Assembly: GCA_963710605.1 (NCBI GenBank)
Contig: CAVQBA010000001.1
Span: 128,001 to 192,000, forward strand
DNA: 64,000 bases
Source of the DNA: an uncultured cyanobacterium
GTDB taxonomy: Bacteria > Cyanobacteriota > Cyanobacteriia > Cyanobacteriales > Cyanobacteriaceae
Direction: 5' to 3'
This document shows, piece after piece, positions 1 through 64,000 of this stretch (positions are counted from its first letter, which is position 1; every line of letters begins with the position of its first letter). The notes beneath the pieces were generated by a model. That model was not told where the DNA came from, searched no databases, and saw nothing but the letters and a program-made list of their open reading frames with translations. Made by a program: the position numbers and the translations under genes.

Positions 1-70
1 TTTGCTCAAAATCTCCTTCGGCTAGACTTATCAAAGCTTGATTTAGATTTGCTTTTTCCTCAGAATTCAT
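1..70 (-). CDS. 5' end of a gene running off the left edge (MNSEEKANLNQALISLAEGDFEQ...)
   Basis: ATG at 70 on the minus strand, frame open to the window edge; too short to identify. Confidence 0.4.
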   Translation of the reverse strand, partial: MNSEEKANLNQALISLAEGDFEQ

Positions 71-471
71 TTCGGTTTTGGTTTGATAATAATCTATTGT
101 TGAAGTTTTACGATTACCTTGTGAAGGAAAGACATATACTTTTCTACCTAATAGTTCTGAAGGTGATAATTTATGATACATACAACTTTAAAATAACCAA
201 AAGATGGCGGAGCGATTTTTATATAACTGTAATATAACTTTACCGAGTTTTTAGTTCAGTCAATTTAGATACATTGAGTTGTCATTTATGAGAAAATGTC
301 AAGTACCAAAAGGATTAATCATCAGGAAGCGTACTTAGATTTAATTGTGAATAATTAAAGATTACTATTTAACGATCGATCGTTTGTCAATACTATTTGC
401 TTTATTTTTGGTTGCAACAATTACGATAAAATGCAATATATCAAGCAGATAATCATCAAATACAAACGATT

Positions 472-1587
472 ATGACTAAGCAAGGAAAAATAGGTGTAGC
501 GATTGTCGGTACAGGAATCGGCAAAAAAGTACATTTACCGGGGTTTCAAGTACATCCTGATACAGAAGTTGTTGCCATTTATAATCGTAATTTAGATCAA
601 GCAAAATCGATCGCTTCAGAATATAATATTGGCTTTGCTACTGATAAATTAGATGATCTTTATACTAATCCTGAAATAGATGTTGTTAGTATTACCACTC
701 CTCCTTTTCTCCATTATGATATGGCAAAACAGGCACTTTTAAATAATAAACATATTCTACTCGAAAAACCACTCAATTTAGATGCCTATCAAACTAGAGA
801 TTTATATCGTCTTGCCCAAGAAAGAAACTTGGTAGCGATGGCCGATTTTGAATTTCGTTTTATTCCCGCTTGGCAATTATTAGCTGAGTATTTACAACAA
901 GATTATGTTGGGCAGATACGCTTAATTAAAATTGATTGGTTAGTCACCTCTCGTGCTAACCCTGATAGAGCGTGGAATTGGTACTCATTAAAAGACAAAG
1001 GAGGAGGAGTATTAGGTGCAACTGGCTCTCATGCTTTTGATTATATTAGTTGGTTATTCGGTGAAATTAGCTCTATTTCCGGATATTTAGGCTGTGCTAT
1101 TAACCAGCGTCCTGATCCGCAAGATAACGATCGTTTAAAGCCCGTTACTGCTGATGATACCGCTTTGATTCTCTTAGAATTAGCTGATGGTACACCAGTT
1201 CAGATCAATTTAAGTTCAGTTACCTATCAAGGTAGAGGACATTATGTAGAAGTATATGGAGAAAAAGGAACATTAGTTTTAGGTAGTGATAACCTTAGTG
1301 ATTACGTGCATGGTTTTAAACTTTATGCAAGTCAAAATAACAATTCTTTACAAGAAATTGAAGTACCAACAAAATATACTTTTCCCGAAGTTTATAGTGA
1401 TGGTAGGATAGCACCTTTTATTCGTGTAGTCGATCGATTAGTGTCTAATATCAAAAACCAGACTAATGTATCGCCATCATTAAAAGATGGTATCTATTCA
1501 CAATTATTAATGGATTTAACTCATCAATCTCATCAACAAAAACAATGGTTGAGAGTACCAAAACTCAATGAATTTTTAGATATCTAA
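472..1587 (+). CDS. Gfo/Idh/MocA family NAD(P)-dependent oxidoreductase
   Basis: N-terminal GTGIG Rossmann motif, EKP motif, GGGVLG-GSHAFD. Confidence 0.9.
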   Translation: MTKQGKIGVAIVGTGIGKKVHLPGFQVHPDTEVVAIYNRNLDQAKSIASEYNIGFATDKLDDLYTNPEIDVVSITTPPFLHYDMAKQALLNNKHILLEKPLNLDAYQTRDLYRLAQERNLVAMADFEFRFIPAWQLLAEYLQQDYVGQIRLIKIDWLVTSRANPDRAWNWYSLKDKGGGVLGATGSHAFDYISWLFGEISSISGYLGCAINQRPDPQDNDRLKPVTADDTALILLELADGTPVQINLSSVTYQGRGHYVEVYGEKGTLVLGSDNLSDYVHGFKLYASQNNNSLQEIEVPTKYTFPEVYSDGRIAPFIRVVDRLVSNIKNQTNVSPSLKDGIYSQLLMDLTHQSHQQKQWLRVPKLNEFLDI

Positions 1588-1695
1588 TCTTGACAAATCA
1601 ATTATTATTGAAGATAAATTAAGAATCAATAGTTCATACTTAATACTAAGAGGAATTAAAAATAAAATAATCAATATTAATTGTTAATCATTAAT

Positions 1696-1789
1696 TATAG
1701 CGTTTCCCATCTTTATGAGGTACAGTTTATATTTGAAGCCTATAAGTTAGGGGATTAATATGTAATTCATAATACTAATAATTGCTATA
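1696..1789. repeat. MITE-like element with TATAGC...GCTATA termini
   Basis: Terminal TATAGCG/TGCTATA and subterminal ATGAGGTACA/TGTAATTCAT inverted repeats. Confidence 0.5.
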
Positions 1790-1926
1790 TTTTTATTTTT
1801 TACTTTAATTAATATTTTAATTCATCTGTTATAATTAACTTCGATCTGAAAACTGCTCAAGTAAAAAAATAAATATTAATTATCAATGTCCACCGCTATC
1901 AATTATTAATTAGAGGTATGAATTAA

Positions 1927-3088
1927 GTGAACAGTATCAAAAAATTAACCATCTTCTTGTTTATCTCCACATTATTAATAATTACTACATTTTCTGCAAG
2001 CCAACCGGTATTAACTCAATCTGCCTTTCCCGAAATAAGAGGAGTATGGTTAACGAAAAATGATACTGAAGTATTACTAGATCAACCTCGTTTAGCAACA
2101 ACTTTAACCGAGTTAGCCGAAGTTAATTTTAATACAATTTACCCCGTAGTCTGGAATTCAGGTTATGTATCTTACCCTTCACCAGTAGCATATAAAAGCA
2201 GGAATACAACCATTTGAAAGAAGAGGTTTTCAAAATCAAGACGTACTAGCCGAATTAGTTTACCACGGGCATAAAAATGGCTTATTAGTTATACCTTGGT
2301 TTGAATTTGGTTTTATGGCACCTCCTTCTTCAGAATTAGCACTTAAACATCCTCAATGGTTAACTAACCGTAAAGATGGTAGCAAAATTGGTAGTAGTGC
2401 CGCGGGGGAAGTTGTTTGGCTTAATCCTTTTCATCCACAAGTACAGCAATTTATCACCGATTTAGTTTTAGAAATTTGTACTCAATATCAAGTTGATGGT
2501 ATTCAATTTGATGATCAAATGTCTTTACCTGTAGATTTTGGCTATGACAATTATACCAAAGCGTTGTATAAAGAAGAAACAAAACAAGATGCCCCAGCAA
2601 ATGAGAAAGACGAAGACTGGGTAAAGTGGCGTGCAGATAAACTAACTACTTTTATGGTAAGTTTGAACAAACAAATAAAAGAGAGAAAACCCAATCTAAT
2701 TTTTTCTGTCGCACCTAATCCTTATTTCACTGCTTATAATACATATTTACAAGACTGGAAAGCGTGGATTGAAAAAGATATTGTTGATGAATTAATTGTC
2801 CAAATTTATCGCCCCAGTATTAACAGTTTTATCAATGAATTAAACAGCCCAGAAATTAAATTTGCTAAAAGCAAAATTCCTACAGGTGTTGGTATTTTAA
2901 CAGGTTTAAGAAATAATCCTACCTCGATTAATTTAATTGATGATAAAGTTCGTATCTCTCGTAGGTATGGTTTTGGAGTATCTTTTTTCTATTACGAAAC
3001 TTTATGGCAAAATGCTAATGATGAGGATAATGATTTACGTAAATCAGTTGTTAGTGCTTTATTTTATAATCCTCAACCTCGAATATAA
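1927..3088 (+). CDS. Glycoside hydrolase-like family 10 (DUF187/GHL10) protein, split by one frameshift near 2195
   Basis: EIRGVWL, FNTIYPVVWN, IPWFEFG (gap frame), WLNPFHPQV, DGIQFDD; removing one A joins the two ORFs. Confidence 0.85.
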
Positions 3089-3678
3089 AGTTATTTCTCA
3101 ATCAAGAAATAATTGATGAATTATATTTACTTAAAGTTAGAATACTTTTGTCTTTATAGTTTTATTTGTTTCAAAGAATATAGTTGTTTTGTTGTTTTTC
3201 TTGATAAGGATTAAGTTGCTAAATCATATTTGAATACTAATTATCGATTGAACTAAAATTAACAATATAAACGATTAGTTTTTGCTTGATTTCAGCGATT
3301 ATATTAATTAGTAAAAAAGAAGACTCGCTAAAAATAAATATTTTTTGTTCAAACTAATTGTCTTAATTCTCAAAAAAGTAAATAACTACTGTAACTATTC
3401 TTGGTGATTTATTTATTAGCTGTTAATATTCTCAAACTTTATAGATACTTAAGCTAATCGTCAATAGTAAAATAGTGTTTAACGATCGATATTTGACTAG
3501 ATAGATAAACTTCTTTATTATTTATTGTCATCGATAAAAGATAAATATAAATCAAGATTGTACATCAAAAAAAACTAATTGGTAATCAAAAAAAATCCTG
3601 CTTATAATATAATTTCGAGTAACGACAACTGAAAATATTTTATTAAGTAATTTTGTGATTTATTTTGACAAATTATTA

Positions 3679-3784
3679 TATAGCAGAGAATGAGTTGGTT
3701 AGGACAAATGTAAAAACCAAAACTATTAATCTATAAGTATTCTACCTTTGCCCCTTGCCCCTTGCCCCTTGCCCTTTGCTATAT
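3679..3784. repeat. MITE-like element carrying TTGCCCC heptamer repeats
   Basis: TATAGCA...TGCTATA ends; the left end is the near-perfect reverse complement of 59163-59190. Confidence 0.5.
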
Positions 3785-3989
3785 TATATTGATTAAGACA
3801 ACTATAACTATCGGGCTAAATCATTTGTGAAAAATTAACTAATAATTGAAAGTAATAAAATTATTAAATATATTGAATCATTACTTAAGCACTTCCTCTT
3901 GCTAACAATTATGAGCAAAAAATTATAATCTTAGTATTATTAAATAATAACTAAGAAAAAAGAGTTAAAAAACGGTAGTCGTATTAATC

Positions 3990-6900
3990 ATGGATTATTC
4001 TCAAAAAAAGTGTATTGATCAACTATTTGAAGAACGAGTAGTTAAAACGCCTGATAACATAGCACTAGTTTTAGAATCACAAACCATCACTTATCGACAA
4101 CTAAATCACAAAGCTAACAAAATAGCACATTATTTACGACAGCAAGGTGTAGAGAAAGAAACATTAGTTGGTATCTATACAGATGGTTCATCATTTGAGA
4201 TGATTATTGCTATACTGGCGATTCTTAAAGCCGGCGCGGCTTATGTACCGATCGATTCTCAATATCCTCGTGCTAGAATTAACTTTATCTTAGAAGATGC
4301 TGATATCAACATCTTATTAACGACTCAATCTGGTGTTGATACATCTATCATTGAAAAACCACTGACAATTATTTGTCTTGATGATAACCCAGAGATAATT
4401 CAATGCAATCAGGATAATTTGGATGTCAGTATTAATGGAGACAACCTTGCCTATTTAATTTATACCTCAGGAAGCACAGGCAAACCTAAAGGAGTTTTAA
4501 TCCCTCATCGTGGTGTAGTGCGTTTAGTTAAGGAGACAAACTATGTCAATATCACTAGTGAAGATGTCTTTTTGCAAACCGCCTCAGTTAGTTTTGATGC
4601 AGCAACTTTTGAAATCTGGGGTAGTCTGCTTAACGGTGGTAAATTAGTCTTACTGCCAACTACCAAACCAAGTATTGCTGAAATAGCCAGAGTGATTCAA
4701 AGCGAAAAAATCAGCATCGCTTGGTTTACAGCGGGATTATTTAATTTAATTATAGATCAAGATGTAAATGCTCTTTCTAGATTGAAAACATTGTTGGTGG
4801 GAGGCGAAGCATTATCAGTTAATCATATTCGACGTGGATTAATTAATATGCCCAATACCAAAATCATAAATGGTTATGGTCCTACTGAAAATACGACTTT
4901 TACTTGTACATATGATATTCCTCGAATCTTAGACTTTTCATTATCTTCGATTCCTATTGGTAAGGCAATTAATCAGACACAGGTGTATATTTTAAATGAG
5001 CAACTTGAATCTGTAACAGTAGGAGTAGTTGGTGAATTATATACAGGTGGAGAAGGATTAGCCAGAGGTTATCTTAATCGTCCTGAATTAACTACTCAAA
5101 AATTTATCACTAATCCTTATGGAGAAGGAAGGTTATATAAAACGGGAGATTTAGTTAAATACTTAGCTGATGGTAATATCGAATTTATTGGGCGTGTTGA
5201 TAATCAAGTAAAGGTGCGAGGATTTCGCATTGAGTTAGAAGAAGTTGAGCGTACTATACAACAACATCCCCAGATAGAAGATGCGGTGGTTATTTGTCGA
5301 GAAGATAATCAAGGGGAGAGTTATTTGGCTAGTTATCTGGTTAGGAAAAACGATTCAGTTTTAGAGATTCAACAATTAAGACAAGATTTAGCTCAAAAAT
5401 TACCGCAATATATGGTGCCGACAGGTTTTGTTTTTCTAGATAGTTTTCCTTTGACGACTAACGCTAAGGTAGATAAAAAAGCTTTAAAAGAAATAGAGAT
5501 AACTTTCGAACGTACAAAAGAACTAGTATTACCACAAACAGAAACTCAAACCAAGTTACTAGCAATTTGGCGACAAGTTTTAGGTATTGATGAGATTAGT
5601 GTTGAGGATGACTTTTTTATTTTAGGAGGGCATTCATTAAAAGCCGCCCAAATTTTGTCTCGGATTCGAGATGAGTGGGGTGTAGATTTACCTATCTCGA
5701 TCGTTTTTAATTACAAAGAGGCTGTAGTATCTGCAATTAGTATAGCACGATTAATTGACCAAAAAATTTCGACTACAGAAATTAGTAAGATTGGTAATAC
5801 GATTAAAGCGAATCAGAGTAATGATTTACCTTTGAGTATTTATCAACAAAGAATTTGGTTACTGGCAAAACAAGCAGATCAACATCCGATTCATAATTTA
5901 CCAAGGGCTTTTCGAGTTGTTGGTAATCTTAATGTGGAGTTTTTAGCAGTTGCATTGAAGCAAATTGTCGAAAGACATTCATCTTTAAGAACAATTTTTC
6001 CAATTGTTAACCAGTTACCCGTGCAACGTATTTTGCCAACAGTAAAATTAACTTTATCAACACAAGTAGTTGATTTAAATGAAGAGACGAGAAGAAAACT
6101 ACCTACTTTAGATAAGCAAGAGGAAACAACTCAAGGAAGAAAACTACTTAATTTCAATCAAGAAGATGAAGATGGTACTCAAGGAAGAAAACTACCTGCT
6201 TTAGATAAGCAAGAAGAAGCAAGTCAAGGAAGAAAACTACTTAATTTCAATCAAGAAGATGAGATAAGCAAGAAGAAGCAAGTCAAGGAAGAAAACTACT
6301 TAATTTCAATCAAGAAGATGAAGATGGTACTCAAGGAAGAAAACTACCTGCTTTAGATAAGAAAGAGGAAACAACTCAAGGAAGAAAACTACTGAATTTC
6401 AATCAAGAAGATGAAGATGGTACTCAAGGAAGAAAACTACCGACTTTAGATAAGCAAGAAGAAACAACTCAAGGAAGAAAACTACTGAATTTCAATCAAG
6501 AAGATGAAGATGGTACTCAAGGAAGAAAACTACCTACTTTAGATAAGCAAGAAGAAACAACTCAAGGAAGAAAACCACTTAATTTCAATCAAAATAAGGA
6601 AACCGAAAAAGAATTACTAATTACTAATTTATTGAAGGAAGAAGCAACTCGTTATTTTGACTTATCTCAAGAAGTAGGTATAAGGGCGAAGCTATTACAA
6701 TTAGGTGAAGATGAATATATATTGATCATTACCCTTCATCATATTATTAGTGATGGTTGGTCGATTGAAATTTTGTTACAAGAATTATCGACTATCTATA
6801 CAGCTTTAGTTAACAATCATCAAATTGAGTTACCAACTATTGAAATTGATTATGGTGATTTTACTCTTTGGTTAGAAGAAGAAAGAAAACAGACAGACAA

Positions 6901-9900
6901 ACAAAACGAGGTATTACAATACTGGCAACAACAACTAAAAGATGTACCTAGTTTGTTAAAACTACAAAACGCTCGTCTTCGCCCTCGCCGACAAACGTTT
7001 AATGGTAGTGTTCAACATTTTACGATCGATACTCAATTAACAACTAAAATAAATTTATTAAGCCAAGATACTCGCACTTCAGTATTTATGGTATTAATCG
7101 CCGCCTTTTTTATTTTGATGCACCGTTATAGTAATCAAGATTCTATTGTTATCGGCACACCAATTGCTAAACGTTTTGATAGCAACTTAGAAAAGATGAT
7201 TGGTTGTTTGATTGATGTTATCCCTTTACGTAGTGATATTGAAGATAATCCTACCTTTGCCGATTTTTTAACCAAAGTCAAACAAGTTTGTTTAGATACT
7301 TATCAGTATGCTGATTTTCCTCTAGAGAAACTACTCTCTAAGCAAACAAAACAGTTAGGAAACTTCAGCCAAAGCCAAGGGCGAGACATGAGTTATTCTC
7401 CTTGGTTTCAAGTCGTATTTAACGTTTTGAATATGCCTCAAACTAATTTACAACTACCTAATTTAGAAATAAGTGACTTATCACAACAAATCAATAAAGG
7501 TAGTGCCAACTTTGACATGATGGTATCGGTGACGGAAAAAAAAGGGCGATTACAAGGAACGATCGAATATAATACAGATATTTATGATGATGATGTTATT
7601 ACTCGTTTAATCCGACATTGGCAAACCTTACTTTTTAATATCACTAACGATACCCAAAAGAAAGTCAAAAATTACTCTATCTTAACTCCAGCCGAAAGTA
7701 ACCAACTTTTAAATCAAATTAATCAAACTACAGATAACTATTCTCTTAAAAAAGATACTGTACCAGAATTATTTGCCCAACAAGTAATCCAGACACCAGA
7801 TAATATAGCAGTAGTTTTTGAAGGGCGAAAACTAACTTATAGTCAACTCAATCAACAAGCCAATCAACTTGCTCATCACTTACAAGAATTAGGAGTACAA
7901 GATGGTGTCTTAGTAGGAGTATATCTCGATCGATCGACCTTATTGATTATAACTCTTTTAGCGATACTAAAAGCCAGAGGAGCATATTTACCTTTAGATA
8001 TAAATTATCCCGCTCAACGTTTAGCCTATATTATCGATAACGCCCAAGTCTCTATTATTATCAGTGAGAGTGAAACCTCATTATCTTCAATTTTACCGCC
8101 AGATAACGATCGAATTAGAATCATTAACCCTAATGACGATAACCTAAAATCAAAATCGGTTGAGAATCTTCCTTCATCTTCGGCAAAAATGGATAACCTT
8201 GCTTATGTTATTTATACCTCAGGAAGTACAGGAAAACCCAAAGGCGTAGAAATCGAACATCATAATTTAACTAATCTACTAACTGCCTTTAAACAAAAAC
8301 TACAAATTACAAAAGAAGATAGATGGTTATCAGTGACAACTATCTCCTTTGATATTGCCGCCTTAGAAATATTTTTACCCTTAATTACGGGGGCGACTCT
8401 TCATTTAGTTAGTCAAGAAACTGCCCGTGATGGGATAAGTTTACTCAATCAAATAAAAGAATCTTCCCCGACTTTCCTTCAAGCCACACCTACTACATGG
8501 CAAATATTACTTTCAGCAGGATGGAAAGGTAGCCCACAACTAACAGCTTTAATTGGAGGAGAAGCTTTATCGGTAAATTTAGCTGAGCAATTATTACCGA
8601 AAGTTTTATCATTATATAATGTCTATGGACCTACAGAAACCACGATTTGGTCATTAACTAATCATATCACCACCGCCGAGTCACCCATAACTATAGGTAA
8701 ACCGATTGCTAATACTCAGGTTTATATTTTAGATAAACAAATGCAACCTCTACCTATTGGTATCATCGGGGAATTATATATCGGTGGAGACGGAGTAGCT
8801 AGAGGTTATCGTCGTTTACCTCAACTAACCGCCGAAAAATTTATTCTTAATCCTTTTATCCAGACAGAATCAGTAAAGACAACAAATGTATCACCTTTAT
8901 TATATAAAACAGGAGATAATGCCCGTTATTTAGCTAATGGCGAAATAGAATTTATCGGTAGAATTGATAATCAAGTAAAAGTACGAGGTTTTCGGATTGA
9001 GTTAGGAGAAATAGAAACAACTCTTACTCAACATCCTGATATTAATCAAGCATTAGTTACTGTTACTCAAAATAGTGGAGGAGAAAAACAACTCGTCGCT
9101 TATCTAGTTTCTTCTACAGTAGTAACTTTAACTAGTAAAAAAGTCAGAATCTTCCTTGAAGATAAGTTACCTGAATATATGATACCCGTAGGTTTTTTCT
9201 TTTTGAATCAATTTCCTCTTACTCCTAATGGCAAGATAGATAGAAAGTCATTACCGAAGATAGATTTATCTCTTAAACGAGAAGTTGATTTTGTTGCACC
9301 AAATAATACCACCCAAATAAAGTTAGTTGAAATTTGGCAAGAAGTTTTAGGTATCGAAAGTATCGGCATTAATGATAACTTTTTTAGCTTAGGAGGTAAT
9401 TCGTTACTAGCAACTCAAGTTATTGTCAGAGTCAGAAATATTTTTCAGATAATAGAGTTAGCTTTGTCTTACCTATTTGAATTACCCACAATTGCCCAAC
9501 TAACACCACAAATTGAGCAGAAACAAAAATCAAGTATCAGCGATTCAATCACAATAGAAGTAGTTGATAGAGACGAAAAAAATAAATTTCCACTTTCGTT
9601 TGCCCAAGAAAGACTATGGTTTATCAATCAACTAGAAGGCAGTAACCCTGTCTATAATATTTCGACGGTTAGTAAAATCTTTGGTGAATTAAATATTGAG
9701 GCATTAAAACAAGCGATTACTCACCTTATTAATCGTCATGAGTCTTTACGCACAAACTTTATTAATCAAGAAGGAAAACCATACGTTAAAATTCATTCTA
9801 CGATCGAATTACCTTTAACTGTGATTAATCAGTCAAATAATCGACCCTTCGTTACACAAAATGTGCAATTTGTCAAGCAAAAAAATAAAATAAAATTTAA

Positions 9901-12900
9901 TCTCGAAAACGATCGATTAATCGACTTTACTTTAATTCAAACCTCAGCAAAAGAGAATATATTAATCATCGTCATTCATCATATTATCAGTGATGGTTGG
10001 TCGATGGGAATCATCACCCAAGAGTTAGCCCAACTTTATCAACAATATCACCACCAAGACTCACAATCATCTTTTTCTCCTTTGCCATCATTACCAATCC
10101 AATATCTCGATTATGGAAAGTGGCAAAAAGAATATCTATCAGGAGAAATTTTTACTCACCAATTAAACTACTGGCAAAAACAATTAGCTGATATTCCACC
10201 CTTACTAGATTTACCTACTGATTATCCTCGCCCTAAAGAGCAAACTTATCAAGGTGAATCGGTAGCAATTAATTTACCTGTACAGTTGCAACTACGGTTA
10301 AAACAAATAAGCAAAAATCAAAATGCTACTTTATATATGACTGTGTTAGCTGTATTTAGTATTTTGTTATCAAGATATAGCAATCAAGAAGATATTGTCA
10401 TTGGCACACCGATTGCTAACCGAAATTATTCCCAGTGTGAAGGAATAGTTGGTTTTTTTGCTAATACCCAAGCATTGAGAATTGATTTGACTAATAATCC
10501 TAACTTTGCTGATTTACTGTTTCAAGTTAAGCGAGTAGTTTTAGAAGCCAGTCAACATCAAGATATACCTTTTGAAAAACTGGTAGAGAAACTTAATCCT
10601 GTTAGAAGTTTAAGTCATAACCCTATATTTCAGGTAATGTTAGCTTGGGATAATACTCCCATTAAAGAGGAAAAATGGTCATCAGAAATAACTGTTACTA
10701 GTCAAGTATTAGATAGCCGACTAATTAATACCGCCAAGTTTGATTTGTCTTTAGCATTTAGAGAAACAGAAGACACGATAATAGGTATCTTTAATTATAA
10801 TACTGATTTATTTACACGAGAAACGATTGATCGAATGAGTGAACATTTCCAAGTATTATTATCAGCAATCGTCGATAACCCTCAACAACCAATCTCATCT
10901 TTACCATTACTAGCTAAAACCGAAACTCAACAAATCCTAATTGATTGGAATCAAACTCAATCTAATTATCCTCAAGATAAATGTATTCATCAACTTTTTG
11001 AAGCACAAGTAGTTCAAACACCTGATAATATAGCACTAGTTTTAGCATCACAAACCATAACTTACCGACAATTAAATCACAAAGCCAACAAAATCGCCCA
11101 TTACCTCCAAAACAAAGGTGTAGAAAAAGAAACATTAGTCGGTATCTATACAGATGGCTCATCGTTTGAGATGATAATAGCTATGCTCGGTATTCTTAAA
11201 GCAGAATGTGCTTATGTACCGATCGATTCTCAATACCCTCGTGCTAGAATTAACTTCATCTTAGAAGATGCTGATATCAACATCTTACTAACGACTCAAT
11301 CTTCTCTTGATACCTCAATTATTGAAAAACCCCTGACAATTATTAATCTTGATGATAATCCAGAAATTATTCAATGCAATCAAGATAATCTAGATACCAG
11401 TATTAATGGAGATAACCTTGCCTATTTAATTTATACCTCAGGAAGCACAGGCAAACCCAAAGGAGTTTTAATCCCTCACCGTGGTGTAGTGCGTTTAGTC
11501 AAGGATACAAACTATGTCAATATCACTAGTGAAGATGTCTTTTCCCAAACCGCCTCAGTCAGTTTTGATGCGGCAACTTTTGAAATCTGGGGTAGTCTGC
11601 TTAACGGAAGTAAATTAGTCTTACTGCCAACTTCCAAACCAAGTATTGCTGAAATAGCTAGAGTAATTCAAACACAAAAAGTTACTATTTTGTGGTTAAC
11701 TTCAGGATTATTCAATTTAATTGTTGATGAGCAAATAGACTCTCTAAGCTGTGTTAAGCAAATATACACGGGGGGAGAGGTTATGTTACTTTCTCAAGCA
11801 AAAAAAGCCCAAAAACACTTACCACAGACTCAAATAAACAATGTCTATGGACCGACTGAAAATACAACTTTTACGACTTTTTATCCCTTACCTTCCCAAA
11901 CATCATTACCATCAATTGTACCTATAGGTAAGCCTATCAATCAGACACAAGTATATATTCTTAATCATCATCATCAACTAAACCCGATTGGGGTAGAAGG
12001 AGAGTTATACATCGGTGGAGATGGTTTGGCTAGAGGATATTTAAATCGCCCTGAATTAACTGCCAAAAAATTTATTAATAATCCTTTTGGAGAAGGAAAA
12101 CTATATAAAACAGGAGACAGAGTTAAGTATTTAGCAAATGGTAATATCGAGTTTGTTGGTAGAATTGATAATCAAGTGAAGGTGCGAGGATTTCGCATTG
12201 AGTTAGCTGAAATTGAAACAGTTTTAAATCAACATCTACTTATAGAAGAAGCAGTAGTAATAATTCAACAAAATTCACCTTCAAATAAATATTTAACAGC
12301 TTATTTAAAATCTGGGCAACAATTAAAGTTAGCTGAAGTTAAAGATTATTTAGAGCAAAAATTGCCTAATTATATGATACCTTCAGCATTTATTTTTGTG
12401 GAAGAGTTTCCGCTAACAGCGAATGGAAAAATAGATAAAAAAGCTTTACCATTACCTCAGTTTACTAGCAATAATCAAACATATCTTGCACCTGAGAATG
12501 AGATAGAAAGTCAATTAGTCGTTATTTGGCAAAATGTTTTAAAAGTAGAAAAAATCGGCATTAATGACAACTTCTTTGATTTAGGAGGGCATTCTTTATT
12601 GGCTACACAATTAGTTTCCCGAATTACTCAAAATTGGCAAATAGAAGTACCTTTAAAAATTATTTTTGAAAAGCCAAGTGTTAAACAAATTGCGGTTTAT
12701 TTAGACCAAAAACTACAAAATCCAACTGATTTTAAACCTTATAATAATCAGAACAAATCAGTAATTATTATTAACGATCGTGGTACTAAAACTCCATTAT
12801 ATTTTATTAACTCGACTGCTGTGGCTTATAATCTTAATAAATATCTACCAGATAATCAGCCTTTTTATAGTATTAATATATTTAGCTTAACTAATAGGAC

Positions 12901-13519
12901 AAAAAAGCCTTTTGAACAACTAACAATTAGTGATTTTGCCGAATATTTAGTTAAAGATTTATCAGATTTTCAAGATAGTAAAAACTATAGTTTGATCGGT
13001 TTTTGTCAAGATGGGGCATTAACGTTAGAAATTGCTCAGCAACTTCAAGCAAGAGGATATAATATTGATTTCCTCGGATTAGTAGATGTTCTTTTTTATC
13101 GAGAAAAAATCAAGCTTACCGATCGTTTAAAAATGATTAAAACATTTAAAGCTAACTATTTTAGCTCAAGATTAAAAATGTATGCGGATAATATTTTCAA
13201 AAAAGTTAATGAATTTAAACAAGTAATAAATAATCCAGTTATTGATCAAGAAATATCCGCTTTTGAGAAATTAGAATTAGATAAACAATTATACAAATTT
13301 TATCGTCAGGCGGTAGAAAGATATGAACCAACTATTTATCAGGGAAAAATCAACTCTTTTTTATCTCAAGAATTTTGTTTAGGAGATTTATCAAAACTAG
13401 AAGCGATCGCACCTAATAATTTAGAAGTATGTAAAATAGATAGTTTACATAAGACTTTCTTTCAAGAGCCTTATATTCAATTATTTTCTGATAAGCTAAT
13501 TGACTATCTGGATAATTAA
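3990..13519 (+). CDS. Three-module NRPS (A-T-C-A-T-C-A-T-TE), split into two ORFs by a frameshift in an internal tandem repeat
   Basis: Three A domains (YTSGSTGKPKG, YGPTE, YKTGD), three T domains (LGGHSL/LGGNSL), two C domains (HHIISDGWS), terminal thioesterase; adding 34 bp in the repeat puts both ORFs in frame. Confidence 0.9.
6085..6600 (+). repeat. Coding tandem repeat, 93-bp (48+45) unit, about 5.5 copies, in NRPS C domain 1
   Basis: Core A(C/G)TCAAGGAAGAAAAC at 6129, 6177, 6222, 6281, 6329, 6374, 6422, 6467, 6515, 6560. Confidence 0.95.
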
Positions 13520-13745
13520 TAATTCACAATAAAACTATTTATTAGCTAAAATATGAACAGTGAATTAGTTATTATATATATCCTTCAAGAAATCGAAAAA
13601 TATATTTAGTAAGATTGGTAAGTATAATCACTTAAGTAATTTTGAGCAAGTTTTTATGAAGCTCAGACATTGGCAAGCAACCATCAACTATTAACTATAA
13701 AATAGTAAGAATAACTTTCTTTTTCTGTACCTAGTAATAATTATC

Positions 13746-15308
13746 ATGGATTGCTCAGTCTTATTAAAAGCACAACAACAAGATTTTTACGCTCGTCTCC
13801 AGATAGGAAACTTACTTGTATGTTCAGAAAATAATCTTCATAGCGAAAGTTGTATTTTAGAAGAAGAAGCGATCGAAAAAATTAATTTAGAATCAATTAT
13901 TGAAGCTCAAAATGTAGTCGATAATTATTTACTAGAAGTTAGTCATCAAGATATTTTTAATTCATTATTTTATCGTCGTTTAACAATAGAAGCATTTTTA
14001 TTTCAATTTGGTAACTTAGTTTGGTTAGATAATATCGAACAAAAAGATTATAGTGAATTATCTTTAACTCAAAGTTTTTTTTCAATTAAAAATAATAGTA
14101 ATATTAAGATTTTAATTAAAACCTATCAAGGAGATATTAATCAAATAAAATTAGAATTGTCTTTAGAAGAAATTCAAAATAGTCAAGTTTTTGTGTTTGC
14201 TTATTTTGTCCATAATGAAGAGAATACTTCTCAATATTTTCAGCCGATATTTTTAGGATTTACAACTATTGATTTATTAAACAAAAATGAGACTAAACAG
14301 GAAATTTTAGTTAAAGATTTATTATATATCGGTGGTTTAAGTTATTATTTGAGTAACGAAGTTAATATTAACGAACCTTTACAGCTATTAGCTAAAAAAC
14401 AAATTAAACAGGGTAAATATCTCCAAGCGATCGAAACTTATAATCAAATAACTCGTTCAGGAGATACAACTGAAAAAAATATTTTTAATCGGGGAATTTG
14501 TTATTATAAATTAGACAAAAAAAAACTAGCTTTAAGAGATTTTTCACGAGTAATTCAACTCAATCATCTTCATAGTTTAGCTTATCATTGGTTAGGATAT
14601 ATCTGTTTAGAATTAGAAAAATATCCTGAAGCGCTTAATAATTATAATCAAGAAATAAAATTAGATTCGCATAACTTTTTTGCCTATTTTCAAAGAGCAT
14701 TAGTTTATCTCAAATTGAATCAACTAATAGATGCTTTAGAAGATTATTCGATCGCACTTAAAATTAATAATCAGTTTTTTCAAGGTTACTATAATCGTGC
14801 TTATCTTTATTATCAGCTAAAAGACTCTCAAAGTGCGATCGAAGACTATAAAATGGCACTTAAAATAAAACCTAATTTAGTACAAGCACATTATAATTTA
14901 GGCGTTATTTATCAAGAATTAAATGATTATCAAGAAGCAATAGAGCAATATCGATTAGCAATCAAAATCAATCCTCGGTATGTTAATGCTTACTATAATT
15001 TAGCCATTTTACAAGCAAATTTAGGTTTATTTGAAAAATCTTTAAATCATTACAAAGAAGTTATTAAAATTGCTCCTGATTTTATTCAAGGCAGTTACAA
15101 TTATAAATCTTTGAAATCTCTACTTAAAAATGAAGGAAATATTTTATTAGATTCCCTGGAATATACTTCTACCTTAGAGCAAACTCCCGGTATCGTTAGT
15201 ATTGATGATCATAATTTACTCAAAATCGAAGACGAAGCAAAATATACTACTTTAGGTGTTAATATCAATCGTGATACTCAGCCAACTCATTATCTAAACT
15301 CTGTCTAA
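13746..15308 (+). CDS. Tetratricopeptide repeat protein
   Basis: Multiple TPR motifs (AYYNLA, AHYNLG, GYYNRA). Confidence 0.85.
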   Translation: MDCSVLLKAQQQDFYARLQIGNLLVCSENNLHSESCILEEEAIEKINLESIIEAQNVVDNYLLEVSHQDIFNSLFYRRLTIEAFLFQFGNLVWLDNIEQKDYSELSLTQSFFSIKNNSNIKILIKTYQGDINQIKLELSLEEIQNSQVFVFAYFVHNEENTSQYFQPIFLGFTTIDLLNKNETKQEILVKDLLYIGGLSYYLSNEVNINEPLQLLAKKQIKQGKYLQAIETYNQITRSGDTTEKNIFNRGICYYKLDKKKLALRDFSRVIQLNHLHSLAYHWLGYICLELEKYPEALNNYNQEIKLDSHNFFAYFQRALVYLKLNQLIDALEDYSIALKINNQFFQGYYNRAYLYYQLKDSQSAIEDYKMALKIKPNLVQAHYNLGVIYQELNDYQEAIEQYRLAIKINPRYVNAYYNLAILQANLGLFEKSLNHYKEVIKIAPDFIQGSYNYKSLKSLLKNEGNILLDSLEYTSTLEQTPGIVSIDDHNLLKIEDEAKYTTLGVNINRDTQPTHYLNSV

Positions 15309-15376
15309 AGACAAATTATCAAATTATTAGCCAAGATTAAAATGATGATGAATTGCTAATTGCTAATTATTAATTG

Positions 15377-16714
15377 TTAGTTATCGGCTACTGTTGTCAC
15401 CGTCAAAATTTGCGGTGGTGTAGCATCAGGAGGATAAAGAAAATTAACTGAGACTGATTTAGTCGTCTGAGGTGGTATCGATAAAGTAATCAAATCCTCG
15501 CCTTTTTCGCCTCTTTTCTGGACTAAATGAAGATACTTTGTTTGGCAAATATTATTTTCATCATGATACTTAACTTTGACTAAACCTCGAAAAAATACCG
15601 ATGATGGTGGAGAAGGAAAATATTTAACACCAACAGTATCTTGTTTGATAGGTGTTGAAATAGCTATAGATACTGTTTTTGTTTGTGAATCGTGATTATG
15701 TAATGGTAAATCGAGACTATACTCAACACCGTAATTACCATGAGCAGAATAAGCTGTATCAGGGTATCTAACTATCATCGGGGCGGTTTGAATTTGATTT
15801 GTACCGAAAGTACCCGCAGTTAGAGTACTTAAGCCATAAGCGATCGTTTTGCCTAATTGAGGAATAGTTAAAATATTGCTGGTGGGGGAATCAGTTATCT
15901 TACTTTGCCACAAATTACCTTGAGAAACACCTGCTACTCTACCATAAATGATGTTACCTTCAGCAGAAGGAGATGTGGGTACTTTATCACGAGGAGTCGA
16001 TAAATTAGCCTTGTTTAAAATCGTTTCCCATTCTGAGATTGAAGGAGGATTGTTTTCACTATTTTGATATTTTGCCAAACTAGCTACATTGACTAAACCA
16101 TCACTATTTAATCTCATGTAAGTCGATCGTCCGTTAAGTTTGGGTGTTAAACTTTGAACAGGAATAGGCAGATTAAGTAACATTTTACTTTCCCCTGCTT
16201 CTAGCTCTATTTGAGCGGGAAAAATAGAGTTACGTTTACCCTGTAGTATTTCTCCTGTAACTCGACTACCTGGTCCTGCATAAACATCATTTGCTTCTAC
16301 TTTAGCAGGTAATTGAATGAATGGGGCATCAGGTTGACTCAGATAACTTGCTCCTTGTAAAATATCGATCGTTACTTTTTTGTTAGTCGGATTATTAACG
16401 ATTATCCCTAAATAAAGGGTTCTATTATCATCTTCTTCTGCTTTAGCTACATGATGAGCAAAAAGATCGAATCTACCGTTAAAACCATAGCCAAGATGTG
16501 CATTTTGATATCTTTTGTCTTTTCTCTCAAAAGTAGAAAGTAAAATACCTTCACCTAAAACTAATTCAGGACTGTTACTATTAAAAACAGGTATTTGATT
16601 TAATTTTCCCGGTAATGGTTGTACAGTATAGTCTGCTGTGACAGGAGGTATCTCTTGGGTGTATAAAGCAGGTTTCTCGACAGGAAAAAGCAAAGATAAT
16701 ATCTCTAACATCAA
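15377..16714 (-). CDS. DUF3370 family protein
   Basis: PVFNSNSPE, FAHH, AHGNYGVEY, YPPDATPPQ motifs. Confidence 0.85.
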   Translation of the reverse strand: MMLEILSLLFPVEKPALYTQEIPPVTADYTVQPLPGKLNQIPVFNSNSPELVLGEGILLSTFERKDKRYQNAHLGYGFNGRFDLFAHHVAKAEEDDNRTLYLGIIVNNPTNKKVTIDILQGASYLSQPDAPFIQLPAKVEANDVYAGPGSRVTGEILQGKRNSIFPAQIELEAGESKMLLNLPIPVQSLTPKLNGRSTYMRLNSDGLVNVASLAKYQNSENNPPSISEWETILNKANLSTPRDKVPTSPSAEGNIIYGRVAGVSQGNLWQSKITDSPTSNILTIPQLGKTIAYGLSTLTAGTFGTNQIQTAPMIVRYPDTAYSAHGNYGVEYSLDLPLHNHDSQTKTVSIAISTPIKQDTVGVKYFPSPPSSVFFRGLVKVKYHDENNICQTKYLHLVQKRGEKGEDLITLSIPPQTTKSVSVNFLYPPDATPPQILTVTTVADN

Positions 16715-16759
16715 ATTTTTTTCAACGTAATAATTTATTGAATAATACTAACAATTTAT

Positions 16760-16966
16760 ATGGATAGTAAAGATTTAGCTAGATATATCGAATCAACAGA
16801 TGGTATTTCCAAACCTTGGTTATTAGTCCAATTACGCCTGAAAAAATTAGAAGAAAACAAACCGTTTATCCCTAGTCATGAATATCTAAGTCAATTAGCT
16901 GATATTCATCAAGATTTAATGAAACTAGGGCAATGGTGGGTTGGCAGGGAAGACGAAGTCTTTTAG
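16760..16966 (+). CDS. Conserved small cyanobacterial hypothetical protein
   Basis: LARYIESTDGISKPWLLVQLRLKKL...WWVGREDEVF. Confidence 0.75.
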   Translation: MDSKDLARYIESTDGISKPWLLVQLRLKKLEENKPFIPSHEYLSQLADIHQDLMKLGQWWVGREDEVF

Positions 16967-16999
16967 GAGTTAAGAGTTAAGAGTTAAGAGTTAAGAGTT
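16965..16999 (+). repeat. Heptamer tandem repeat (AAGAGTT)n
   Basis: Five units between convergent genes; same unit at 27249-27276, 48880-48914 and inverted at 36313-36346, 49254-49299. Confidence 0.85.
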
Positions 17000-17001
17000 G
17001 C

Positions 17002-17883
17002 TCAGTGTTTACCGTGAAAGCGGATACCTAAAAATAGATCGTAAAGAAAACTCCAGAAGTTTTTTGCTTTTAATAAACCTAAAGATTGCTCACATCCTTT
17101 TTGATCTAATAAAGGTTTGGTTTTAAAGTAAGCCGACTCGTATCGATACCAAGGAATGGATGGCCAAAGATGATGAACAAGATGATAATTTTGTCCGAGA
17201 ATGAGTAAATTTAAAATTCGACTAGGATAAACTCTAGCATTTTTCCAACGATCGCGTTCAGTAAAAGGGCGATGAGGTAAATAATCAAAAAATAAACCCA
17301 AAGCAATTCCGACAACTAAAGCTGGAACGAACCAAAAATTCATGACATAACCAATAAAACCATAACGGATGGCAATAAAGACGATCGTAAATAAAAATAA
17401 ACGACTTAAAAACCACTCCAATAATTCATTTTTACGCCATAATTTGCGTTTAAAGAAAAAGATTTCGTGATAAAAAAATCGAGCGGCAATTAACCATAAC
17501 GGGCCACCCGTAGAAACATAATGATCAGGATCATTTTCGGGATCATTTACATGAGCATGATGCTGTAAATGAACACGAGTAAAAACAGGAAATGCAAAAC
17601 CTAACATTAATGCACTGCCATGACCTAAAAATGAATTTACAATACGATTGCGGTGAGCGCTATTATGAGAAGCATCATGAATGACAGTACCTGATAGGTG
17701 TAAGGCTAGGACATTTGCACAAAAGCAAATCCAGTCAGGAAAATGAAGCAAAAAATAAGCACAAGTGGAACTAATAATTAAAAGGACAGCGGTAATAAAC
17801 ATTAACACATTAGGATTCCATCCACCTTCTGCCTTAAGATATTCTTTGGGTACCGATGTCAACACAGGTAAGACCGACTGCAT
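17002..17883 (-). CDS. crtR: Beta-carotene hydroxylase
   Basis: His boxes HDASH, HLQHH, HLVHH; FFDYLPHRPF; cyanobacterial CrtR-like sequence. Confidence 0.93.
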   Translation of the reverse strand: MQSVLPVLTSVPKEYLKAEGGWNPNVLMFITAVLLIISSTCAYFLLHFPDWICFCANVLALHLSGTVIHDASHNSAHRNRIVNSFLGHGSALMLGFAFPVFTRVHLQHHAHVNDPENDPDHYVSTGGPLWLIAARFFYHEIFFFKRKLWRKNELLEWFLSRLFLFTIVFIAIRYGFIGYVMNFWFVPALVVGIALGLFFDYLPHRPFTERDRWKNARVYPSRILNLLILGQNYHLVHHLWPSIPWYRYESAYFKTKPLLDQKGCEQSLGLLKAKNFWSFLYDLFLGIRFHGKH

Positions 17884-17954
17884 TGGGATTGTTTGCTCCT
17901 TAAGTTTAATCTGAACATTATTTTCTTGTTGTAGTTTATCGTATTTTGAGCCGA

Positions 17955-17972
17955 ATTGTAAACTTTTGTAAC
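17955..17972 (-). promoter_or_regulatory. HLR1 (RpaB-binding) direct repeat upstream of crtR
   Basis: Minus strand GTTACAAA-AG-TTTACAAT fits (G/T)TTACA(T/A)(T/A)-N2 repeat. Confidence 0.7.
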
Positions 17973-18249
17973 TAAAGATATGAAATTTTTCAGAAAAATA
18001 CCCGAAATCTTAAATATTTTCTGTAGTTACTAAAACTAAATTCTTTCGACTAAAAACAGATTGCTATGAACAGTTACCAAAATAACAAATTTTAATCATA
18101 ACTAGGGAGTTAAAACCTGTCAAGATTAGGATTATTAATCAAAAAAATACTCAAAAACAGTTTAACTAATTTTTTTTCCTAACTATAATCTCTGTTTCAT
18201 TGTTTCAGATTGAGATACACTATACTAAAGAAGCTTAAAATCAGTTGTT

Positions 18250-19002
18250 TTGGGGGGAAAAAATTTGGACGGTCAAAAAGAAAAAATTTTAGTAGTAGAT
18301 GATGAAGCGAGTATCCGTCGTATATTAGAAACTCGTTTGTCAATGATCGGTTACGATGTTGTTACTGCCGCTGACGGAGAAGATGCTATCACAACTTTTT
18401 ATGATAGTCAGCCCGATTTGGTCGTACTCGATGTCATGATGCCCAAATTAGATGGTTACGGTGTCTGCCAAGAACTGAGAAAAGAATCTGATATTCCCAT
18501 TATTATGTTAACCGCTTTAGGTGATGTGGCCGATCGAATTACAGGTTTAGAATTAGGTGCAGATGATTATGTTGTCAAACCTTTCTCTCCTAAAGAGTTA
18601 GAAGCCAGAATCCGTTCTGTATTAAGAAGAGTTGATAAAACAGGTGGTGTAGGAATACCAAGCTCAGGCGTAATTAGTATAAATTCAATTAAAATTGATA
18701 CCAATAAACGTCAGGTATCTAAGGGTGATCAAAGAATCCGTTTAACAGGGATGGAATTTAGTCTGCTTGAATTGCTAGTAAGTAAATCAGGTGAGCCTTT
18801 TTCTCGTTCAGAAATTTTACAAGAAGTTTGGGGTTATACACCTGAGCGTCATGTTGATACTAGAGTGGTAGATGTTCATGTATCTCGTTTAAGAGCTAAA
18901 TTAGAAGATGATCCTAGTAATCCTGAATTAATCTTAACTGCTAGAGGTACAGGTTATTTATTTCAAAGAATACTTGAACCAGGAGAAAAAAGAACTCCGT
19001 AG
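18250..19002 (+). CDS. rpaB: OmpR-family response regulator RpaB (true start possibly TTG at 18265)
   Basis: KILVVDDEASIRRILETRLSMIGY and WGYTPERHVDTRVVDVH signatures. Confidence 0.95.
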   Translation: MGGKNLDGQKEKILVVDDEASIRRILETRLSMIGYDVVTAADGEDAITTFYDSQPDLVVLDVMMPKLDGYGVCQELRKESDIPIIMLTALGDVADRITGLELGADDYVVKPFSPKELEARIRSVLRRVDKTGGVGIPSSGVISINSIKIDTNKRQVSKGDQRIRLTGMEFSLLELLVSKSGEPFSRSEILQEVWGYTPERHVDTRVVDVHVSRLRAKLEDDPSNPELILTARGTGYLFQRILEPGEKRTP

Positions 19003-19329
19003 TTTAACAACTATTCAGTCAATTTATCTCTAGTTAATTACGATAAAAAATAACTAAATAATCTTGAATTTATTTTTAAATAAACTATAATACTGTAATT
19101 TTAACAACCTAATTGGTAAATTATTTTCGGTATAACTTAAGATTAATTATAACTACAAATAGTTAAAAGATAAAAGAGCCAACAGTTTTGGCTTTTTCAA
19201 AAACTTCAGCTTTTCTTGATTAGAAATATATATTTTAGCTAAAAAACAAGATCAATAATTAGACTGTTACATTATTCTCATCTTTAATTTAAAGTTTAAA
19301 AAACTATTATTTGATATTAATATATTATT

Positions 19330-20007
19330 ATGGCTAAAACCGTTAATAACCAATGGATTCAAAATTTTCCTTTAATTGGTGGTATATTGGGCGGTTTTTT
19401 ATTAATGACTAATCGTTTGACAACACCGATCGTTTTAGATTCTCAAGCACGCTCAGATGCTTTAGGCGTAATTTTTTGTGCCATGTTATTACTCACTAGT
19501 ATTTTACTACGACAAATTAATCCTAATCCTCCTGAAAGTGTTACCTTAATTGGGAATCAAGGAATGGAAATGCAACCAAACCTGCCCGAAACCTTACAAA
19601 CAGAAATTGCTTGGGCAACCCATTTGATTTTAGCCAATACAGTCACTCAATCGATCGTGATTTACTATCAAGAACAAACTATATTACGTCGTGGAATTAT
19701 TGGTGGTACAAACACACAACTAACACAAGGCAGTATCGTTGAAAGAGTAATCAAGACTCAAAAACCAATTTATCTAGTTGATTTAAAACATTATCCGGGC
19801 AAAATTGAGTTTAACTATTTACCAGAAAACATACAAGGATTAATTTGTTTACCCCTCAACAATGAAGGTGTGATGATTACCGCTACTAATATTCCTCGTA
19901 GTTATAGTAAAAAAGATGAGTCATGGATTCAAGGAATTAGTGAAAAAATTGCTCTTAGTTTAGAAACTGATTTTTCTCAGGAAAAAAAATCCTCAATCTC
20001 AACTTGA
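19330..20007 (+). CDS. Cofactor assembly of complex C subunit B (CCB2/CCB4 family)
   Basis: Two N-terminal TM helices, QARSDALG, EIAWATHLIL, LKHYPGKIEF. Confidence 0.75.
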   Translation: MAKTVNNQWIQNFPLIGGILGGFLLMTNRLTTPIVLDSQARSDALGVIFCAMLLLTSILLRQINPNPPESVTLIGNQGMEMQPNLPETLQTEIAWATHLILANTVTQSIVIYYQEQTILRRGIIGGTNTQLTQGSIVERVIKTQKPIYLVDLKHYPGKIEFNYLPENIQGLICLPLNNEGVMITATNIPRSYSKKDESWIQGISEKIALSLETDFSQEKKSSIST

Positions 20008-20171
20008 GAAATTAGCAAATTAAGTGAACAGATAATTATCAACTATAATAAAAATACCTGTTTAAGATATCAAAGTTAAAAGAATTAAGTTATTATCAAA
20101 AGACCAACAGTATATTTGTAAAAAAACTTAAATAAAATCAAAGTAAACTTGCTTGATATATTTCAATTATT

Positions 20172-21050
20172 ATGATAGATGTACAAAACCGTTTACGGAA
20201 TGAATTTCTTAACACACAAGTAATCACTAGAAATACAGGAAAAAGACTTGGAGTAGTCAAAGAAGTATTAGTTGATGTGGATAGGAGGGAGATTGTTGCT
20301 TTTGGCTTAAGAGATAATCGTTTTGCCATGTCAGGAATACCTAAATATATGTACCTTAGTAGTGTTTCTCAGACAGGTGATGTTATTCTCGTTGAAAGTG
20401 AAGATGTCATTGAAGACGTAGATATAGATTTATATAGCCCTCTGATTAACTCTGAAGTAGTTACCGAAACAGGCGAAACTCTAGGTAAGGTAAGAGATTT
20501 CCAATTTAATCAAATCAACGGTGAATTAAGCTCTTTGATTATTGCTACTCTTGGTTATCCACAAATTCCCGAACAAATGATTAGTACTTACGAGCTATCA
20601 ATCGAAGAAATTGTCAGCAGTGGTCCTAAAAGAGTGATTGTTTTTGAAGGAGCGCAAGAGCGTATTGTTCAAGTGACAGAAGGCGTTTTAGAAAGACTCG
20701 GTATCGGTCGTGCACCTTGGGATAAAGAAGACGAAGATATGTATTATGCACCCACAACTCCTCCTGAGAATCAATTACCAACAGGGATACCAGCACGTCC
20801 ACCAGTTGTCGCTCCACCATTACCTAGACGTGAACCTGTAATGGAAGAAAATTGGCAAGATGAACAGTGGGAAGAAGAGCAAAGACCGATCGCACCCCCT
20901 CCATTACGTCGTCAAGCCCAGCAGCCAATTCCTTACGAAGAAGAAGCCTCTTTAGAAGAAGATGTGTGGGATGACCAAAGTGATGATTATCGTCCTCAAA
21001 GAGTTAATATTCCTAAAAAACAAGCAATGCCTGAATATGAGGAATACTAA
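20172..21050 (+). CDS. PRC-barrel domain protein
   Basis: Two PRC-barrels (TQVITRNTGKRLG; EVVTETGETLGKVRD) and an acidic, Pro-rich tail. Confidence 0.85.
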   Translation: MIDVQNRLRNEFLNTQVITRNTGKRLGVVKEVLVDVDRREIVAFGLRDNRFAMSGIPKYMYLSSVSQTGDVILVESEDVIEDVDIDLYSPLINSEVVTETGETLGKVRDFQFNQINGELSSLIIATLGYPQIPEQMISTYELSIEEIVSSGPKRVIVFEGAQERIVQVTEGVLERLGIGRAPWDKEDEDMYYAPTTPPENQLPTGIPARPPVVAPPLPRREPVMEENWQDEQWEEEQRPIAPPPLRRQAQQPIPYEEEASLEEDVWDDQSDDYRPQRVNIPKKQAMPEYEEY

Positions 21051-21051
21051 A

Positions 21052-21093
21052 AATAATTAATAATTAATAATTAATAATTAATAATTAATAATT
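21052..21093 (+). repeat. Heptamer tandem repeat (AATAATT)6
   Basis: Directly visible. Confidence 0.9.
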
Positions 21094-21102
21094 AGGTAAT
21101 TT

Positions 21103-21136
21103 AAACCGCTTCTGACTTAGGTTAGAGGCGGTTTTT
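21103..21136 (+). terminator. Intrinsic terminator
   Basis: AAACCGCTTCTGAC-TTAG-GTTAGAGGCGGTTT hairpin ending in a T-tract. Confidence 0.75.
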
Positions 21137-21204
21137 GGAGTTAAGAGTTAGAGAGGTTTGAGCCAAACGTCTGTACAAGAGTTAAAAGGCACTCATGCAA
21201 GAAG

Positions 21205-21377
21205 TATAGTTATTTCAAATAAAAATGAGACAACTTCTTGGTGCTGGTAAGTTGGAGTTTAATTTATTAAACGGACTTTGTTAGCCTTGTAATGATAATT
21301 GCTCGTCGGGTTTGCTACTCACCTAACATTTTTTACGATGATGAATACTGTCTCAATTCTTTTTTTTAACGACTATA
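21205..21377. repeat. MITE-like element (about 173 bp)
   Basis: TATAGTTATT...TGAGACA and TGTCTCA...AACGACTATA imperfect terminal inverted repeats. Confidence 0.55.
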
Positions 21378-21610
21378 AGAGTTTAATTCTCAATTCTCGC
21401 ACTCTCTCAATTCAATTTAGATTCTAATGATTTTTAACTTTTGTGGGGTCTTAGGGGAGCAGTAAGTCCCACGCTATATTTTCGACAAAAGACAAAAACA
21501 AATTAGCGCCCTTGATACACGGACTCCCCTAGTTATCTTGAAGCACTCGATGTGCGATAAAAATAACAATATAACAATCTATGATATGATTTTATCATCA
21601 ATCTAAGTAC

Positions 21611-22879
21611 GTGATAATGCTAAAAGTCGTCAAAGTAAGATTATACCCAACACAGCAACAGATGGAAGAGTTGTCAAAAGCTTTCGGTTGTACTCGTTGG
21701 CTATGGAATAAATTCTTAGCTTTGACTAATGAGACATACAAAAACACTGGGAAAGGTTTATCTCGTTATGATTTACAAAAACAACTGCCAGAGTTGAAAA
21801 AAGAATATCAATGGTTGGGGGAAACTTACTCTCAATGTTTACAAGTAGTATGTCTAAATCTATCTCGTGCTTTCATCAACTTCTTTGAAAAACGCTCGGC
21901 TTTTCCTCGCTTTAAATCTAAGCATGGTAAGCAATCATTGTCTTATCCTCAAAATGTGAAGGTACTTGATGGTTATCTTAAGTTCCCTAAGCTAGGTGAA
22001 ATATACGCCAAGATTCATAGACCGATTGAAGGCAAGGTAAAAACGGTTACTATCAGTTTGAATAAAGCTGGTCAATACTATGCTTCAGTTTTATTCGAGG
22101 ATAGTAAAGAAAAGCCTAAGCAATCAACTGACGGAAAAGCGATTGGTCTTGATATGGGATTGACTCATTTTTGCATTACATCAGAGGGGTCTAAATATGA
22201 TAATCCTCGCTGGTTAGAAAAGCATGAGCGTAACTTGAAGCTAAAACAAAAAGCATTATCACGGACACAAAAAGGTAGCAACAATCGCACATTAGCACGG
22301 GTTAAAGTTGCCAAGGTTCATAATAAAATATCTCGTTGTCGAGAAGATTTTCAGCACAAACTATCACGCAAGGTAGTAAACGAAAACCAAGTTATTGTAG
22401 TTGAAAATCTCAATATCAAAGGTATGGTCAAAAATCATTGTTTAGCTAAATCTATCTCCCAAGTAGGTTGGGGTAGTTTTATGACAATGCTAAAATATAA
22501 AGCAGAAGATGAAGGTAAAGTATATCTAGAAATAGATCGCTTTTTCCCTAGTTCTAAAACCTGCTCTAACTGCTTGAATATAGTTGACAGTTTACCCCTT
22601 GATATTCGTCACTGGAGCTGTAAAAGTTGTGGTACTAAACACGATCGAGACATAAACGCCTCCATCAATATTCGAGATGAAGGTATGCGAATTATTTCCT
22701 CTGGAACGGGGGATAAAGCGAGCCAGTGTGGTCTTGGTGGTTTCCCCAATGAACAACTGGCTCAAGAAGCCTATTGCCCAGATGTAAGACGTAGTAGAGG
22801 TGGACGCAAGAAAGCCACTACGCGCGCTATCTGTTGGATAGGAAGCCCACACTATAATCTTGGATTTAGTGTGTGGTAG
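21611..22879 (+). CDS. tnpB: RNA-guided endonuclease TnpB
   Basis: N-terminal HTH, RuvC D (GLDMG), E (VVENL), D (DRDINA), CSNC/CKSC zinc finger. Confidence 0.93.
   Translation: MIMLKVVKVRLYPTQQQMEELSKAFGCTRWLWNKFLALTNETYKNTGKGLSRYDLQKQLPELKKEYQWLGETYSQCLQVVCLNLSRAFINFFEKRSAFPRFKSKHGKQSLSYPQNVKVLDGYLKFPKLGEIYAKIHRPIEGKVKTVTISLNKAGQYYASVLFEDSKEKPKQSTDGKAIGLDMGLTHFCITSEGSKYDNPRWLEKHERNLKLKQKALSRTQKGSNNRTLARVKVAKVHNKISRCREDFQHKLSRKVVNENQVIVVENLNIKGMVKNHCLAKSISQVGWGSFMTMLKYKAEDEGKVYLEIDRFFPSSKTCSNCLNIVDSLPLDIRHWSCKSCGTKHDRDINASINIRDEGMRIISSGTGDKASQCGLGGFPNEQLAQEAYCPDVRRSRGGRKKATTRAICWIGSPHYNLGFSVW
22720..22770 (+). repeat. 51-bp small palindromic repeat inserted in frame near the tnpB 3' end
   Basis: GAGCCAGT...ACTGGCTC inverted ends with AAGC on both sides; removal gives GTGDKAYCPDV. 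Confidence 0.7.
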
Positions 22880-23436
22880 TTCACGACAGAATCGAGTTGC
22901 TGATACACTTCTAATAATCGATCGGCTTTAAGGTGTACTTCTGAAGTCGGATAGTTTTGTAATATTTCAATGATGCTGATATTGTTGTCTTTTAAAGCAG
23001 AGGTAACTAAAGCACCACGCAGAGATTCTCGACTCGCTCTTTCACTAGGAGTGGTAATCACTTCACTAATATTATCCAAAATAAAACTACCTAAAAAGTT
23101 ATTAAGTACATCAGATAAAACAACACCATTTACAGGGATTTCTCTAGTAAGAATTTCTCTAACTTGTTCAGGGTTTTGTTTACTAGCTCGTAAATAAAAA
23201 TCTATCTCGGAGGAAGGCTCACCTGTTTCACAAAATTCGGTTAATTCTTCTACTGACAACGATTCTCTTAATATACCGTAAGTAACGATAACATTATCTG
23301 CGGCGATCGATGGGGAATAGCTACCAAAAACAGAACCGAGTAAACAAGAGATTATTAAAAAATAACGATTAAAAAACATGAGGGGTGCGAATAAAAATAG
23401 GAGGAATCTACTAATCCTAGACGAAAATTCCGACAA
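22852..23436 (-). CDS. DUF1400 (alpha/beta hydrolase-associated) protein; last codons come from the IS right end
   Basis: Signal peptide, SLSVEEL-F-ETG, LRGALV-SAL-D, ILQNYPT. Confidence 0.8.
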   Translation of the reverse strand: MSEFSSRISRFLLFLFAPLMFFNRYFLIISCLLGSVFGSYSPSIAADNVIVTYGILRESLSVEELTEFCETGEPSSEIDFYLRASKQNPEQVREILTREIPVNGVVLSDVLNNFLGSFILDNISEVITTPSERASRESLRGALVTSALKDNNISIIEILQNYPTSEVHLKADRLLEVYQQLDSVVNYHTLNPRL

Positions 23437-23652
23437 AAAGTTCTGAAAACAAATAACCGTGAATAGATAACAGTCAACAAATAAAGATAAAGTAGTAGGT
23501 TTATAAACTAAGTTCGTCGAGAGTTATTTTCTCATCCATTATCTTGATTGATTACTAATCTTTTTTTTGCCTAAAAATACTAGAGGCTACTATTTTACAC
23601 TTCAAAGCCAAATTTATTAATCATGAGCAAATAGTTAAAATAGAATAATTTC

Positions 23653-24630
23653 TTGAAAGCTATTGCTAAATTTATAGATATGATGAATAGCCAATCCGCT
23701 ATTACCACAGTAGGATTAACCAAAAGATATGACTCTCATATCGCCGTCAATGATCTTGATTTGGACATTCCTAAAGGCGAAGTTTATGGTTTAATTGGAC
23801 CTAATGGTGCGGGGAAAACTACTTTAATCAAAATGTTAGCCGCCGCTGAAACACCTACTAAAGGAGAAATTTACTTATATGGCGATCGTTTATTAACTGA
23901 TAACAGTAATCCTCATCTGAAGCAATATATCGGTTATTTACCCGACGATTATCCTGTCTATGAAGATTTGACCGTTATTGATTACTTGGAATATTTTGCT
24001 CGTTTGTATAACATCAAACCAAGCCAACGCCGTCAGCGATTAAACTATGTATTAGAATTAGTTCAATTAGAATACAAAAGAAATTCTTTAATTGATACTC
24101 TCTCTCGTGGGATGAAACAAAGATTAGGATTAGCAAAAACGATCATCCATCAACCTGTAATTTTGTTTTTAGATGAACCAGTTTCAGGACTCGATCCGAT
24201 CGCACGGGCTGAATTTAGAGAAACAATCAAACTATTACAACAAGCAGGTATGACAATTCTCATCTCCTCTCATGTATTATCCGATTTAGCCGAATTGTGT
24301 ACCAGTGTTGGTATTATGGAATTGGGTTTTTTGGTTGAAAGTACTTCTCTTGCCCTGTTATACGATCGTCTCAGTCGTCAAGAAATCATTATTCGTATTT
24401 TAAATAATTCAGATCAACTTCAAAAAATATTGGAAAATAATTCTATCGTCAAAAAATGGGAAACTTCAGACAACCATAAATTTAAAGTAGAATTCGATGG
24501 TAATCCAGAAGATAGTGCCACTCTACTCCAAAATATAGTCCAAACAGGAATCAAAGTCTGTGAATTTCATCCTCAACAAGAAGATTTAGAAACCATTTTC
24601 CTCAAATTAGGTCATCAACAACCATCATAA
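23653..24630 (+). CDS. ABC-2 type transporter ATP-binding protein
   Basis: GPNGAGKTT, LSRGMKQR, LDEPVSGLDP, SSH. Confidence 0.92.
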   Translation: MKAIAKFIDMMNSQSAITTVGLTKRYDSHIAVNDLDLDIPKGEVYGLIGPNGAGKTTLIKMLAAAETPTKGEIYLYGDRLLTDNSNPHLKQYIGYLPDDYPVYEDLTVIDYLEYFARLYNIKPSQRRQRLNYVLELVQLEYKRNSLIDTLSRGMKQRLGLAKTIIHQPVILFLDEPVSGLDPIARAEFRETIKLLQQAGMTILISSHVLSDLAELCTSVGIMELGFLVESTSLALLYDRLSRQEIIIRILNNSDQLQKILENNSIVKKWETSDNHKFKVEFDGNPEDSATLLQNIVQTGIKVCEFHPQQEDLETIFLKLGHQQPS

Positions 24631-24635
24631 AGAAT

Positions 24636-24683
24636 GAGTAATGAGTAAGGAGTAAGGAGTAAGGAGTAAGAAGTAATAAGTAG
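24636..24683 (+). repeat. Heptamer tandem repeat (GAGTAAG-like)
   Basis: Directly visible. Confidence 0.8.
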
Positions 24684-24768
24684 TCAATTTATCGCTTTTT
24701 AGCTTTTAACTGTTAACTATTAGCCTCGAATGACTAAATTCAAGGCAGTAAGTCGATTGTTAATTTAT

Positions 24769-25728
24769 CTAACTTGCGATAATATATTCTTCGATAACTT
24801 CTTTGCGTTTACGTAGTTTGGATAATGCTTCTCTTTCGATTTGTCTAACTCTTTCACGAGAGATACTAAGAATACCACCAATTTTCGATAAAGTTAACGG
24901 TTTGCCATCATCTAAACCATAACGGAGTCTAATTACATCTTGTTGTTGTTGAGTCAATTCAGACATCATCCGACGTAAATCTAGTTGTAAACAAGAATAA
25001 TCAGTATAATCTTCTGGAGATTGCCCTTTATCTTCTAACAATTCTCCTAACTCAGTATCGTTATTATCTCCTACCTTTAAGTCTAAAGATAATGGTTGAC
25101 GAGCTTTACCTAGATAATCTCTAACTTGATCTGTTGTTAATTCTAACTCATCAGACAACTCTTGAATTGTCGCAGGGCGTCCTTTGGCTTCTGATAATTT
25201 ACGTTGAGTTTGACGAATTTTATTTAGTTTTTCGGTAATATGTAATGGTAAACGAATTGCTCTACTCTTTTCTGCGATCGCACGGGTAATAGCTTGACGT
25301 ATCCACCAATAAGCATAAGTAGAGAAACGATAACCTTTTTTCGGGTCAAATTTTTCTACCCCTCTTTGCATACCAATTGTACCTTCTTGAATAAGATCAA
25401 GTAAATCTAAATTCCGTTTCAAATATTTTTTAGCGATCGAAACTACTAAACGTAAATTCGCTTCGATCATTTTTAACTTAGCTTTTTGACCACAACGAAT
25501 TTTGATATCAAGATTTTTTTCTGATAATTTTACCTCTTGCGCCCATTCTTGTTTTGTTACTTCTCTTTCAAGTTGTTTTTCTAATTTTTCTCGTTTTTTT
25601 TCTAAGGCAACTAATTCTTGAATTTGTTTGGCTAAAATTATTTCTTCTTCTTTAGTAAGTAGAGGAATTCTACCTATCTCTTTTAAGTAAACTCTAATTG
25701 TATCAACATTTTTGGGCAGTGGTAACAT
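24769..25728 (-). CDS. sigD: Group 2 RNA polymerase sigma factor, SigD-like
   Basis: [40 protein letters not shown]; lacks region 1.1. Confidence 0.8.
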
Positions 25729-26164
25729 AATATAAATCTCTATGTGTTTCAGTTCAAATTAATAATATTTAAAGGACAAAAATTTTGCATAATGACGATT
25801 AGAGGTCAAAAAATCAAGGCTCTTTTCGCATAAAAAAAGCCCTATTACTTATGGTCAACCTTGTTTTCCTTAAGTTATTACGGCATAATAGAAAAGTTGA
25901 GCCTTTATAATCATAAAGCATAAATCAAAAATTTGTAAATTATTTTACAATCTTTTTTTAATCTATTCCTAAACTCTAATTAATTGAGAACGGATGAACC
26001 AAGTTGAAAATTGATTAAACATCTTCAACAAAAAATAATTGGCATTTTACAGAGCAAAAATTTAAGCTTTATATTGACTATCTACCTATCTATTTAATTA
26101 ATTTAGATACAAGATCAAGGATTTTCATTATACACAATACTCAAACAATAAGTAATAAAAAATT

Positions 26165-27250
26165 GTGATCAACGAATTTGACTGCCAAATGATGAGTAAA
26201 TGTTTAGAATTAGCTAAAAAAGCACAAGGAAAAACATCTCCTAACCCTTTAGTTGGTTCGGTAGTAGTCAAAAATGGGGTAATTATTGGGGAGGGATTCC
26301 ATCCAAAGGCAGGGCAACCTCATGCTGAAGTTTTTGCTTTAGCACAAGCGGGTGAAGAGGCGACTGATGCCACTGTTTACGTTAATTTAGAGCCTTGTAA
26401 CCACTATGGACGTACGCCACCTTGTAGTCAAGGATTAGTTAAAGCTAGAGTCAAAAAAGTAGTGGTAGGGATGATTGATCCTGACGATCGTGTTTCAGGT
26501 AAAGGGATTCAAACTTTAAAAGAAGCTGGAATTGAAGTAGAAGTTGGGGTAGAAGAAAAAGCTTGTTTAGAATTAAATGCCCCCTTTATTCATCGAATTA
26601 AATATCAACGCCCGTTAGGTATTTTTAAATATGCGATGACTTTAGACGGGAAAATTGCCACCTCAACAGGGCATAGCCAATGGATTACTAGCCCTGCTTC
26701 TCGTAATTTTGTTCACCATTTACGCTCTACTTGCGATGCGGTAATTGTTGGTGGAAATACTGTTAGACGTGATAATCCTAATTTGACAACTCATAATGTT
26801 ACCAGTCATAATCCTTTACGGGTAGTAATGACCAAAAGTTTTGATTTACCTTTTGAGGCGAATCTCTGGCAAACACAAATAGCGAAGACGGTTGTTTTTA
26901 CTTTACCGCAAACTAATTCACCACTTAAGCAACATCTTTTAAATCTAGGTGTAGAAATAGTTGAGTTAGAGGATGTCAATCCTACTTTAGTGATGGATAA
27001 TCTTTATCAGCGTGGTTTTAATTCGGTATTGTGGGAATGTGGTGGTAATTTAGCCCCAAGTGCGATCGTTACGGGTAATATTCAAAAAATTTATGCTTTT
27101 ATCGCTCCTAAACTTATTGGTGGCAATAATGCACTGTCTCCTCTTGGCGATTTGGGTATTGAAAATATGAGTCAAGCAATTACATTATCTAATATTACTT
27201 TCCAACAAATCGATCGAGATTTTTTAATCGAAGCAAGTTTAATTAGTTAA
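26165..27250 (+). CDS. ribD: Riboflavin biosynthesis deaminase/reductase
   Basis: HAE, LEPCNHYGRTPPC, KYAMTLDGKIA. Confidence 0.95.
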   Translation: MINEFDCQMMSKCLELAKKAQGKTSPNPLVGSVVVKNGVIIGEGFHPKAGQPHAEVFALAQAGEEATDATVYVNLEPCNHYGRTPPCSQGLVKARVKKVVVGMIDPDDRVSGKGIQTLKEAGIEVEVGVEEKACLELNAPFIHRIKYQRPLGIFKYAMTLDGKIATSTGHSQWITSPASRNFVHHLRSTCDAVIVGGNTVRRDNPNLTTHNVTSHNPLRVVMTKSFDLPFEANLWQTQIAKTVVFTLPQTNSPLKQHLLNLGVEIVELEDVNPTLVMDNLYQRGFNSVLWECGGNLAPSAIVTGNIQKIYAFIAPKLIGGNNALSPLGDLGIENMSQAITLSNITFQQIDRDFLIEASLIS

Positions 27251-27409
27251 GAGTTAAGAGTTAAGAGTTAAGAGTTGGAAAGAAAAAGCAGTAACTACTA
27301 ATTTAGTCTTATAGTATAATTGTATTTATTAGTTAATTAATAGTAAAAAAAATATAAGCCTCGCTGTTAAAGGTAAAAATAATTATCAATTACCAATTAT
27401 CAATTATTT

Positions 27410-30400
27410 ATGAATGATTTTACTCCCGATTTAGCGGCTAATTCTTTACCGCCACAGAATATTGAAGCAGAGGAAATAATTTTAGGTAGTCTGTTATTCG
27501 ATCCCAATGCGATGGGAAAAGTAATTGATTTATTACCACCAGAAGCTTTTTATGTCAATGCTCATCGGCAAATATATGAAGCGGCGAGAAATTTGTATTT
27601 TCAAGGGCAACCGATCGATTTGATGACTGTTTCTACATGGTTAAGCGATCGTAGTTTGTTAGACAAAATTGGTGGTACGCCTAAAATACTTAACTTACTC
27701 GATCGTACTGTTTCTTCAGCTAATATTGAGCGTTATATCCCTTTAGTCACCGACAAATACATCAGAAGACTGTTAATTGGTGTTGCTAAAGAAATTGGTG
27801 AGTTAGGATATGATACCACCAAAGAATTAGATCATGTTTTAGACGCATCAGAGCAAAAAATATTTAGTTTAACCCAAGCAAGGGTGCAACAAGGATTAGT
27901 GGCAATTTCAGACACATTAATCAACACCTTTACCGAAATCCAAAACTTTCAAGAAAAAACAGCAGTACCCGGTATCAGTACGGACTTTTATGATTTAGAT
28001 GCCCTGACAGGCGGTTTACAACGTTCTGATTTAATTATTATTGCCGGGCGCCCTGCGATGGGTAAATGTTTAGCTCAAGACTCGGAAATTGTTTTAAGCG
28101 ATGGTAGTTTAGTAACAATTCAAGAACTTTATCAACGTCGTCAAGCTCAATTATTAACTTTACAAGATAATTATAAGTTTGCCATTAACCAAGCATCTCA
28201 ATTTATTGATGACGGCATTAAACCCGTTTTTCGAGTTACCACAAAATTAGATGTTCGTCAAATAGAAACCACGATTACCCATCCCTATTTAACTATAACT
28301 GGATGGAAGCATCTTTCCTCTCTACAAGTAGGAGATAAAATAGCTGTCCCTCGCCAAATTAATACCTTTGGAGAAAAAAGTTTACCCGATTATCAAGCCA
28401 AATTGTTAGCTTATTTTATTGGTGACGGTTGTTTAACTCGTAGTTGTCCAGAATTTACTAATAGTAATCCCTTATTACAATTCGATTTTATTCAATCAGT
28501 CAAAAACTTTTCAGGAGTTGCCGTTAAAAGAAAAAAAGATCAAGGAAAAAGAACACCTAGTTTTTCTGTTATTAGTGATGCCGAGTTTATTAAAGTTAAC
28601 CGTGAATCCTTTGCTCATTCTTTAGCAAAAACCATTAACTCTCAATCATTATCTAATCGTCAATTAGCAGAATATGTTAATGTCAGCCCAGCCTCTATTA
28701 CTCATTGGCAAAAAGGAATTTGCGTACCAGAAGAGAAAAATTTCCTTTTATTGTGTCAAATTTTAGATATAAAACCTGAAAAACTAACTAGTCACGAATT
28801 ATCAGCTATTAGTAAAAATAGTAAAAATCCTTTAACTATCTGGCTAGAAAAATTAGGATTATGGGGAAAATCTGCTCATCAAAAAACTATACCTTTGATT
28901 ATTTTCCAGTTAAAGCCTTCATTGATTGCTTTATTTCTTAACCGTCTTTTTGCCACAGATGGTTGGGCTTCTGTTTACCAAACTAGTCAAGTTCAAATCG
29001 GTTATTGTACTGTTAGTGAAAAATTAGCTCGTCAAGTTCAGCATCTATTACTTCGATTTGGTATTATTTCTCATCTTAAGCAAAAATCTGTTAAATACAA
29101 TGAGCAATACACAAAAGCATGGCAAATTAAGATTAGCGATGCTCGAGCAATCAAAATATTTATTGCCAAAATTGGTATTTTTGGTAAAGAAAAAGCACTT
29201 TCGGCTATTAAAAATATTCTCAGTAACAAGAAATATCAAACTAATTGTGACTTAATTCCAGTAGAAATTTGGCAACAAATTAACATAGCTAAAGGTGAAG
29301 AATCGTGGCAAAGTTTAGCCAAAAGAGCCCGAATAAAAGGCTACAGTAATCTTCATGTGGGCAAAAGAGCTTTATCTAGACAACGGTTACATAAATTAGC
29401 GGTAGCTTTAGATAATCTACCATTACAACAAATAGCTACCAGTGAAGTTTACTGGGATGAAATCGTCTCCATCGAATATACAGGAAAACAACAGGTGTAT
29501 GATTTAACTATTCGGGACACTCATAACTTCGTTGCCAACGATATTTGTGTACATAATACTAGTTTCGCCTTAAATATAGCGGCAAATGTAGCTAAAGAAC
29601 ATGATTTATCGGTGGCTATCTTCAGTTTAGAAATGTCAAGAGATCAATTAGCGATGCGTTTACTCTCAGCAGAAGCAAGACTAGAAAGTAGCCGTCTAAA
29701 ATCAGGAAGAATCACTGAACGAGAGATGGAGCCTTTGATGGAGGCGATGGGAAATTTATCTGAGTTACCAATTTATATTGATGATACTGCCAATATTACA
29801 GTCATGCAAATGCGATCGGAGGTACGTCGTTTACAAGCAGAAAAAAAAGGTAAATTAGGATTGGTATTAATTGATTATTTGCAGTTAATGGAAGGCACTA
29901 GCGACAATCGTGTTCAAGAATTATCAAGAATTACACGAAGTCTTAAAGGTTTAGCTAGAGAAGTTAATACCCCAATCATCGCTCTTTCTCAGCTTAGTCG
30001 TGCTGTCGAGCAAAGAACGAATAAACGCCCAATGTTATCAGATTTAAGAGAATGTATTACAGGAGATACATTAGTTTTTATTGCCGATCGAGGATATTAT
30101 GTACCTGTTAAAAAGTTATTAGGGCAAAAAGATTTTTACGTAAGTGCGTTAAACGACGAGCTAAAATTGGAAAAATCACAATGCTTAGATGTTTGGGAAA
30201 CTGGAGAAAAAGAAATTTTTGAAGTTACAACCCAATCGGGAATGAAAATTAAAACAAGTATCAATCATCCTTTTTACACAATCAACGGCTGGAAAGAATT
30301 AAAAGATATTTCTTCAGGTGATTTTGTCGCATCTGCACGTAGTTTGCCTAGTAATACAGTTACCAGTGAATTAAAAAACGAAGAAATTATTTTATTGGCA

Positions 30401-31517
30401 CATATGATAGGTGATGGATGTTTTGTTGAGAGACAACCGATTCACTATACTAGTCAAGACAAAAATTCTCGGAAAATTGTGGCTGAATGTGCAAAAACAT
30501 TATGGGGTACGAAAGCACGTGTTGTCCAAGATAGAAATAGCAAAAATTGTTTTCATGTTTATTTACCAAGTCCATACAGATTAACTCGTAATAAACATAA
30601 TCCCTTTGTTAACTTATTAAAAAAATTACATTTAAATAAATCACATTCTTTTGAGAAAAAAATACCCGATTTGATTTTTATTAGTAACAAAAAACAAATT
30701 GCGATGTTTATACGTCATCTTTGGAGTACAGATGGTGGTGTAAGTATTCGTCAAACAGGTTCGTCAAAAGTTTATTATTCTAGTAATTCTATTTCATTAA
30801 TTACTGATCTCTAAATCACTGCTATTAAAATTTAGTATTCATTCTTCAATCAATATTTCTAAAAAGAAAAATTACAGATGTGTCTATAATTTAAACATTA
30901 CAGGAAAACCCAATATATTGAAATTTGCTAGTGAGATTGGTATTTTTAGTGAGAAAGGGCAAAAATTGTTACAGTTAGTCAATCTTTTAACTCAAAAAAC
31001 AGAAAATCCAAATTCAGATGTTATTCCTAAGAATATATGGAACGATGTTAGAGAAAAACGCTTAAACAGTGAGTTTACAGAACGTTCTTTTCAAGATTCT
31101 ATTAATACTCAATATTGTGGTACAACCCTTTATAAATCTAATGTTTCACGACAAAGATTGGAAAGAGTGGCAAATGTATTGAACGACGATCGATTATCAT
31201 TAGTTGCAAACAGTGATATTAAATGGGAAAGAGTTAAAAGTATCGAGTATGTTGGGCGAGAAATGACATATGACATTCATGTCGAAAAAAATCATAATTT
31301 TGTTGCCAATGATTTTATTGTTCATAACTCAGGTGCGATCGAGCAGGATGCGGATTTGGTGATGATGCTTTATCGTGATGAATATTATAACCCCGATACG
31401 ATCGATCAAGGTGTCGCCGAGATTATTGTTGCTAAACATCGAAATGGCCCAACTGGACAAGTTAAACTGATATTTCGATCGGAATTTACTCAATTTTTAA
31501 ATCTGAAAAGAGGTTAG
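27410..31517 (+). CDS. dnaB: Replicative DNA helicase DnaB with two inteins; one extra nucleotide near 30812
   Basis: [57 protein letters not shown]. Confidence 0.93.
28067..29557 (+). mobile_element. Intein 1 (497 aa) in the DnaB Walker A motif, LAGLIDADG type with an HTH insert
   Basis: GK|CLAQD...[13 protein letters not shown] and LFATDG motifs. Confidence 0.92.
30053..31328 (+). mobile_element. Intein 2 (about 425 aa) at the SDLRE|SG site, LAGLIDADG type
   Basis: RE|CITGD...[12 protein letters not shown] and LWSTDG motifs; length is 425 codons plus 1 nt. Confidence 0.9.
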
Positions 31518-31612
31518 ATAATTGAGAATCACTAATCAAAAAAGTTAATCAAGAAAGCTCAAAATATCTTAATTAACTTTTTATTATTTAAAAGAAAACA
31601 AAGCAAGAAAAT

Positions 31613-31880
31613 TTATCGAATACGGCACATAACTTTAGTGAAAATATCAAACTCTTGAAGCATGGCTATCGTATCTTTTGAAAGCATATTTATCAGTGTT
31701 TTGAAAGATTTGACTTCGATATGATCTATATCTAAAAGTTCAAAACCCACCACCTCATTTTGAGCATTATAATCAACAATAATTCCCTCAGCTATTTCTT
31801 CAGAATCTAAAACTTGATCGTCTTTAATTTGAACGTAAATAGCATCTACTTCACGAATCGTATTTGCTAATTTTAATCAT
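31613..31880 (-). CDS. DUF2283 family protein (putative antitoxin), frameshifted near its start
   Basis: YD(R)EVDAIYVQI...SEEIAEGIIVDYNAQNEVVGFELLD; ATGA overlap with the upstream gene; missing from the ORF track. Confidence 0.7.
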
Positions 31881-32128
31881 TTTTTGTAGTTCCTATCAAA
31901 ATAAAAAGTAATAATCTTAACTGGAGTTTGGGTATGATTAAAAACAACTTTTAATGCTCGATTACCGTACTCAGAAATACACTTCCAATGATAAGTTTTA
32001 TCTAATTCTTCGTATATTTCCTTATAATCAGGATTATTAAGGGTTTTTTCTATCCAATCTATTTTAATTTGTGATCTACCAAATTTTTTAAATTGTTGGT
32101 CAGCGTGGTTAGTAAAATTATAATCCAA
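31877..32128 (-). CDS. DUF4258 family protein (putative RelE-like toxin)
   Basis: FTNHA...WIEKTLNNPD...GNRALKVV...IITFYFDR. Confidence 0.75.
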   Translation of the reverse strand: MDYNFTNHADQQFKKFGRSQIKIDWIEKTLNNPDYKEIYEELDKTYHWKCISEYGNRALKVVFNHTQTPVKIITFYFDRNYKK

Positions 32129-32686
32129 TTAAATGTACCTCTATTTTAATAAATCTTTTGTAAAATAAGCATAAATTGTGAGTCTGAGGTGAATATTTTG
32201 TTTAGTAAAAAAACAATAATATATTTCAAGAAGAGTTTGGAAGTAATCTTGCTTAAATCATTTTGTATTTTATATAATGTTTAGCTACTTGATATAATAC
32301 GGTGGATAAAATCGCTTAAAAGTCAATTTATGTTTTCATAGATTGTTGATTCTTCTCCTATTATTTGTTCAGGTTTAAACTTTTCTAACACTCTACTTTT
32401 TATTCTTTCTAAGTCTTCCATCTTTTTAGGTTTATCTAAAGGACAATCGTTTTCAATCCATTGTTCAATAAATCTCCTTTACTCAGATTAGTAAAATCTT
32501 GGATTTGCTCTAATTTGCACTTATTAGTTTTTTTTAGCCTAACACTAAGATTTTCGTCTCTTTTTTTGGAAGAACTAGAAATAAATCTTCCATTTTTATC
32601 TCTTGTTTTCGTCATAAAATTTAAGTAGTAATTTAATGTTTATTTACCAGACAAAAACCCACTATGTTTGACATAGTGGATTAACT

Positions 32687-33445
32687 TTAGAATGGAGCGT
32701 CTATTATTTGATATATCTTTTGAGATCGTTGTAAGGCAATCTCAAAATTATGAATAAATATATCTTTTGTCTCACTAGCTTTGATAGCATTACTAGTAAT
32801 TTGATTAGCAATTGTTAATCTTATCAACTCAGAATAAGAACAATTACGTCTCCAATCTTTACTTTTTTCTCTACGTTTATCAGCATCAGAAACTACTAAA
32901 GATGAAATTTGGCGATTAAGATTACAAAGCTGAGTAACTCCATATCCTCGATCGAATGTCGAATCTTCCATTTCATGATACGAACTTTGATACGAAGCTC
33001 TAACATTGAGCCTATTTTTAGGAATTAAATCTTGTTGTAAATCATCAGGAGTTATTTGATAATTCTCTACAACTCGATCGACAGATTTTTGGACAATCGT
33101 GGCAAATCCTGCTTTATAGATTGATATAGGAACGAGATATTTCTCATTCTTAACCAGATAACTAATCAATAAAACTAGATCGGATTGAGTTAATGCGTGA
33201 ATAGCATTCGAGCCAATTCCTGTTGTTGTTTTTATCCAGGTGAAGGTAGTAGTACGACAAAACAATCTAAAAGAATTAGAAGCCAAAATCTTATTTAGGG
33301 AAGATTCGGAAATATCTAGAGCTTTAGCAATACCAACATTACTAAATATAACCTGATTCTTGTCATTAGAATTATAAAAAGCCTCAAAGCAAACACCGTT
33401 AATTGTAATTCCATTAGGAATTAACTTCAATATTTTCTGATCCAT
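32687..33445 (-). CDS. Hypothetical protein, possibly phage-type DNA-binding
   Basis: 252-aa ORF with an HTH-like stretch GIAKALDISESSLNKIL. Confidence 0.5.
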   Translation of the reverse strand: MDQKILKLIPNGITINGVCFEAFYNSNDKNQVIFSNVGIAKALDISESSLNKILASNSFRLFCRTTTFTWIKTTTGIGSNAIHALTQSDLVLLISYLVKNEKYLVPISIYKAGFATIVQKSVDRVVENYQITPDDLQQDLIPKNRLNVRASYQSSYHEMEDSTFDRGYGVTQLCNLNRQISSLVVSDADKRREKSKDWRRNCSYSELIRLTIANQITSNAIKASETKDIFIHNFEIALQRSQKIYQIIDAPF

Positions 33446-33705
33446 TAATTAGCCCTCTGTTTTTTCTTTGACATCTAAAGAATCAACCATCTGCATAACA
33501 TCAGAAAGATCGGTATTAGAATGAGATTTTTCGTCCAGTCTTGCTTTCAAATCATCTATTTCTTCTTGCATAGAAGAAATTTGCTGAGTCAATTTAACAA
33601 AAAGTACTCTGACTTGATCCTCAAAAGTTTTAGGAGCATTATCAAAAGTTAAAGGTAATTGCCCATTTTGAATCTGTTATCTCCTCAAAAAGCTCAGGAG
33701 TTGCT

Positions 33706-34092
33706 TTAGCTTTCATTTTCAAAAAAAGAACGCACTTTGTTGACATAAACGTTAGTAAGTTTAAATAAAGAGGTTGGATTAACATGGTTTTTAGTAGAAT
33801 CTAAAATTCCTTTATCTATTAAACCTAAATCCACTAACTCATTTATGTTAAGTCCGATTGTCGATCGATGAAGATACAAAGATTCAGACAAATCTAATGT
33901 TTTAAGTCTGTTGGGATACTCTTTGCCAAAATAGTTAAAATTTTGATTTGAGTGTCGTTGGAAACAAAAATTGTTGGATTTTGTTCTTTAAGGGAATTAT
34001 CTAGAATGAAGATGGTTGATTACTTTTAGATAATTTTTCATCTAAATCAACAAAGTCGTACCTTGACTCCCTACAGAGGTGTTGTTTATCAT
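33706..34092 (-). CDS. Putative winged-helix protein, frameshifted
   Basis: LSESLYLHRSTIGLNINELVDLGLI; upstream frame is broken. Confidence 0.35.
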
Positions 34093-34433
34093 AAATTTAT
34101 AACTGAAATTGTTTATTAGGAAGAACTACTCTTTTCTTCGGCAAAAGAAAATATTAGGTAGTTCTTTGTTACTTCGACTAGTATAACTGTATTTTTATCT
34201 ATTGACAACCCTTGAAAACACTAGCTAGTGAGATATCCATGTCGTGCAAGGTTTTTTTATGATATTAAATATCAAGCGTAATACAAATACTAATTTCGTT
34301 GATAGTTAATGACGTATAATCTCGGATAAATTTTTTAATCTAATCGACTTTTGCTATTACAATAGAAGCAAAAAAAACTGCCTACCTTATCAGTTATTGA
34401 CAAGATAGGCAATTATTAATTATTGATTATTGA

Positions 34434-35924
34434 TTATTCATCGACATCGTGACTAAGATTTTTGAATAATTCTAAAAGACGATTGCCCCAATACTTAACA
34501 TCGTATTTAGTGACAATATCATACATTTTAGTCATAGTTTCTTTTTGTTCTTCTGCGGGCATATCTAAAGCCTTATCGATCGCTTTATCCATTAAATCAC
34601 TAGAATAAGGATTAGTCCGAATCGCATCAGGTAATTCAACCGCCGCCCCAACAAACTCCGAAAGAATTAAAGTACCATCATTACCCCCATGAGTCACAAT
34701 ATATTCTTTAGCTACTAAATTTAAACCATCTCTTAAAGGAGTTGTCCAACAAACATCAGCCGCTTTATAATAACAAAGTAAATCAGTAAAACTAAAAGCC
34801 TTAGTAAATAATAAAACAGGTGTCCATTCTAAAGTAGCGTGCTTACCGTTAATTTGCCCAGCTAACTGTTCAATTTGGTTTTGAGCATCTTCATAGATTC
34901 TCATCCCCGTTGCCGCAGAGACACAACTGACAATAAAATGTACCTTACCTTTCAATTCAGGGCGACGCTTTAACAAACGCTCAAAAGTCTCCAGCATCTC
35001 TTTATTACCCTTAACGTAATCAACTCTACCAGCGGCGATAATAAGTTTTTTCCCTGCCAACTCGTCCTTAATTTGTTGGTATCTTTCTTCAGATTCAGGT
35101 TTTTTCAACACTGAAAGTAAATATTCAGGATTAGTACCTACAGGAAAAGCATCCATTCTCACTGTTTGCCCTTTATACTTAACTTTAGTTACCATTTCAG
35201 GCTCAGCTAAAGCAGTACCAGTTGGGCATAAATGTCCTTCCACTTTTTTGGTTTCTACCACCTCAATCGGTAAAAGACTACGTGCCACATTAACAAAATT
35301 TTCTGAATAACGAGGAATATGGAAACCGACTACATCGCAACAAAGTAAGCTTTCGGCAATCTCTTTACGCCAAGGCAAAATATTGAAAATATCAACAGAA
35401 GGAAAAGGAGTATGGTGAAAAAACGCTATCTTCGCATCAGGTTTAATTTGCCTAATAAAATAAGGTGCTAACCACAAATTATAATCATGAATCCAAATCA
35501 AGGCATCATCAGCCGCCTCCGCACAAGCCGCCTCGGCAAAAAGTCTATTTACATCCTTAAAATTATCCCAGTCAGAAGATTCGTAAGTAAAGTGGTAAGG
35601 AAAAGAATGGAGAATGGGCGAAATAGCTTCTTTAGAGGTAATATGATAGAAGTTTTTAACTTGTTTTTTATTTAAAGGAATACGTAAAACAGAGTAGTTA
35701 GAATCTTCTTCTTGAACATCAACTCTTTCTTGAAAACTTTCTTGCTCGTTATTAGCGATTTGTTTCCACGCTACCCAAGTACCTTTTTCTGCATAAGCAA
35801 AGAAACTCCTAAGAGTTGGTACAATACCGTTCGGGCTTTTTTTCTGAACATACACTGTCTTACCGTCTTTAATTGCCTCATCATAAGGTTGACGGTGATA
35901 AAGAATGACTAAAGATGATTTCAT
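34434..35924 (-). CDS. ggpS: Glucosylglycerol-phosphate synthase (GT20)
   Basis: MKSSLVILYHR, KSPNGIVPTL, WIHDYNLWL, GRVDYVKG, LRDGLNLVAKEY. Confidence 0.92.
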   Translation of the reverse strand: MKSSLVILYHRQPYDEAIKDGKTVYVQKKSPNGIVPTLRSFFAYAEKGTWVAWKQIANNEQESFQERVDVQEEDSNYSVLRIPLNKKQVKNFYHITSKEAISPILHSFPYHFTYESSDWDNFKDVNRLFAEAACAEAADDALIWIHDYNLWLAPYFIRQIKPDAKIAFFHHTPFPSVDIFNILPWRKEIAESLLCCDVVGFHIPRYSENFVNVARSLLPIEVVETKKVEGHLCPTGTALAEPEMVTKVKYKGQTVRMDAFPVGTNPEYLLSVLKKPESEERYQQIKDELAGKKLIIAAGRVDYVKGNKEMLETFERLLKRRPELKGKVHFIVSCVSAATGMRIYEDAQNQIEQLAGQINGKHATLEWTPVLLFTKAFSFTDLLCYYKAADVCWTTPLRDGLNLVAKEYIVTHGGNDGTLILSEFVGAAVELPDAIRTNPYSSDLMDKAIDKALDMPAEEQKETMTKMYDIVTKYDVKYWGNRLLELFKNLSHDVDE

Positions 35925-36348
35925 GGATAGATTTTGTGAATTAAATAAGTTTGCAGTTATAAATTGCCTTAACAATTAATAATCAAGCTTAATGATTTTG
36001 TTAAAATTTTGACCTGTAAGATGCTAGAACTATTTTTACGTCTCAAGGAAGAGGTTAAATTCTTCTGTTTTTGATACCTAAATAAGTCCTAGATAATTAG
36101 TCAACTTTTATACTTAAATTTTGATTATTATGTTTTTTATCAACACCTAATAACTAGATATTTTATGTCAATCTTATCATAGGGTTGAAATAAAATTTCA
36201 TTTATAATTCTTAGCGATAAGAATAATCAAGAAAAAATTAGCTAGAAGAATACTTGATAAAGGATTCTACCACAAACTTAAAGGTGCTATTATCTATAAT
36301 AAATTGACAATTGACTCTTAACTTTTAACTTTTAACTTTTAACTTTAC

Positions 36349-38268
36349 TTACTCCATTCTTAACTGTGCTAGTTGTTTTAGTTTTGTTTTGATTTCGAGT
36401 ATTTCTTGATAATAACTATTGATTTTACTTCTATCTTCTTGTCGATTTAATTGACTAATTTGTTGCTTGTAATATTGTTCGTATATTTCCAGATTTACAG
36501 CTTCTAGACAAGCGATTGCTGAGGTTATATAATGACTTGGATTAATCGTAATTGGTCGATTGTTTTCTTGTAAATTAAATAAATGATTGAGCTGATGATT
36601 ATATTCTGGATAACTAACCATATTTTCTTGCAAAATTCGTAATAGATAATTATCATTATCTTGCTCGGCTGAAGGTAAAGAAGTTTGATGAATTTGTTGC
36701 CATAAAAAACGATGATGAGCTAAACTAAAAACCAAATCTTTTTCTTCTAATAAATTGACAATATTTTCTCTTTCTAGAAGACAATGAAGATAAATTACGA
36801 GCAAAATAAATTCTGCTCGATTGATTTTCTTATTATTAGTTGGAGCAAATTTATCTATTTTTTTAGTCGATTTTTTAGATTGATATTTATGACTACGTTT
36901 AGTGGCTAACTGTAAGCTTTGATATATATTCTTTAACTCTTGAGAATTAAATCCTGAAAACTGATTTTTTTTCTGACTTAATACTTCAGCACAATGAGAT
37001 AAATAATAATTTTTAGTAGCATCATTACTAATTTTATTAATTAATTGAACTAAACTTTGAAAAGCTAATTCAAAATCAGCACTATTACTTAAATCGTAAT
37101 TATTAATTGATTCTTCTATTTGCCAATCTAACCATAAAGGAGCATTATTTATTAACTCTTGATATTGCTTAATAGCGTCATCACCTGATTGCAAAAATTC
37201 ATCAGCATCTTTACCATTAGGAATATTTAAAACTTTTAATTTTACTTGTCCATTATAAACTAAATTCTCTACTTCTTTAATTGCTCTTTTAGTTGCCTTT
37301 AAACCAGCTTTATCAGCATCGAAATTAAGAATTATTTGTTTTGATTCTGTATAACGAGACAGTTGATTAATATGTTGTTTAGTTAAAGCTGTACCTAGCA
37401 CTGCTACTACATTTTCAATTCCAACTAAGTGCAAAGCGATCGCATCAAAATAACCTTCAACAACAATAACTCGATCGTGTTTAACAATATTTTTACTAGC
37501 AAAATCTAAAGCAAATAAAGTTTTACTTTTAGAAAATAATTCAGTTTCAGGAGAGTTTAAATATTTAGGTTCATTACCATCTAAACTTCTCGCCCCAAAG
37601 GCAATAACTCGACCTTTTTCATCACGAATAGGAATCATTAAACGGTTACGAAAATAGTCGATATAACCTTCACCTCTATTTTTCTTTTTAATTAATCCTG
37701 CTTGTTCAACTAATAATAAAGAAAAGCCTTTTTTTTCGACTAAATAATGATATAGTGTATCCCAACCATCAGGAGCATAACCAAGTGCAAATCGATCGAT
37801 ATTTGCACTAGTTAAATGGCGATCTTTTCGTAGGTAATCTAAAGCAATTTTGCCTTCTGCATTTCTCAAACTATATTGATAAAAATTAGCCGTAACTTCT
37901 AAAATTTCGTAGAGTTTTTCTCTCAAAGACATTTGCCTTTGAATTTCTTCTTGTTGCTCGACTCCTAATGTTTTAATCGGAATTTGATAACGTTGGGCTA
38001 AATCAAAAGTTACTTGCCGAAAAGATTGTTTGCCAATCTCCATCATAAATTTGATTGCCCCACCACCTTCACCACAACCAAAACAGTAATATACTTGCTT
38101 AACAGGATTAACAGTAAAACTGGGAGTTTTCTCGTCGTGGAAGGGGCATAAACCGCTAAATTCACGCCCTTTCTTTTGCAAGACGACGTAATCTGATACT
38201 ACTTCTACTAAATCTACTCTATCTTTAACTTCGGCGATCGTATCTGGATGTAGATTAATATTTTCCAC
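36349..38268 (-). CDS. dnaG: DNA primase
   Basis: CPFH...CFGC zinc finger, KYLNSPET, VEGYFD, FDADKAG. Confidence 0.96.
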   Translation of the reverse strand: MENINLHPDTIAEVKDRVDLVEVVSDYVVLQKKGREFSGLCPFHDEKTPSFTVNPVKQVYYCFGCGEGGGAIKFMMEIGKQSFRQVTFDLAQRYQIPIKTLGVEQQEEIQRQMSLREKLYEILEVTANFYQYSLRNAEGKIALDYLRKDRHLTSANIDRFALGYAPDGWDTLYHYLVEKKGFSLLLVEQAGLIKKKNRGEGYIDYFRNRLMIPIRDEKGRVIAFGARSLDGNEPKYLNSPETELFSKSKTLFALDFASKNIVKHDRVIVVEGYFDAIALHLVGIENVVAVLGTALTKQHINQLSRYTESKQIILNFDADKAGLKATKRAIKEVENLVYNGQVKLKVLNIPNGKDADEFLQSGDDAIKQYQELINNAPLWLDWQIEESINNYDLSNSADFELAFQSLVQLINKISNDATKNYYLSHCAEVLSQKKNQFSGFNSQELKNIYQSLQLATKRSHKYQSKKSTKKIDKFAPTNNKKINRAEFILLVIYLHCLLERENIVNLLEEKDLVFSLAHHRFLWQQIHQTSLPSAEQDNDNYLLRILQENMVSYPEYNHQLNHLFNLQENNRPITINPSHYITSAIACLEAVNLEIYEQYYKQQISQLNRQEDRSKINSYYQEILEIKTKLKQLAQLRME

Positions 38269-38339
38269 GGTGACATAGTATGAGTGAACTGATAATCAAA
38301 TTTTAACACTCACGATCGATCGTAATTCACAATCAACAA

Positions 38340-39201
38340 TTAATTTTCTATTTTCAATCCATATAATTTTGCCATTTTCCTAACTTCCTCAACCATTTTT
38401 TCTCTGACATTATCGGGAGAAATAATTTCACAGTTTTTACCGTAGGGTATCACTTCCCTGATTAACCAAAAAGGATTACTGACTTTTCTGATTACTTGAC
38501 GTATATCTCCTATCTCTTCGTTACTCATATCTTGGTCTTTTGCTTCGTAGGCTTTTACCATCCCACCATAAAAGTGTAAATACACTTTACAGAAGCCTAA
38601 TCCTTCTTTTCGCCATTTACTTTGTAATTTTTCAACACTTTTAATTCGATCGAGTCTCAAACAGCGATTATGAATAAGTTCTGGATAATCAGTATTTTTA
38701 ATATCTTCTGTTTCTTCACACCAAATGTTTAAGTAAGTACGCTTTTCTTGTCTTTTTATCTGGGCATACCTCACGGTATAAAGTAGTTTTTCTTCTTGAG
38801 CGTTTTCATAAGTTAAGCAAAAACATTGCTTTTGCTCAATATATTGTTCTAATTGCGATCGCCAACCGATTGCTGGTTGCTCAATGATACTTTGTAAAGA
38901 TAAAGCCATCGGGTTTTCTAAGTCACCATTGTTCAAAAGCAGATTAACTAGGGTTTTTGCTTCTTCAATCTCATCACGATTCGATCGAATTTTTAACTGA
39001 TTTTTCCAGTGCTTCTACTTGTTGTGGATTGAGTCTAAATAGTTTTTTAATTGTCGTAGAATCTGAAGCGATCGCTGTTATCAACCCAGAAATAGAAGGA
39101 CGATCGCCCCATGTAATATCTAATTCATCAGCTATTTTCTCTAATTTTTCTTTTGTCCCCGATGGTATTGACAAAGTAATTGTTTCTTTTTTTCTACCCA
39201 T
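38340..39201 (-). CDS. WYL-domain transcriptional regulator, divergent from the cas operon, split by a frameshift near 38975
   Basis: RHH-like start MGRKKETITLSIP...WGDRPSIS; EKRTYLNIWCEE, HNRCLRLDRI, FWLIREV-YG. Confidence 0.85.
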
Positions 39202-39213
39202 ACAAAAAATGTA

Positions 39214-39269
39214 TTGACATTTATAGTTTTTTTGTTATCATAGCAATATGATAATTACAATTATATCAT
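39214..39269 (+). promoter_or_regulatory. Sigma70-type promoter of the cas operon with a downstream palindrome
   Basis: TTGACA (39214) -N16- TATCAT (39236) with TG extension; ATAATT-AC-AATTAT at 39251-39264. Confidence 0.6.
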
Positions 39270-39299
39270 TTTGATAAGACGATAAGTAAAGTAAACATT

Positions 39300-39506
39300 A
39301 TGACCTTAGCTGATTTACTGCCATCAATTAAACAATTAAAATCCGCAGAAAAAATTAAATTGATTCGGATTTTAGCGGAAGATTTGGAAATGGATAAAAA
39401 TATTGAGCCTTTAAAAACTAATCACACTTACAACTTAGCAACTCCTTATAACAGTTATAGTGCGGCTGAGATATTAATGGAAACTCTCAATCAAGCAAAA
39501 GAGTAA
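39300..39506 (+). CDS. Small hypothetical protein paired with the aspartyl protease
   Basis: MTLADLLPSIKQL-AEKIKLIRILAEDL. Confidence 0.7.
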   Translation: MTLADLLPSIKQLKSAEKIKLIRILAEDLEMDKNIEPLKTNHTYNLATPYNSYSAAEILMETLNQAKE

Positions 39507-39511
39507 ATGAA

Positions 39512-39919
39512 ATGCGTTTTAAATATTCAACAATCAATTCATCTCAAAACGAATTAGATAGTCTTCCTCGTCTTCCTATCACTTTAACTTATGAAAATAG
39601 AAGTATTGAGCTTTTAGGTTTAGTTGACAGTGGTGCAACAGTGAATGTCTTACCTTACGAAATCGGTATTGATTTAGGTGCTTTTTGGGATGACAGTCAA
39701 AGAATTATTAGTTTGTCAGGCAATTTAGGTAATCAACCAGCTATTCCTTTTATTGCTACTGCAAAGATTGCTGATTTTACTTCTGTAAGATTAGTTTTTG
39801 CTTGGACAAAAACAACTAATGCACCTTTGATTTTAGGGCAAACTAATTTTTTTTATGAATTTGATGTTTGTTTTTATCAATCGAAATTTGAGTTTGAAGT
39901 GAAACCAAAAACAAATTAG
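39512..39919 (+). CDS. Retropepsin-like aspartyl protease
   Basis: GLVDSGA catalytic motif and PLILGQ-FF. Confidence 0.75.
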   Translation: MRFKYSTINSSQNELDSLPRLPITLTYENRSIELLGLVDSGATVNVLPYEIGIDLGAFWDDSQRIISLSGNLGNQPAIPFIATAKIADFTSVRLVFAWTKTTNAPLILGQTNFFYEFDVCFYQSKFEFEVKPKTN

Positions 39920-40114
39920 GAAAAGATTGAAAGATGAAATTAATGATTTTCTAAAAGAAAACAGGGAATTGATAGCATGATTGACATCAAGCGAAAACTA
40001 AGGAAAGACGGCTTTCCGATGTGGGAATATTCTAATAATAGTTGATTGTCGATCGAATTTTAAATTTGAAGTAACACCAATAACAGAATAAGTAAATTAA
40101 TTAAGGAGATTTCA

Positions 40115-40306
40115 GTGATGAAAAAAACACTTCCCATCGTGATGGTGAAATTAATGTCTGATGGTAATTGGCATTCAACAGATGAGTTAGTAGAAAAAAT
40201 TAGTCATCGTTTTTCGGCAACTAAACATATTTTGAAAAAACAAGGTTATCGATTTGAATCTCGTCGAATTGAAGGGAATAAATGTGAGTATCGTTTAGTA
40301 GTTTAA
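40115..40306 (+). CDS. Small putative winged-helix protein
   Basis: LMSDGNWHSTDEL...RFSA...LKKQGY; AAGGAG RBS. Confidence 0.6.
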   Translation: MMKKTLPIVMVKLMSDGNWHSTDELVEKISHRFSATKHILKKQGYRFESRRIEGNKCEYRLVV

Positions 40307-40350
40307 ATTTTTAAAATTAAGCCAAAATCTTAGTAAAGGAGGAAAAAATT

Positions 40351-40641
40351 ATGAATCTTGAATTACTTAAACAAAAACGAGCAGAAATTATTAATATTGC
40401 CAAAAAGCATGGTGCGTATAATATACGAGTATTTGGTTCGGTTGCCAGAGGCGAAGCCGATGAAAAAAGCGACATTGATTTTCTGATTGATTATGACATC
40501 GATAAAATTACCCCTTGGTTTCCTGTGGGGTTAATTCATGACTTGCAGGATTTCTTAGGTGAAAAAGTCGATGTTGTTACAGCCGATGGTTTAAAAGAAA
40601 GAATCAAACCAAGAGTTTTACAGGAGGCGATTACATTATGA
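40351..40641 (+). CDS. Minimal nucleotidyltransferase (MNT antitoxin family), no HEPN partner
   Basis: VFGSVARGE...SDIDFL...VDVV. Confidence 0.88.
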   Translation: MNLELLKQKRAEIINIAKKHGAYNIRVFGSVARGEADEKSDIDFLIDYDIDKITPWFPVGLIHDLQDFLGEKVDVVTADGLKERIKPRVLQEAITL

Positions 40642-43600
40642 CTAAACCAGACATTCAAAATATATTAAACGAATATATAGAGATTGTGATTCCAGCAATG
40701 TATGAGCAAAAATACCATCTAATATTAGCAAAAGGTGGTATTGATTATCCTTATCTGTGTGAGCAATCACATTTGAAACATAGTTTAAATGGTATTTTCG
40801 GTTTAATTGAAATACTTAAATTTATTCAATTAGAGAATCTTTTTGTTTATGGATTAAATGAGTCAATCATTCGTAAGGCTTTAGCATTGATTACTATTCA
40901 TGATGAGCACAAATTTAAAGATTATGAAAAAATTGGAAATTCAGAATTTGCAATTCCTTTAGAAAGACTTGAAAAAAAATATAAAACACTTAATTTAATT
41001 GATTTTGCAGGTGGATTGAATCCTCACATAATACGACATGGTAATGTCAGCAAAAGAAGTTCACATCACGGAGATTTATTATCTTCTGATGAAGAGCATG
41101 GAAGTTTACTGTGGTTATTAGTAAGAGTTGGAGATACTATTGCATCTGTTACCAGTGCTTCTGAAGCTGTAGTTTCATTAAGAAATTATTTAAGTGACTT
41201 AATTCCTGATTTTGCTAAAAAATATCAACTTTATTATCACGATTTGGGTGATATTCGGGGAGTTTTAACTAATTTAATTCATAGTACAGTAACTCAATAT
41301 TTAAGAAAACAATTTGGGTTTCAAGATATTGTTTATTTTGCAACAGGAACTCTTTATATAGGTAAAAAAGAAATTAATAATTTTGTAAGGAAATATTTTA
41401 TTGATAATCTTGTTAAAAATATTATTGATAATTTACAACCTTCAACAGAAATGGCTAAATCTGTTGCTAAAGATGGTGTAAGAGAAAAAAATTACGATTT
41501 TCAAGATTATATTTACAAATTATCTACTATCGAACTTTTACTAGAAATAATTTTAGAAACAACACAGACTATAAACAAACCTGATGGGAAAACTATAAAT
41601 AAAGATGTTCAAGCTATTGCTAAGAAAAAAACTACTCCTAATGGATGGTTAGATTCTTTTGAAGATAAATATAATGTATCATTAAATGAATCTGAAGATT
41701 TTCATAAAAGATGGTTTTTAGTAAGACGTTATTTATTATATGTTGACAATCTTTTAAAAGTACTTGTACCTGATTTAGATCAAGTTAGTTGGTTTTGTGA
41801 ATTATTTGAAATTTATCCTAATATAAAATTTAATATACAGGAAGAAAAACAATTATTTGCTAGTGGTGGTTTAGGTAAATATGTAATTATTTATGGTTAT
41901 CATTTTTTAAACGGCGTTGATTTTAAAAATAGATCAGCAGAATCTTGTGATTTTCCTAGAGTAATAGAATTACTTAATCAACGTATTGCTAATGCTGTTA
42001 GTAAAATTGATGATCGGGCTGGAAAAAACAAAATCATAGAAAAATTAGGTTTTAGAGAAGAACTAGGGAATTATTTGCAAGAAAATTTACTTTTATCTTT
42101 TTCCTCTAAAGTAAATTTAAGTGATGATTCATTTTCTGATTATGCTATCACTAAGAAAAAAGGACATTCAAATCAATTATGTTCTATTTGTAATCGAAAT
42201 AGTAAATATACCCAACCATTAAGAACAGGTATTTTAGGCGATTCAGGACAAAGTTTTTCCAATCGAGTTTTACCAGCTAAAAAAGTTCCTAATAATTTAC
42301 GTCCTTGGTGTCCAATTTGTCACTTAGAGTTTATTTTACGAAAAATCACAGGTTTGTCTTTACCTAAAGGTGCAGATTACAACAAATCTCGTCGCATCCA
42401 TCTTTATGTTTTGCCAACATTCTCTTTTACAGCAGAATCTATCAAGTTAATTGGCAGAGTATTAAAACCATTACAGGAAATTTCAGCCTTGCCCATCAGA
42501 GATTTTGGAGAAGAATCCCCGGATTACCTAATTTTTGGCTTAAAAATAGAAGTCTTGATCCTGAATGGATTGAGACGGTTATTGATGTATTTAATCGTGA
42601 AGCCCAAAGAATTGCTGAAAAACCTAATTATGTAGGAGAAAGATTACTTGCAACTCAAAATAATTTTAATCAAGAAGATGAAAATAATAAAGATGAAAAC
42701 AAAGCAAAACCACAACCTCATTATTATTTAATTCCTTGGGAGCGTTCAGTTTATGAAAGCGATAAAGATGATGCTAACATTCCCACTCGCACTGAAGCAT
42801 GGGCTAAGGCAACTTTTGCTGGTGTGATCATTTCTAGCTTAACCAGTAGTCGGGTTTATGTGACAGAACAACCATATTTATTTGTTGCCAATGCTTCTGA
42901 GTTAAAAGCCACTGTCACTCTTGATTCTCCACCACCGATTATTACTAAATTATTAGGTAGTGAACAAGACTCAAAACTTTGTAATCGTCCTGATACTATT
43001 AGTCTTTATGGAATGGAAAAGGGTTATAAAAGTGGCTTAGAGAGGGCATTAGATTTGTGTTCAGCTTTGTGGATGATTACCAGTAGTGTCCATCGTTCTA
43101 ACTCTCAAACTAAGGATAAACAGATAGCTCAAAGATTAGGCGACTTGCTAGTTAATCCCTTAGCCGGAGCTCATTTTTATAAAGAGTATGGGCGTTTAAA
43201 TGAGGATAAATCCCCATTTCTTTTACTTACTCAAGCTTGTGCAATTCTTTTAGAATATTTTGGAGGTGACTTAATGAATTTAGTGACAAAAAATTGCCGA
43301 GAAATCGTTACAAATTCGTCTTCCTTTTCGTGAATATGGAAGGGGAAAAGCTCATAATTATGAGTTAGTTTTACGAGAATCTGTTGATGCTATTCGAGGG
43401 GCTTTTCGGTTAATTTCTGAATTACGTCAAACAGCATTAACGGGTCAAATTCCTCCTGATGAAGCAATTACAGAGTTGAAAATCAAGCATCGGGAACGCT
43501 TCTAAAGGTATGGAAACACCGAAAAGCTACTAAACGAGGTGATGGTGTCATTAATCCTGAAGGCAAAGATTTAGGCGATTTAGTCGGAGAATTTATTGAT

Positions 43601-43790
43601 TTGATGATTGATGAAGTCTTTTTAGACCGTTGCGATCGAATCGTTTGCTCAATTCTTAAAACTAGAAAATAATCTTGCTGATGGTATTTATTATTACACC
43701 AATCGAAATGTTAATCAAAAATGGGAGGAATATAACGAGCTTAAAGCTAAAAACAAAGCTAAAAAAGATTCTGATAACCCCAATGATTAA
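40638..43790 (+). CDS. cas10d: Type I-D large subunit Cas10d (Csc3), several frameshifts in the 3' part
   Basis: N-terminal HD nuclease (EQSHLKH...IHDEHK), RGVLTNLIH, CSIC and CPIC, FSNR; fragments continue to TAA at 43790. Confidence 0.8.
43274..43790 (+). CDS. Putative Cas11d from an internal start in cas10d
   Basis: GGAGG at 43262-43266 followed by in-frame ATG at 43274 (FGGDL-MNLV). Confidence 0.6.
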
Positions 43791-43870
43791 GATACAAGCA
43801 AGATGCTTGTTTTACAAAACAATCTCAAAACTTGATTTAACTAATATTTATTCTTTAAGGAGAAACAACA

Positions 43871-44954
43871 ATGACTAGCAATAATAATCAATTTTCTACA
43901 CTTCAAAAATATGCTAAATATTTTGTATCTGAACCACCAAAAACACCTATGGGTAAATATGCAAGTATTCTTGTCTTACGAGAAACTAAATCCTACGCTA
44001 TTTTCACAACTGAAGGAGGTCAACAACAAGATATAGAAAGAACAAAAGCAGGTTTAAATAACTCGAATCCTGTAGATCGTTTAGTTATGTTTAAACGTAA
44101 ACAAGTTGCACCCGAAAGACGTACAGGAAAAGCATTGATGCGTCAATATAGTGTTTTTCCTTATGGCTTAGTCAAAAAAGAAAATAAATTTCAGAGTGTG
44201 GCTTATGGTGAAAATGCGATTGCAGAAGCAGAAGCTAAAAAGAAAGATAAAGTTAATATTAAATCTTATTCTGACTGCTATTTGACCGCAGGATTATGTG
44301 GACATTGCACTGATTGTATGACTTATGGTTATGCGGCGATCGAAGGTGAAGGTTCGCGCTCAAGTCGCATTATCACAGATTCATGTTTTACAGTGCGTCC
44401 TTATGCCTTAATTCAAAAAGGTTTGAAGTTTAATGTAATTGATGAAAAAACCCAAACTTCAGGGACAATAACTGAATATGATTATACTCAACCCGAAGTC
44501 TTTTTACCCTCAGTCGTTACTACCGTTGATTTAACCTTAGAAGAATTTGTTTATACTCTGATTAATCTTCTACGCACAACACGTTACGGGAAAGAAGCTT
44601 CACGTCAAGGTTTTATGCGGAATCACATTTTAGGAATTGCTTTTTCTGATGTGGAATTATTCTCAAATCTTGAATTTAGTCAAGCTTTTTATGATGTTTT
44701 TAAAGATGATGAAAATATTGATTTAATGAAGGGCTTTTTATCTTTACAACATTTTTCAGAATCATAAAAAGCAAATTATTCAAACATTAACAAGTAAGTT
44801 AAATGGACGGTTAAATATTATTAATAATTCTGAAGAATTAGAAGCTATTTTAGCTGAAATTCGGACATTAAACCAAGATGAAACTGCTTTAACAGAATTT
44901 TTACAAAATCTCAACACTCAATCTGCACGTTTTTCTATTGAACTTAATAATTAA
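43871..44954 (+). CDS. cas7: Type I-D Cas7 (Csc2), frameshift near 44760
   Basis: LVLRETKSYAIFTTEG, FKRKQVAPERRTG, CGHCTDCMTYGYA, TTRYG. Confidence 0.88.
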
Positions 44955-44956
44955 TT

Positions 44957-45767
44957 ATGGAAATTTATCGAGCCAAATTAGAGGTTTTGGATTACCTGTT
45001 TTATGCAACAACCGAGATTGGAAAAGTTTATGAAACAGGTGCATTTATTCATAATTACGCCTTATGTTATGGCTTAAAATTAGTAAATGCTCCTTATTCT
45101 CGTCAAATCCAAAAACCTACTTATGAACAAGACTTAAAGCCTTTAAAGGAATTAGGAATTTATATAACACCTGCTTATCCTTTGCAAATATCCTATCGTT
45201 TAATTCAATGGAATACCATTCAAGAAAGATATGGTTTTCACAGGGAAAGAGAAGAATATTGGTTATCCAGATTGGGGCTTTGCTCGTGTTATTACTCCTG
45301 AAAGTTTGTTTGAATTTTATATTTTAATTGCTGATATTCAAACACTAAAACATTATCCTCAACTAGAGCAATTAATAACAGAAAAAACTGGTTATATTCG
45401 ACTAGGTAAATTTTTAGCAAAATCAAGTTTGGCTTTAACAAAAGCTCAAGAAATAACCACAAAAAAAGGTTTATTTGTAGCAGGTATTACAGATGATAGA
45501 GGAAGATTACCATCAGAAAAAGGTCAATCATCTCTATTATTAAACTGGCGAGATATAACTCTTGATCCTTTTACTTGTGATATTTATCCTGCAACTTTAC
45601 CAACTCGTTTAATAGCTAATCCTAAATATGAAAATGCTAATTTTTATCATATTAATTTTGGAGATAAAGATGAAATTAAACTACCACAAAATATGAGTTT
45701 TGTTGCTCGTCCACTAACTAGCAATAACAAGAAAAATAAAACTGCTAAAAAGACAGAAAATGATTAA
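44957..45767 (+). CDS. cas5: Type I-D Cas5 (Csc1), frameshift near 45235
   Basis: LFYATTEIGKVYET...IHNYALCY, YITPA, YIRLGKF. Confidence 0.85.
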
Positions 45768-47877
45768 TTTAAACATTTCTCCTGTTACTTTAAATCAAGT
45801 TAATACTGATCAATGGCTAACAGGAAAAAAACCTCATGAATATCAATGGAAAGCTTATCAATTAATTCAAGAAGCTTTTAAACAAAAAAAAACATTATGT
45901 TTATTCTTAATAACTCCTACCGGAAGTGGTAAAACTTTAGCTTCTTATGCTCATAGTATCAAAACAGGTTTACCCGTGATTGGAGCTTATCCTACCAATG
46001 AATTACTAGCAGACCAAGAGAGGGCTTTATCTGATGAATATAAACAAACAGGTACGAATATAATAGAACGAATAGATAGCGAAACTCTAGATAGATTACA
46101 AATAGAATATGAGTTAAATCGTCATAGTCAAACTTTAGAGAAAATTCTGAATCAAAGACCAGTAATTTTAACCAACCCAGATATATTATTTTATGTGATT
46201 TTTGGATTATATCCAGCTATTTATAGTTTAAGGGAAAGATTATGGTCATTAGTTGGTAGTTATAAACTATTTGTTTATGATGAATTTCATTTATATAATG
46301 TTAAACAACAAGCAGATACAGCCTTTTTTATTGGTGCTTTAAATACGATTAAATCTGATACTCCTAGAGTGTTTATTTTTGCTTCAGCTACACCTAATTT
46401 AGAAATAGTTAACTTATTAAAAAATAAACTTAATTTATGGGTAGAAACCGTTGCTTCAACACCATCAAATCAAGACTCAGCTTATACTATTGCTCATCCT
46501 GTTAATTTAACATTAATTCCTTCTAATTTGGACAAATGGCAAGGATTAAAAACTTTAGATGAATCTTTTGATATTATTACATCTTTCAATCAAAAATATT
46601 CTGATTCTCGTTATGTTGGAATTTTTGATTCTGTTGCAGGTGCTATTGGTGCAGCTAAAAGTTTTAAAAATTTTTTTGAATTTGCTCAAGTAGGAGAAAT
46701 ACATGGTTTAAGTTCAAAAAAAATGAGGGAAGAATCACTAGCAAAAAAAGTAACTATTGGCACATCAACTATAGAAGTAGGTGTTGATTTTAAAGGAAAA
46801 TATGAAAAAGATTTTTTAATCTTAGAAGCAAGGACAAGTAGTCAATTTATTCAACGATTTGGACGTATTGCTAGACATAATAAATCATTAAATATTCCCA
46901 ATCAAGTTTTAGCACTTGTACCTGATTATGTTTCTAACTATTTTGAGGAAAAACTTACATCTGAGTCAAATATTACTCGTCAAGAATTAACTAATTTAAT
47001 CGAAGAAGCCTACCGTGATTTAGAAAACTTTGAACGTTATTTGAGTAAACATGCTTTAGTTGAGATGATTGAAGCAAGTAATTTAGTAATGAGACTATTT
47101 CAGGCAGATGTTAAACCTAGAATTAAAGATGGGTTAGCTAATGTAATAAAAAAACTAACAGGCAAAAGTTATGAACAAGCACAGGCTAGAAGAAAAGAAT
47201 ATAAAAATGAAAAAATATTAAATCCATTATTAACATTTAGGGGAAGTGGTTTAGAAGTAGCAATTATCGATAAACGAGGTGACGATGTAGGGTTTCCTAT
47301 AAAAAGATATAATCTAATGTTTATTTTAAGACGAGGTATTTTTGACGAAATTAGTCAAGATACTTTTGTTAAAAAGTTAGAAAAAATAGAACAACAGGAT
47401 TCTCAATATAATTATGAAATTCATCGTGAAAAAAGATTTTCTGAACTTACTAAGCCTTCATCTGAAGAATTGCTTGGAGTCTATGGATTTTTTCGTTTGA
47501 AAGGATTAATTGATGATGGTGATAAAACTAGACGAGTTTGGTTTGAAATCAATCAAGAAGATATTGAAGGAAAGTCTGGAAAAGTTACTGTTTTAGAAAG
47601 ATTATCTATTCAAACTGAACCTAAAACTTTTATCAGATTACTTCAAAAAGTGTTTCGCAAAAAACAGATAGTTGCTTGGGTAATCGATAAACATCCACAT
47701 AGTATTAAATTTGGTCGTTCATTACCTCCTTTATTTGCTATTTATGAATTGCAAGTAATACTTGTAGGTGGTGGTCATAGTAAACAATCATGGAGTATTG
47801 CTTTTAACCAAGATGCTTTCTTTTTGGATAGTCTGTATTGGAATCTAAACAAGTCTAATGATTTTATGTGCTGTTAA
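45760..47877 (+). CDS. cas3: Type I-D Cas3' helicase (no HD domain)
   Basis: PTGSGKT, YPTNEL, LTNPDI, DEFH, SATP, GTSTIEVGVDF, QRFGR. Confidence 0.9.
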   Translation: MINLNISPVTLNQVNTDQWLTGKKPHEYQWKAYQLIQEAFKQKKTLCLFLITPTGSGKTLASYAHSIKTGLPVIGAYPTNELLADQERALSDEYKQTGTNIIERIDSETLDRLQIEYELNRHSQTLEKILNQRPVILTNPDILFYVIFGLYPAIYSLRERLWSLVGSYKLFVYDEFHLYNVKQQADTAFFIGALNTIKSDTPRVFIFASATPNLEIVNLLKNKLNLWVETVASTPSNQDSAYTIAHPVNLTLIPSNLDKWQGLKTLDESFDIITSFNQKYSDSRYVGIFDSVAGAIGAAKSFKNFFEFAQVGEIHGLSSKKMREESLAKKVTIGTSTIEVGVDFKGKYEKDFLILEARTSSQFIQRFGRIARHNKSLNIPNQVLALVPDYVSNYFEEKLTSESNITRQELTNLIEEAYRDLENFERYLSKHALVEMIEASNLVMRLFQADVKPRIKDGLANVIKKLTGKSYEQAQARRKEYKNEKILNPLLTFRGSGLEVAIIDKRGDDVGFPIKRYNLMFILRRGIFDEISQDTFVKKLEKIEQQDSQYNYEIHREKRFSELTKPSSEELLGVYGFFRLKGLIDDGDKTRRVWFEINQEDIEGKSGKVTVLERLSIQTEPKTFIRLLQKVFRKKQIVAWVIDKHPHSIKFGRSLPPLFAIYELQVILVGGGHSKQSWSIAFNQDAFFLDSLYWNLNKSNDFMCC

Positions 47878-47978
47878 TTAATATGCCTCCTGTTAGTTTA
47901 ATTCGTAATGTGACCATGGAAGGAAAATATTACCAAGACTTTAATCTTCCTGTCAACATCAATTATCGCTTTCACTAA
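47877..47978 (+). pseudogene. 3' remnant of a second cas5d/csc1
   Basis: INMPPVSLIRNVTMEGKYYQDFNLPVNINYRFH* resembles the C-terminus of canonical cyanobacterial Csc1. Confidence 0.65.
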
Positions 47979-48076
47979 TTCTTTTTGACGACAATCCTAA
48001 TCTCCCTACACCACACAATATTGATAATTATCAGTCTGCGAATGATATTCAACCCCTACGACAATACATTAAAAAT

Positions 48077-48895
48077 ATGCCTTACAGTCTCGTCATTAAC
48101 TTTACCAATACCACCGATATTCCTCGTGGTTATACCTCAGGAAAACACTTACACGCTCTATTCCTAACTCTTGTAAATTCGATCGATAATCAGTTAGCAG
48201 AATACTTACATCGATCGTCATCTAACAAAGATTTTACCATTAGTCCCTTACAAGTAGTAAATCATCAAAATCAAAATCAAATTACTTGGCAAAAACAAAA
48301 AAAAGATATCAAAAAAGGTTCAAACTGTTGGTGGCGAATTACCCTCTTAGACGATCGTTTATTTGGTTTATTAACTCCTTTATGGCTTAGTATTAATCCT
48401 CAAAAACCGTTTCATTTAGGAAGTGGCGAATTACAAATAACTAGTATTTTATCTAGTAATAATAGTCACCCTTGGGCTAATGCTTGTACTTATCAAGATA
48501 TTAATGAAAATGCTTCGCAAACTAATAGAAATCTTCAGTTTAAAATATACACACCAATGGCTTTTCGTCAAGGTAAATACGATATATCTTTACCAACTGC
48601 CGATTTAGTTTTTTCTAGCATATTAAGGCGTTGGAATAATTACAGTAATCTTCCTTTTGATAATGTCGATTTTAGCTCTATCTTTCCTGCTTATTTCGAT
48701 TTAAAAACCGAAGTTGTGATTAACGATAAGAATAAATTTATTGGTTGTGTAGGAGATATTAATTACAAGATTTTAGGTGAGATAGATTCGTCTTTAATTA
48801 AGACAATAAATATTCTTGCTGACTATGTTTTTTACTGTGGAATTGGCAGAAAAACCACTATGGGGATGGGCATAACTACAAGAGTTAAAAGTTAA
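48077..48895 (+). CDS. cas6: CRISPR endoribonuclease Cas6
   Basis: MPYSLV, GKHLHALFL, WWRITLLDD, GIGRKTTMGMG. Confidence 0.95.
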   Translation: MPYSLVINFTNTTDIPRGYTSGKHLHALFLTLVNSIDNQLAEYLHRSSSNKDFTISPLQVVNHQNQNQITWQKQKKDIKKGSNCWWRITLLDDRLFGLLTPLWLSINPQKPFHLGSGELQITSILSSNNSHPWANACTYQDINENASQTNRNLQFKIYTPMAFRQGKYDISLPTADLVFSSILRRWNNYSNLPFDNVDFSSIFPAYFDLKTEVVINDKNKFIGCVGDINYKILGEIDSSLIKTINILADYVFYCGIGRKTTMGMGITTRVKS

Positions 48896-48914
48896 GAGTT
48901 AAGAGTTAAAAGTT
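48880..48914 (+). repeat. Heptamer array (AARAGTT)5, left of the four-helix-bundle gene
   Basis: Contains the cas6 stop and abuts ATG 48915. Confidence 0.9.
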
Positions 48915-49262
48915 ATGAAACGAAGTATTGTTTATGAAAAGGCTTATAAATTTTCTATTCGAGTTATTAAAGCCTATAAATATTTGACAAAAGAAAAAAA
49001 AGAATTTGTTTTGTCCAAACAATTATTACGCTGTGGTACTTCAATTGGTGCAAATATTGCTGAAGCAAATGGGGCTATTTCTCAAGCTGATTTTAAAAAT
49101 AAAATGTCGATCGCTTACAAAGAATCTTTAGAAACAATATATTGGTTATCCCTATTAAAAGACACAGAATATATTGAAGAAAAATCGTATCAAAGTATCA
49201 ATAAAGAGGTAGTCGAAATCAGCAAAATGTTATGTTCGATTGTCAAAAATACCAATTCTTAA
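48915..49262 (+). CDS. Four helix bundle protein (23S rRNA IVP-like family)
   Basis: KAYKFSIRVI, LSKQLLRCGTSIGANIAEA, AYKESLETIYWL. Confidence 0.9.
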   Translation: MKRSIVYEKAYKFSIRVIKAYKYLTKEKKEFVLSKQLLRCGTSIGANIAEANGAISQADFKNKMSIAYKESLETIYWLSLLKDTEYIEEKSYQSINKEVVEISKMLCSIVKNTNS

Positions 49263-49299
49263 CTCTTAACTCTTAACTTTTAACTCTTAACTTTCAACT
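49254..49299 (+). repeat. Heptamer array (AACTYTT)~6, inverted relative to 48880-48914
   Basis: Contains the four-helix gene stop and abuts the cas4 ATG at 49300. Confidence 0.9.
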
Positions 49300-49926
49300 A
49301 TGGACTATATTCCTATCGCATCTTTAAACCATTACAGCTATTGCCCTCACCGATTTTGGCGGATGTTTTGTGCTTCTGAATTTACAGACAATCAGTACAC
49401 CATAGATGGCACTACATTACACGATCGAGTTCATACCGTGGGGGACTTAAATAGAGAGGAAACTTGGCAGATTCGAGCAATATGGCTTAAATACGAGCGT
49501 TATCAACTTATTGGTAAAGCAGACTTAATTGAAGTGGAAAATGGTGAATTCATCCCGATTGAATACAAAAGAGGACGGAAAAACCAATGGACAAACGATG
49601 CCCTACAAGTTGCCGCTCAAGCCTTATGTTTGGAAGAAATGACCGACACAAGTATCGATATTGGTTATGTTTATTACGCTCAAACACACCAACGGCAAGA
49701 GGTAAAAATAGATCGACAATTAAGAGATTTGACAGTAGAAACGATCGATCGAATCAAAAATATTATGAATAACAACATCATACCACCAGCCCAATACGAC
49801 AAACGTTGCAAGGGTTGTAGTCTTTATTCTGCTTGTCTGCCGAGGGCGAGTAAAAAAATCGAATCGTTATCAAGAAGCAAATTAAACAAAAAAGTGTTTT
49901 TTCAAAAGAAATACTGTAGGGGTTGA
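49300..49926 (+). CDS. cas4: Cas4 (true end probably near 49885, frameshifted tail)
   Basis: YSYCPHR, GKADLIE, PIEYKRG, QALCLEEM, RCKGCSL-C. Confidence 0.92.
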   Translation: MDYIPIASLNHYSYCPHRFWRMFCASEFTDNQYTIDGTTLHDRVHTVGDLNREETWQIRAIWLKYERYQLIGKADLIEVENGEFIPIEYKRGRKNQWTNDALQVAAQALCLEEMTDTSIDIGYVYYAQTHQRQEVKIDRQLRDLTVETIDRIKNIMNNNIIPPAQYDKRCKGCSLYSACLPRASKKIESLSRSKLNKKVFFQKKYCRG

Positions 49927-49942
49927 ACATTGTTCAACCCTA
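49916..49942. repeat. REP-like palindrome GTAGGGGTTGAA-N-TTCAACCCTA
   Basis: Related copies at 58911-58936 and a half copy near 48046-48059. Confidence 0.6.
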
Positions 49943-49999
49943 AACCCTTATTCAACCCTAAACCAAGAAAACAAAATATTTAACTTTAAGAGGATAAAC

Positions 50000-51014
50000 A
50001 TGGGAACAATTTACGTAACACACGAAGACGCATTTATCGGCAAAATAGATGAAAGAATACAAGTCAAAGCGGATAAAGAAAAAATATTAGACGTACCGCT
50101 AATTAAAACAGACGGCTTGGTAGTTTTAGGAAGAGCGACTATTTCTCCAGCTTTAATCAGTGAAGTTTTAGAAAGAAAAATACCCGTATCTTATTTAACC
50201 AAAACAGGAAAATATCGAGGACGACTAGAACCAGAATTAACCAAAAATATTTTTATCAGAAAAGCACAATGGTTAGCAGTAATGAATGAAGATAATACAC
50301 AAGTTATTCATGTTGTTCGGGCATTTATTCGGGGAAAACTAAAAAATTATCGTAACTTAATTAATCTTAGAAATAGACAGTCGAATAATCATCATTTAAC
50401 AAAAAGTATTACTAAAATAGAATCAATTATAAACTCTTTAGCTACCGCAGATAATGTTAATTCTTTAAGAGGATTAGAAGGTGCGGGAAGTGCGATTTAT
50501 TTTAGTTGTTTTAACCAGCTAATTAAAAACGATCGATTTAGTTTTAATACCCGCAATCGTCGTCCGCCAAAAGATCCCGTTAACTCGTTATTAAGTTTTA
50601 CTTATGCTTTACTCAGACACGATATTCAAAGTGCGGTAAATATTGTCGGGGTTCGATCCTTATTTGGGTTATCTTCATGTTCCTCATTATGGCAGACCAG
50701 CACTAGCTTTGGATTTGATGGAAGAATTTAGACCTTTAGTTGCTGATGCGGTAGTTTTAAATGCGATTAATAATCAAAAAATAACTCCTGAAGATTTTGT
50801 CAGCGAGCCTTTAAGTGAAGCAGTTTCTTTGACGAAAGATGGACTAAAAATATTTTTGCGTTTGTATGAAGAAAAAAAACAATCCAAGTTTAAACATCCT
50901 GTACTGAAAAGACAAGTTACTTATCAAGAATCTTTTGAAATTCAAGCACGATTTTTAGGTAAATATTTAATGGCAGAAACTCAGCAGTATCCACCTTTAA
51001 TTATTAAAAAATAA
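50000..51014 (+). CDS. cas1: Type I-D Cas1, frameshift near 50650; no RT fusion
   Basis: LRGLEGAGSA-YF, RNRRPPKDPVNSLLS, GFDPYLGYLH, ALDLMEEFRP. Confidence 0.93.
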
Positions 51015-51088
51015 AAAGCATAACGATCGATTTTTCGTTCGATACTGAGTAAAAAAAAGGAATAACCTATCAACTATCAATTAATTAA

Positions 51089-51361
51089 ATGTATGTAGTT
51101 ATCAGTTACGATATATCTGAAAATAAAAGAAGAACTAAAATACACAAAATTCTCAAGTCTTATGGAGAATGGGTACAATATAGTATATTCGAGTGTGAGC
51201 TAAGCCAAACTCAATACGCTAAATTACGCGATCGTCTAAGTAAAATAATCGATAACGAAACTGATAATATTCGTTTTTATTTTATGTGTCAATCCTGTCA
51301 AAAGAAAATCGAACGTATTGGCGGAGAATTACCTCGTGATAATACTGTCTTTTTTGCTTAA
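51089..51361 (+). CDS. cas2: Cas2
   Basis: VVISYDI, YGEWVQYSIFEC, DNIRFY. Confidence 0.95.
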   Translation: MYVVISYDISENKRRTKIHKILKSYGEWVQYSIFECELSQTQYAKLRDRLSKIIDNETDNIRFYFMCQSCQKKIERIGGELPRDNTVFFA

Positions 51362-51538
51362 TTGGCGTAAGGGGTAGGGTGTAAAAATGAGGATTTGAGA
51401 AAAACCAGTTCAAATCTTTATTCTGTAAGAGTTTTAGCAATCGAGATATTCAACAGCCTTACGCCCTTTACACAGTAAAATTTTCAGCGTTTTGACTACC
51501 TTTTTCTTCTAGCTATAAGTTATAATATGAGTACCCTT

Positions 51539-52368
51539 GTGCGACCTGAAAAGTTGCAAGAGAAAAGTCGAATTAAAACTCGCCAACGAGTCATCCGTTG
51601 TGTTATCACCCGAAGGGGCTACATGAGCAATTGTATAGTTTCACAGCTAGAGGGTAATGTCAAGGAAGAATATAGTTAGCAATTACTCCAATTGGCTAGA
51701 TAAAGATGATTATGAAGTCGAATATGTTGATTGAAGCCTCCTAATCATAAGTCACTTGAAATGCTAAATGATACGAGTGATACGAAGATTAGTTCCTTAA
51801 CTATTTATTTAAGGAAAAAAAAGTCATAAGATTAAGGGTTTTTTATGATGATGAACGACATATCTTCGGGGGTATAGACATCTTCTAAAATCATCGCATC
51901 TTAACTCTTGTAAAACAGGATAACTCCCATATGTTCCTATTAGGTAAGGAGAGAGCAATCTCAAATGATGGCATAGGGGAATTAGGATATTAAAGAAGCG
52001 AAGGCTCTCAAATCGCAAGATAACAGGAAAGACTTAACAGTTATAACTGGAGAGATAGGGAAATACCCAATCCGAAAGGATGCTGACTTTAAATGGTATT
52101 TACTAGTTTAGTAGAATCGGAGAAAATAATTAAACCATTATGGAAAAGATAGATGAGTCTAACAACTCAATCGTAACTAATGGGACTTTAACGTGGAACG
52201 ACATTAATTGGCGTAAAACCACAAACAAAGTTCAAGGATTGATGTACCGCATTTACCGAACAACTAAGAGAAAAAATCTTAGAGTAAGTGCTTGAGCTGA
52301 ATGCTTGGAAACTTGCACGTTCAATTCTTAGGGGAGAAAGGGGGAGAAATCCTTCTGCCTTACCCGAC
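51539..52368 (+). mobile_element. Group II intron, 830 nt, RT ORF internally deleted, inserted in the CRISPR leader
   Basis: 5' GTGCG; domain V at 52294-52327 (AGC triad, GAAA loop, AC bulge); domain VI with bulged A ending ACCCGAC; EBS1 AAGGGT (51834-51839) pairs with IBS1 ACCCTT (51533-51538). Confidence 0.92.
52140..52295 (+). pseudogene. Truncated intron-encoded RT (51 aa, N-terminal segment only)
   Basis: MEKIDESNNSIVTNGTLTWNDINWRKTTNKVQGLMYRIYRTTKRKNLRVSA*; WxxInW-K...V..L..RI motif; stop overlaps the start of domain V. Confidence 0.8.
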
Positions 52369-52419
52369 ACGCAATCGAACCTTGAAATTCAAATATATCA
52401 ATGCTTTCAATCGTGAGCA

Positions 52420-53109
52420 GTTGAAATCGACTATAATCCCTATGAGGGATTGAAACTGGGCATAATCTTTTCTTTGATTAAAGGAATTGGGTTGAAATCG
52501 ACTATAATCCCTATGAGGGATTGAAACCTGTTTTCAGCCCTGACATATAAAATCTTAAAATGTTGAAATCGACTATAATCCCTATGAGGGATTGAAACTT
52601 TGTCTCCTTACAAGATAAGCGGAAGCTGAAAAGTTGAAATCGACTATAATCCCTATGAGGGATTGAAACGCTGTCGCAGAATCACAAAGCATATCTAAGA
52701 GATGTTGTTGAAATCGACTATAATCCCTATGAGGGATTGAAACTTAAAACTCCTCCATAGGTAAGCCAAAGCATCATATATGTTGAAATCGACTATAATC
52801 CCTATGAGGGATTGAAACATGTCAATGACGAGAACAGACGAATTTATAAATATCGTTGAAATCGACTATAATCCCTATGAGGGATTGAAACTTTTGTCAA
52901 GTTTGCTCATGAGTTTAATTTCATCAGTTGAAATCGACTATAATCCCTATGAGGGATTGAAACAATTATATAAACAATCGCACGAGAAAACCAATTAAAA
53001 GTTGAAATCGACTATAATCCCTATGAGGGATTGAAACTTTGACATATACTCCATTTACCGATAAAAGTGAACGTTGAAATCGACTATAATCCCTACGAGG
53101 GATTGAAAC
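52420..53109 (+). CRISPR. Type I-D CRISPR array: 10 repeats of 37 bp, 9 spacers of 34-38 bp
   Basis: Repeat GTTGAAATCGACTATAATCCCTATGAGGGATTGAAAC at 52420, 52491, 52562, 52633, 52707, 52782, 52855, 52927, 53001, 53073; last copy has one T>C change, consistent with + orientation. Confidence 0.98.
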
Positions 53110-53198
53110 GTACTAAAATAGAGAAAGTCTTATAAATTAGTAGCCAAAACTTGTGCTACAGAACAAAAACTATAGTAAATAAAAAAGAAAAGATAATT

Positions 53199-53486
53199 AT
53201 GACAAATTCTCAGGCACAATGGAAAATTGCAGACGAATCAGACAAGTATTTGATTTCTGAAGCTAATTCTTCGCTAGACATTCTCGTTAAAAAAGATACT
53301 AACCATACCGTTGACAAATCTGTAGCTAACCACGGCGACGCAAAAATTGTCTCTTACGCAGCAGGAGTATTAGAAGTAGTAATTATTGATGATGAAAAAT
53401 GTAGTTTACATTGTGCAGATATATGTACTTGGAAGATACCAAAAGAGTTTGCCACTCAAATAATTGATTTATTAGAGAAAGTTTAA
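53199..53486 (+). CDS. Hypothetical protein downstream of the array
   Basis: ORF from ATG 53199 (MTNSQAQWKI...); no recognised motif. Confidence 0.55.
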   Translation: MTNSQAQWKIADESDKYLISEANSSLDILVKKDTNHTVDKSVANHGDAKIVSYAAGVLEVVIIDDEKCSLHCADICTWKIPKEFATQIIDLLEKV

Positions 53487-53560
53487 AAATTTTTAAAACC
53501 TGATGTTAGGCTTTGTCTAACATCAAAAATTTACCTTAAAACTTAAATAAAAAGAAAAGT

Positions 53561-53599
53561 AGCGATCGTTTTTAGATAAAAAATACTAAAAACGATCGT
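53561..53599. terminator. Hairpin between convergent genes
   Basis: CGATCGTTTTTAG...CTAAAAACGATCG. Confidence 0.5.
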
Positions 53600-53627
53600 A
53601 ATTAAAAAAATAAATAGAAATTAATTG

Positions 53628-55358
53628 TTAATATTTTCTTTCTTTTGGTTGAAACATATTAACCACAACGGGCATATAATCAACATTTACCCCCGCCTCA
53701 TCAGAATAAGAAGCTAAAGTATGTCTGAGAAAATCACTATCATTTCGAGTTGGATAATCATCACGTGAATGAGCACCTCTACTTTCTTTGCGTTTGTAAG
53801 CAGAAGTTAAAATTATTTGCCCCACAATCATAATGTTTTGTAATTCCAGTGCTTCAACCAACTCCGTATTCCAACCTATTTCTTTATCATCAAGCCTTAC
53901 ACGATCGTATTTGCCTTTAATTTCACGAATTTGGTTTAAACCTTCATTCATGATCTCTTCTGTACGAAATACACCACAATGTTCGGTCATCGAATCTTGA
54001 AAATTTGTTTTGATTTGATGAATACGTAAATCACCTTCTTGGGCGAGTAAATCATCAATTCGTTGCTGAGCTTTTTCTAAATAATGTTTTTCATCGATTT
54101 TCGGTACAATCCGATTGACAACATATTCAGCGATCGCTTTACCAGTACGTCGCCCGTAAACCACACATTCTAGTAAAGAATTACTACCTAGACGATTAGC
54201 ACCATGCACTGAAACACAAGCACATTCACCAGCGGCGAAAAATCCCTCTACCAATTCATCTGCATTACGACGCACTCTGCCATCAGTATTGACAGGAATA
54301 CCACCCATACAATAATGAGCGGTTGGGCGTACAGGCATTGGCTGATAAACCGCATCGATACCTACTAAACGATGAGCTTCTTCCCAACAAAAAGGTACAC
54401 GACTCATGATTTTTTCTTTACCCATATGAGTCAAATCTAAATGCACATAATTACCACCGGCGGTGCCATCAGCATGAATACCTCTTCCTGCTTGTATTTC
54501 CAAAATAATCGCACGAGAGGTAATATCACGAGGTGCTAACTCCATTTGTTTCGGGGCATAATCTTCCATAAATCTTCTACCTTCGCTGTTACGTAGATAT
54601 GCACCTTCTCCTCTAACAGCTTCAGAAATCAAAACACCGACAGGATATAAACCAGTAGGATGAAATTGGACAAATTCCATATCTTCTAAAGGTAAACCAG
54701 AGGCGGCTGTCATTGCTAAACCATCACCTGTAGAAGCATAATCATTGGAAGTAGTATTAAATACTCTGCCGTAACCACCTGTTGCGAACATGACAACTTT
54801 CGCTCTAACTACTTCTAAATGTCCGTCAGCGATATTAAACATAACTACCCCTTTGGCTTGATTATCCTCAAGGATGAGTTGCATTACATACCATTCATCA
54901 TAAATTTGAACATTATTACAACGTAAATTATTAACTAATTCATGAAGCATTGCATGACCTGTTTTGTCTGCGGCATAACAAGTACGTTTGTGAGAATGTC
55001 CACCAAAAGCACGTTGAGCAATTTTGCCATCTTCTAAACGAGAAAATAAAACACCTAAATGTTCTAATTCGATAATCACCTCTGGTGCTTCTTTGGTCAA
55101 ATATTCAACCGCATCTTGATCGGCTAAATAATCTGAGCCTTTTACTGTATCGAAGGCATGGGCTTTCCAATCGTCTTCGGGGTCAACATTTTTTAAACTT
55201 GCGGCGATACCTCCTTGGGCGGCGACTGAATGAGAGCGTATTGGATGAGTTTTTGCGACTAAGCCAATATCTACACTACTGTTTTGTTTTTTTATTTCAA
55301 GGGCGGCACGACATCCTGCTAATCCACCACCAATAATAATTACGTCATGTTCTATCAT
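53628..55358 (-). CDS. sdhA: Succinate dehydrogenase/fumarate reductase flavoprotein subunit
   Basis: GGGLAG, RSHSVAAQGG, QFHPT, HYCMGG, HGANRLGSNSL, ESRGAH. Confidence 0.95.
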   Translation of the reverse strand: MIEHDVIIIGGGLAGCRAALEIKKQNSSVDIGLVAKTHPIRSHSVAAQGGIAASLKNVDPEDDWKAHAFDTVKGSDYLADQDAVEYLTKEAPEVIIELEHLGVLFSRLEDGKIAQRAFGGHSHKRTCYAADKTGHAMLHELVNNLRCNNVQIYDEWYVMQLILEDNQAKGVVMFNIADGHLEVVRAKVVMFATGGYGRVFNTTSNDYASTGDGLAMTAASGLPLEDMEFVQFHPTGLYPVGVLISEAVRGEGAYLRNSEGRRFMEDYAPKQMELAPRDITSRAIILEIQAGRGIHADGTAGGNYVHLDLTHMGKEKIMSRVPFCWEEAHRLVGIDAVYQPMPVRPTAHYCMGGIPVNTDGRVRRNADELVEGFFAAGECACVSVHGANRLGSNSLLECVVYGRRTGKAIAEYVVNRIVPKIDEKHYLEKAQQRIDDLLAQEGDLRIHQIKTNFQDSMTEHCGVFRTEEIMNEGLNQIREIKGKYDRVRLDDKEIGWNTELVEALELQNIMIVGQIILTSAYKRKESRGAHSRDDYPTRNDSDFLRHTLASYSDEAGVNVDYMPVVVNMFQPKERKY

Positions 55359-55769
55359 TACGAAGCTCTTCTCAACTAATAACCATAATTGTCTATCTAT
55401 ATCCTGTTACACCTTAATAGGAAAATTCGACGATCGTTGATAATTCTTAACAGTTAAGAGTTAAAAGTCAGTAACAGGGTAGTTTCCGTTATCGGTAATT
55501 TAGTTAAGGGTATCTCCTCTAAATTCTTGGTTATCTACTAACTATTTAGCAGAGGGGTCGGAAATTTAGGGGGCTATTTATAGCGTTGGTTTGCCCCTCT
55601 CCAATTATCAGTTGCTTTCCTCCAACGATGGTTTGCCCCCCTAACCCCCCAATTCTGGGGGGAACAAGATTATATTATTGTCGTGGTTACTTACAGTTGT
55701 GGACACAATGTCCGTTATTATGGTCGCATCCTTCGTGGTTCAAACCGTATTTTAAATGGAGAGTCGATC

Positions 55770-56779
55770 GTTATGATCATGATTATGGTAATGGTGGCTT
55801 CTGCTAGTTGTCCTGTTGGTAAATCTTTGATTTCATAGGTGATGTCGATGTCAGTTTAAGGTAGGAGGGTTGACCAGATTTGTTTTACGCTACTATTAAG
55901 TTGATTAATTATTTGAGTATTTGAGTTATGGACAGAGAAGAATTGATCAGAAAATACGCTGGAACCGAAAGAGATTTCACGGGGCAGCGATTTGGAGTAG
56001 GATTGACCGACCAAATCATTAGAGGAGGAATCTACAGCAGAACTAATTTTAACGAAGGATTTTTTGAAAGTAGCTCTTTTATTGAAGTTGATTTGAGTTT
56101 TGCTGATTTCTCCCTTATTCGTATGTACGAAAGTTCCTTTATGAATTGTTTCATGGAAGGGACTGATTTTACTGCTGCTGAGTTTGGACAAGTGATTTTT
56201 AAAAATGTCAATCTTACTAAAGCTATTTTTAGAGGTGCTGTTTTTAGTGAGTTCGATTTTTCTCGTACCGATCTCAGTTATGTCGATTTTAGAGGAGCTA
56301 AAGATTTTGATTGTGTTGGTTTCAATGACGTCATCTTTTACGAAACTATTATGCCCGATGGTAGCATTCGTACTGATAATGTTTGAATTTGTATTATTAA
56401 TTTGAGAATTAGTGCGATCACGAAGTGGCAGCCGAAGGCTGATCGACGATCTTGTAGGGAACGGTTGAGCCTTGGAAGGCTTAATATAAATACGATACAT
56501 AAAACAAAAGCGAAACCCAACATTGAATACGATAAAGACATAAATTCGCAAAAGTAACATTCTCCCAAACTACTACGGAAGGTGCATTAAAATCAAGATA
56601 CTCACCAGAAACGAAAGGTATATCGGATTTCACACTCTCTTGATAAAAGTCATGAGGTATCGATCGTTGTCATTTGTAATAAATCCTTGACCAGCCAAAG
56701 CCGATAGATAATTATCATCCGTAGGGAGTAAATCAACCGTAAAATCAGTTAAAATTCGATATTTTTCAACTGTTGTCAT
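55770..56779 (-). pseudogene. Decayed N-terminal fragment of a large secreted protein
   Basis: Fragments MTTVEKYRILTDFTVDLLPTDDNYLSALAGQGFI..., ...HNSNTQIINQLN...IWSTLL, and ITYEIKDLPTGQLAEATIT in broken frames. Confidence 0.45.
55928..56386 (+). CDS. Pentapeptide repeat protein
   Basis: MDREELIRKYAGTERDF start, periodic xDLS/xDFS/xNLT units, TIMPDGS end. Confidence 0.85.
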   Translation: MDREELIRKYAGTERDFTGQRFGVGLTDQIIRGGIYSRTNFNEGFFESSSFIEVDLSFADFSLIRMYESSFMNCFMEGTDFTAAEFGQVIFKNVNLTKAIFRGAVFSEFDFSRTDLSYVDFRGAKDFDCVGFNDVIFYETIMPDGSIRTDNV

Positions 56780-56921
56780 TATTTATTATTCATTGTTGAT
56801 AATTTTTTTTCTCATCTTACATAGATGGGCGAATCAGACAGAGTATTCTTCTAAGAAATGCTAAAATAGGTTATCTCAACACTTTATGACAGCAATTACC
56901 AAAAAAATAAACTAAAAATTC

Positions 56922-56949
56922 GTAACATAAGTTAACATAGATTTAAGAA
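56922..56949 (+). promoter_or_regulatory. HLR1-like direct repeats upstream of ftsH
   Basis: GTAACATA-AG-TTAACATA-GA-TTTAAGAA with 10-bp period; imperfect match. Confidence 0.4.
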
Positions 56950-57028
56950 TACAAAAAAAATTAGCTCGTCATATTAACAAAAGTAATTGATAAAATAATT
57001 ATATATAGATAAGGAGACTGTAACAAGC

Positions 57029-58876
57029 GTGAGCAAAAATAACAAAAAATGGCGTAATGTAGGACTCTATGCAATTTTAGCAGTAGTGGTAGTAGCTTTG
57101 GGGACAGCGTTTTTAGACCGTCCACAAACTAATCAACTAAGCTGGAAATACAGTGAGTTTGTCAATGAAGTTGAAACAAATAAAGTAGAAAGAGTAAATC
57201 TAAGTGCCGATCGTTCTCAAGCGATCGCAACTTCTAGAGATGGACAACGTTACTTAGTTAATTTACCAAACGATCCAGAATTAATTGATATTTTATCTGA
57301 GAATAAAGTTGATATTTCCGTCTTACCTCAAAGTGATGACAGTTTTTGGTTGAGAGCATTAAGTAGCTTATTCTTCCCTGTATTGTTGTTAGTCGGTTTG
57401 TTTTTCCTTCTACGTCGTGCATCTAGTGGCCGTGGTTCACAAGCGATGAACTTCGGTAAATCGAAAGCACGGGTACAAATGGAGCCTCAAACACAAGTAA
57501 CTTTTAGTGATGTAGCGGGTATCGAACAAGCTAAATTAGAATTAACTGAGGTTGTTGACTTCCTTAAAAATGGCGAACGTTTCACAGCCATTGGTGCCAA
57601 AATACCTAAAGGTGTCTTATTAGTAGGACCTCCCGGAACTGGTAAAACCCTTCTAGCTAAAGCAGTTGCTGGTGAAGCTGGTGTACCTTTTTTCAGTATC
57701 TCTGGTTCTGAATTTGTCGAGATGTTTGTCGGTGTTGGTGCTTCTCGTGTTCGTGATTTATTTGAGCAAGCAAAACAAAACGCCCCTTGTATCGTCTTTA
57801 TTGATGAGATTGATGCAGTTGGTCGCTCTCGTGGTGCTGGTTTAGGTGGTGGTAATGATGAAAGAGAACAAACTCTTAACCAATTACTTACCGAAATGGA
57901 TGGTTTTGAAGGCAATACAGGTATCATCATCGTTGCGGCAACAAACCGTCCTGATGTATTAGATTCAGCTCTTCTACGTCCGGGAAGATTCGATCGTCAA
58001 GTAGTAGTCGATCGTCCTGATTATTCTGGTCGTGCCGAAATCCTTAATGTACACGCTCGTGGCAAAACTTTATCCGCTGATGTCGAGCTAGAAAAAATTG
58101 CTCGTCGTACCCCCGGATTTACAGGTGCAGATTTATCTAACTTACTCAATGAAGCCGCTATTTTAGCCGCTCGTCGTAATCTAACTGAAATCTCGATGGA
58201 TGAAGTTAATGATGCGATCGATCGTGTTGTAGCAGGGCCAGAGAAGAAAAATCGCATGATGAGTGACAAACGTAAGAAATTAGTCGCTTATCACGAAGCA
58301 GGACACGCTTTAATCGGTGCTTTAATGCCTGATTATGATCCGATTCAAAAAATTAGTATTATCCCCCGTGGACGTGCAGGTGGTTTAACTTGGTTTACTC
58401 CTAGTGAAGACCGTATGGAGTCGGGTTTATACTCTCGTACTTATTTACAAAACCAAATGGCAGTTGCTCTCGGCGGACGTATCGCTGAAGAAATTATCTT
58501 TGGTGAAGAAGAAGTAACTACAGGTGCATCTAATGATTTACAACAAGTTGCTCGTGTTGCTCGTCAAATGATTACTCGTTTTGGTATGAGTGAGCGTTTA
58601 GGACCTGTTGCTTTAGGTCGTCAAAATGATAACATGTTTATGGGGCGTGATATAGCTTCCGATCGTGACTTTTCTGACCACACAGCGGCAACTATTGATG
58701 AAGAAGTGACTCAATTAGTTAATCGTGCTTATGACAGAGCGAAACAAGTTTTAACCGAAAACCGTGATGTATTAGATAAATTAGCTAATATGCTCGTTGA
58801 GCAAGAAACTGTTGATGCTGATGAGTTACAAATCTTGTTAAGTAACAACGATGTCAAAATGGCAACTATTTCTTAA
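57029..58876 (+). CDS. ftsH: ATP-dependent zinc metalloprotease FtsH (FtsH3-like)
   Basis: [10 protein letters not shown] start, [21 protein letters not shown]. Confidence 0.96.
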
Positions 58877-59329
58877 TCGTTAATTTGTTAATTCAGTTCA
58901 TTCAAAGTTTTGGGTTGAATGGTATTCAACCCCTACAATATTAAAGACAAGAACGATCGTTTTTTACCTTAATCGGAGAAGACGATCGTTTTTTTGTTTG
59001 AAATGTCTAAATAAATCTTTAGATATAGTCATTTCAACTGGCAACTAACACAGTAATTATACTATTTCAGATGTGAGTACCCAAACCGCCTTGAATTATC
59101 ATTACATAGCACTCGTGCAAAGGTAAAATTCTTATATGGTAAAGATGAGTGTTTTTATACCATGTCCTAACCAACTCATTTTCTGCTCTAGTTTATTTTA
59201 ATAAACGTCACCTGTTAGCCTTGACAATTCATTGCAAGGCGGATTATAGGTACAAAAATAGCAAATTTTATTCTTTTTCTTGCCTGTATTTTTTTCTTGG
59301 CTGTAAACCCATTCATTATTAAAAGTCGA

Positions 59330-59455
59330 AGGGTGCAAACCTTCTTGGTGGACGTTCCCTTCTTGGTGAGCGTTCCCTTGCGACTTGCCGTCGTCGCGGG
59401 GTCTCACCGCTTGCGTCTTACGCCGACGCGGGCTTCCACCGCTTGCACCCCTACA
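59330..59455. repeat. GC-rich nest of small repeats inside a REP-like hairpin
   Basis: AGGGTGCAA...TTGCACCCCT arms enclosing two 18-bp and two ~32-bp tandem units. Confidence 0.6.
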
Positions 59456-59511
59456 TTTATTAATTATTAATTCTCAATTCTCACCGAAGACGTGCTTCGA
59501 TAAGGGATTCA

Positions 59512-60972
59512 TCACGGGTTCTCAATTATCCGACTGCCATCTTGAAGATAATTAACACCTTTAACAGCGATCGTATCTTGTGGTTGAAGCCCTGACTTGA
59601 TTTCGATCGTGTTATTATCAATAATCTCCCCTAACTCCACTTGTTGAGCTTTCACCGTCTGATTGTCTTGAACTAGAAAAACCCGACCGATACCATTATT
59701 TTGAGGAATAACTGCCTCTATTGGTACAGTTAAACGAGCCGATGTAGTCGTAACAATATCCGCCTGAACAAACATACCGGGTTTTAAACCCGCACCTGTA
59801 GGTAAATCAACATTAATAATTGCCTGACGAGATTCTTGCTCAATCACAGGATTAATATCTCTGACAATACCTGTCAAATTTAAGTTAGGGTTAGCAGTTG
59901 TTGAAATCTGTACTTTTTGTCCTGCCGTAATATTTTGTAATTGAGTTTCAGGTACTTTTACCTCTAACTCTAAACGACCATTTTGAATAATAGTTAATAA
60001 TTCCCTGCCACTAGAACCTGATACAATATCGCCAACTCTGGCATTACGCTGGGCAATAATACCGCCGACAGGAGCAGTCACGATCGTATCTTTTAGTCTT
60101 GTTTTAATTAAATTTACCCTAGCTTGTGCTTCTGCTACACTAGCTTGTGATTGAGCAACCACCTCAACTCTCGCTCCTTGTTGTAGTTGTTGTAACTGTT
60201 GTTGGGCTTCTCTTAATCTAGCTTGATTTCTTTGTAAAGACGATCTTTTCACTAATTCATCATTAACCACTTCATCGAGTCTATCTCGAGAAATAGCACC
60301 TTCTGCTTGTAAAGTACGATTACGTTGTAGTCTTACTTTAGCCAAATTTAAGTCTGCTTGGGCTTGAGCGATTTCTGATTTGACTACATTAATGTTTTCT
60401 TTTGCCCTTGCTATCTCTTCAATTCTTGAACCTGCTTTTATTTCTGCTAACCTTGCTTGTGTTTGCTGTACCCCCGCTTGGGCTTGTCTTAATTCAGCTT
60501 GTAGCACAGCGTCATCTAAACGCATAACGACTTGTCCTTGTTTAACACTATCTCCTTCATCCACTAATATCGTCTTAATTTGTAAACTGTTGGCTTGAGA
60601 CATAACAGGTACTAATTCATAAGCTAAAACTGTTCCTGTTGCCTCTACTTTGCTCTCTACATCCATTACCTCAGCAGTAGCGGTGGTGATGCTTTGACTA
60701 ATATTTGTTGAGGTGGTTTCTGACACTACTGGGGTTGATGACTCAGAATTTGGTTGCTGTGGGTTGATAAAACTCATTGCCACGATCGTACCTACAATAC
60801 CAACAATCATTCCGATCAGCAAATTATAGCTTTTTTTCGCTGGTTTATCAGGTTGAGGTTGTTCAATCAAACTATTCTGTGTCTGAGTTGGCGTTGGGGA
60901 GTTTTGTTCAGAAACAGCAGAATTAGTATTATTATTAAAATTAGATTGCTCGATCGGGGGTTGCTGACTCAT
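59512..60972 (-). CDS. Efflux RND transporter periplasmic adaptor subunit
   Basis: TM helix, VDEGDSVKQGQ, coiled coil, APVGGII, LKPGMFV. Confidence 0.9.
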   Translation of the reverse strand: MSQQPPIEQSNFNNNTNSAVSEQNSPTPTQTQNSLIEQPQPDKPAKKSYNLLIGMIVGIVGTIVAMSFINPQQPNSESSTPVVSETTSTNISQSITTATAEVMDVESKVEATGTVLAYELVPVMSQANSLQIKTILVDEGDSVKQGQVVMRLDDAVLQAELRQAQAGVQQTQARLAEIKAGSRIEEIARAKENINVVKSEIAQAQADLNLAKVRLQRNRTLQAEGAISRDRLDEVVNDELVKRSSLQRNQARLREAQQQLQQLQQGARVEVVAQSQASVAEAQARVNLIKTRLKDTIVTAPVGGIIAQRNARVGDIVSGSSGRELLTIIQNGRLELEVKVPETQLQNITAGQKVQISTTANPNLNLTGIVRDINPVIEQESRQAIINVDLPTGAGLKPGMFVQADIVTTTSARLTVPIEAVIPQNNGIGRVFLVQDNQTVKAQQVELGEIIDNNTIEIKSGLQPQDTIAVKGVNYLQDGSRIIENP

Positions 60973-61459
60973 TTGTGGTATTTACTGTTAAATTAGTTTG
61001 AATCTGCAAAATTTTATACTTAGCAGTTGACTATTAATAAGATATAAGCACCATAAAAGAAACATTGAGATAATGTCTGAGTAACAAAGTAATTTATCTA
61101 ACAAACCGATTGTCAATTGTCAATTACTGTGTTTGTTTTCTTAAAAAGCAAATATTTTCAATCAACTTTTTTTTGTAAACTTTCATGTACTTATACTTAC
61201 TTATATTACACGAAAAAATTGGGGTTTGATGAATAAAAGGCGATCGTTTTCTATCTATAATTTGATAAGAATGAGTATTTAAAACTAAGAAAAGATCTTT
61301 GACGAGTTGAATTATCTAAAAAATAAGCAATTTAATATTAGACAAATTAGTAGGAAGAAGGAAGGAAAAAACAATCAGGAGATAGAAAGACAAGAAGTAC
61401 AAAAGTAAAAACGATCGACTATTAACCACTTGCCCATTGACGATAATTTATAGATTTTT

Positions 61460-61927
61460 TTATCCTTCAACCGTTTTGATATTTGTCTTAATAGAAGATA
61501 CGTTTTCATCCTCGTCCATAATTTCAGAAGGTTCGGTATATTCACCTGTCAAATGCTCACGTAAAAGAGCGGCGTTACGTAGATTCGCTTTGAAAGTAGC
61601 ATCAAAAATATCACCAAGAACAGGCACTGTACCGATAAAATAATCTAAAGCTGTATTCCCTGCCATACGTAAAATTTTACCATTAGGCATTTGCAGTTGC
61701 CATGCTTTCCAAATCATCCAAACAGAAGGAATTAAAACAAGTGTATCACCAGCCACAGGAACTAAACCAATAATAAAATCCCAACCGAAACGAAAAGGGG
61801 TAAAAGGAATACGATACTTGCCATCAAGAAGGCGGGCAACTCGTTCGACACTCTCTAATTCAGGATTTGTCGTAATTTTTTTTAGTTTGGTAGCAGAGGT
61901 GATTTTTGGTTGAATTTTTTTCTTCAT
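61460..61927 (-). CDS. DUF4112 domain protein
   Basis: LLD-RIP...RFGWD-IIGLVPVAGD; GTVPVLGDIFD-FKANLRN. Confidence 0.88.
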   Translation of the reverse strand: MKKKIQPKITSATKLKKITTNPELESVERVARLLDGKYRIPFTPFRFGWDFIIGLVPVAGDTLVLIPSVWMIWKAWQLQMPNGKILRMAGNTALDYFIGTVPVLGDIFDATFKANLRNAALLREHLTGEYTEPSEIMDEDENVSSIKTNIKTVEG

Positions 61928-62127
61928 CTTATTTACGGTGAGGTTTTGTCACCTTCTTATTATAATTTTTGCTCACACTTGACAAAACTACCAAAAGTAT
62001 GAGTTTTTGAAGAAAACAAACAGTGGAAAATAATTACTATAACCCACATTGAATTGGGTCATTCAATGCTGACAAAATTCGTTTAATGAATTAAACTTAA
62101 AAAAATCAAAAATATAATCGATCGATT

Positions 62128-62558
62128 ATGCCGTTATGGAGATTACATTATCATATTGTCTGGGCGACTAAAAACCGAGAAGAGTTAATTGAGCCATCAC
62201 AAGAAACTCTCTTTATACAATTATATCAAACATCGATCGTCAGAATTTGGTTGTATTGTTCGTGCCGTTAATGGTATGTCCGAGGATATTCATGTAGTTA
62301 TTTCTATTCCACCGACGATCGCGCAGTGCCACATCTTTGATGTGATCGCTGTTTGTGAATATATCAGAAAAATTAAAGCTGGTAGTTCGACTTTTTTAAA
62401 TAAAGTATCGACTGAAAAGTTCGCTTGGCAAAATGGCTATGGTGTTTTTTCTAAAGTGCAAAAATAATTTATCTAAGGCTATTAATTATGTTAAGAAACA
62501 AAAAGAACATCATCAAAATAGTACGATTGTTAAAGTTTTAGAAAGTAGTCAACCATAA
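62128..62558 (+). pseudogene. tnpA: IS200/RAYT-like Y1 tyrosine transposase, degenerate
   Basis: LHYHIVWATKNR, ED-IHVV (first His of HUH absent), KIKAGSS, FAWQNGYGVFS, YVKKQKEHH; two frameshifts and a 27-bp insertion. Confidence 0.75.
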
Positions 62559-62850
62559 TTTAGAAATGCAATTTTTAGTTCATGACAATGAACACTTCGA
62601 CTCTTGAGCGAGAGTGCGGGGCGACTCCTGTTAGCGATGACAATGTCAATTCAAGGTAGGTAAATAATTCAACATGGATGATTTAAAAATACTTATGTTA
62701 TTTTAGCTTTAATTCATAATCCCGCATTGAATGAAGAATTCAATGCTCACAAAACCCTTTCAATAAATTGAACTGTATCAAGATTGTTTTTCGTTCAATA
62801 TTTTGATACACTTAAATAGTACTTTCTTACTACAAAAGAAGTGGAAATTT

Positions 62851-63438
62851 ATGAATAGCAACATTCAAAAAATTAAACAGTTTTATTCTCAAGGTTATGA
62901 ACGCGTATATGACCAAGGAAAAGAATTAACTTTTACCCCTAAAAAATGGTCTTTTCATATTCATAACTTAGATTCAGAACTTGTCGAAGAATTATCAAAT
63001 GATGAACGGGTTGATGAACAGCTTGAGGAATATATCAATGCTTTAAGGTTTAATTTTGATTTAGAATTGATTTTAAACGGTATTAGCGGATTTGGTCTTA
63101 GAGACATTTTAGGGGAATATTTTGAAGATTTGGGAGGATATCGTTCGATAGCAGAAGTATCAAATGATACAACTGACTCTTTTGACTTTTATTACACGTA
63201 TGTGCAAGAAGAAGACTATGGAAATGTTTATGCTTTAACAATTATGGTAGAAGACCAAGAAACATTAATGATTAGAACTACTACAGATGGTAGTGACGGA
63301 TGGTTAGAAGTATTTGATGGACAAGGAAATTTTCTTGCATCTGCACGAACTGAAGGGTTTGGTATCGCTTGGAGAAGTTTAGATGAAGTTCGTGGATATG
63401 TTTTAGGAAAACCTCGGTATCCTGAAGAATTACAATAG
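62851..63438 (+). CDS. Hypothetical acidic protein
   Basis: ORF from ATG 62851; no recognised motif. Confidence 0.65.
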   Translation: MNSNIQKIKQFYSQGYERVYDQGKELTFTPKKWSFHIHNLDSELVEELSNDERVDEQLEEYINALRFNFDLELILNGISGFGLRDILGEYFEDLGGYRSIAEVSNDTTDSFDFYYTYVQEEDYGNVYALTIMVEDQETLMIRTTTDGSDGWLEVFDGQGNFLASARTEGFGIAWRSLDEVRGYVLGKPRYPEELQ

Positions 63439-63507
63439 ACATAGTATCGATCGTATCTCAATAGCAAAATACGTTTTTTTAGTTCATTGTCATGAACTAA
63501 ATTAAAT

Positions 63508-63824
63508 TCAAACAGATTTTTCTAATGTTTTTTCAATTAAATTATTAACGCTAATACCTTGTTGTTGAGCTAATTGTAAAACTCGATTGTGTAAATCTGA
63601 AGAGATAGAAATATTTAATTCTTTTTTAGAGGGTTTATTCGGTATTTTATTTGACTTTTGACAATCTTCTAAATATTCATCAATTACATTCTGAAAAGAT
63701 TCTTCTAACTCATCACCGAAACACCATCAAACATAATAATATCTTGGATATTTATTACTCTACCAACAAAAATACGATCGATTTGATCGTATTCAATAAC
63801 CGCTTCATATCCCTTATATTTCAT
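63508..63824 (-). CDS. hicB: HicB family antitoxin (one frameshift)
   Basis: MKYKGYEAVIEYD...FVGRVINIQDII-FDG...FQNVIDEYLEDC...LHNRVLQLA...SVNNLI. Confidence 0.8.
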
Positions 63825-64000
63825 CGTTCAATTCCTCCGCTAATTAAAAATTCACGAACAGCTTTCACTTGATACAATTTTAATTCTTTTTGCGGGTGAG
63901 GCGAGTGAATATTGAGAGAAACATTATTCAAGTCAAAACGAACTCTAGAGCCATTGCCTTCGGTAATTGTACCACCAAGAGCCTTAACTAAAGTAACTAC
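63821..64000 (-). CDS. hicA: HicA family toxin, 5' end outside the window
   Basis: LGGTITEGNGSRVRF...IHSPHPQKELKLYQVKAVREFL; ATGA overlap with hicB. Confidence 0.8.
   Translation of the reverse strand, partial: VVTLVKALGGTITEGNGSRVRFDLNNVSLNIHSPHPQKELKLYQVKAVREFLISGGIER

What the first reader, a model, noticed from the sequence alone, without database searches (positions are those of the whole stretch)
51539..52368. RT-deleted group II intron inserted in the type I-D CRISPR leader, 51 bp before the first repeat
Seen: the 1058-bp cas2-to-array gap contains a 5' GTGCG, a 34-nt domain V (52294-52327), a domain VI with a bulged A seven nt from the 3' AC, and a stem-loop (GTCATAAGA/TTTTATGAT) whose loop AAGGGT pairs perfectly with the six leader bases before the intron (ACCCTT). 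A second hairpin loop, ATTTAT (51803-51808), can pair with ATGAGT (51527-51532) using two G-U pairs. Removal leaves a 228-bp leader. Established: these are standard EBS1/IBS1 and EBS2/IBS2 retrohoming signatures, and the TTAGGGG...TACCCGAC end resembles chloroplast-like IIB introns. Inference: the intron lies 12 bp downstream of a TATAAT box in the array's sense, so it would be transcribed as the 5' part of the pre-crRNA and use the CRISPR promoter without breaking a gene. I am not aware of a described intron family that homes to CRISPR leaders, but I cannot search the literature.
Basis: partly seen in the sequence, partly recalled or inferred. Interest (0 to 1): 0.92.

Follow-up and report, generated by a model that had tools for sequence, protein, structure and literature searches.

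The report
Promoter-seeking intron inside a CRISPR leader
A self-splicing group II intron that has lost its own enzyme gene sits at the start of a CRISPR array's transcript, probably because its relatives insert just after promoter -10 boxes, not because it seeks CRISPR.

Summary
Window 51539-52368 is an 830-nt group II intron that has lost its ORF. It scores 48.4 bits on Rfam RF00029, starts with GTGCG, keeps a 51-codon RT remnant, and has full-length relatives of about 2.6 kb.

It lies in the leader of a type I-D array, 12 nt after a TATAAT box and 51 nt before repeat 1. Its boundaries are exact: a second array in the same genome has a leader that aligns straight across the junction once the intron is removed.

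The proposed "CRISPR-leader homing family" is not supported. None of 14 other family insertion sites is in a CRISPR locus. None of the 30 other homologous leaders compared carries an intron (own array 2 and 29 places in other genomes).

Instead, 12 of 15 distinct family sites have a hexamer matching TATAAT at 5 of 6 positions or better, ending 12 or 13 nt before the intron. The background rate is 3-5%. Seven of 10 relatives lie 7-59 nt before a same-strand gene start. The lineage therefore inserts at about +6 of transcripts, and the CRISPR leader promoter is one such target.

EBS1-IBS1 (six Watson-Crick pairs) is supported by family covariation. The proposed EBS2-IBS2 pairing is no better than chance.

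No cognate RT is found in the genome, and domain V has a C.A mispair, so present activity is doubtful. No RNA data were available.

The parts
40638..51361 (+). Type I-D cas operon: cas10d/csc3 40638-42635, csc2 43871-44767, csc1 piece 45231-45767, cas3' 45760-47877, cas6 48077-48895, cas4 49300-49926, cas1 in two frames 50000-50731 and 50643-51014, cas2 51089-51361.
   Evidence: Pfam and NCBIfam hits: TIGR03174, TIGR03157, TIGR03158, TIGR04093, TIGR01573. cas10d, csc1 and cas1 are each split into ORF pieces.
51362..51538 (+). Upstream part of the CRISPR leader (177 bp), which serves as the 5' exon.
   Evidence: Aligns with the leader of the genome's second array.
51521..51526 (+). TATAAT -10 box of the leader promoter, ending 12 nt before the intron.
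   Evidence: Conserved in array 2 and in the homologous leaders; 28 of the 30 rows place a -10-like hexamer 9-12 nt before the junction equivalent. The simple -35/-10 scan did not list it because no -35 lies at 16-18 nt.
51533..51538 (+). IBS1 (ACCCTT), the last six exon bases.
   Evidence: Six Watson-Crick pairs with 51834-51839.
51539..52368 (+). ORF-less group IIB intron, 830 nt.
51803..51808 (+). It is not specific.
   Evidence: An alternative candidate is TCATA at 51824-51828, which forms five Watson-Crick pairs with exon positions -13 to -9.
51823..51849 (+). EBS1 hairpin, with EBS1 AAGGGT at 51834-51839.
   Evidence: RNAfold of intron nt 161-380 and the complementarity scan.
52140..52295 (+). 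Remnant of the RT ORF (51 codons). The deletion junction lies within 52267-52279.
   Evidence: Pfam RVT_N, E 5e-5, below its cut-off. blastn against L045.
52294..52327 (+). Domain V. C52297 lies opposite A52324, so the partner of the C of the AGC triad is mispaired.
   Evidence: Rfam alignment. In the family alignment of 13 sequences, only the window has this mispair.
52331..52365 (+). Domain VI, with the unpaired A at 52362.
   Evidence: Rfam alignment.
52369..52419 (+). Repeat-proximal leader (51 bp), which serves as the 3' exon. This stretch is conserved across the order.
52420..53109 (+). CRISPR array of 10 repeats of 37 nt.
   Evidence: RF01318, 10 hits.

Best explanation
The element is an ORF-less derivative of a chloroplast-like group IIB intron.

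Shown:
- It is inserted precisely between the -10 box and the conserved repeat-proximal part of a type I-D CRISPR leader.
- Its exon-binding loop EBS1 matches the six bases before it.
- Its relatives lie, at a fixed 12-13 nt, after -10-type hexamers of unrelated genes.

Inferred:
- The lineage's ribonucleoprotein reverse-splices into the sense strand about 6 nt into the transcribed region of promoters.
- It is guided by EBS1-IBS1 pairing plus recognition of the -10 hexamer at positions -18/-19 to -13/-14. In the related EcI5 and T.el4h introns, this is the zone read by the intron-encoded protein.
- The leader promoter, followed at the right distance by ACCCTT, was one such target.
- The intron is then transcribed as the 5' part of the pre-crRNA. 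Cas6 cuts in the repeats, so crRNA production needs no splicing and the insertion is probably tolerated.
- With no cognate RT in the assembly and a mispair in domain V, this copy is probably immobile and may splice poorly or not at all.
For: Identity:
- RF00029 scores 48.4 bits.
- D1-D3 is 67-70% identical to introns L043, L044 and L045, two of which carry RT ORFs.
- 119 of 134 consensus pairs are kept, 37 of them through changes on both sides.

Exact insertion:
- The intron-less leader aligns with the array 2 leader across the junction.
- A same-genus genome (L062) has the same six bases followed directly by the conserved leader.

Targeting:
- 12 of 15 distinct family sites have a hexamer matching TATAAT at 5 of 6 or better, ending 12 or 13 nt upstream; 7 are perfect.
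- Every other offset from 0 to 30 holds 0-2 sites.
- The null rate is 2.8-4.8%, giving a binomial P of 8e-17 to 7e-14.
- 0 of 6 more distant introns show the hexamer.
- 7 of 10 relatives have a same-strand ORF start 7-59 nt downstream.
- In the window's own genome, 1184 ACCCTT sites exist. Only 4 are preceded by TATAAT at this spacing, and one of these is the occupied site.

EBS1: a perfect match in 7 of 13 cognate pairs against 12 of 156 non-cognate pairs.

Protein-read zone: the EcI5 protein needs C-18, C-17, A-15 and A-14, and A-15 is critical for T.el4h (PMC8643678, sections 3 and 15 read; PMC2882425, passages read).

No partner: no second copy of the lineage in the genome. Full-length RTs in the genome are 36-40% identical to the family RT.
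Against: - Three of 15 sites fall below a 5 of 6 match: L089 and L154 have 4 of 6, and L043 has 3 of 6.
- The offsets 12 and 13 were chosen after seeing the data.
- One and the same intron sits at 12 nt (L091) and at 13 nt (L092). This fits poorly with rigid base-by-base reading by a protein.
- No -35 box lies at 16-18 nt in the window.
- No RNA data exist, so the start site, read-through and splicing are all untested.
- In 4 relatives, the loop that matches IBS1 aligns with a different hairpin from the window's EBS1 hairpin. This is unexplained.
- The family sample is small. Sequences that break pairs may reflect alignment error.
Confidence: 0.75

Rival explanations
1. One reading: this intron family homes specifically to CRISPR leaders.
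For: The insertion lies in the most conserved stretch of a leader type that is widespread in the order, with a perfect IBS1 match.
Against: 0 of 14 other family sites is in a CRISPR locus. Only the window's own loci (L001 and L011) of the 57 loci then held show an array. 0 of the 30 other homologous leaders compared carries an intron, including one in the same genome with a single IBS1 mismatch.
Confidence: 0.04
2. This was a one-off ectopic retrotransposition with no promoter targeting. Copies near -10 boxes merely survive because such sites are harmless and expressed.
For: Bacterial group II introns are mostly found in intergenic DNA (PMC8919778 and PMC2882425, passages read). The flanks are AT-rich, and -10-like hexamers are common there.
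Against: Survival alone would not fix the distance at 12-13 nt. The AT-rich null rate is only 4.8%. Only 4 of 1184 ACCCTT sites in the genome have the hexamer at this spacing.
Confidence: 0.12
3. The intron has been taken over by the CRISPR locus, for example as a structured 5' leader that regulates or stabilises the pre-crRNA, or to recruit an RT.
For: Most secondary structure is retained, and no terminator-like site lies within the intron.
Against: The insertion is found in one genome only. A same-genus genome and a paralogous array lack it. Domain V has a mispair. No RT gene is adjacent.
Confidence: 0.05
4. The insertion disables the array by separating promoter and repeats by 830 structured nucleotides and displacing upstream leader signals. 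It would then be part of a decaying CRISPR locus.
For: cas10d, csc1 and cas1 are split into ORF pieces.
Against: The assembly has 7 contigs but only 84.9% completeness, so the splits may be indel errors. No terminator lies in the intron. The conserved 51 bp next to repeat 1 are intact.
Confidence: 0.15

Closest known systems
ORF-less TeI3-type introns of Thermosynechococcus elongatus (Mohr et al. 2010, PMC2882425; passages read)
   Same: Both are cyanobacterial IIB introns that lost about 1.5-1.8 kb of the RT ORF while keeping the ribozyme. They sit mostly outside genes and depend on a protein supplied in trans.
   Different: The TeI3 introns have related RT-encoding partners in the same genome, whereas none is found here. 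No promoter-proximal rule or CRISPR leader site is described in the passages read; there the word 'promoter' refers only to assay constructs.
EcI5 and T.el4h (Th.e.I3), IIB1 introns with chloroplast-like class 1 RTs (Monachello et al. 2021, PMC8643678; sections 3, 10 and 15 read)
   Same: The RT of relative L045 is closest to the T.el4h RT (6ME0_C, E 1e-108). The target is read by EBS1, EBS2 and EBS3 plus protein contacts at about -18 to -14. In this lineage A-15 is present in both the 12-nt and the 13-nt registers.
   Different: Those proteins read a few scattered bases. Here a whole -10-type hexamer is conserved, with positions 1, 2 and 6 the most constant, at either of two registers.
Group IIC introns that insert after terminator hairpins or attC sites
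   Same: A lineage-wide habit of targeting a transcription signal rather than a gene, which keeps the host unharmed.
   Different: IIC introns lack EBS2 and use a DNA stem-loop at the end of transcription units (PMC8643678, section 3). The present lineage is IIB and sits at the start of transcription units.

Membership tests
Group II intron | Domain V (34 nt, AGC triad, 2-nt bulge) and domain VI with an unpaired A near the 3' end | tested here: met
   RF00029 covers model positions 1-77 of 77 at 48.4 bits, above the gathering score of 40. There is one C.A mispair under the triad.
Group II intron | 5' GUGYG and 3' AY boundaries that leave an uninterrupted host sequence when removed | tested here: met
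   GTGCG is at 51539 and the intron ends in AC at 52368. The empty paralogous leader aligns across the junction.
Group II intron | EBS1-IBS1 pairing with the last exon bases | tested here: met
   Six Watson-Crick pairs in a hairpin loop. A perfect match occurs in 7 of 13 cognate pairs against 12 of 156 non-cognate pairs.
Group II intron | Domains I-IV fold | tested here: inconclusive
   No Rfam D1-D4 model matched, even at E up to 10. The family consensus fold is kept at 119 of 134 pairs, 37 through double changes. Tertiary contacts were not checked.
Group II intron | Self-splicing or protein-assisted splicing with a lariat product | not testable with these tools
   No sequencing run was listed.
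Subgroup IIB1 / chloroplast-like class 1 | RT of the CL1 lineage | tested here: inconclusive
   The window has only a 51-codon remnant. The RT of relative L045 is closest to T.el4h, but no RT tree was built.
Subgroup IIB | EBS2 in a multibranched internal loop pairing with about -13 to -9, plus EBS2a with -14 and EBS3 with +1 | tested here: inconclusive
   Three candidate regions show no signal specific to the cognate exon. EBS3 was not examined.
Type I-D CRISPR-Cas | Cas10d/Csc3, Csc2 (Cas7d), Csc1 (Cas5d) and Cas3' | tested here: met
   TIGR03174, TIGR03157 and TIGR03158 score above their cut-offs. Csc1 scores below its cut-off on an ORF fragment.
CRISPR leader | Promoter plus a conserved segment abutting repeat 1 | tested here: met
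   The 51 bp plus the repeat match homologous leaders at 75-82% identity in the best-matching genomes of the order (29 places compared). A -10-like hexamer lies 9-12 nt before the junction equivalent in 28 of the 30 rows. The start site has not been mapped.

The most novel reading that the evidence does not exclude
A lineage of cyanobacterial group IIB introns is promoter-homing. Its ribonucleoprotein recognises the -10 element, or the melted non-template strand of RNA polymerase open or initially transcribing complexes, and reverse-splices about 6 nt downstream of the start site. Every copy then becomes the 5' end of a transcript. This would be the counterpart, at the start of transcription units, of IIC introns that use terminators. 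A CRISPR leader promoter has been captured in this way, making the intron the first 830 nt of a pre-crRNA.
Probability: 0.45. Interest if true: 0.85.

Novelty: new variant of a known kind. Interest (0 to 1): 0.68.

Why it matters
Group II introns are known to avoid harm by sitting after terminators (IIC introns), inside other mobile elements, or at sites from which they can splice. A IIB lineage placed at a fixed distance after -10 boxes would add a new target niche that guarantees transcription.

It would also give a simple, testable rule for how the protein or the open promoter complex helps to melt the target.

For CRISPR biology, this is an example of a retroelement lodged between the promoter and the integration-proximal leader. 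It is a natural test of which leader parts are needed for expression and for spacer uptake.

Five full-text searches found no paper describing either point. The library lacks most subscription journals, and supplements were closed.

Tried and rejected
- RNA evidence: no RNA or DNA run was listed for window 51300-52500.
- Rfam at E up to 10 gave no D1-D4 family hit.
- Second copy in the genome: blastn (word size 7), nhmmer and the family 5' profile found none.
- Wider sampling: the search for related loci with the L045 RT gave only 3 close relatives among 10 loci.
- Metagenome pattern scan: 42 stretches were returned. Five belong to the family (L138, L114, and L111, L129, L139). L111 has no flank, and L129 and L139 repeat the sites of L089 and L088. 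The other 37 scored below 20 bits or 0 on the 5' profile and were dropped.
- Order-wide 5' pattern: added L162 and L154. L156 and L158 are not introns. L155 is a CRISPR spacer.
- Class-wide domain V pattern: matched only G000 and G035 of 401 genomes. Within the family, 6 of 20 genomes matched.
- EBS2 covariation test: negative in all three regions tested.
- Orthology of the same-genus empty leader (L062): neither cas2, cas1 nor the RND gene next to array 2 lies within its 3 kb. I therefore call it a homologous leader, not an allele.
- The earlier-findings index held nothing.
- Rejected idea, the TATAAT box travels with the intron: the empty leaders already carry it.
- Rejected idea, a conserved intron segment pairs with the hexamer: the only candidate, at about intron nt 170, is not conserved (by eye).

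Full report
**The locus**

Window 40638-51361 encodes a type I-D cas operon: Cas10d/Csc3, Csc2, a Csc1 fragment, Cas3', Cas6, Cas4, Cas1d and Cas2 (Pfam; NCBIfam). Ten 37-nt repeats follow at 52420-53109 (RF01318). The cas2-to-repeat gap is 1058 bp.

cas10d, csc1 and cas1 are each split into ORF pieces. The assembly has 7 contigs but only 84.9% marker completeness. I therefore cannot tell real pseudogenes from indel errors.

**The element is a group II intron**

Rfam RF00029 matches 52292-52368 over the full model at 48.4 bits, against a gathering score of 40. The sequence starts with GTGCG at 51539 and ends in AC at 52368.

A DNA search of 401 genomes of the same order gave matches in 47. Most matches covered only domains V-VI. 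Long matches (67-70% identity over intron nt 1-640/673) occurred in G267 and G161, with partial ones in G239 and G109.

The relatives score 60.8-63.9 bits on RF00029. They are:
- L043: 796 nt, no ORF.
- L044: 2600 nt, RT frameshifted.
- L045: 2573 nt, intact 628-aa RT with an HNH-type C-terminus.

The records are titled Geminocystis and an uncultured Cyanobacterium sp.. The L045 RT is closest to the T.el4h RT among solved structures (6ME0_C, E 1e-108). Monachello et al. 2021 describe T.el4h as a IIB1 intron with a chloroplast-like class 1 RT (PMC8643678, section 15).

**The RT gene is deleted**

ORF 52140-52295 is an RVT_N remnant (E 5e-5, below the Pfam cut-off). Window intron nt 577-728 align with L045 nt 573-726, and nt 742-830 align with L045 nt 2485-2573. 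About 1.76 kb is therefore missing, with the junction within window 52267-52279. L043 diverges earlier in the ORF, so its deletion is independent.

**State of the ribozyme**

On a six-sequence family alignment, the window keeps 119 of 134 consensus pairs, 37 of them through changes on both sides. Fifteen pairs are broken, against 1-3 in L043, L044, L045 and L138. The window is the outlier of that alignment, so some breaks may be alignment error.

In domain V, the tandem U.U pairs flagged by Rfam are shared by all 13 family sequences. The C52297.A52324 mispair under the AGC triad is unique to the window.

**The boundaries are exact**

The genome holds a second array with the same repeat (G000:C1:75580-76123, minus strand, 8 repeats; outside the window). 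Its leader aligns with the window leader over about 228 bp once 51539-52368 is removed. The alignment runs straight across the junction, with the TATAAT box in the same place and one mismatch in the six bases before the junction.

The 51 bp next to repeat 1 are conserved across the order. I compared 29 places in the best-matching loci, from 28 other genomes. All 29, and array 2, are uninterrupted. A same-genus genome (L062) has the identical six bases followed directly by the conserved leader. Its orthology to the window array is not established.

**The leader promoter**

In 28 of the 30 rows, which include the window, a -10-like hexamer ends 9-12 nt before the junction equivalent. Twelve nt is the commonest distance. 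Eighteen of 30 have a combined -35/-10 score of at least 9 of 12. That scan picked a different hexamer for the window; its TATAAT at 12 nt is seen.

The expected start site is therefore a few nt before the intron. This would leave only about 4-7 nt of 5' exon in the RNA, which is an inference. No terminator-like site lies within the intron.

**CRISPR-specific homing is not supported**

Only the window's own loci (L001 and L011), of the 57 loci then held, contain a CRISPR-like array. Family members sit as follows:
- L044: 47 nt before an rpoC1-like gene.
- L045: 46 nt before an M50 protease gene.
- L043: 27 nt before a pentapeptide-repeat gene.

**What the family sites share**

I collected copies with an identifiable 5' end. 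A copy was included if it scored at least 65 bits on the family domain V-VI profile, scored at least 40 bits on the 5' profile, or matched the 20-nt 5' pattern and continued with family sequence. This gave 15 distinct sites: the window, L043, L044, L045, L088, L089, L090, L091, L092, L094, L096, L138, L114, L162 and L154.

- Twelve of the 15 have a hexamer matching TATAAT at 5 of 6 positions or better, ending 12 nt (7 sites) or 13 nt (5 sites) before the intron. Seven are perfect.
- L089 and L154 have 4 of 6, and L043 has 3 of 6.
- Every other offset from 0 to 30 holds 0-2 sites.
- The same test at all positions of 1 Mb of the window's genome gives 2.8%. At positions with equally AT-rich flanks it gives 4.8%.
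- The binomial P is 8e-17 and 7e-14 respectively. The offsets were chosen after seeing the data, which weakens these figures by at most one or two orders of magnitude.
- Six more distant introns show 0 of 6. These are L099 and L100 (inside another intron's RT gene), L101-L103, and L106 (inside a coding sequence).
- Seven of 10 relatives with downstream sequence have a same-strand ORF start 7-59 nt after the intron.
- In the window's genome, 1184 ACCCTT sites exist. Four are preceded by TATAAT at this spacing, and one of these is the occupied leader.

Positions 1, 2 and 6 of the hexamer are the most constant (from the list). From general knowledge, this is the pattern of sigma-70 -10 elements.

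**Mechanism**

In related IIB1 introns, the intron-encoded protein reads the distal 5' exon and helps to melt the target. EcI5 needs C-18, C-17, A-15 and A-14, and A-15 is critical for T.el4h (PMC8643678, sections 3 and 15; PMC2882425, passages).

Here the hexamer occupies -18 to -13 or -19 to -14, and A-15 is present in both registers. The simplest reading is that this lineage's protein favours a -10-like hexamer.

An alternative is that the melted non-template strand of open promoter complexes is the real target. Two observations favour this: the identical intron sits at 12 nt (L091) and at 13 nt (L092), and the sigma-like conservation pattern. I cannot separate the two readings.

**Exon-binding sites**

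EBS1 (51834-51839) forms six Watson-Crick pairs with 51533-51538. Across the family, a perfect 6-nt match exists for 7 of 13 cognate pairs against 12 of 156 non-cognate pairs (Fisher P 8e-5).

However, 6 of 12 foreign exons pair with it as well. None of three candidate regions shows a signal specific to the cognate exon.

One point is unexplained. In L044, L045, L094 and L096, the loop matching IBS1 lies at nt 263-272, opposite the window's other hairpin in my alignment.

**Present activity**

No other member of the lineage is in the assembly. Full-length RTs of the genome's other introns are 36-40% identical to the family RT (12 RF00029 hits). In T. elongatus, ORF-less introns are mobilised by related proteins (PMC2882425, passages). 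Whether such distant ones could serve here is unknown.

**Literature**

Searches returned no paper on a group II intron in a CRISPR leader or on insertion after -10 boxes. A 2022 genome-wide survey examined terminators, and the word 'promoter' does not occur in its main text (PMC8919778; find). Supplements were closed, and they may hold insertion-site tables that bear on this.

Noticed in passing
L155 (G113:C10), locus about 1487-1521: A spacer in a CRISPR array of the same repeat family holds the 5' end of a group II intron (one mismatch to the family's 20-nt 5' pattern) together with 14 nt of upstream exon. It looks as if it was acquired from intron-bearing DNA.
   Followed up: no
window 40115-42635, 44957-45767, 50000-51014: cas10d, csc1 and cas1 are each read in two or more overlapping ORF pieces. 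The cas1 frame change lies near 50646-50669, beside short G and T runs. These are either real pseudogenes or indel errors in an assembly of 84.9% completeness.
   Followed up: partly
G000:C1:75580-76350 (outside the window): A second array with the identical repeat (8 copies) and a homologous, intron-free leader lies directly after an RND-type transporter gene, with no cas genes within 3 kb.
   Followed up: partly
L088 and L089 (G035:C1, two copies): These near-identical RT-bearing copies share 16 nt of 3' flank and match their IBS1 poorly. In the alignment they lack the stretch from the end of domain I through domain III.
   Followed up: no
L099 and L100: More distant introns of the same broad group are inserted in the YADD-coding stretch of another group II intron's RT gene, making them twintrons.
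   Followed up: no
L059-L087 (29 places in 28 genomes of the order): The leader of this repeat family has an order-wide conserved 50-nt segment between the promoter and repeat 1, beginning exactly at the point where the window intron is inserted.
   Followed up: partly
G000 contigs C2, C4, C5, C6: There are eleven further RF00029 hits, several clustered on C5 at 11-30 kb, with full-length RT genes of other lineages.
   Followed up: no
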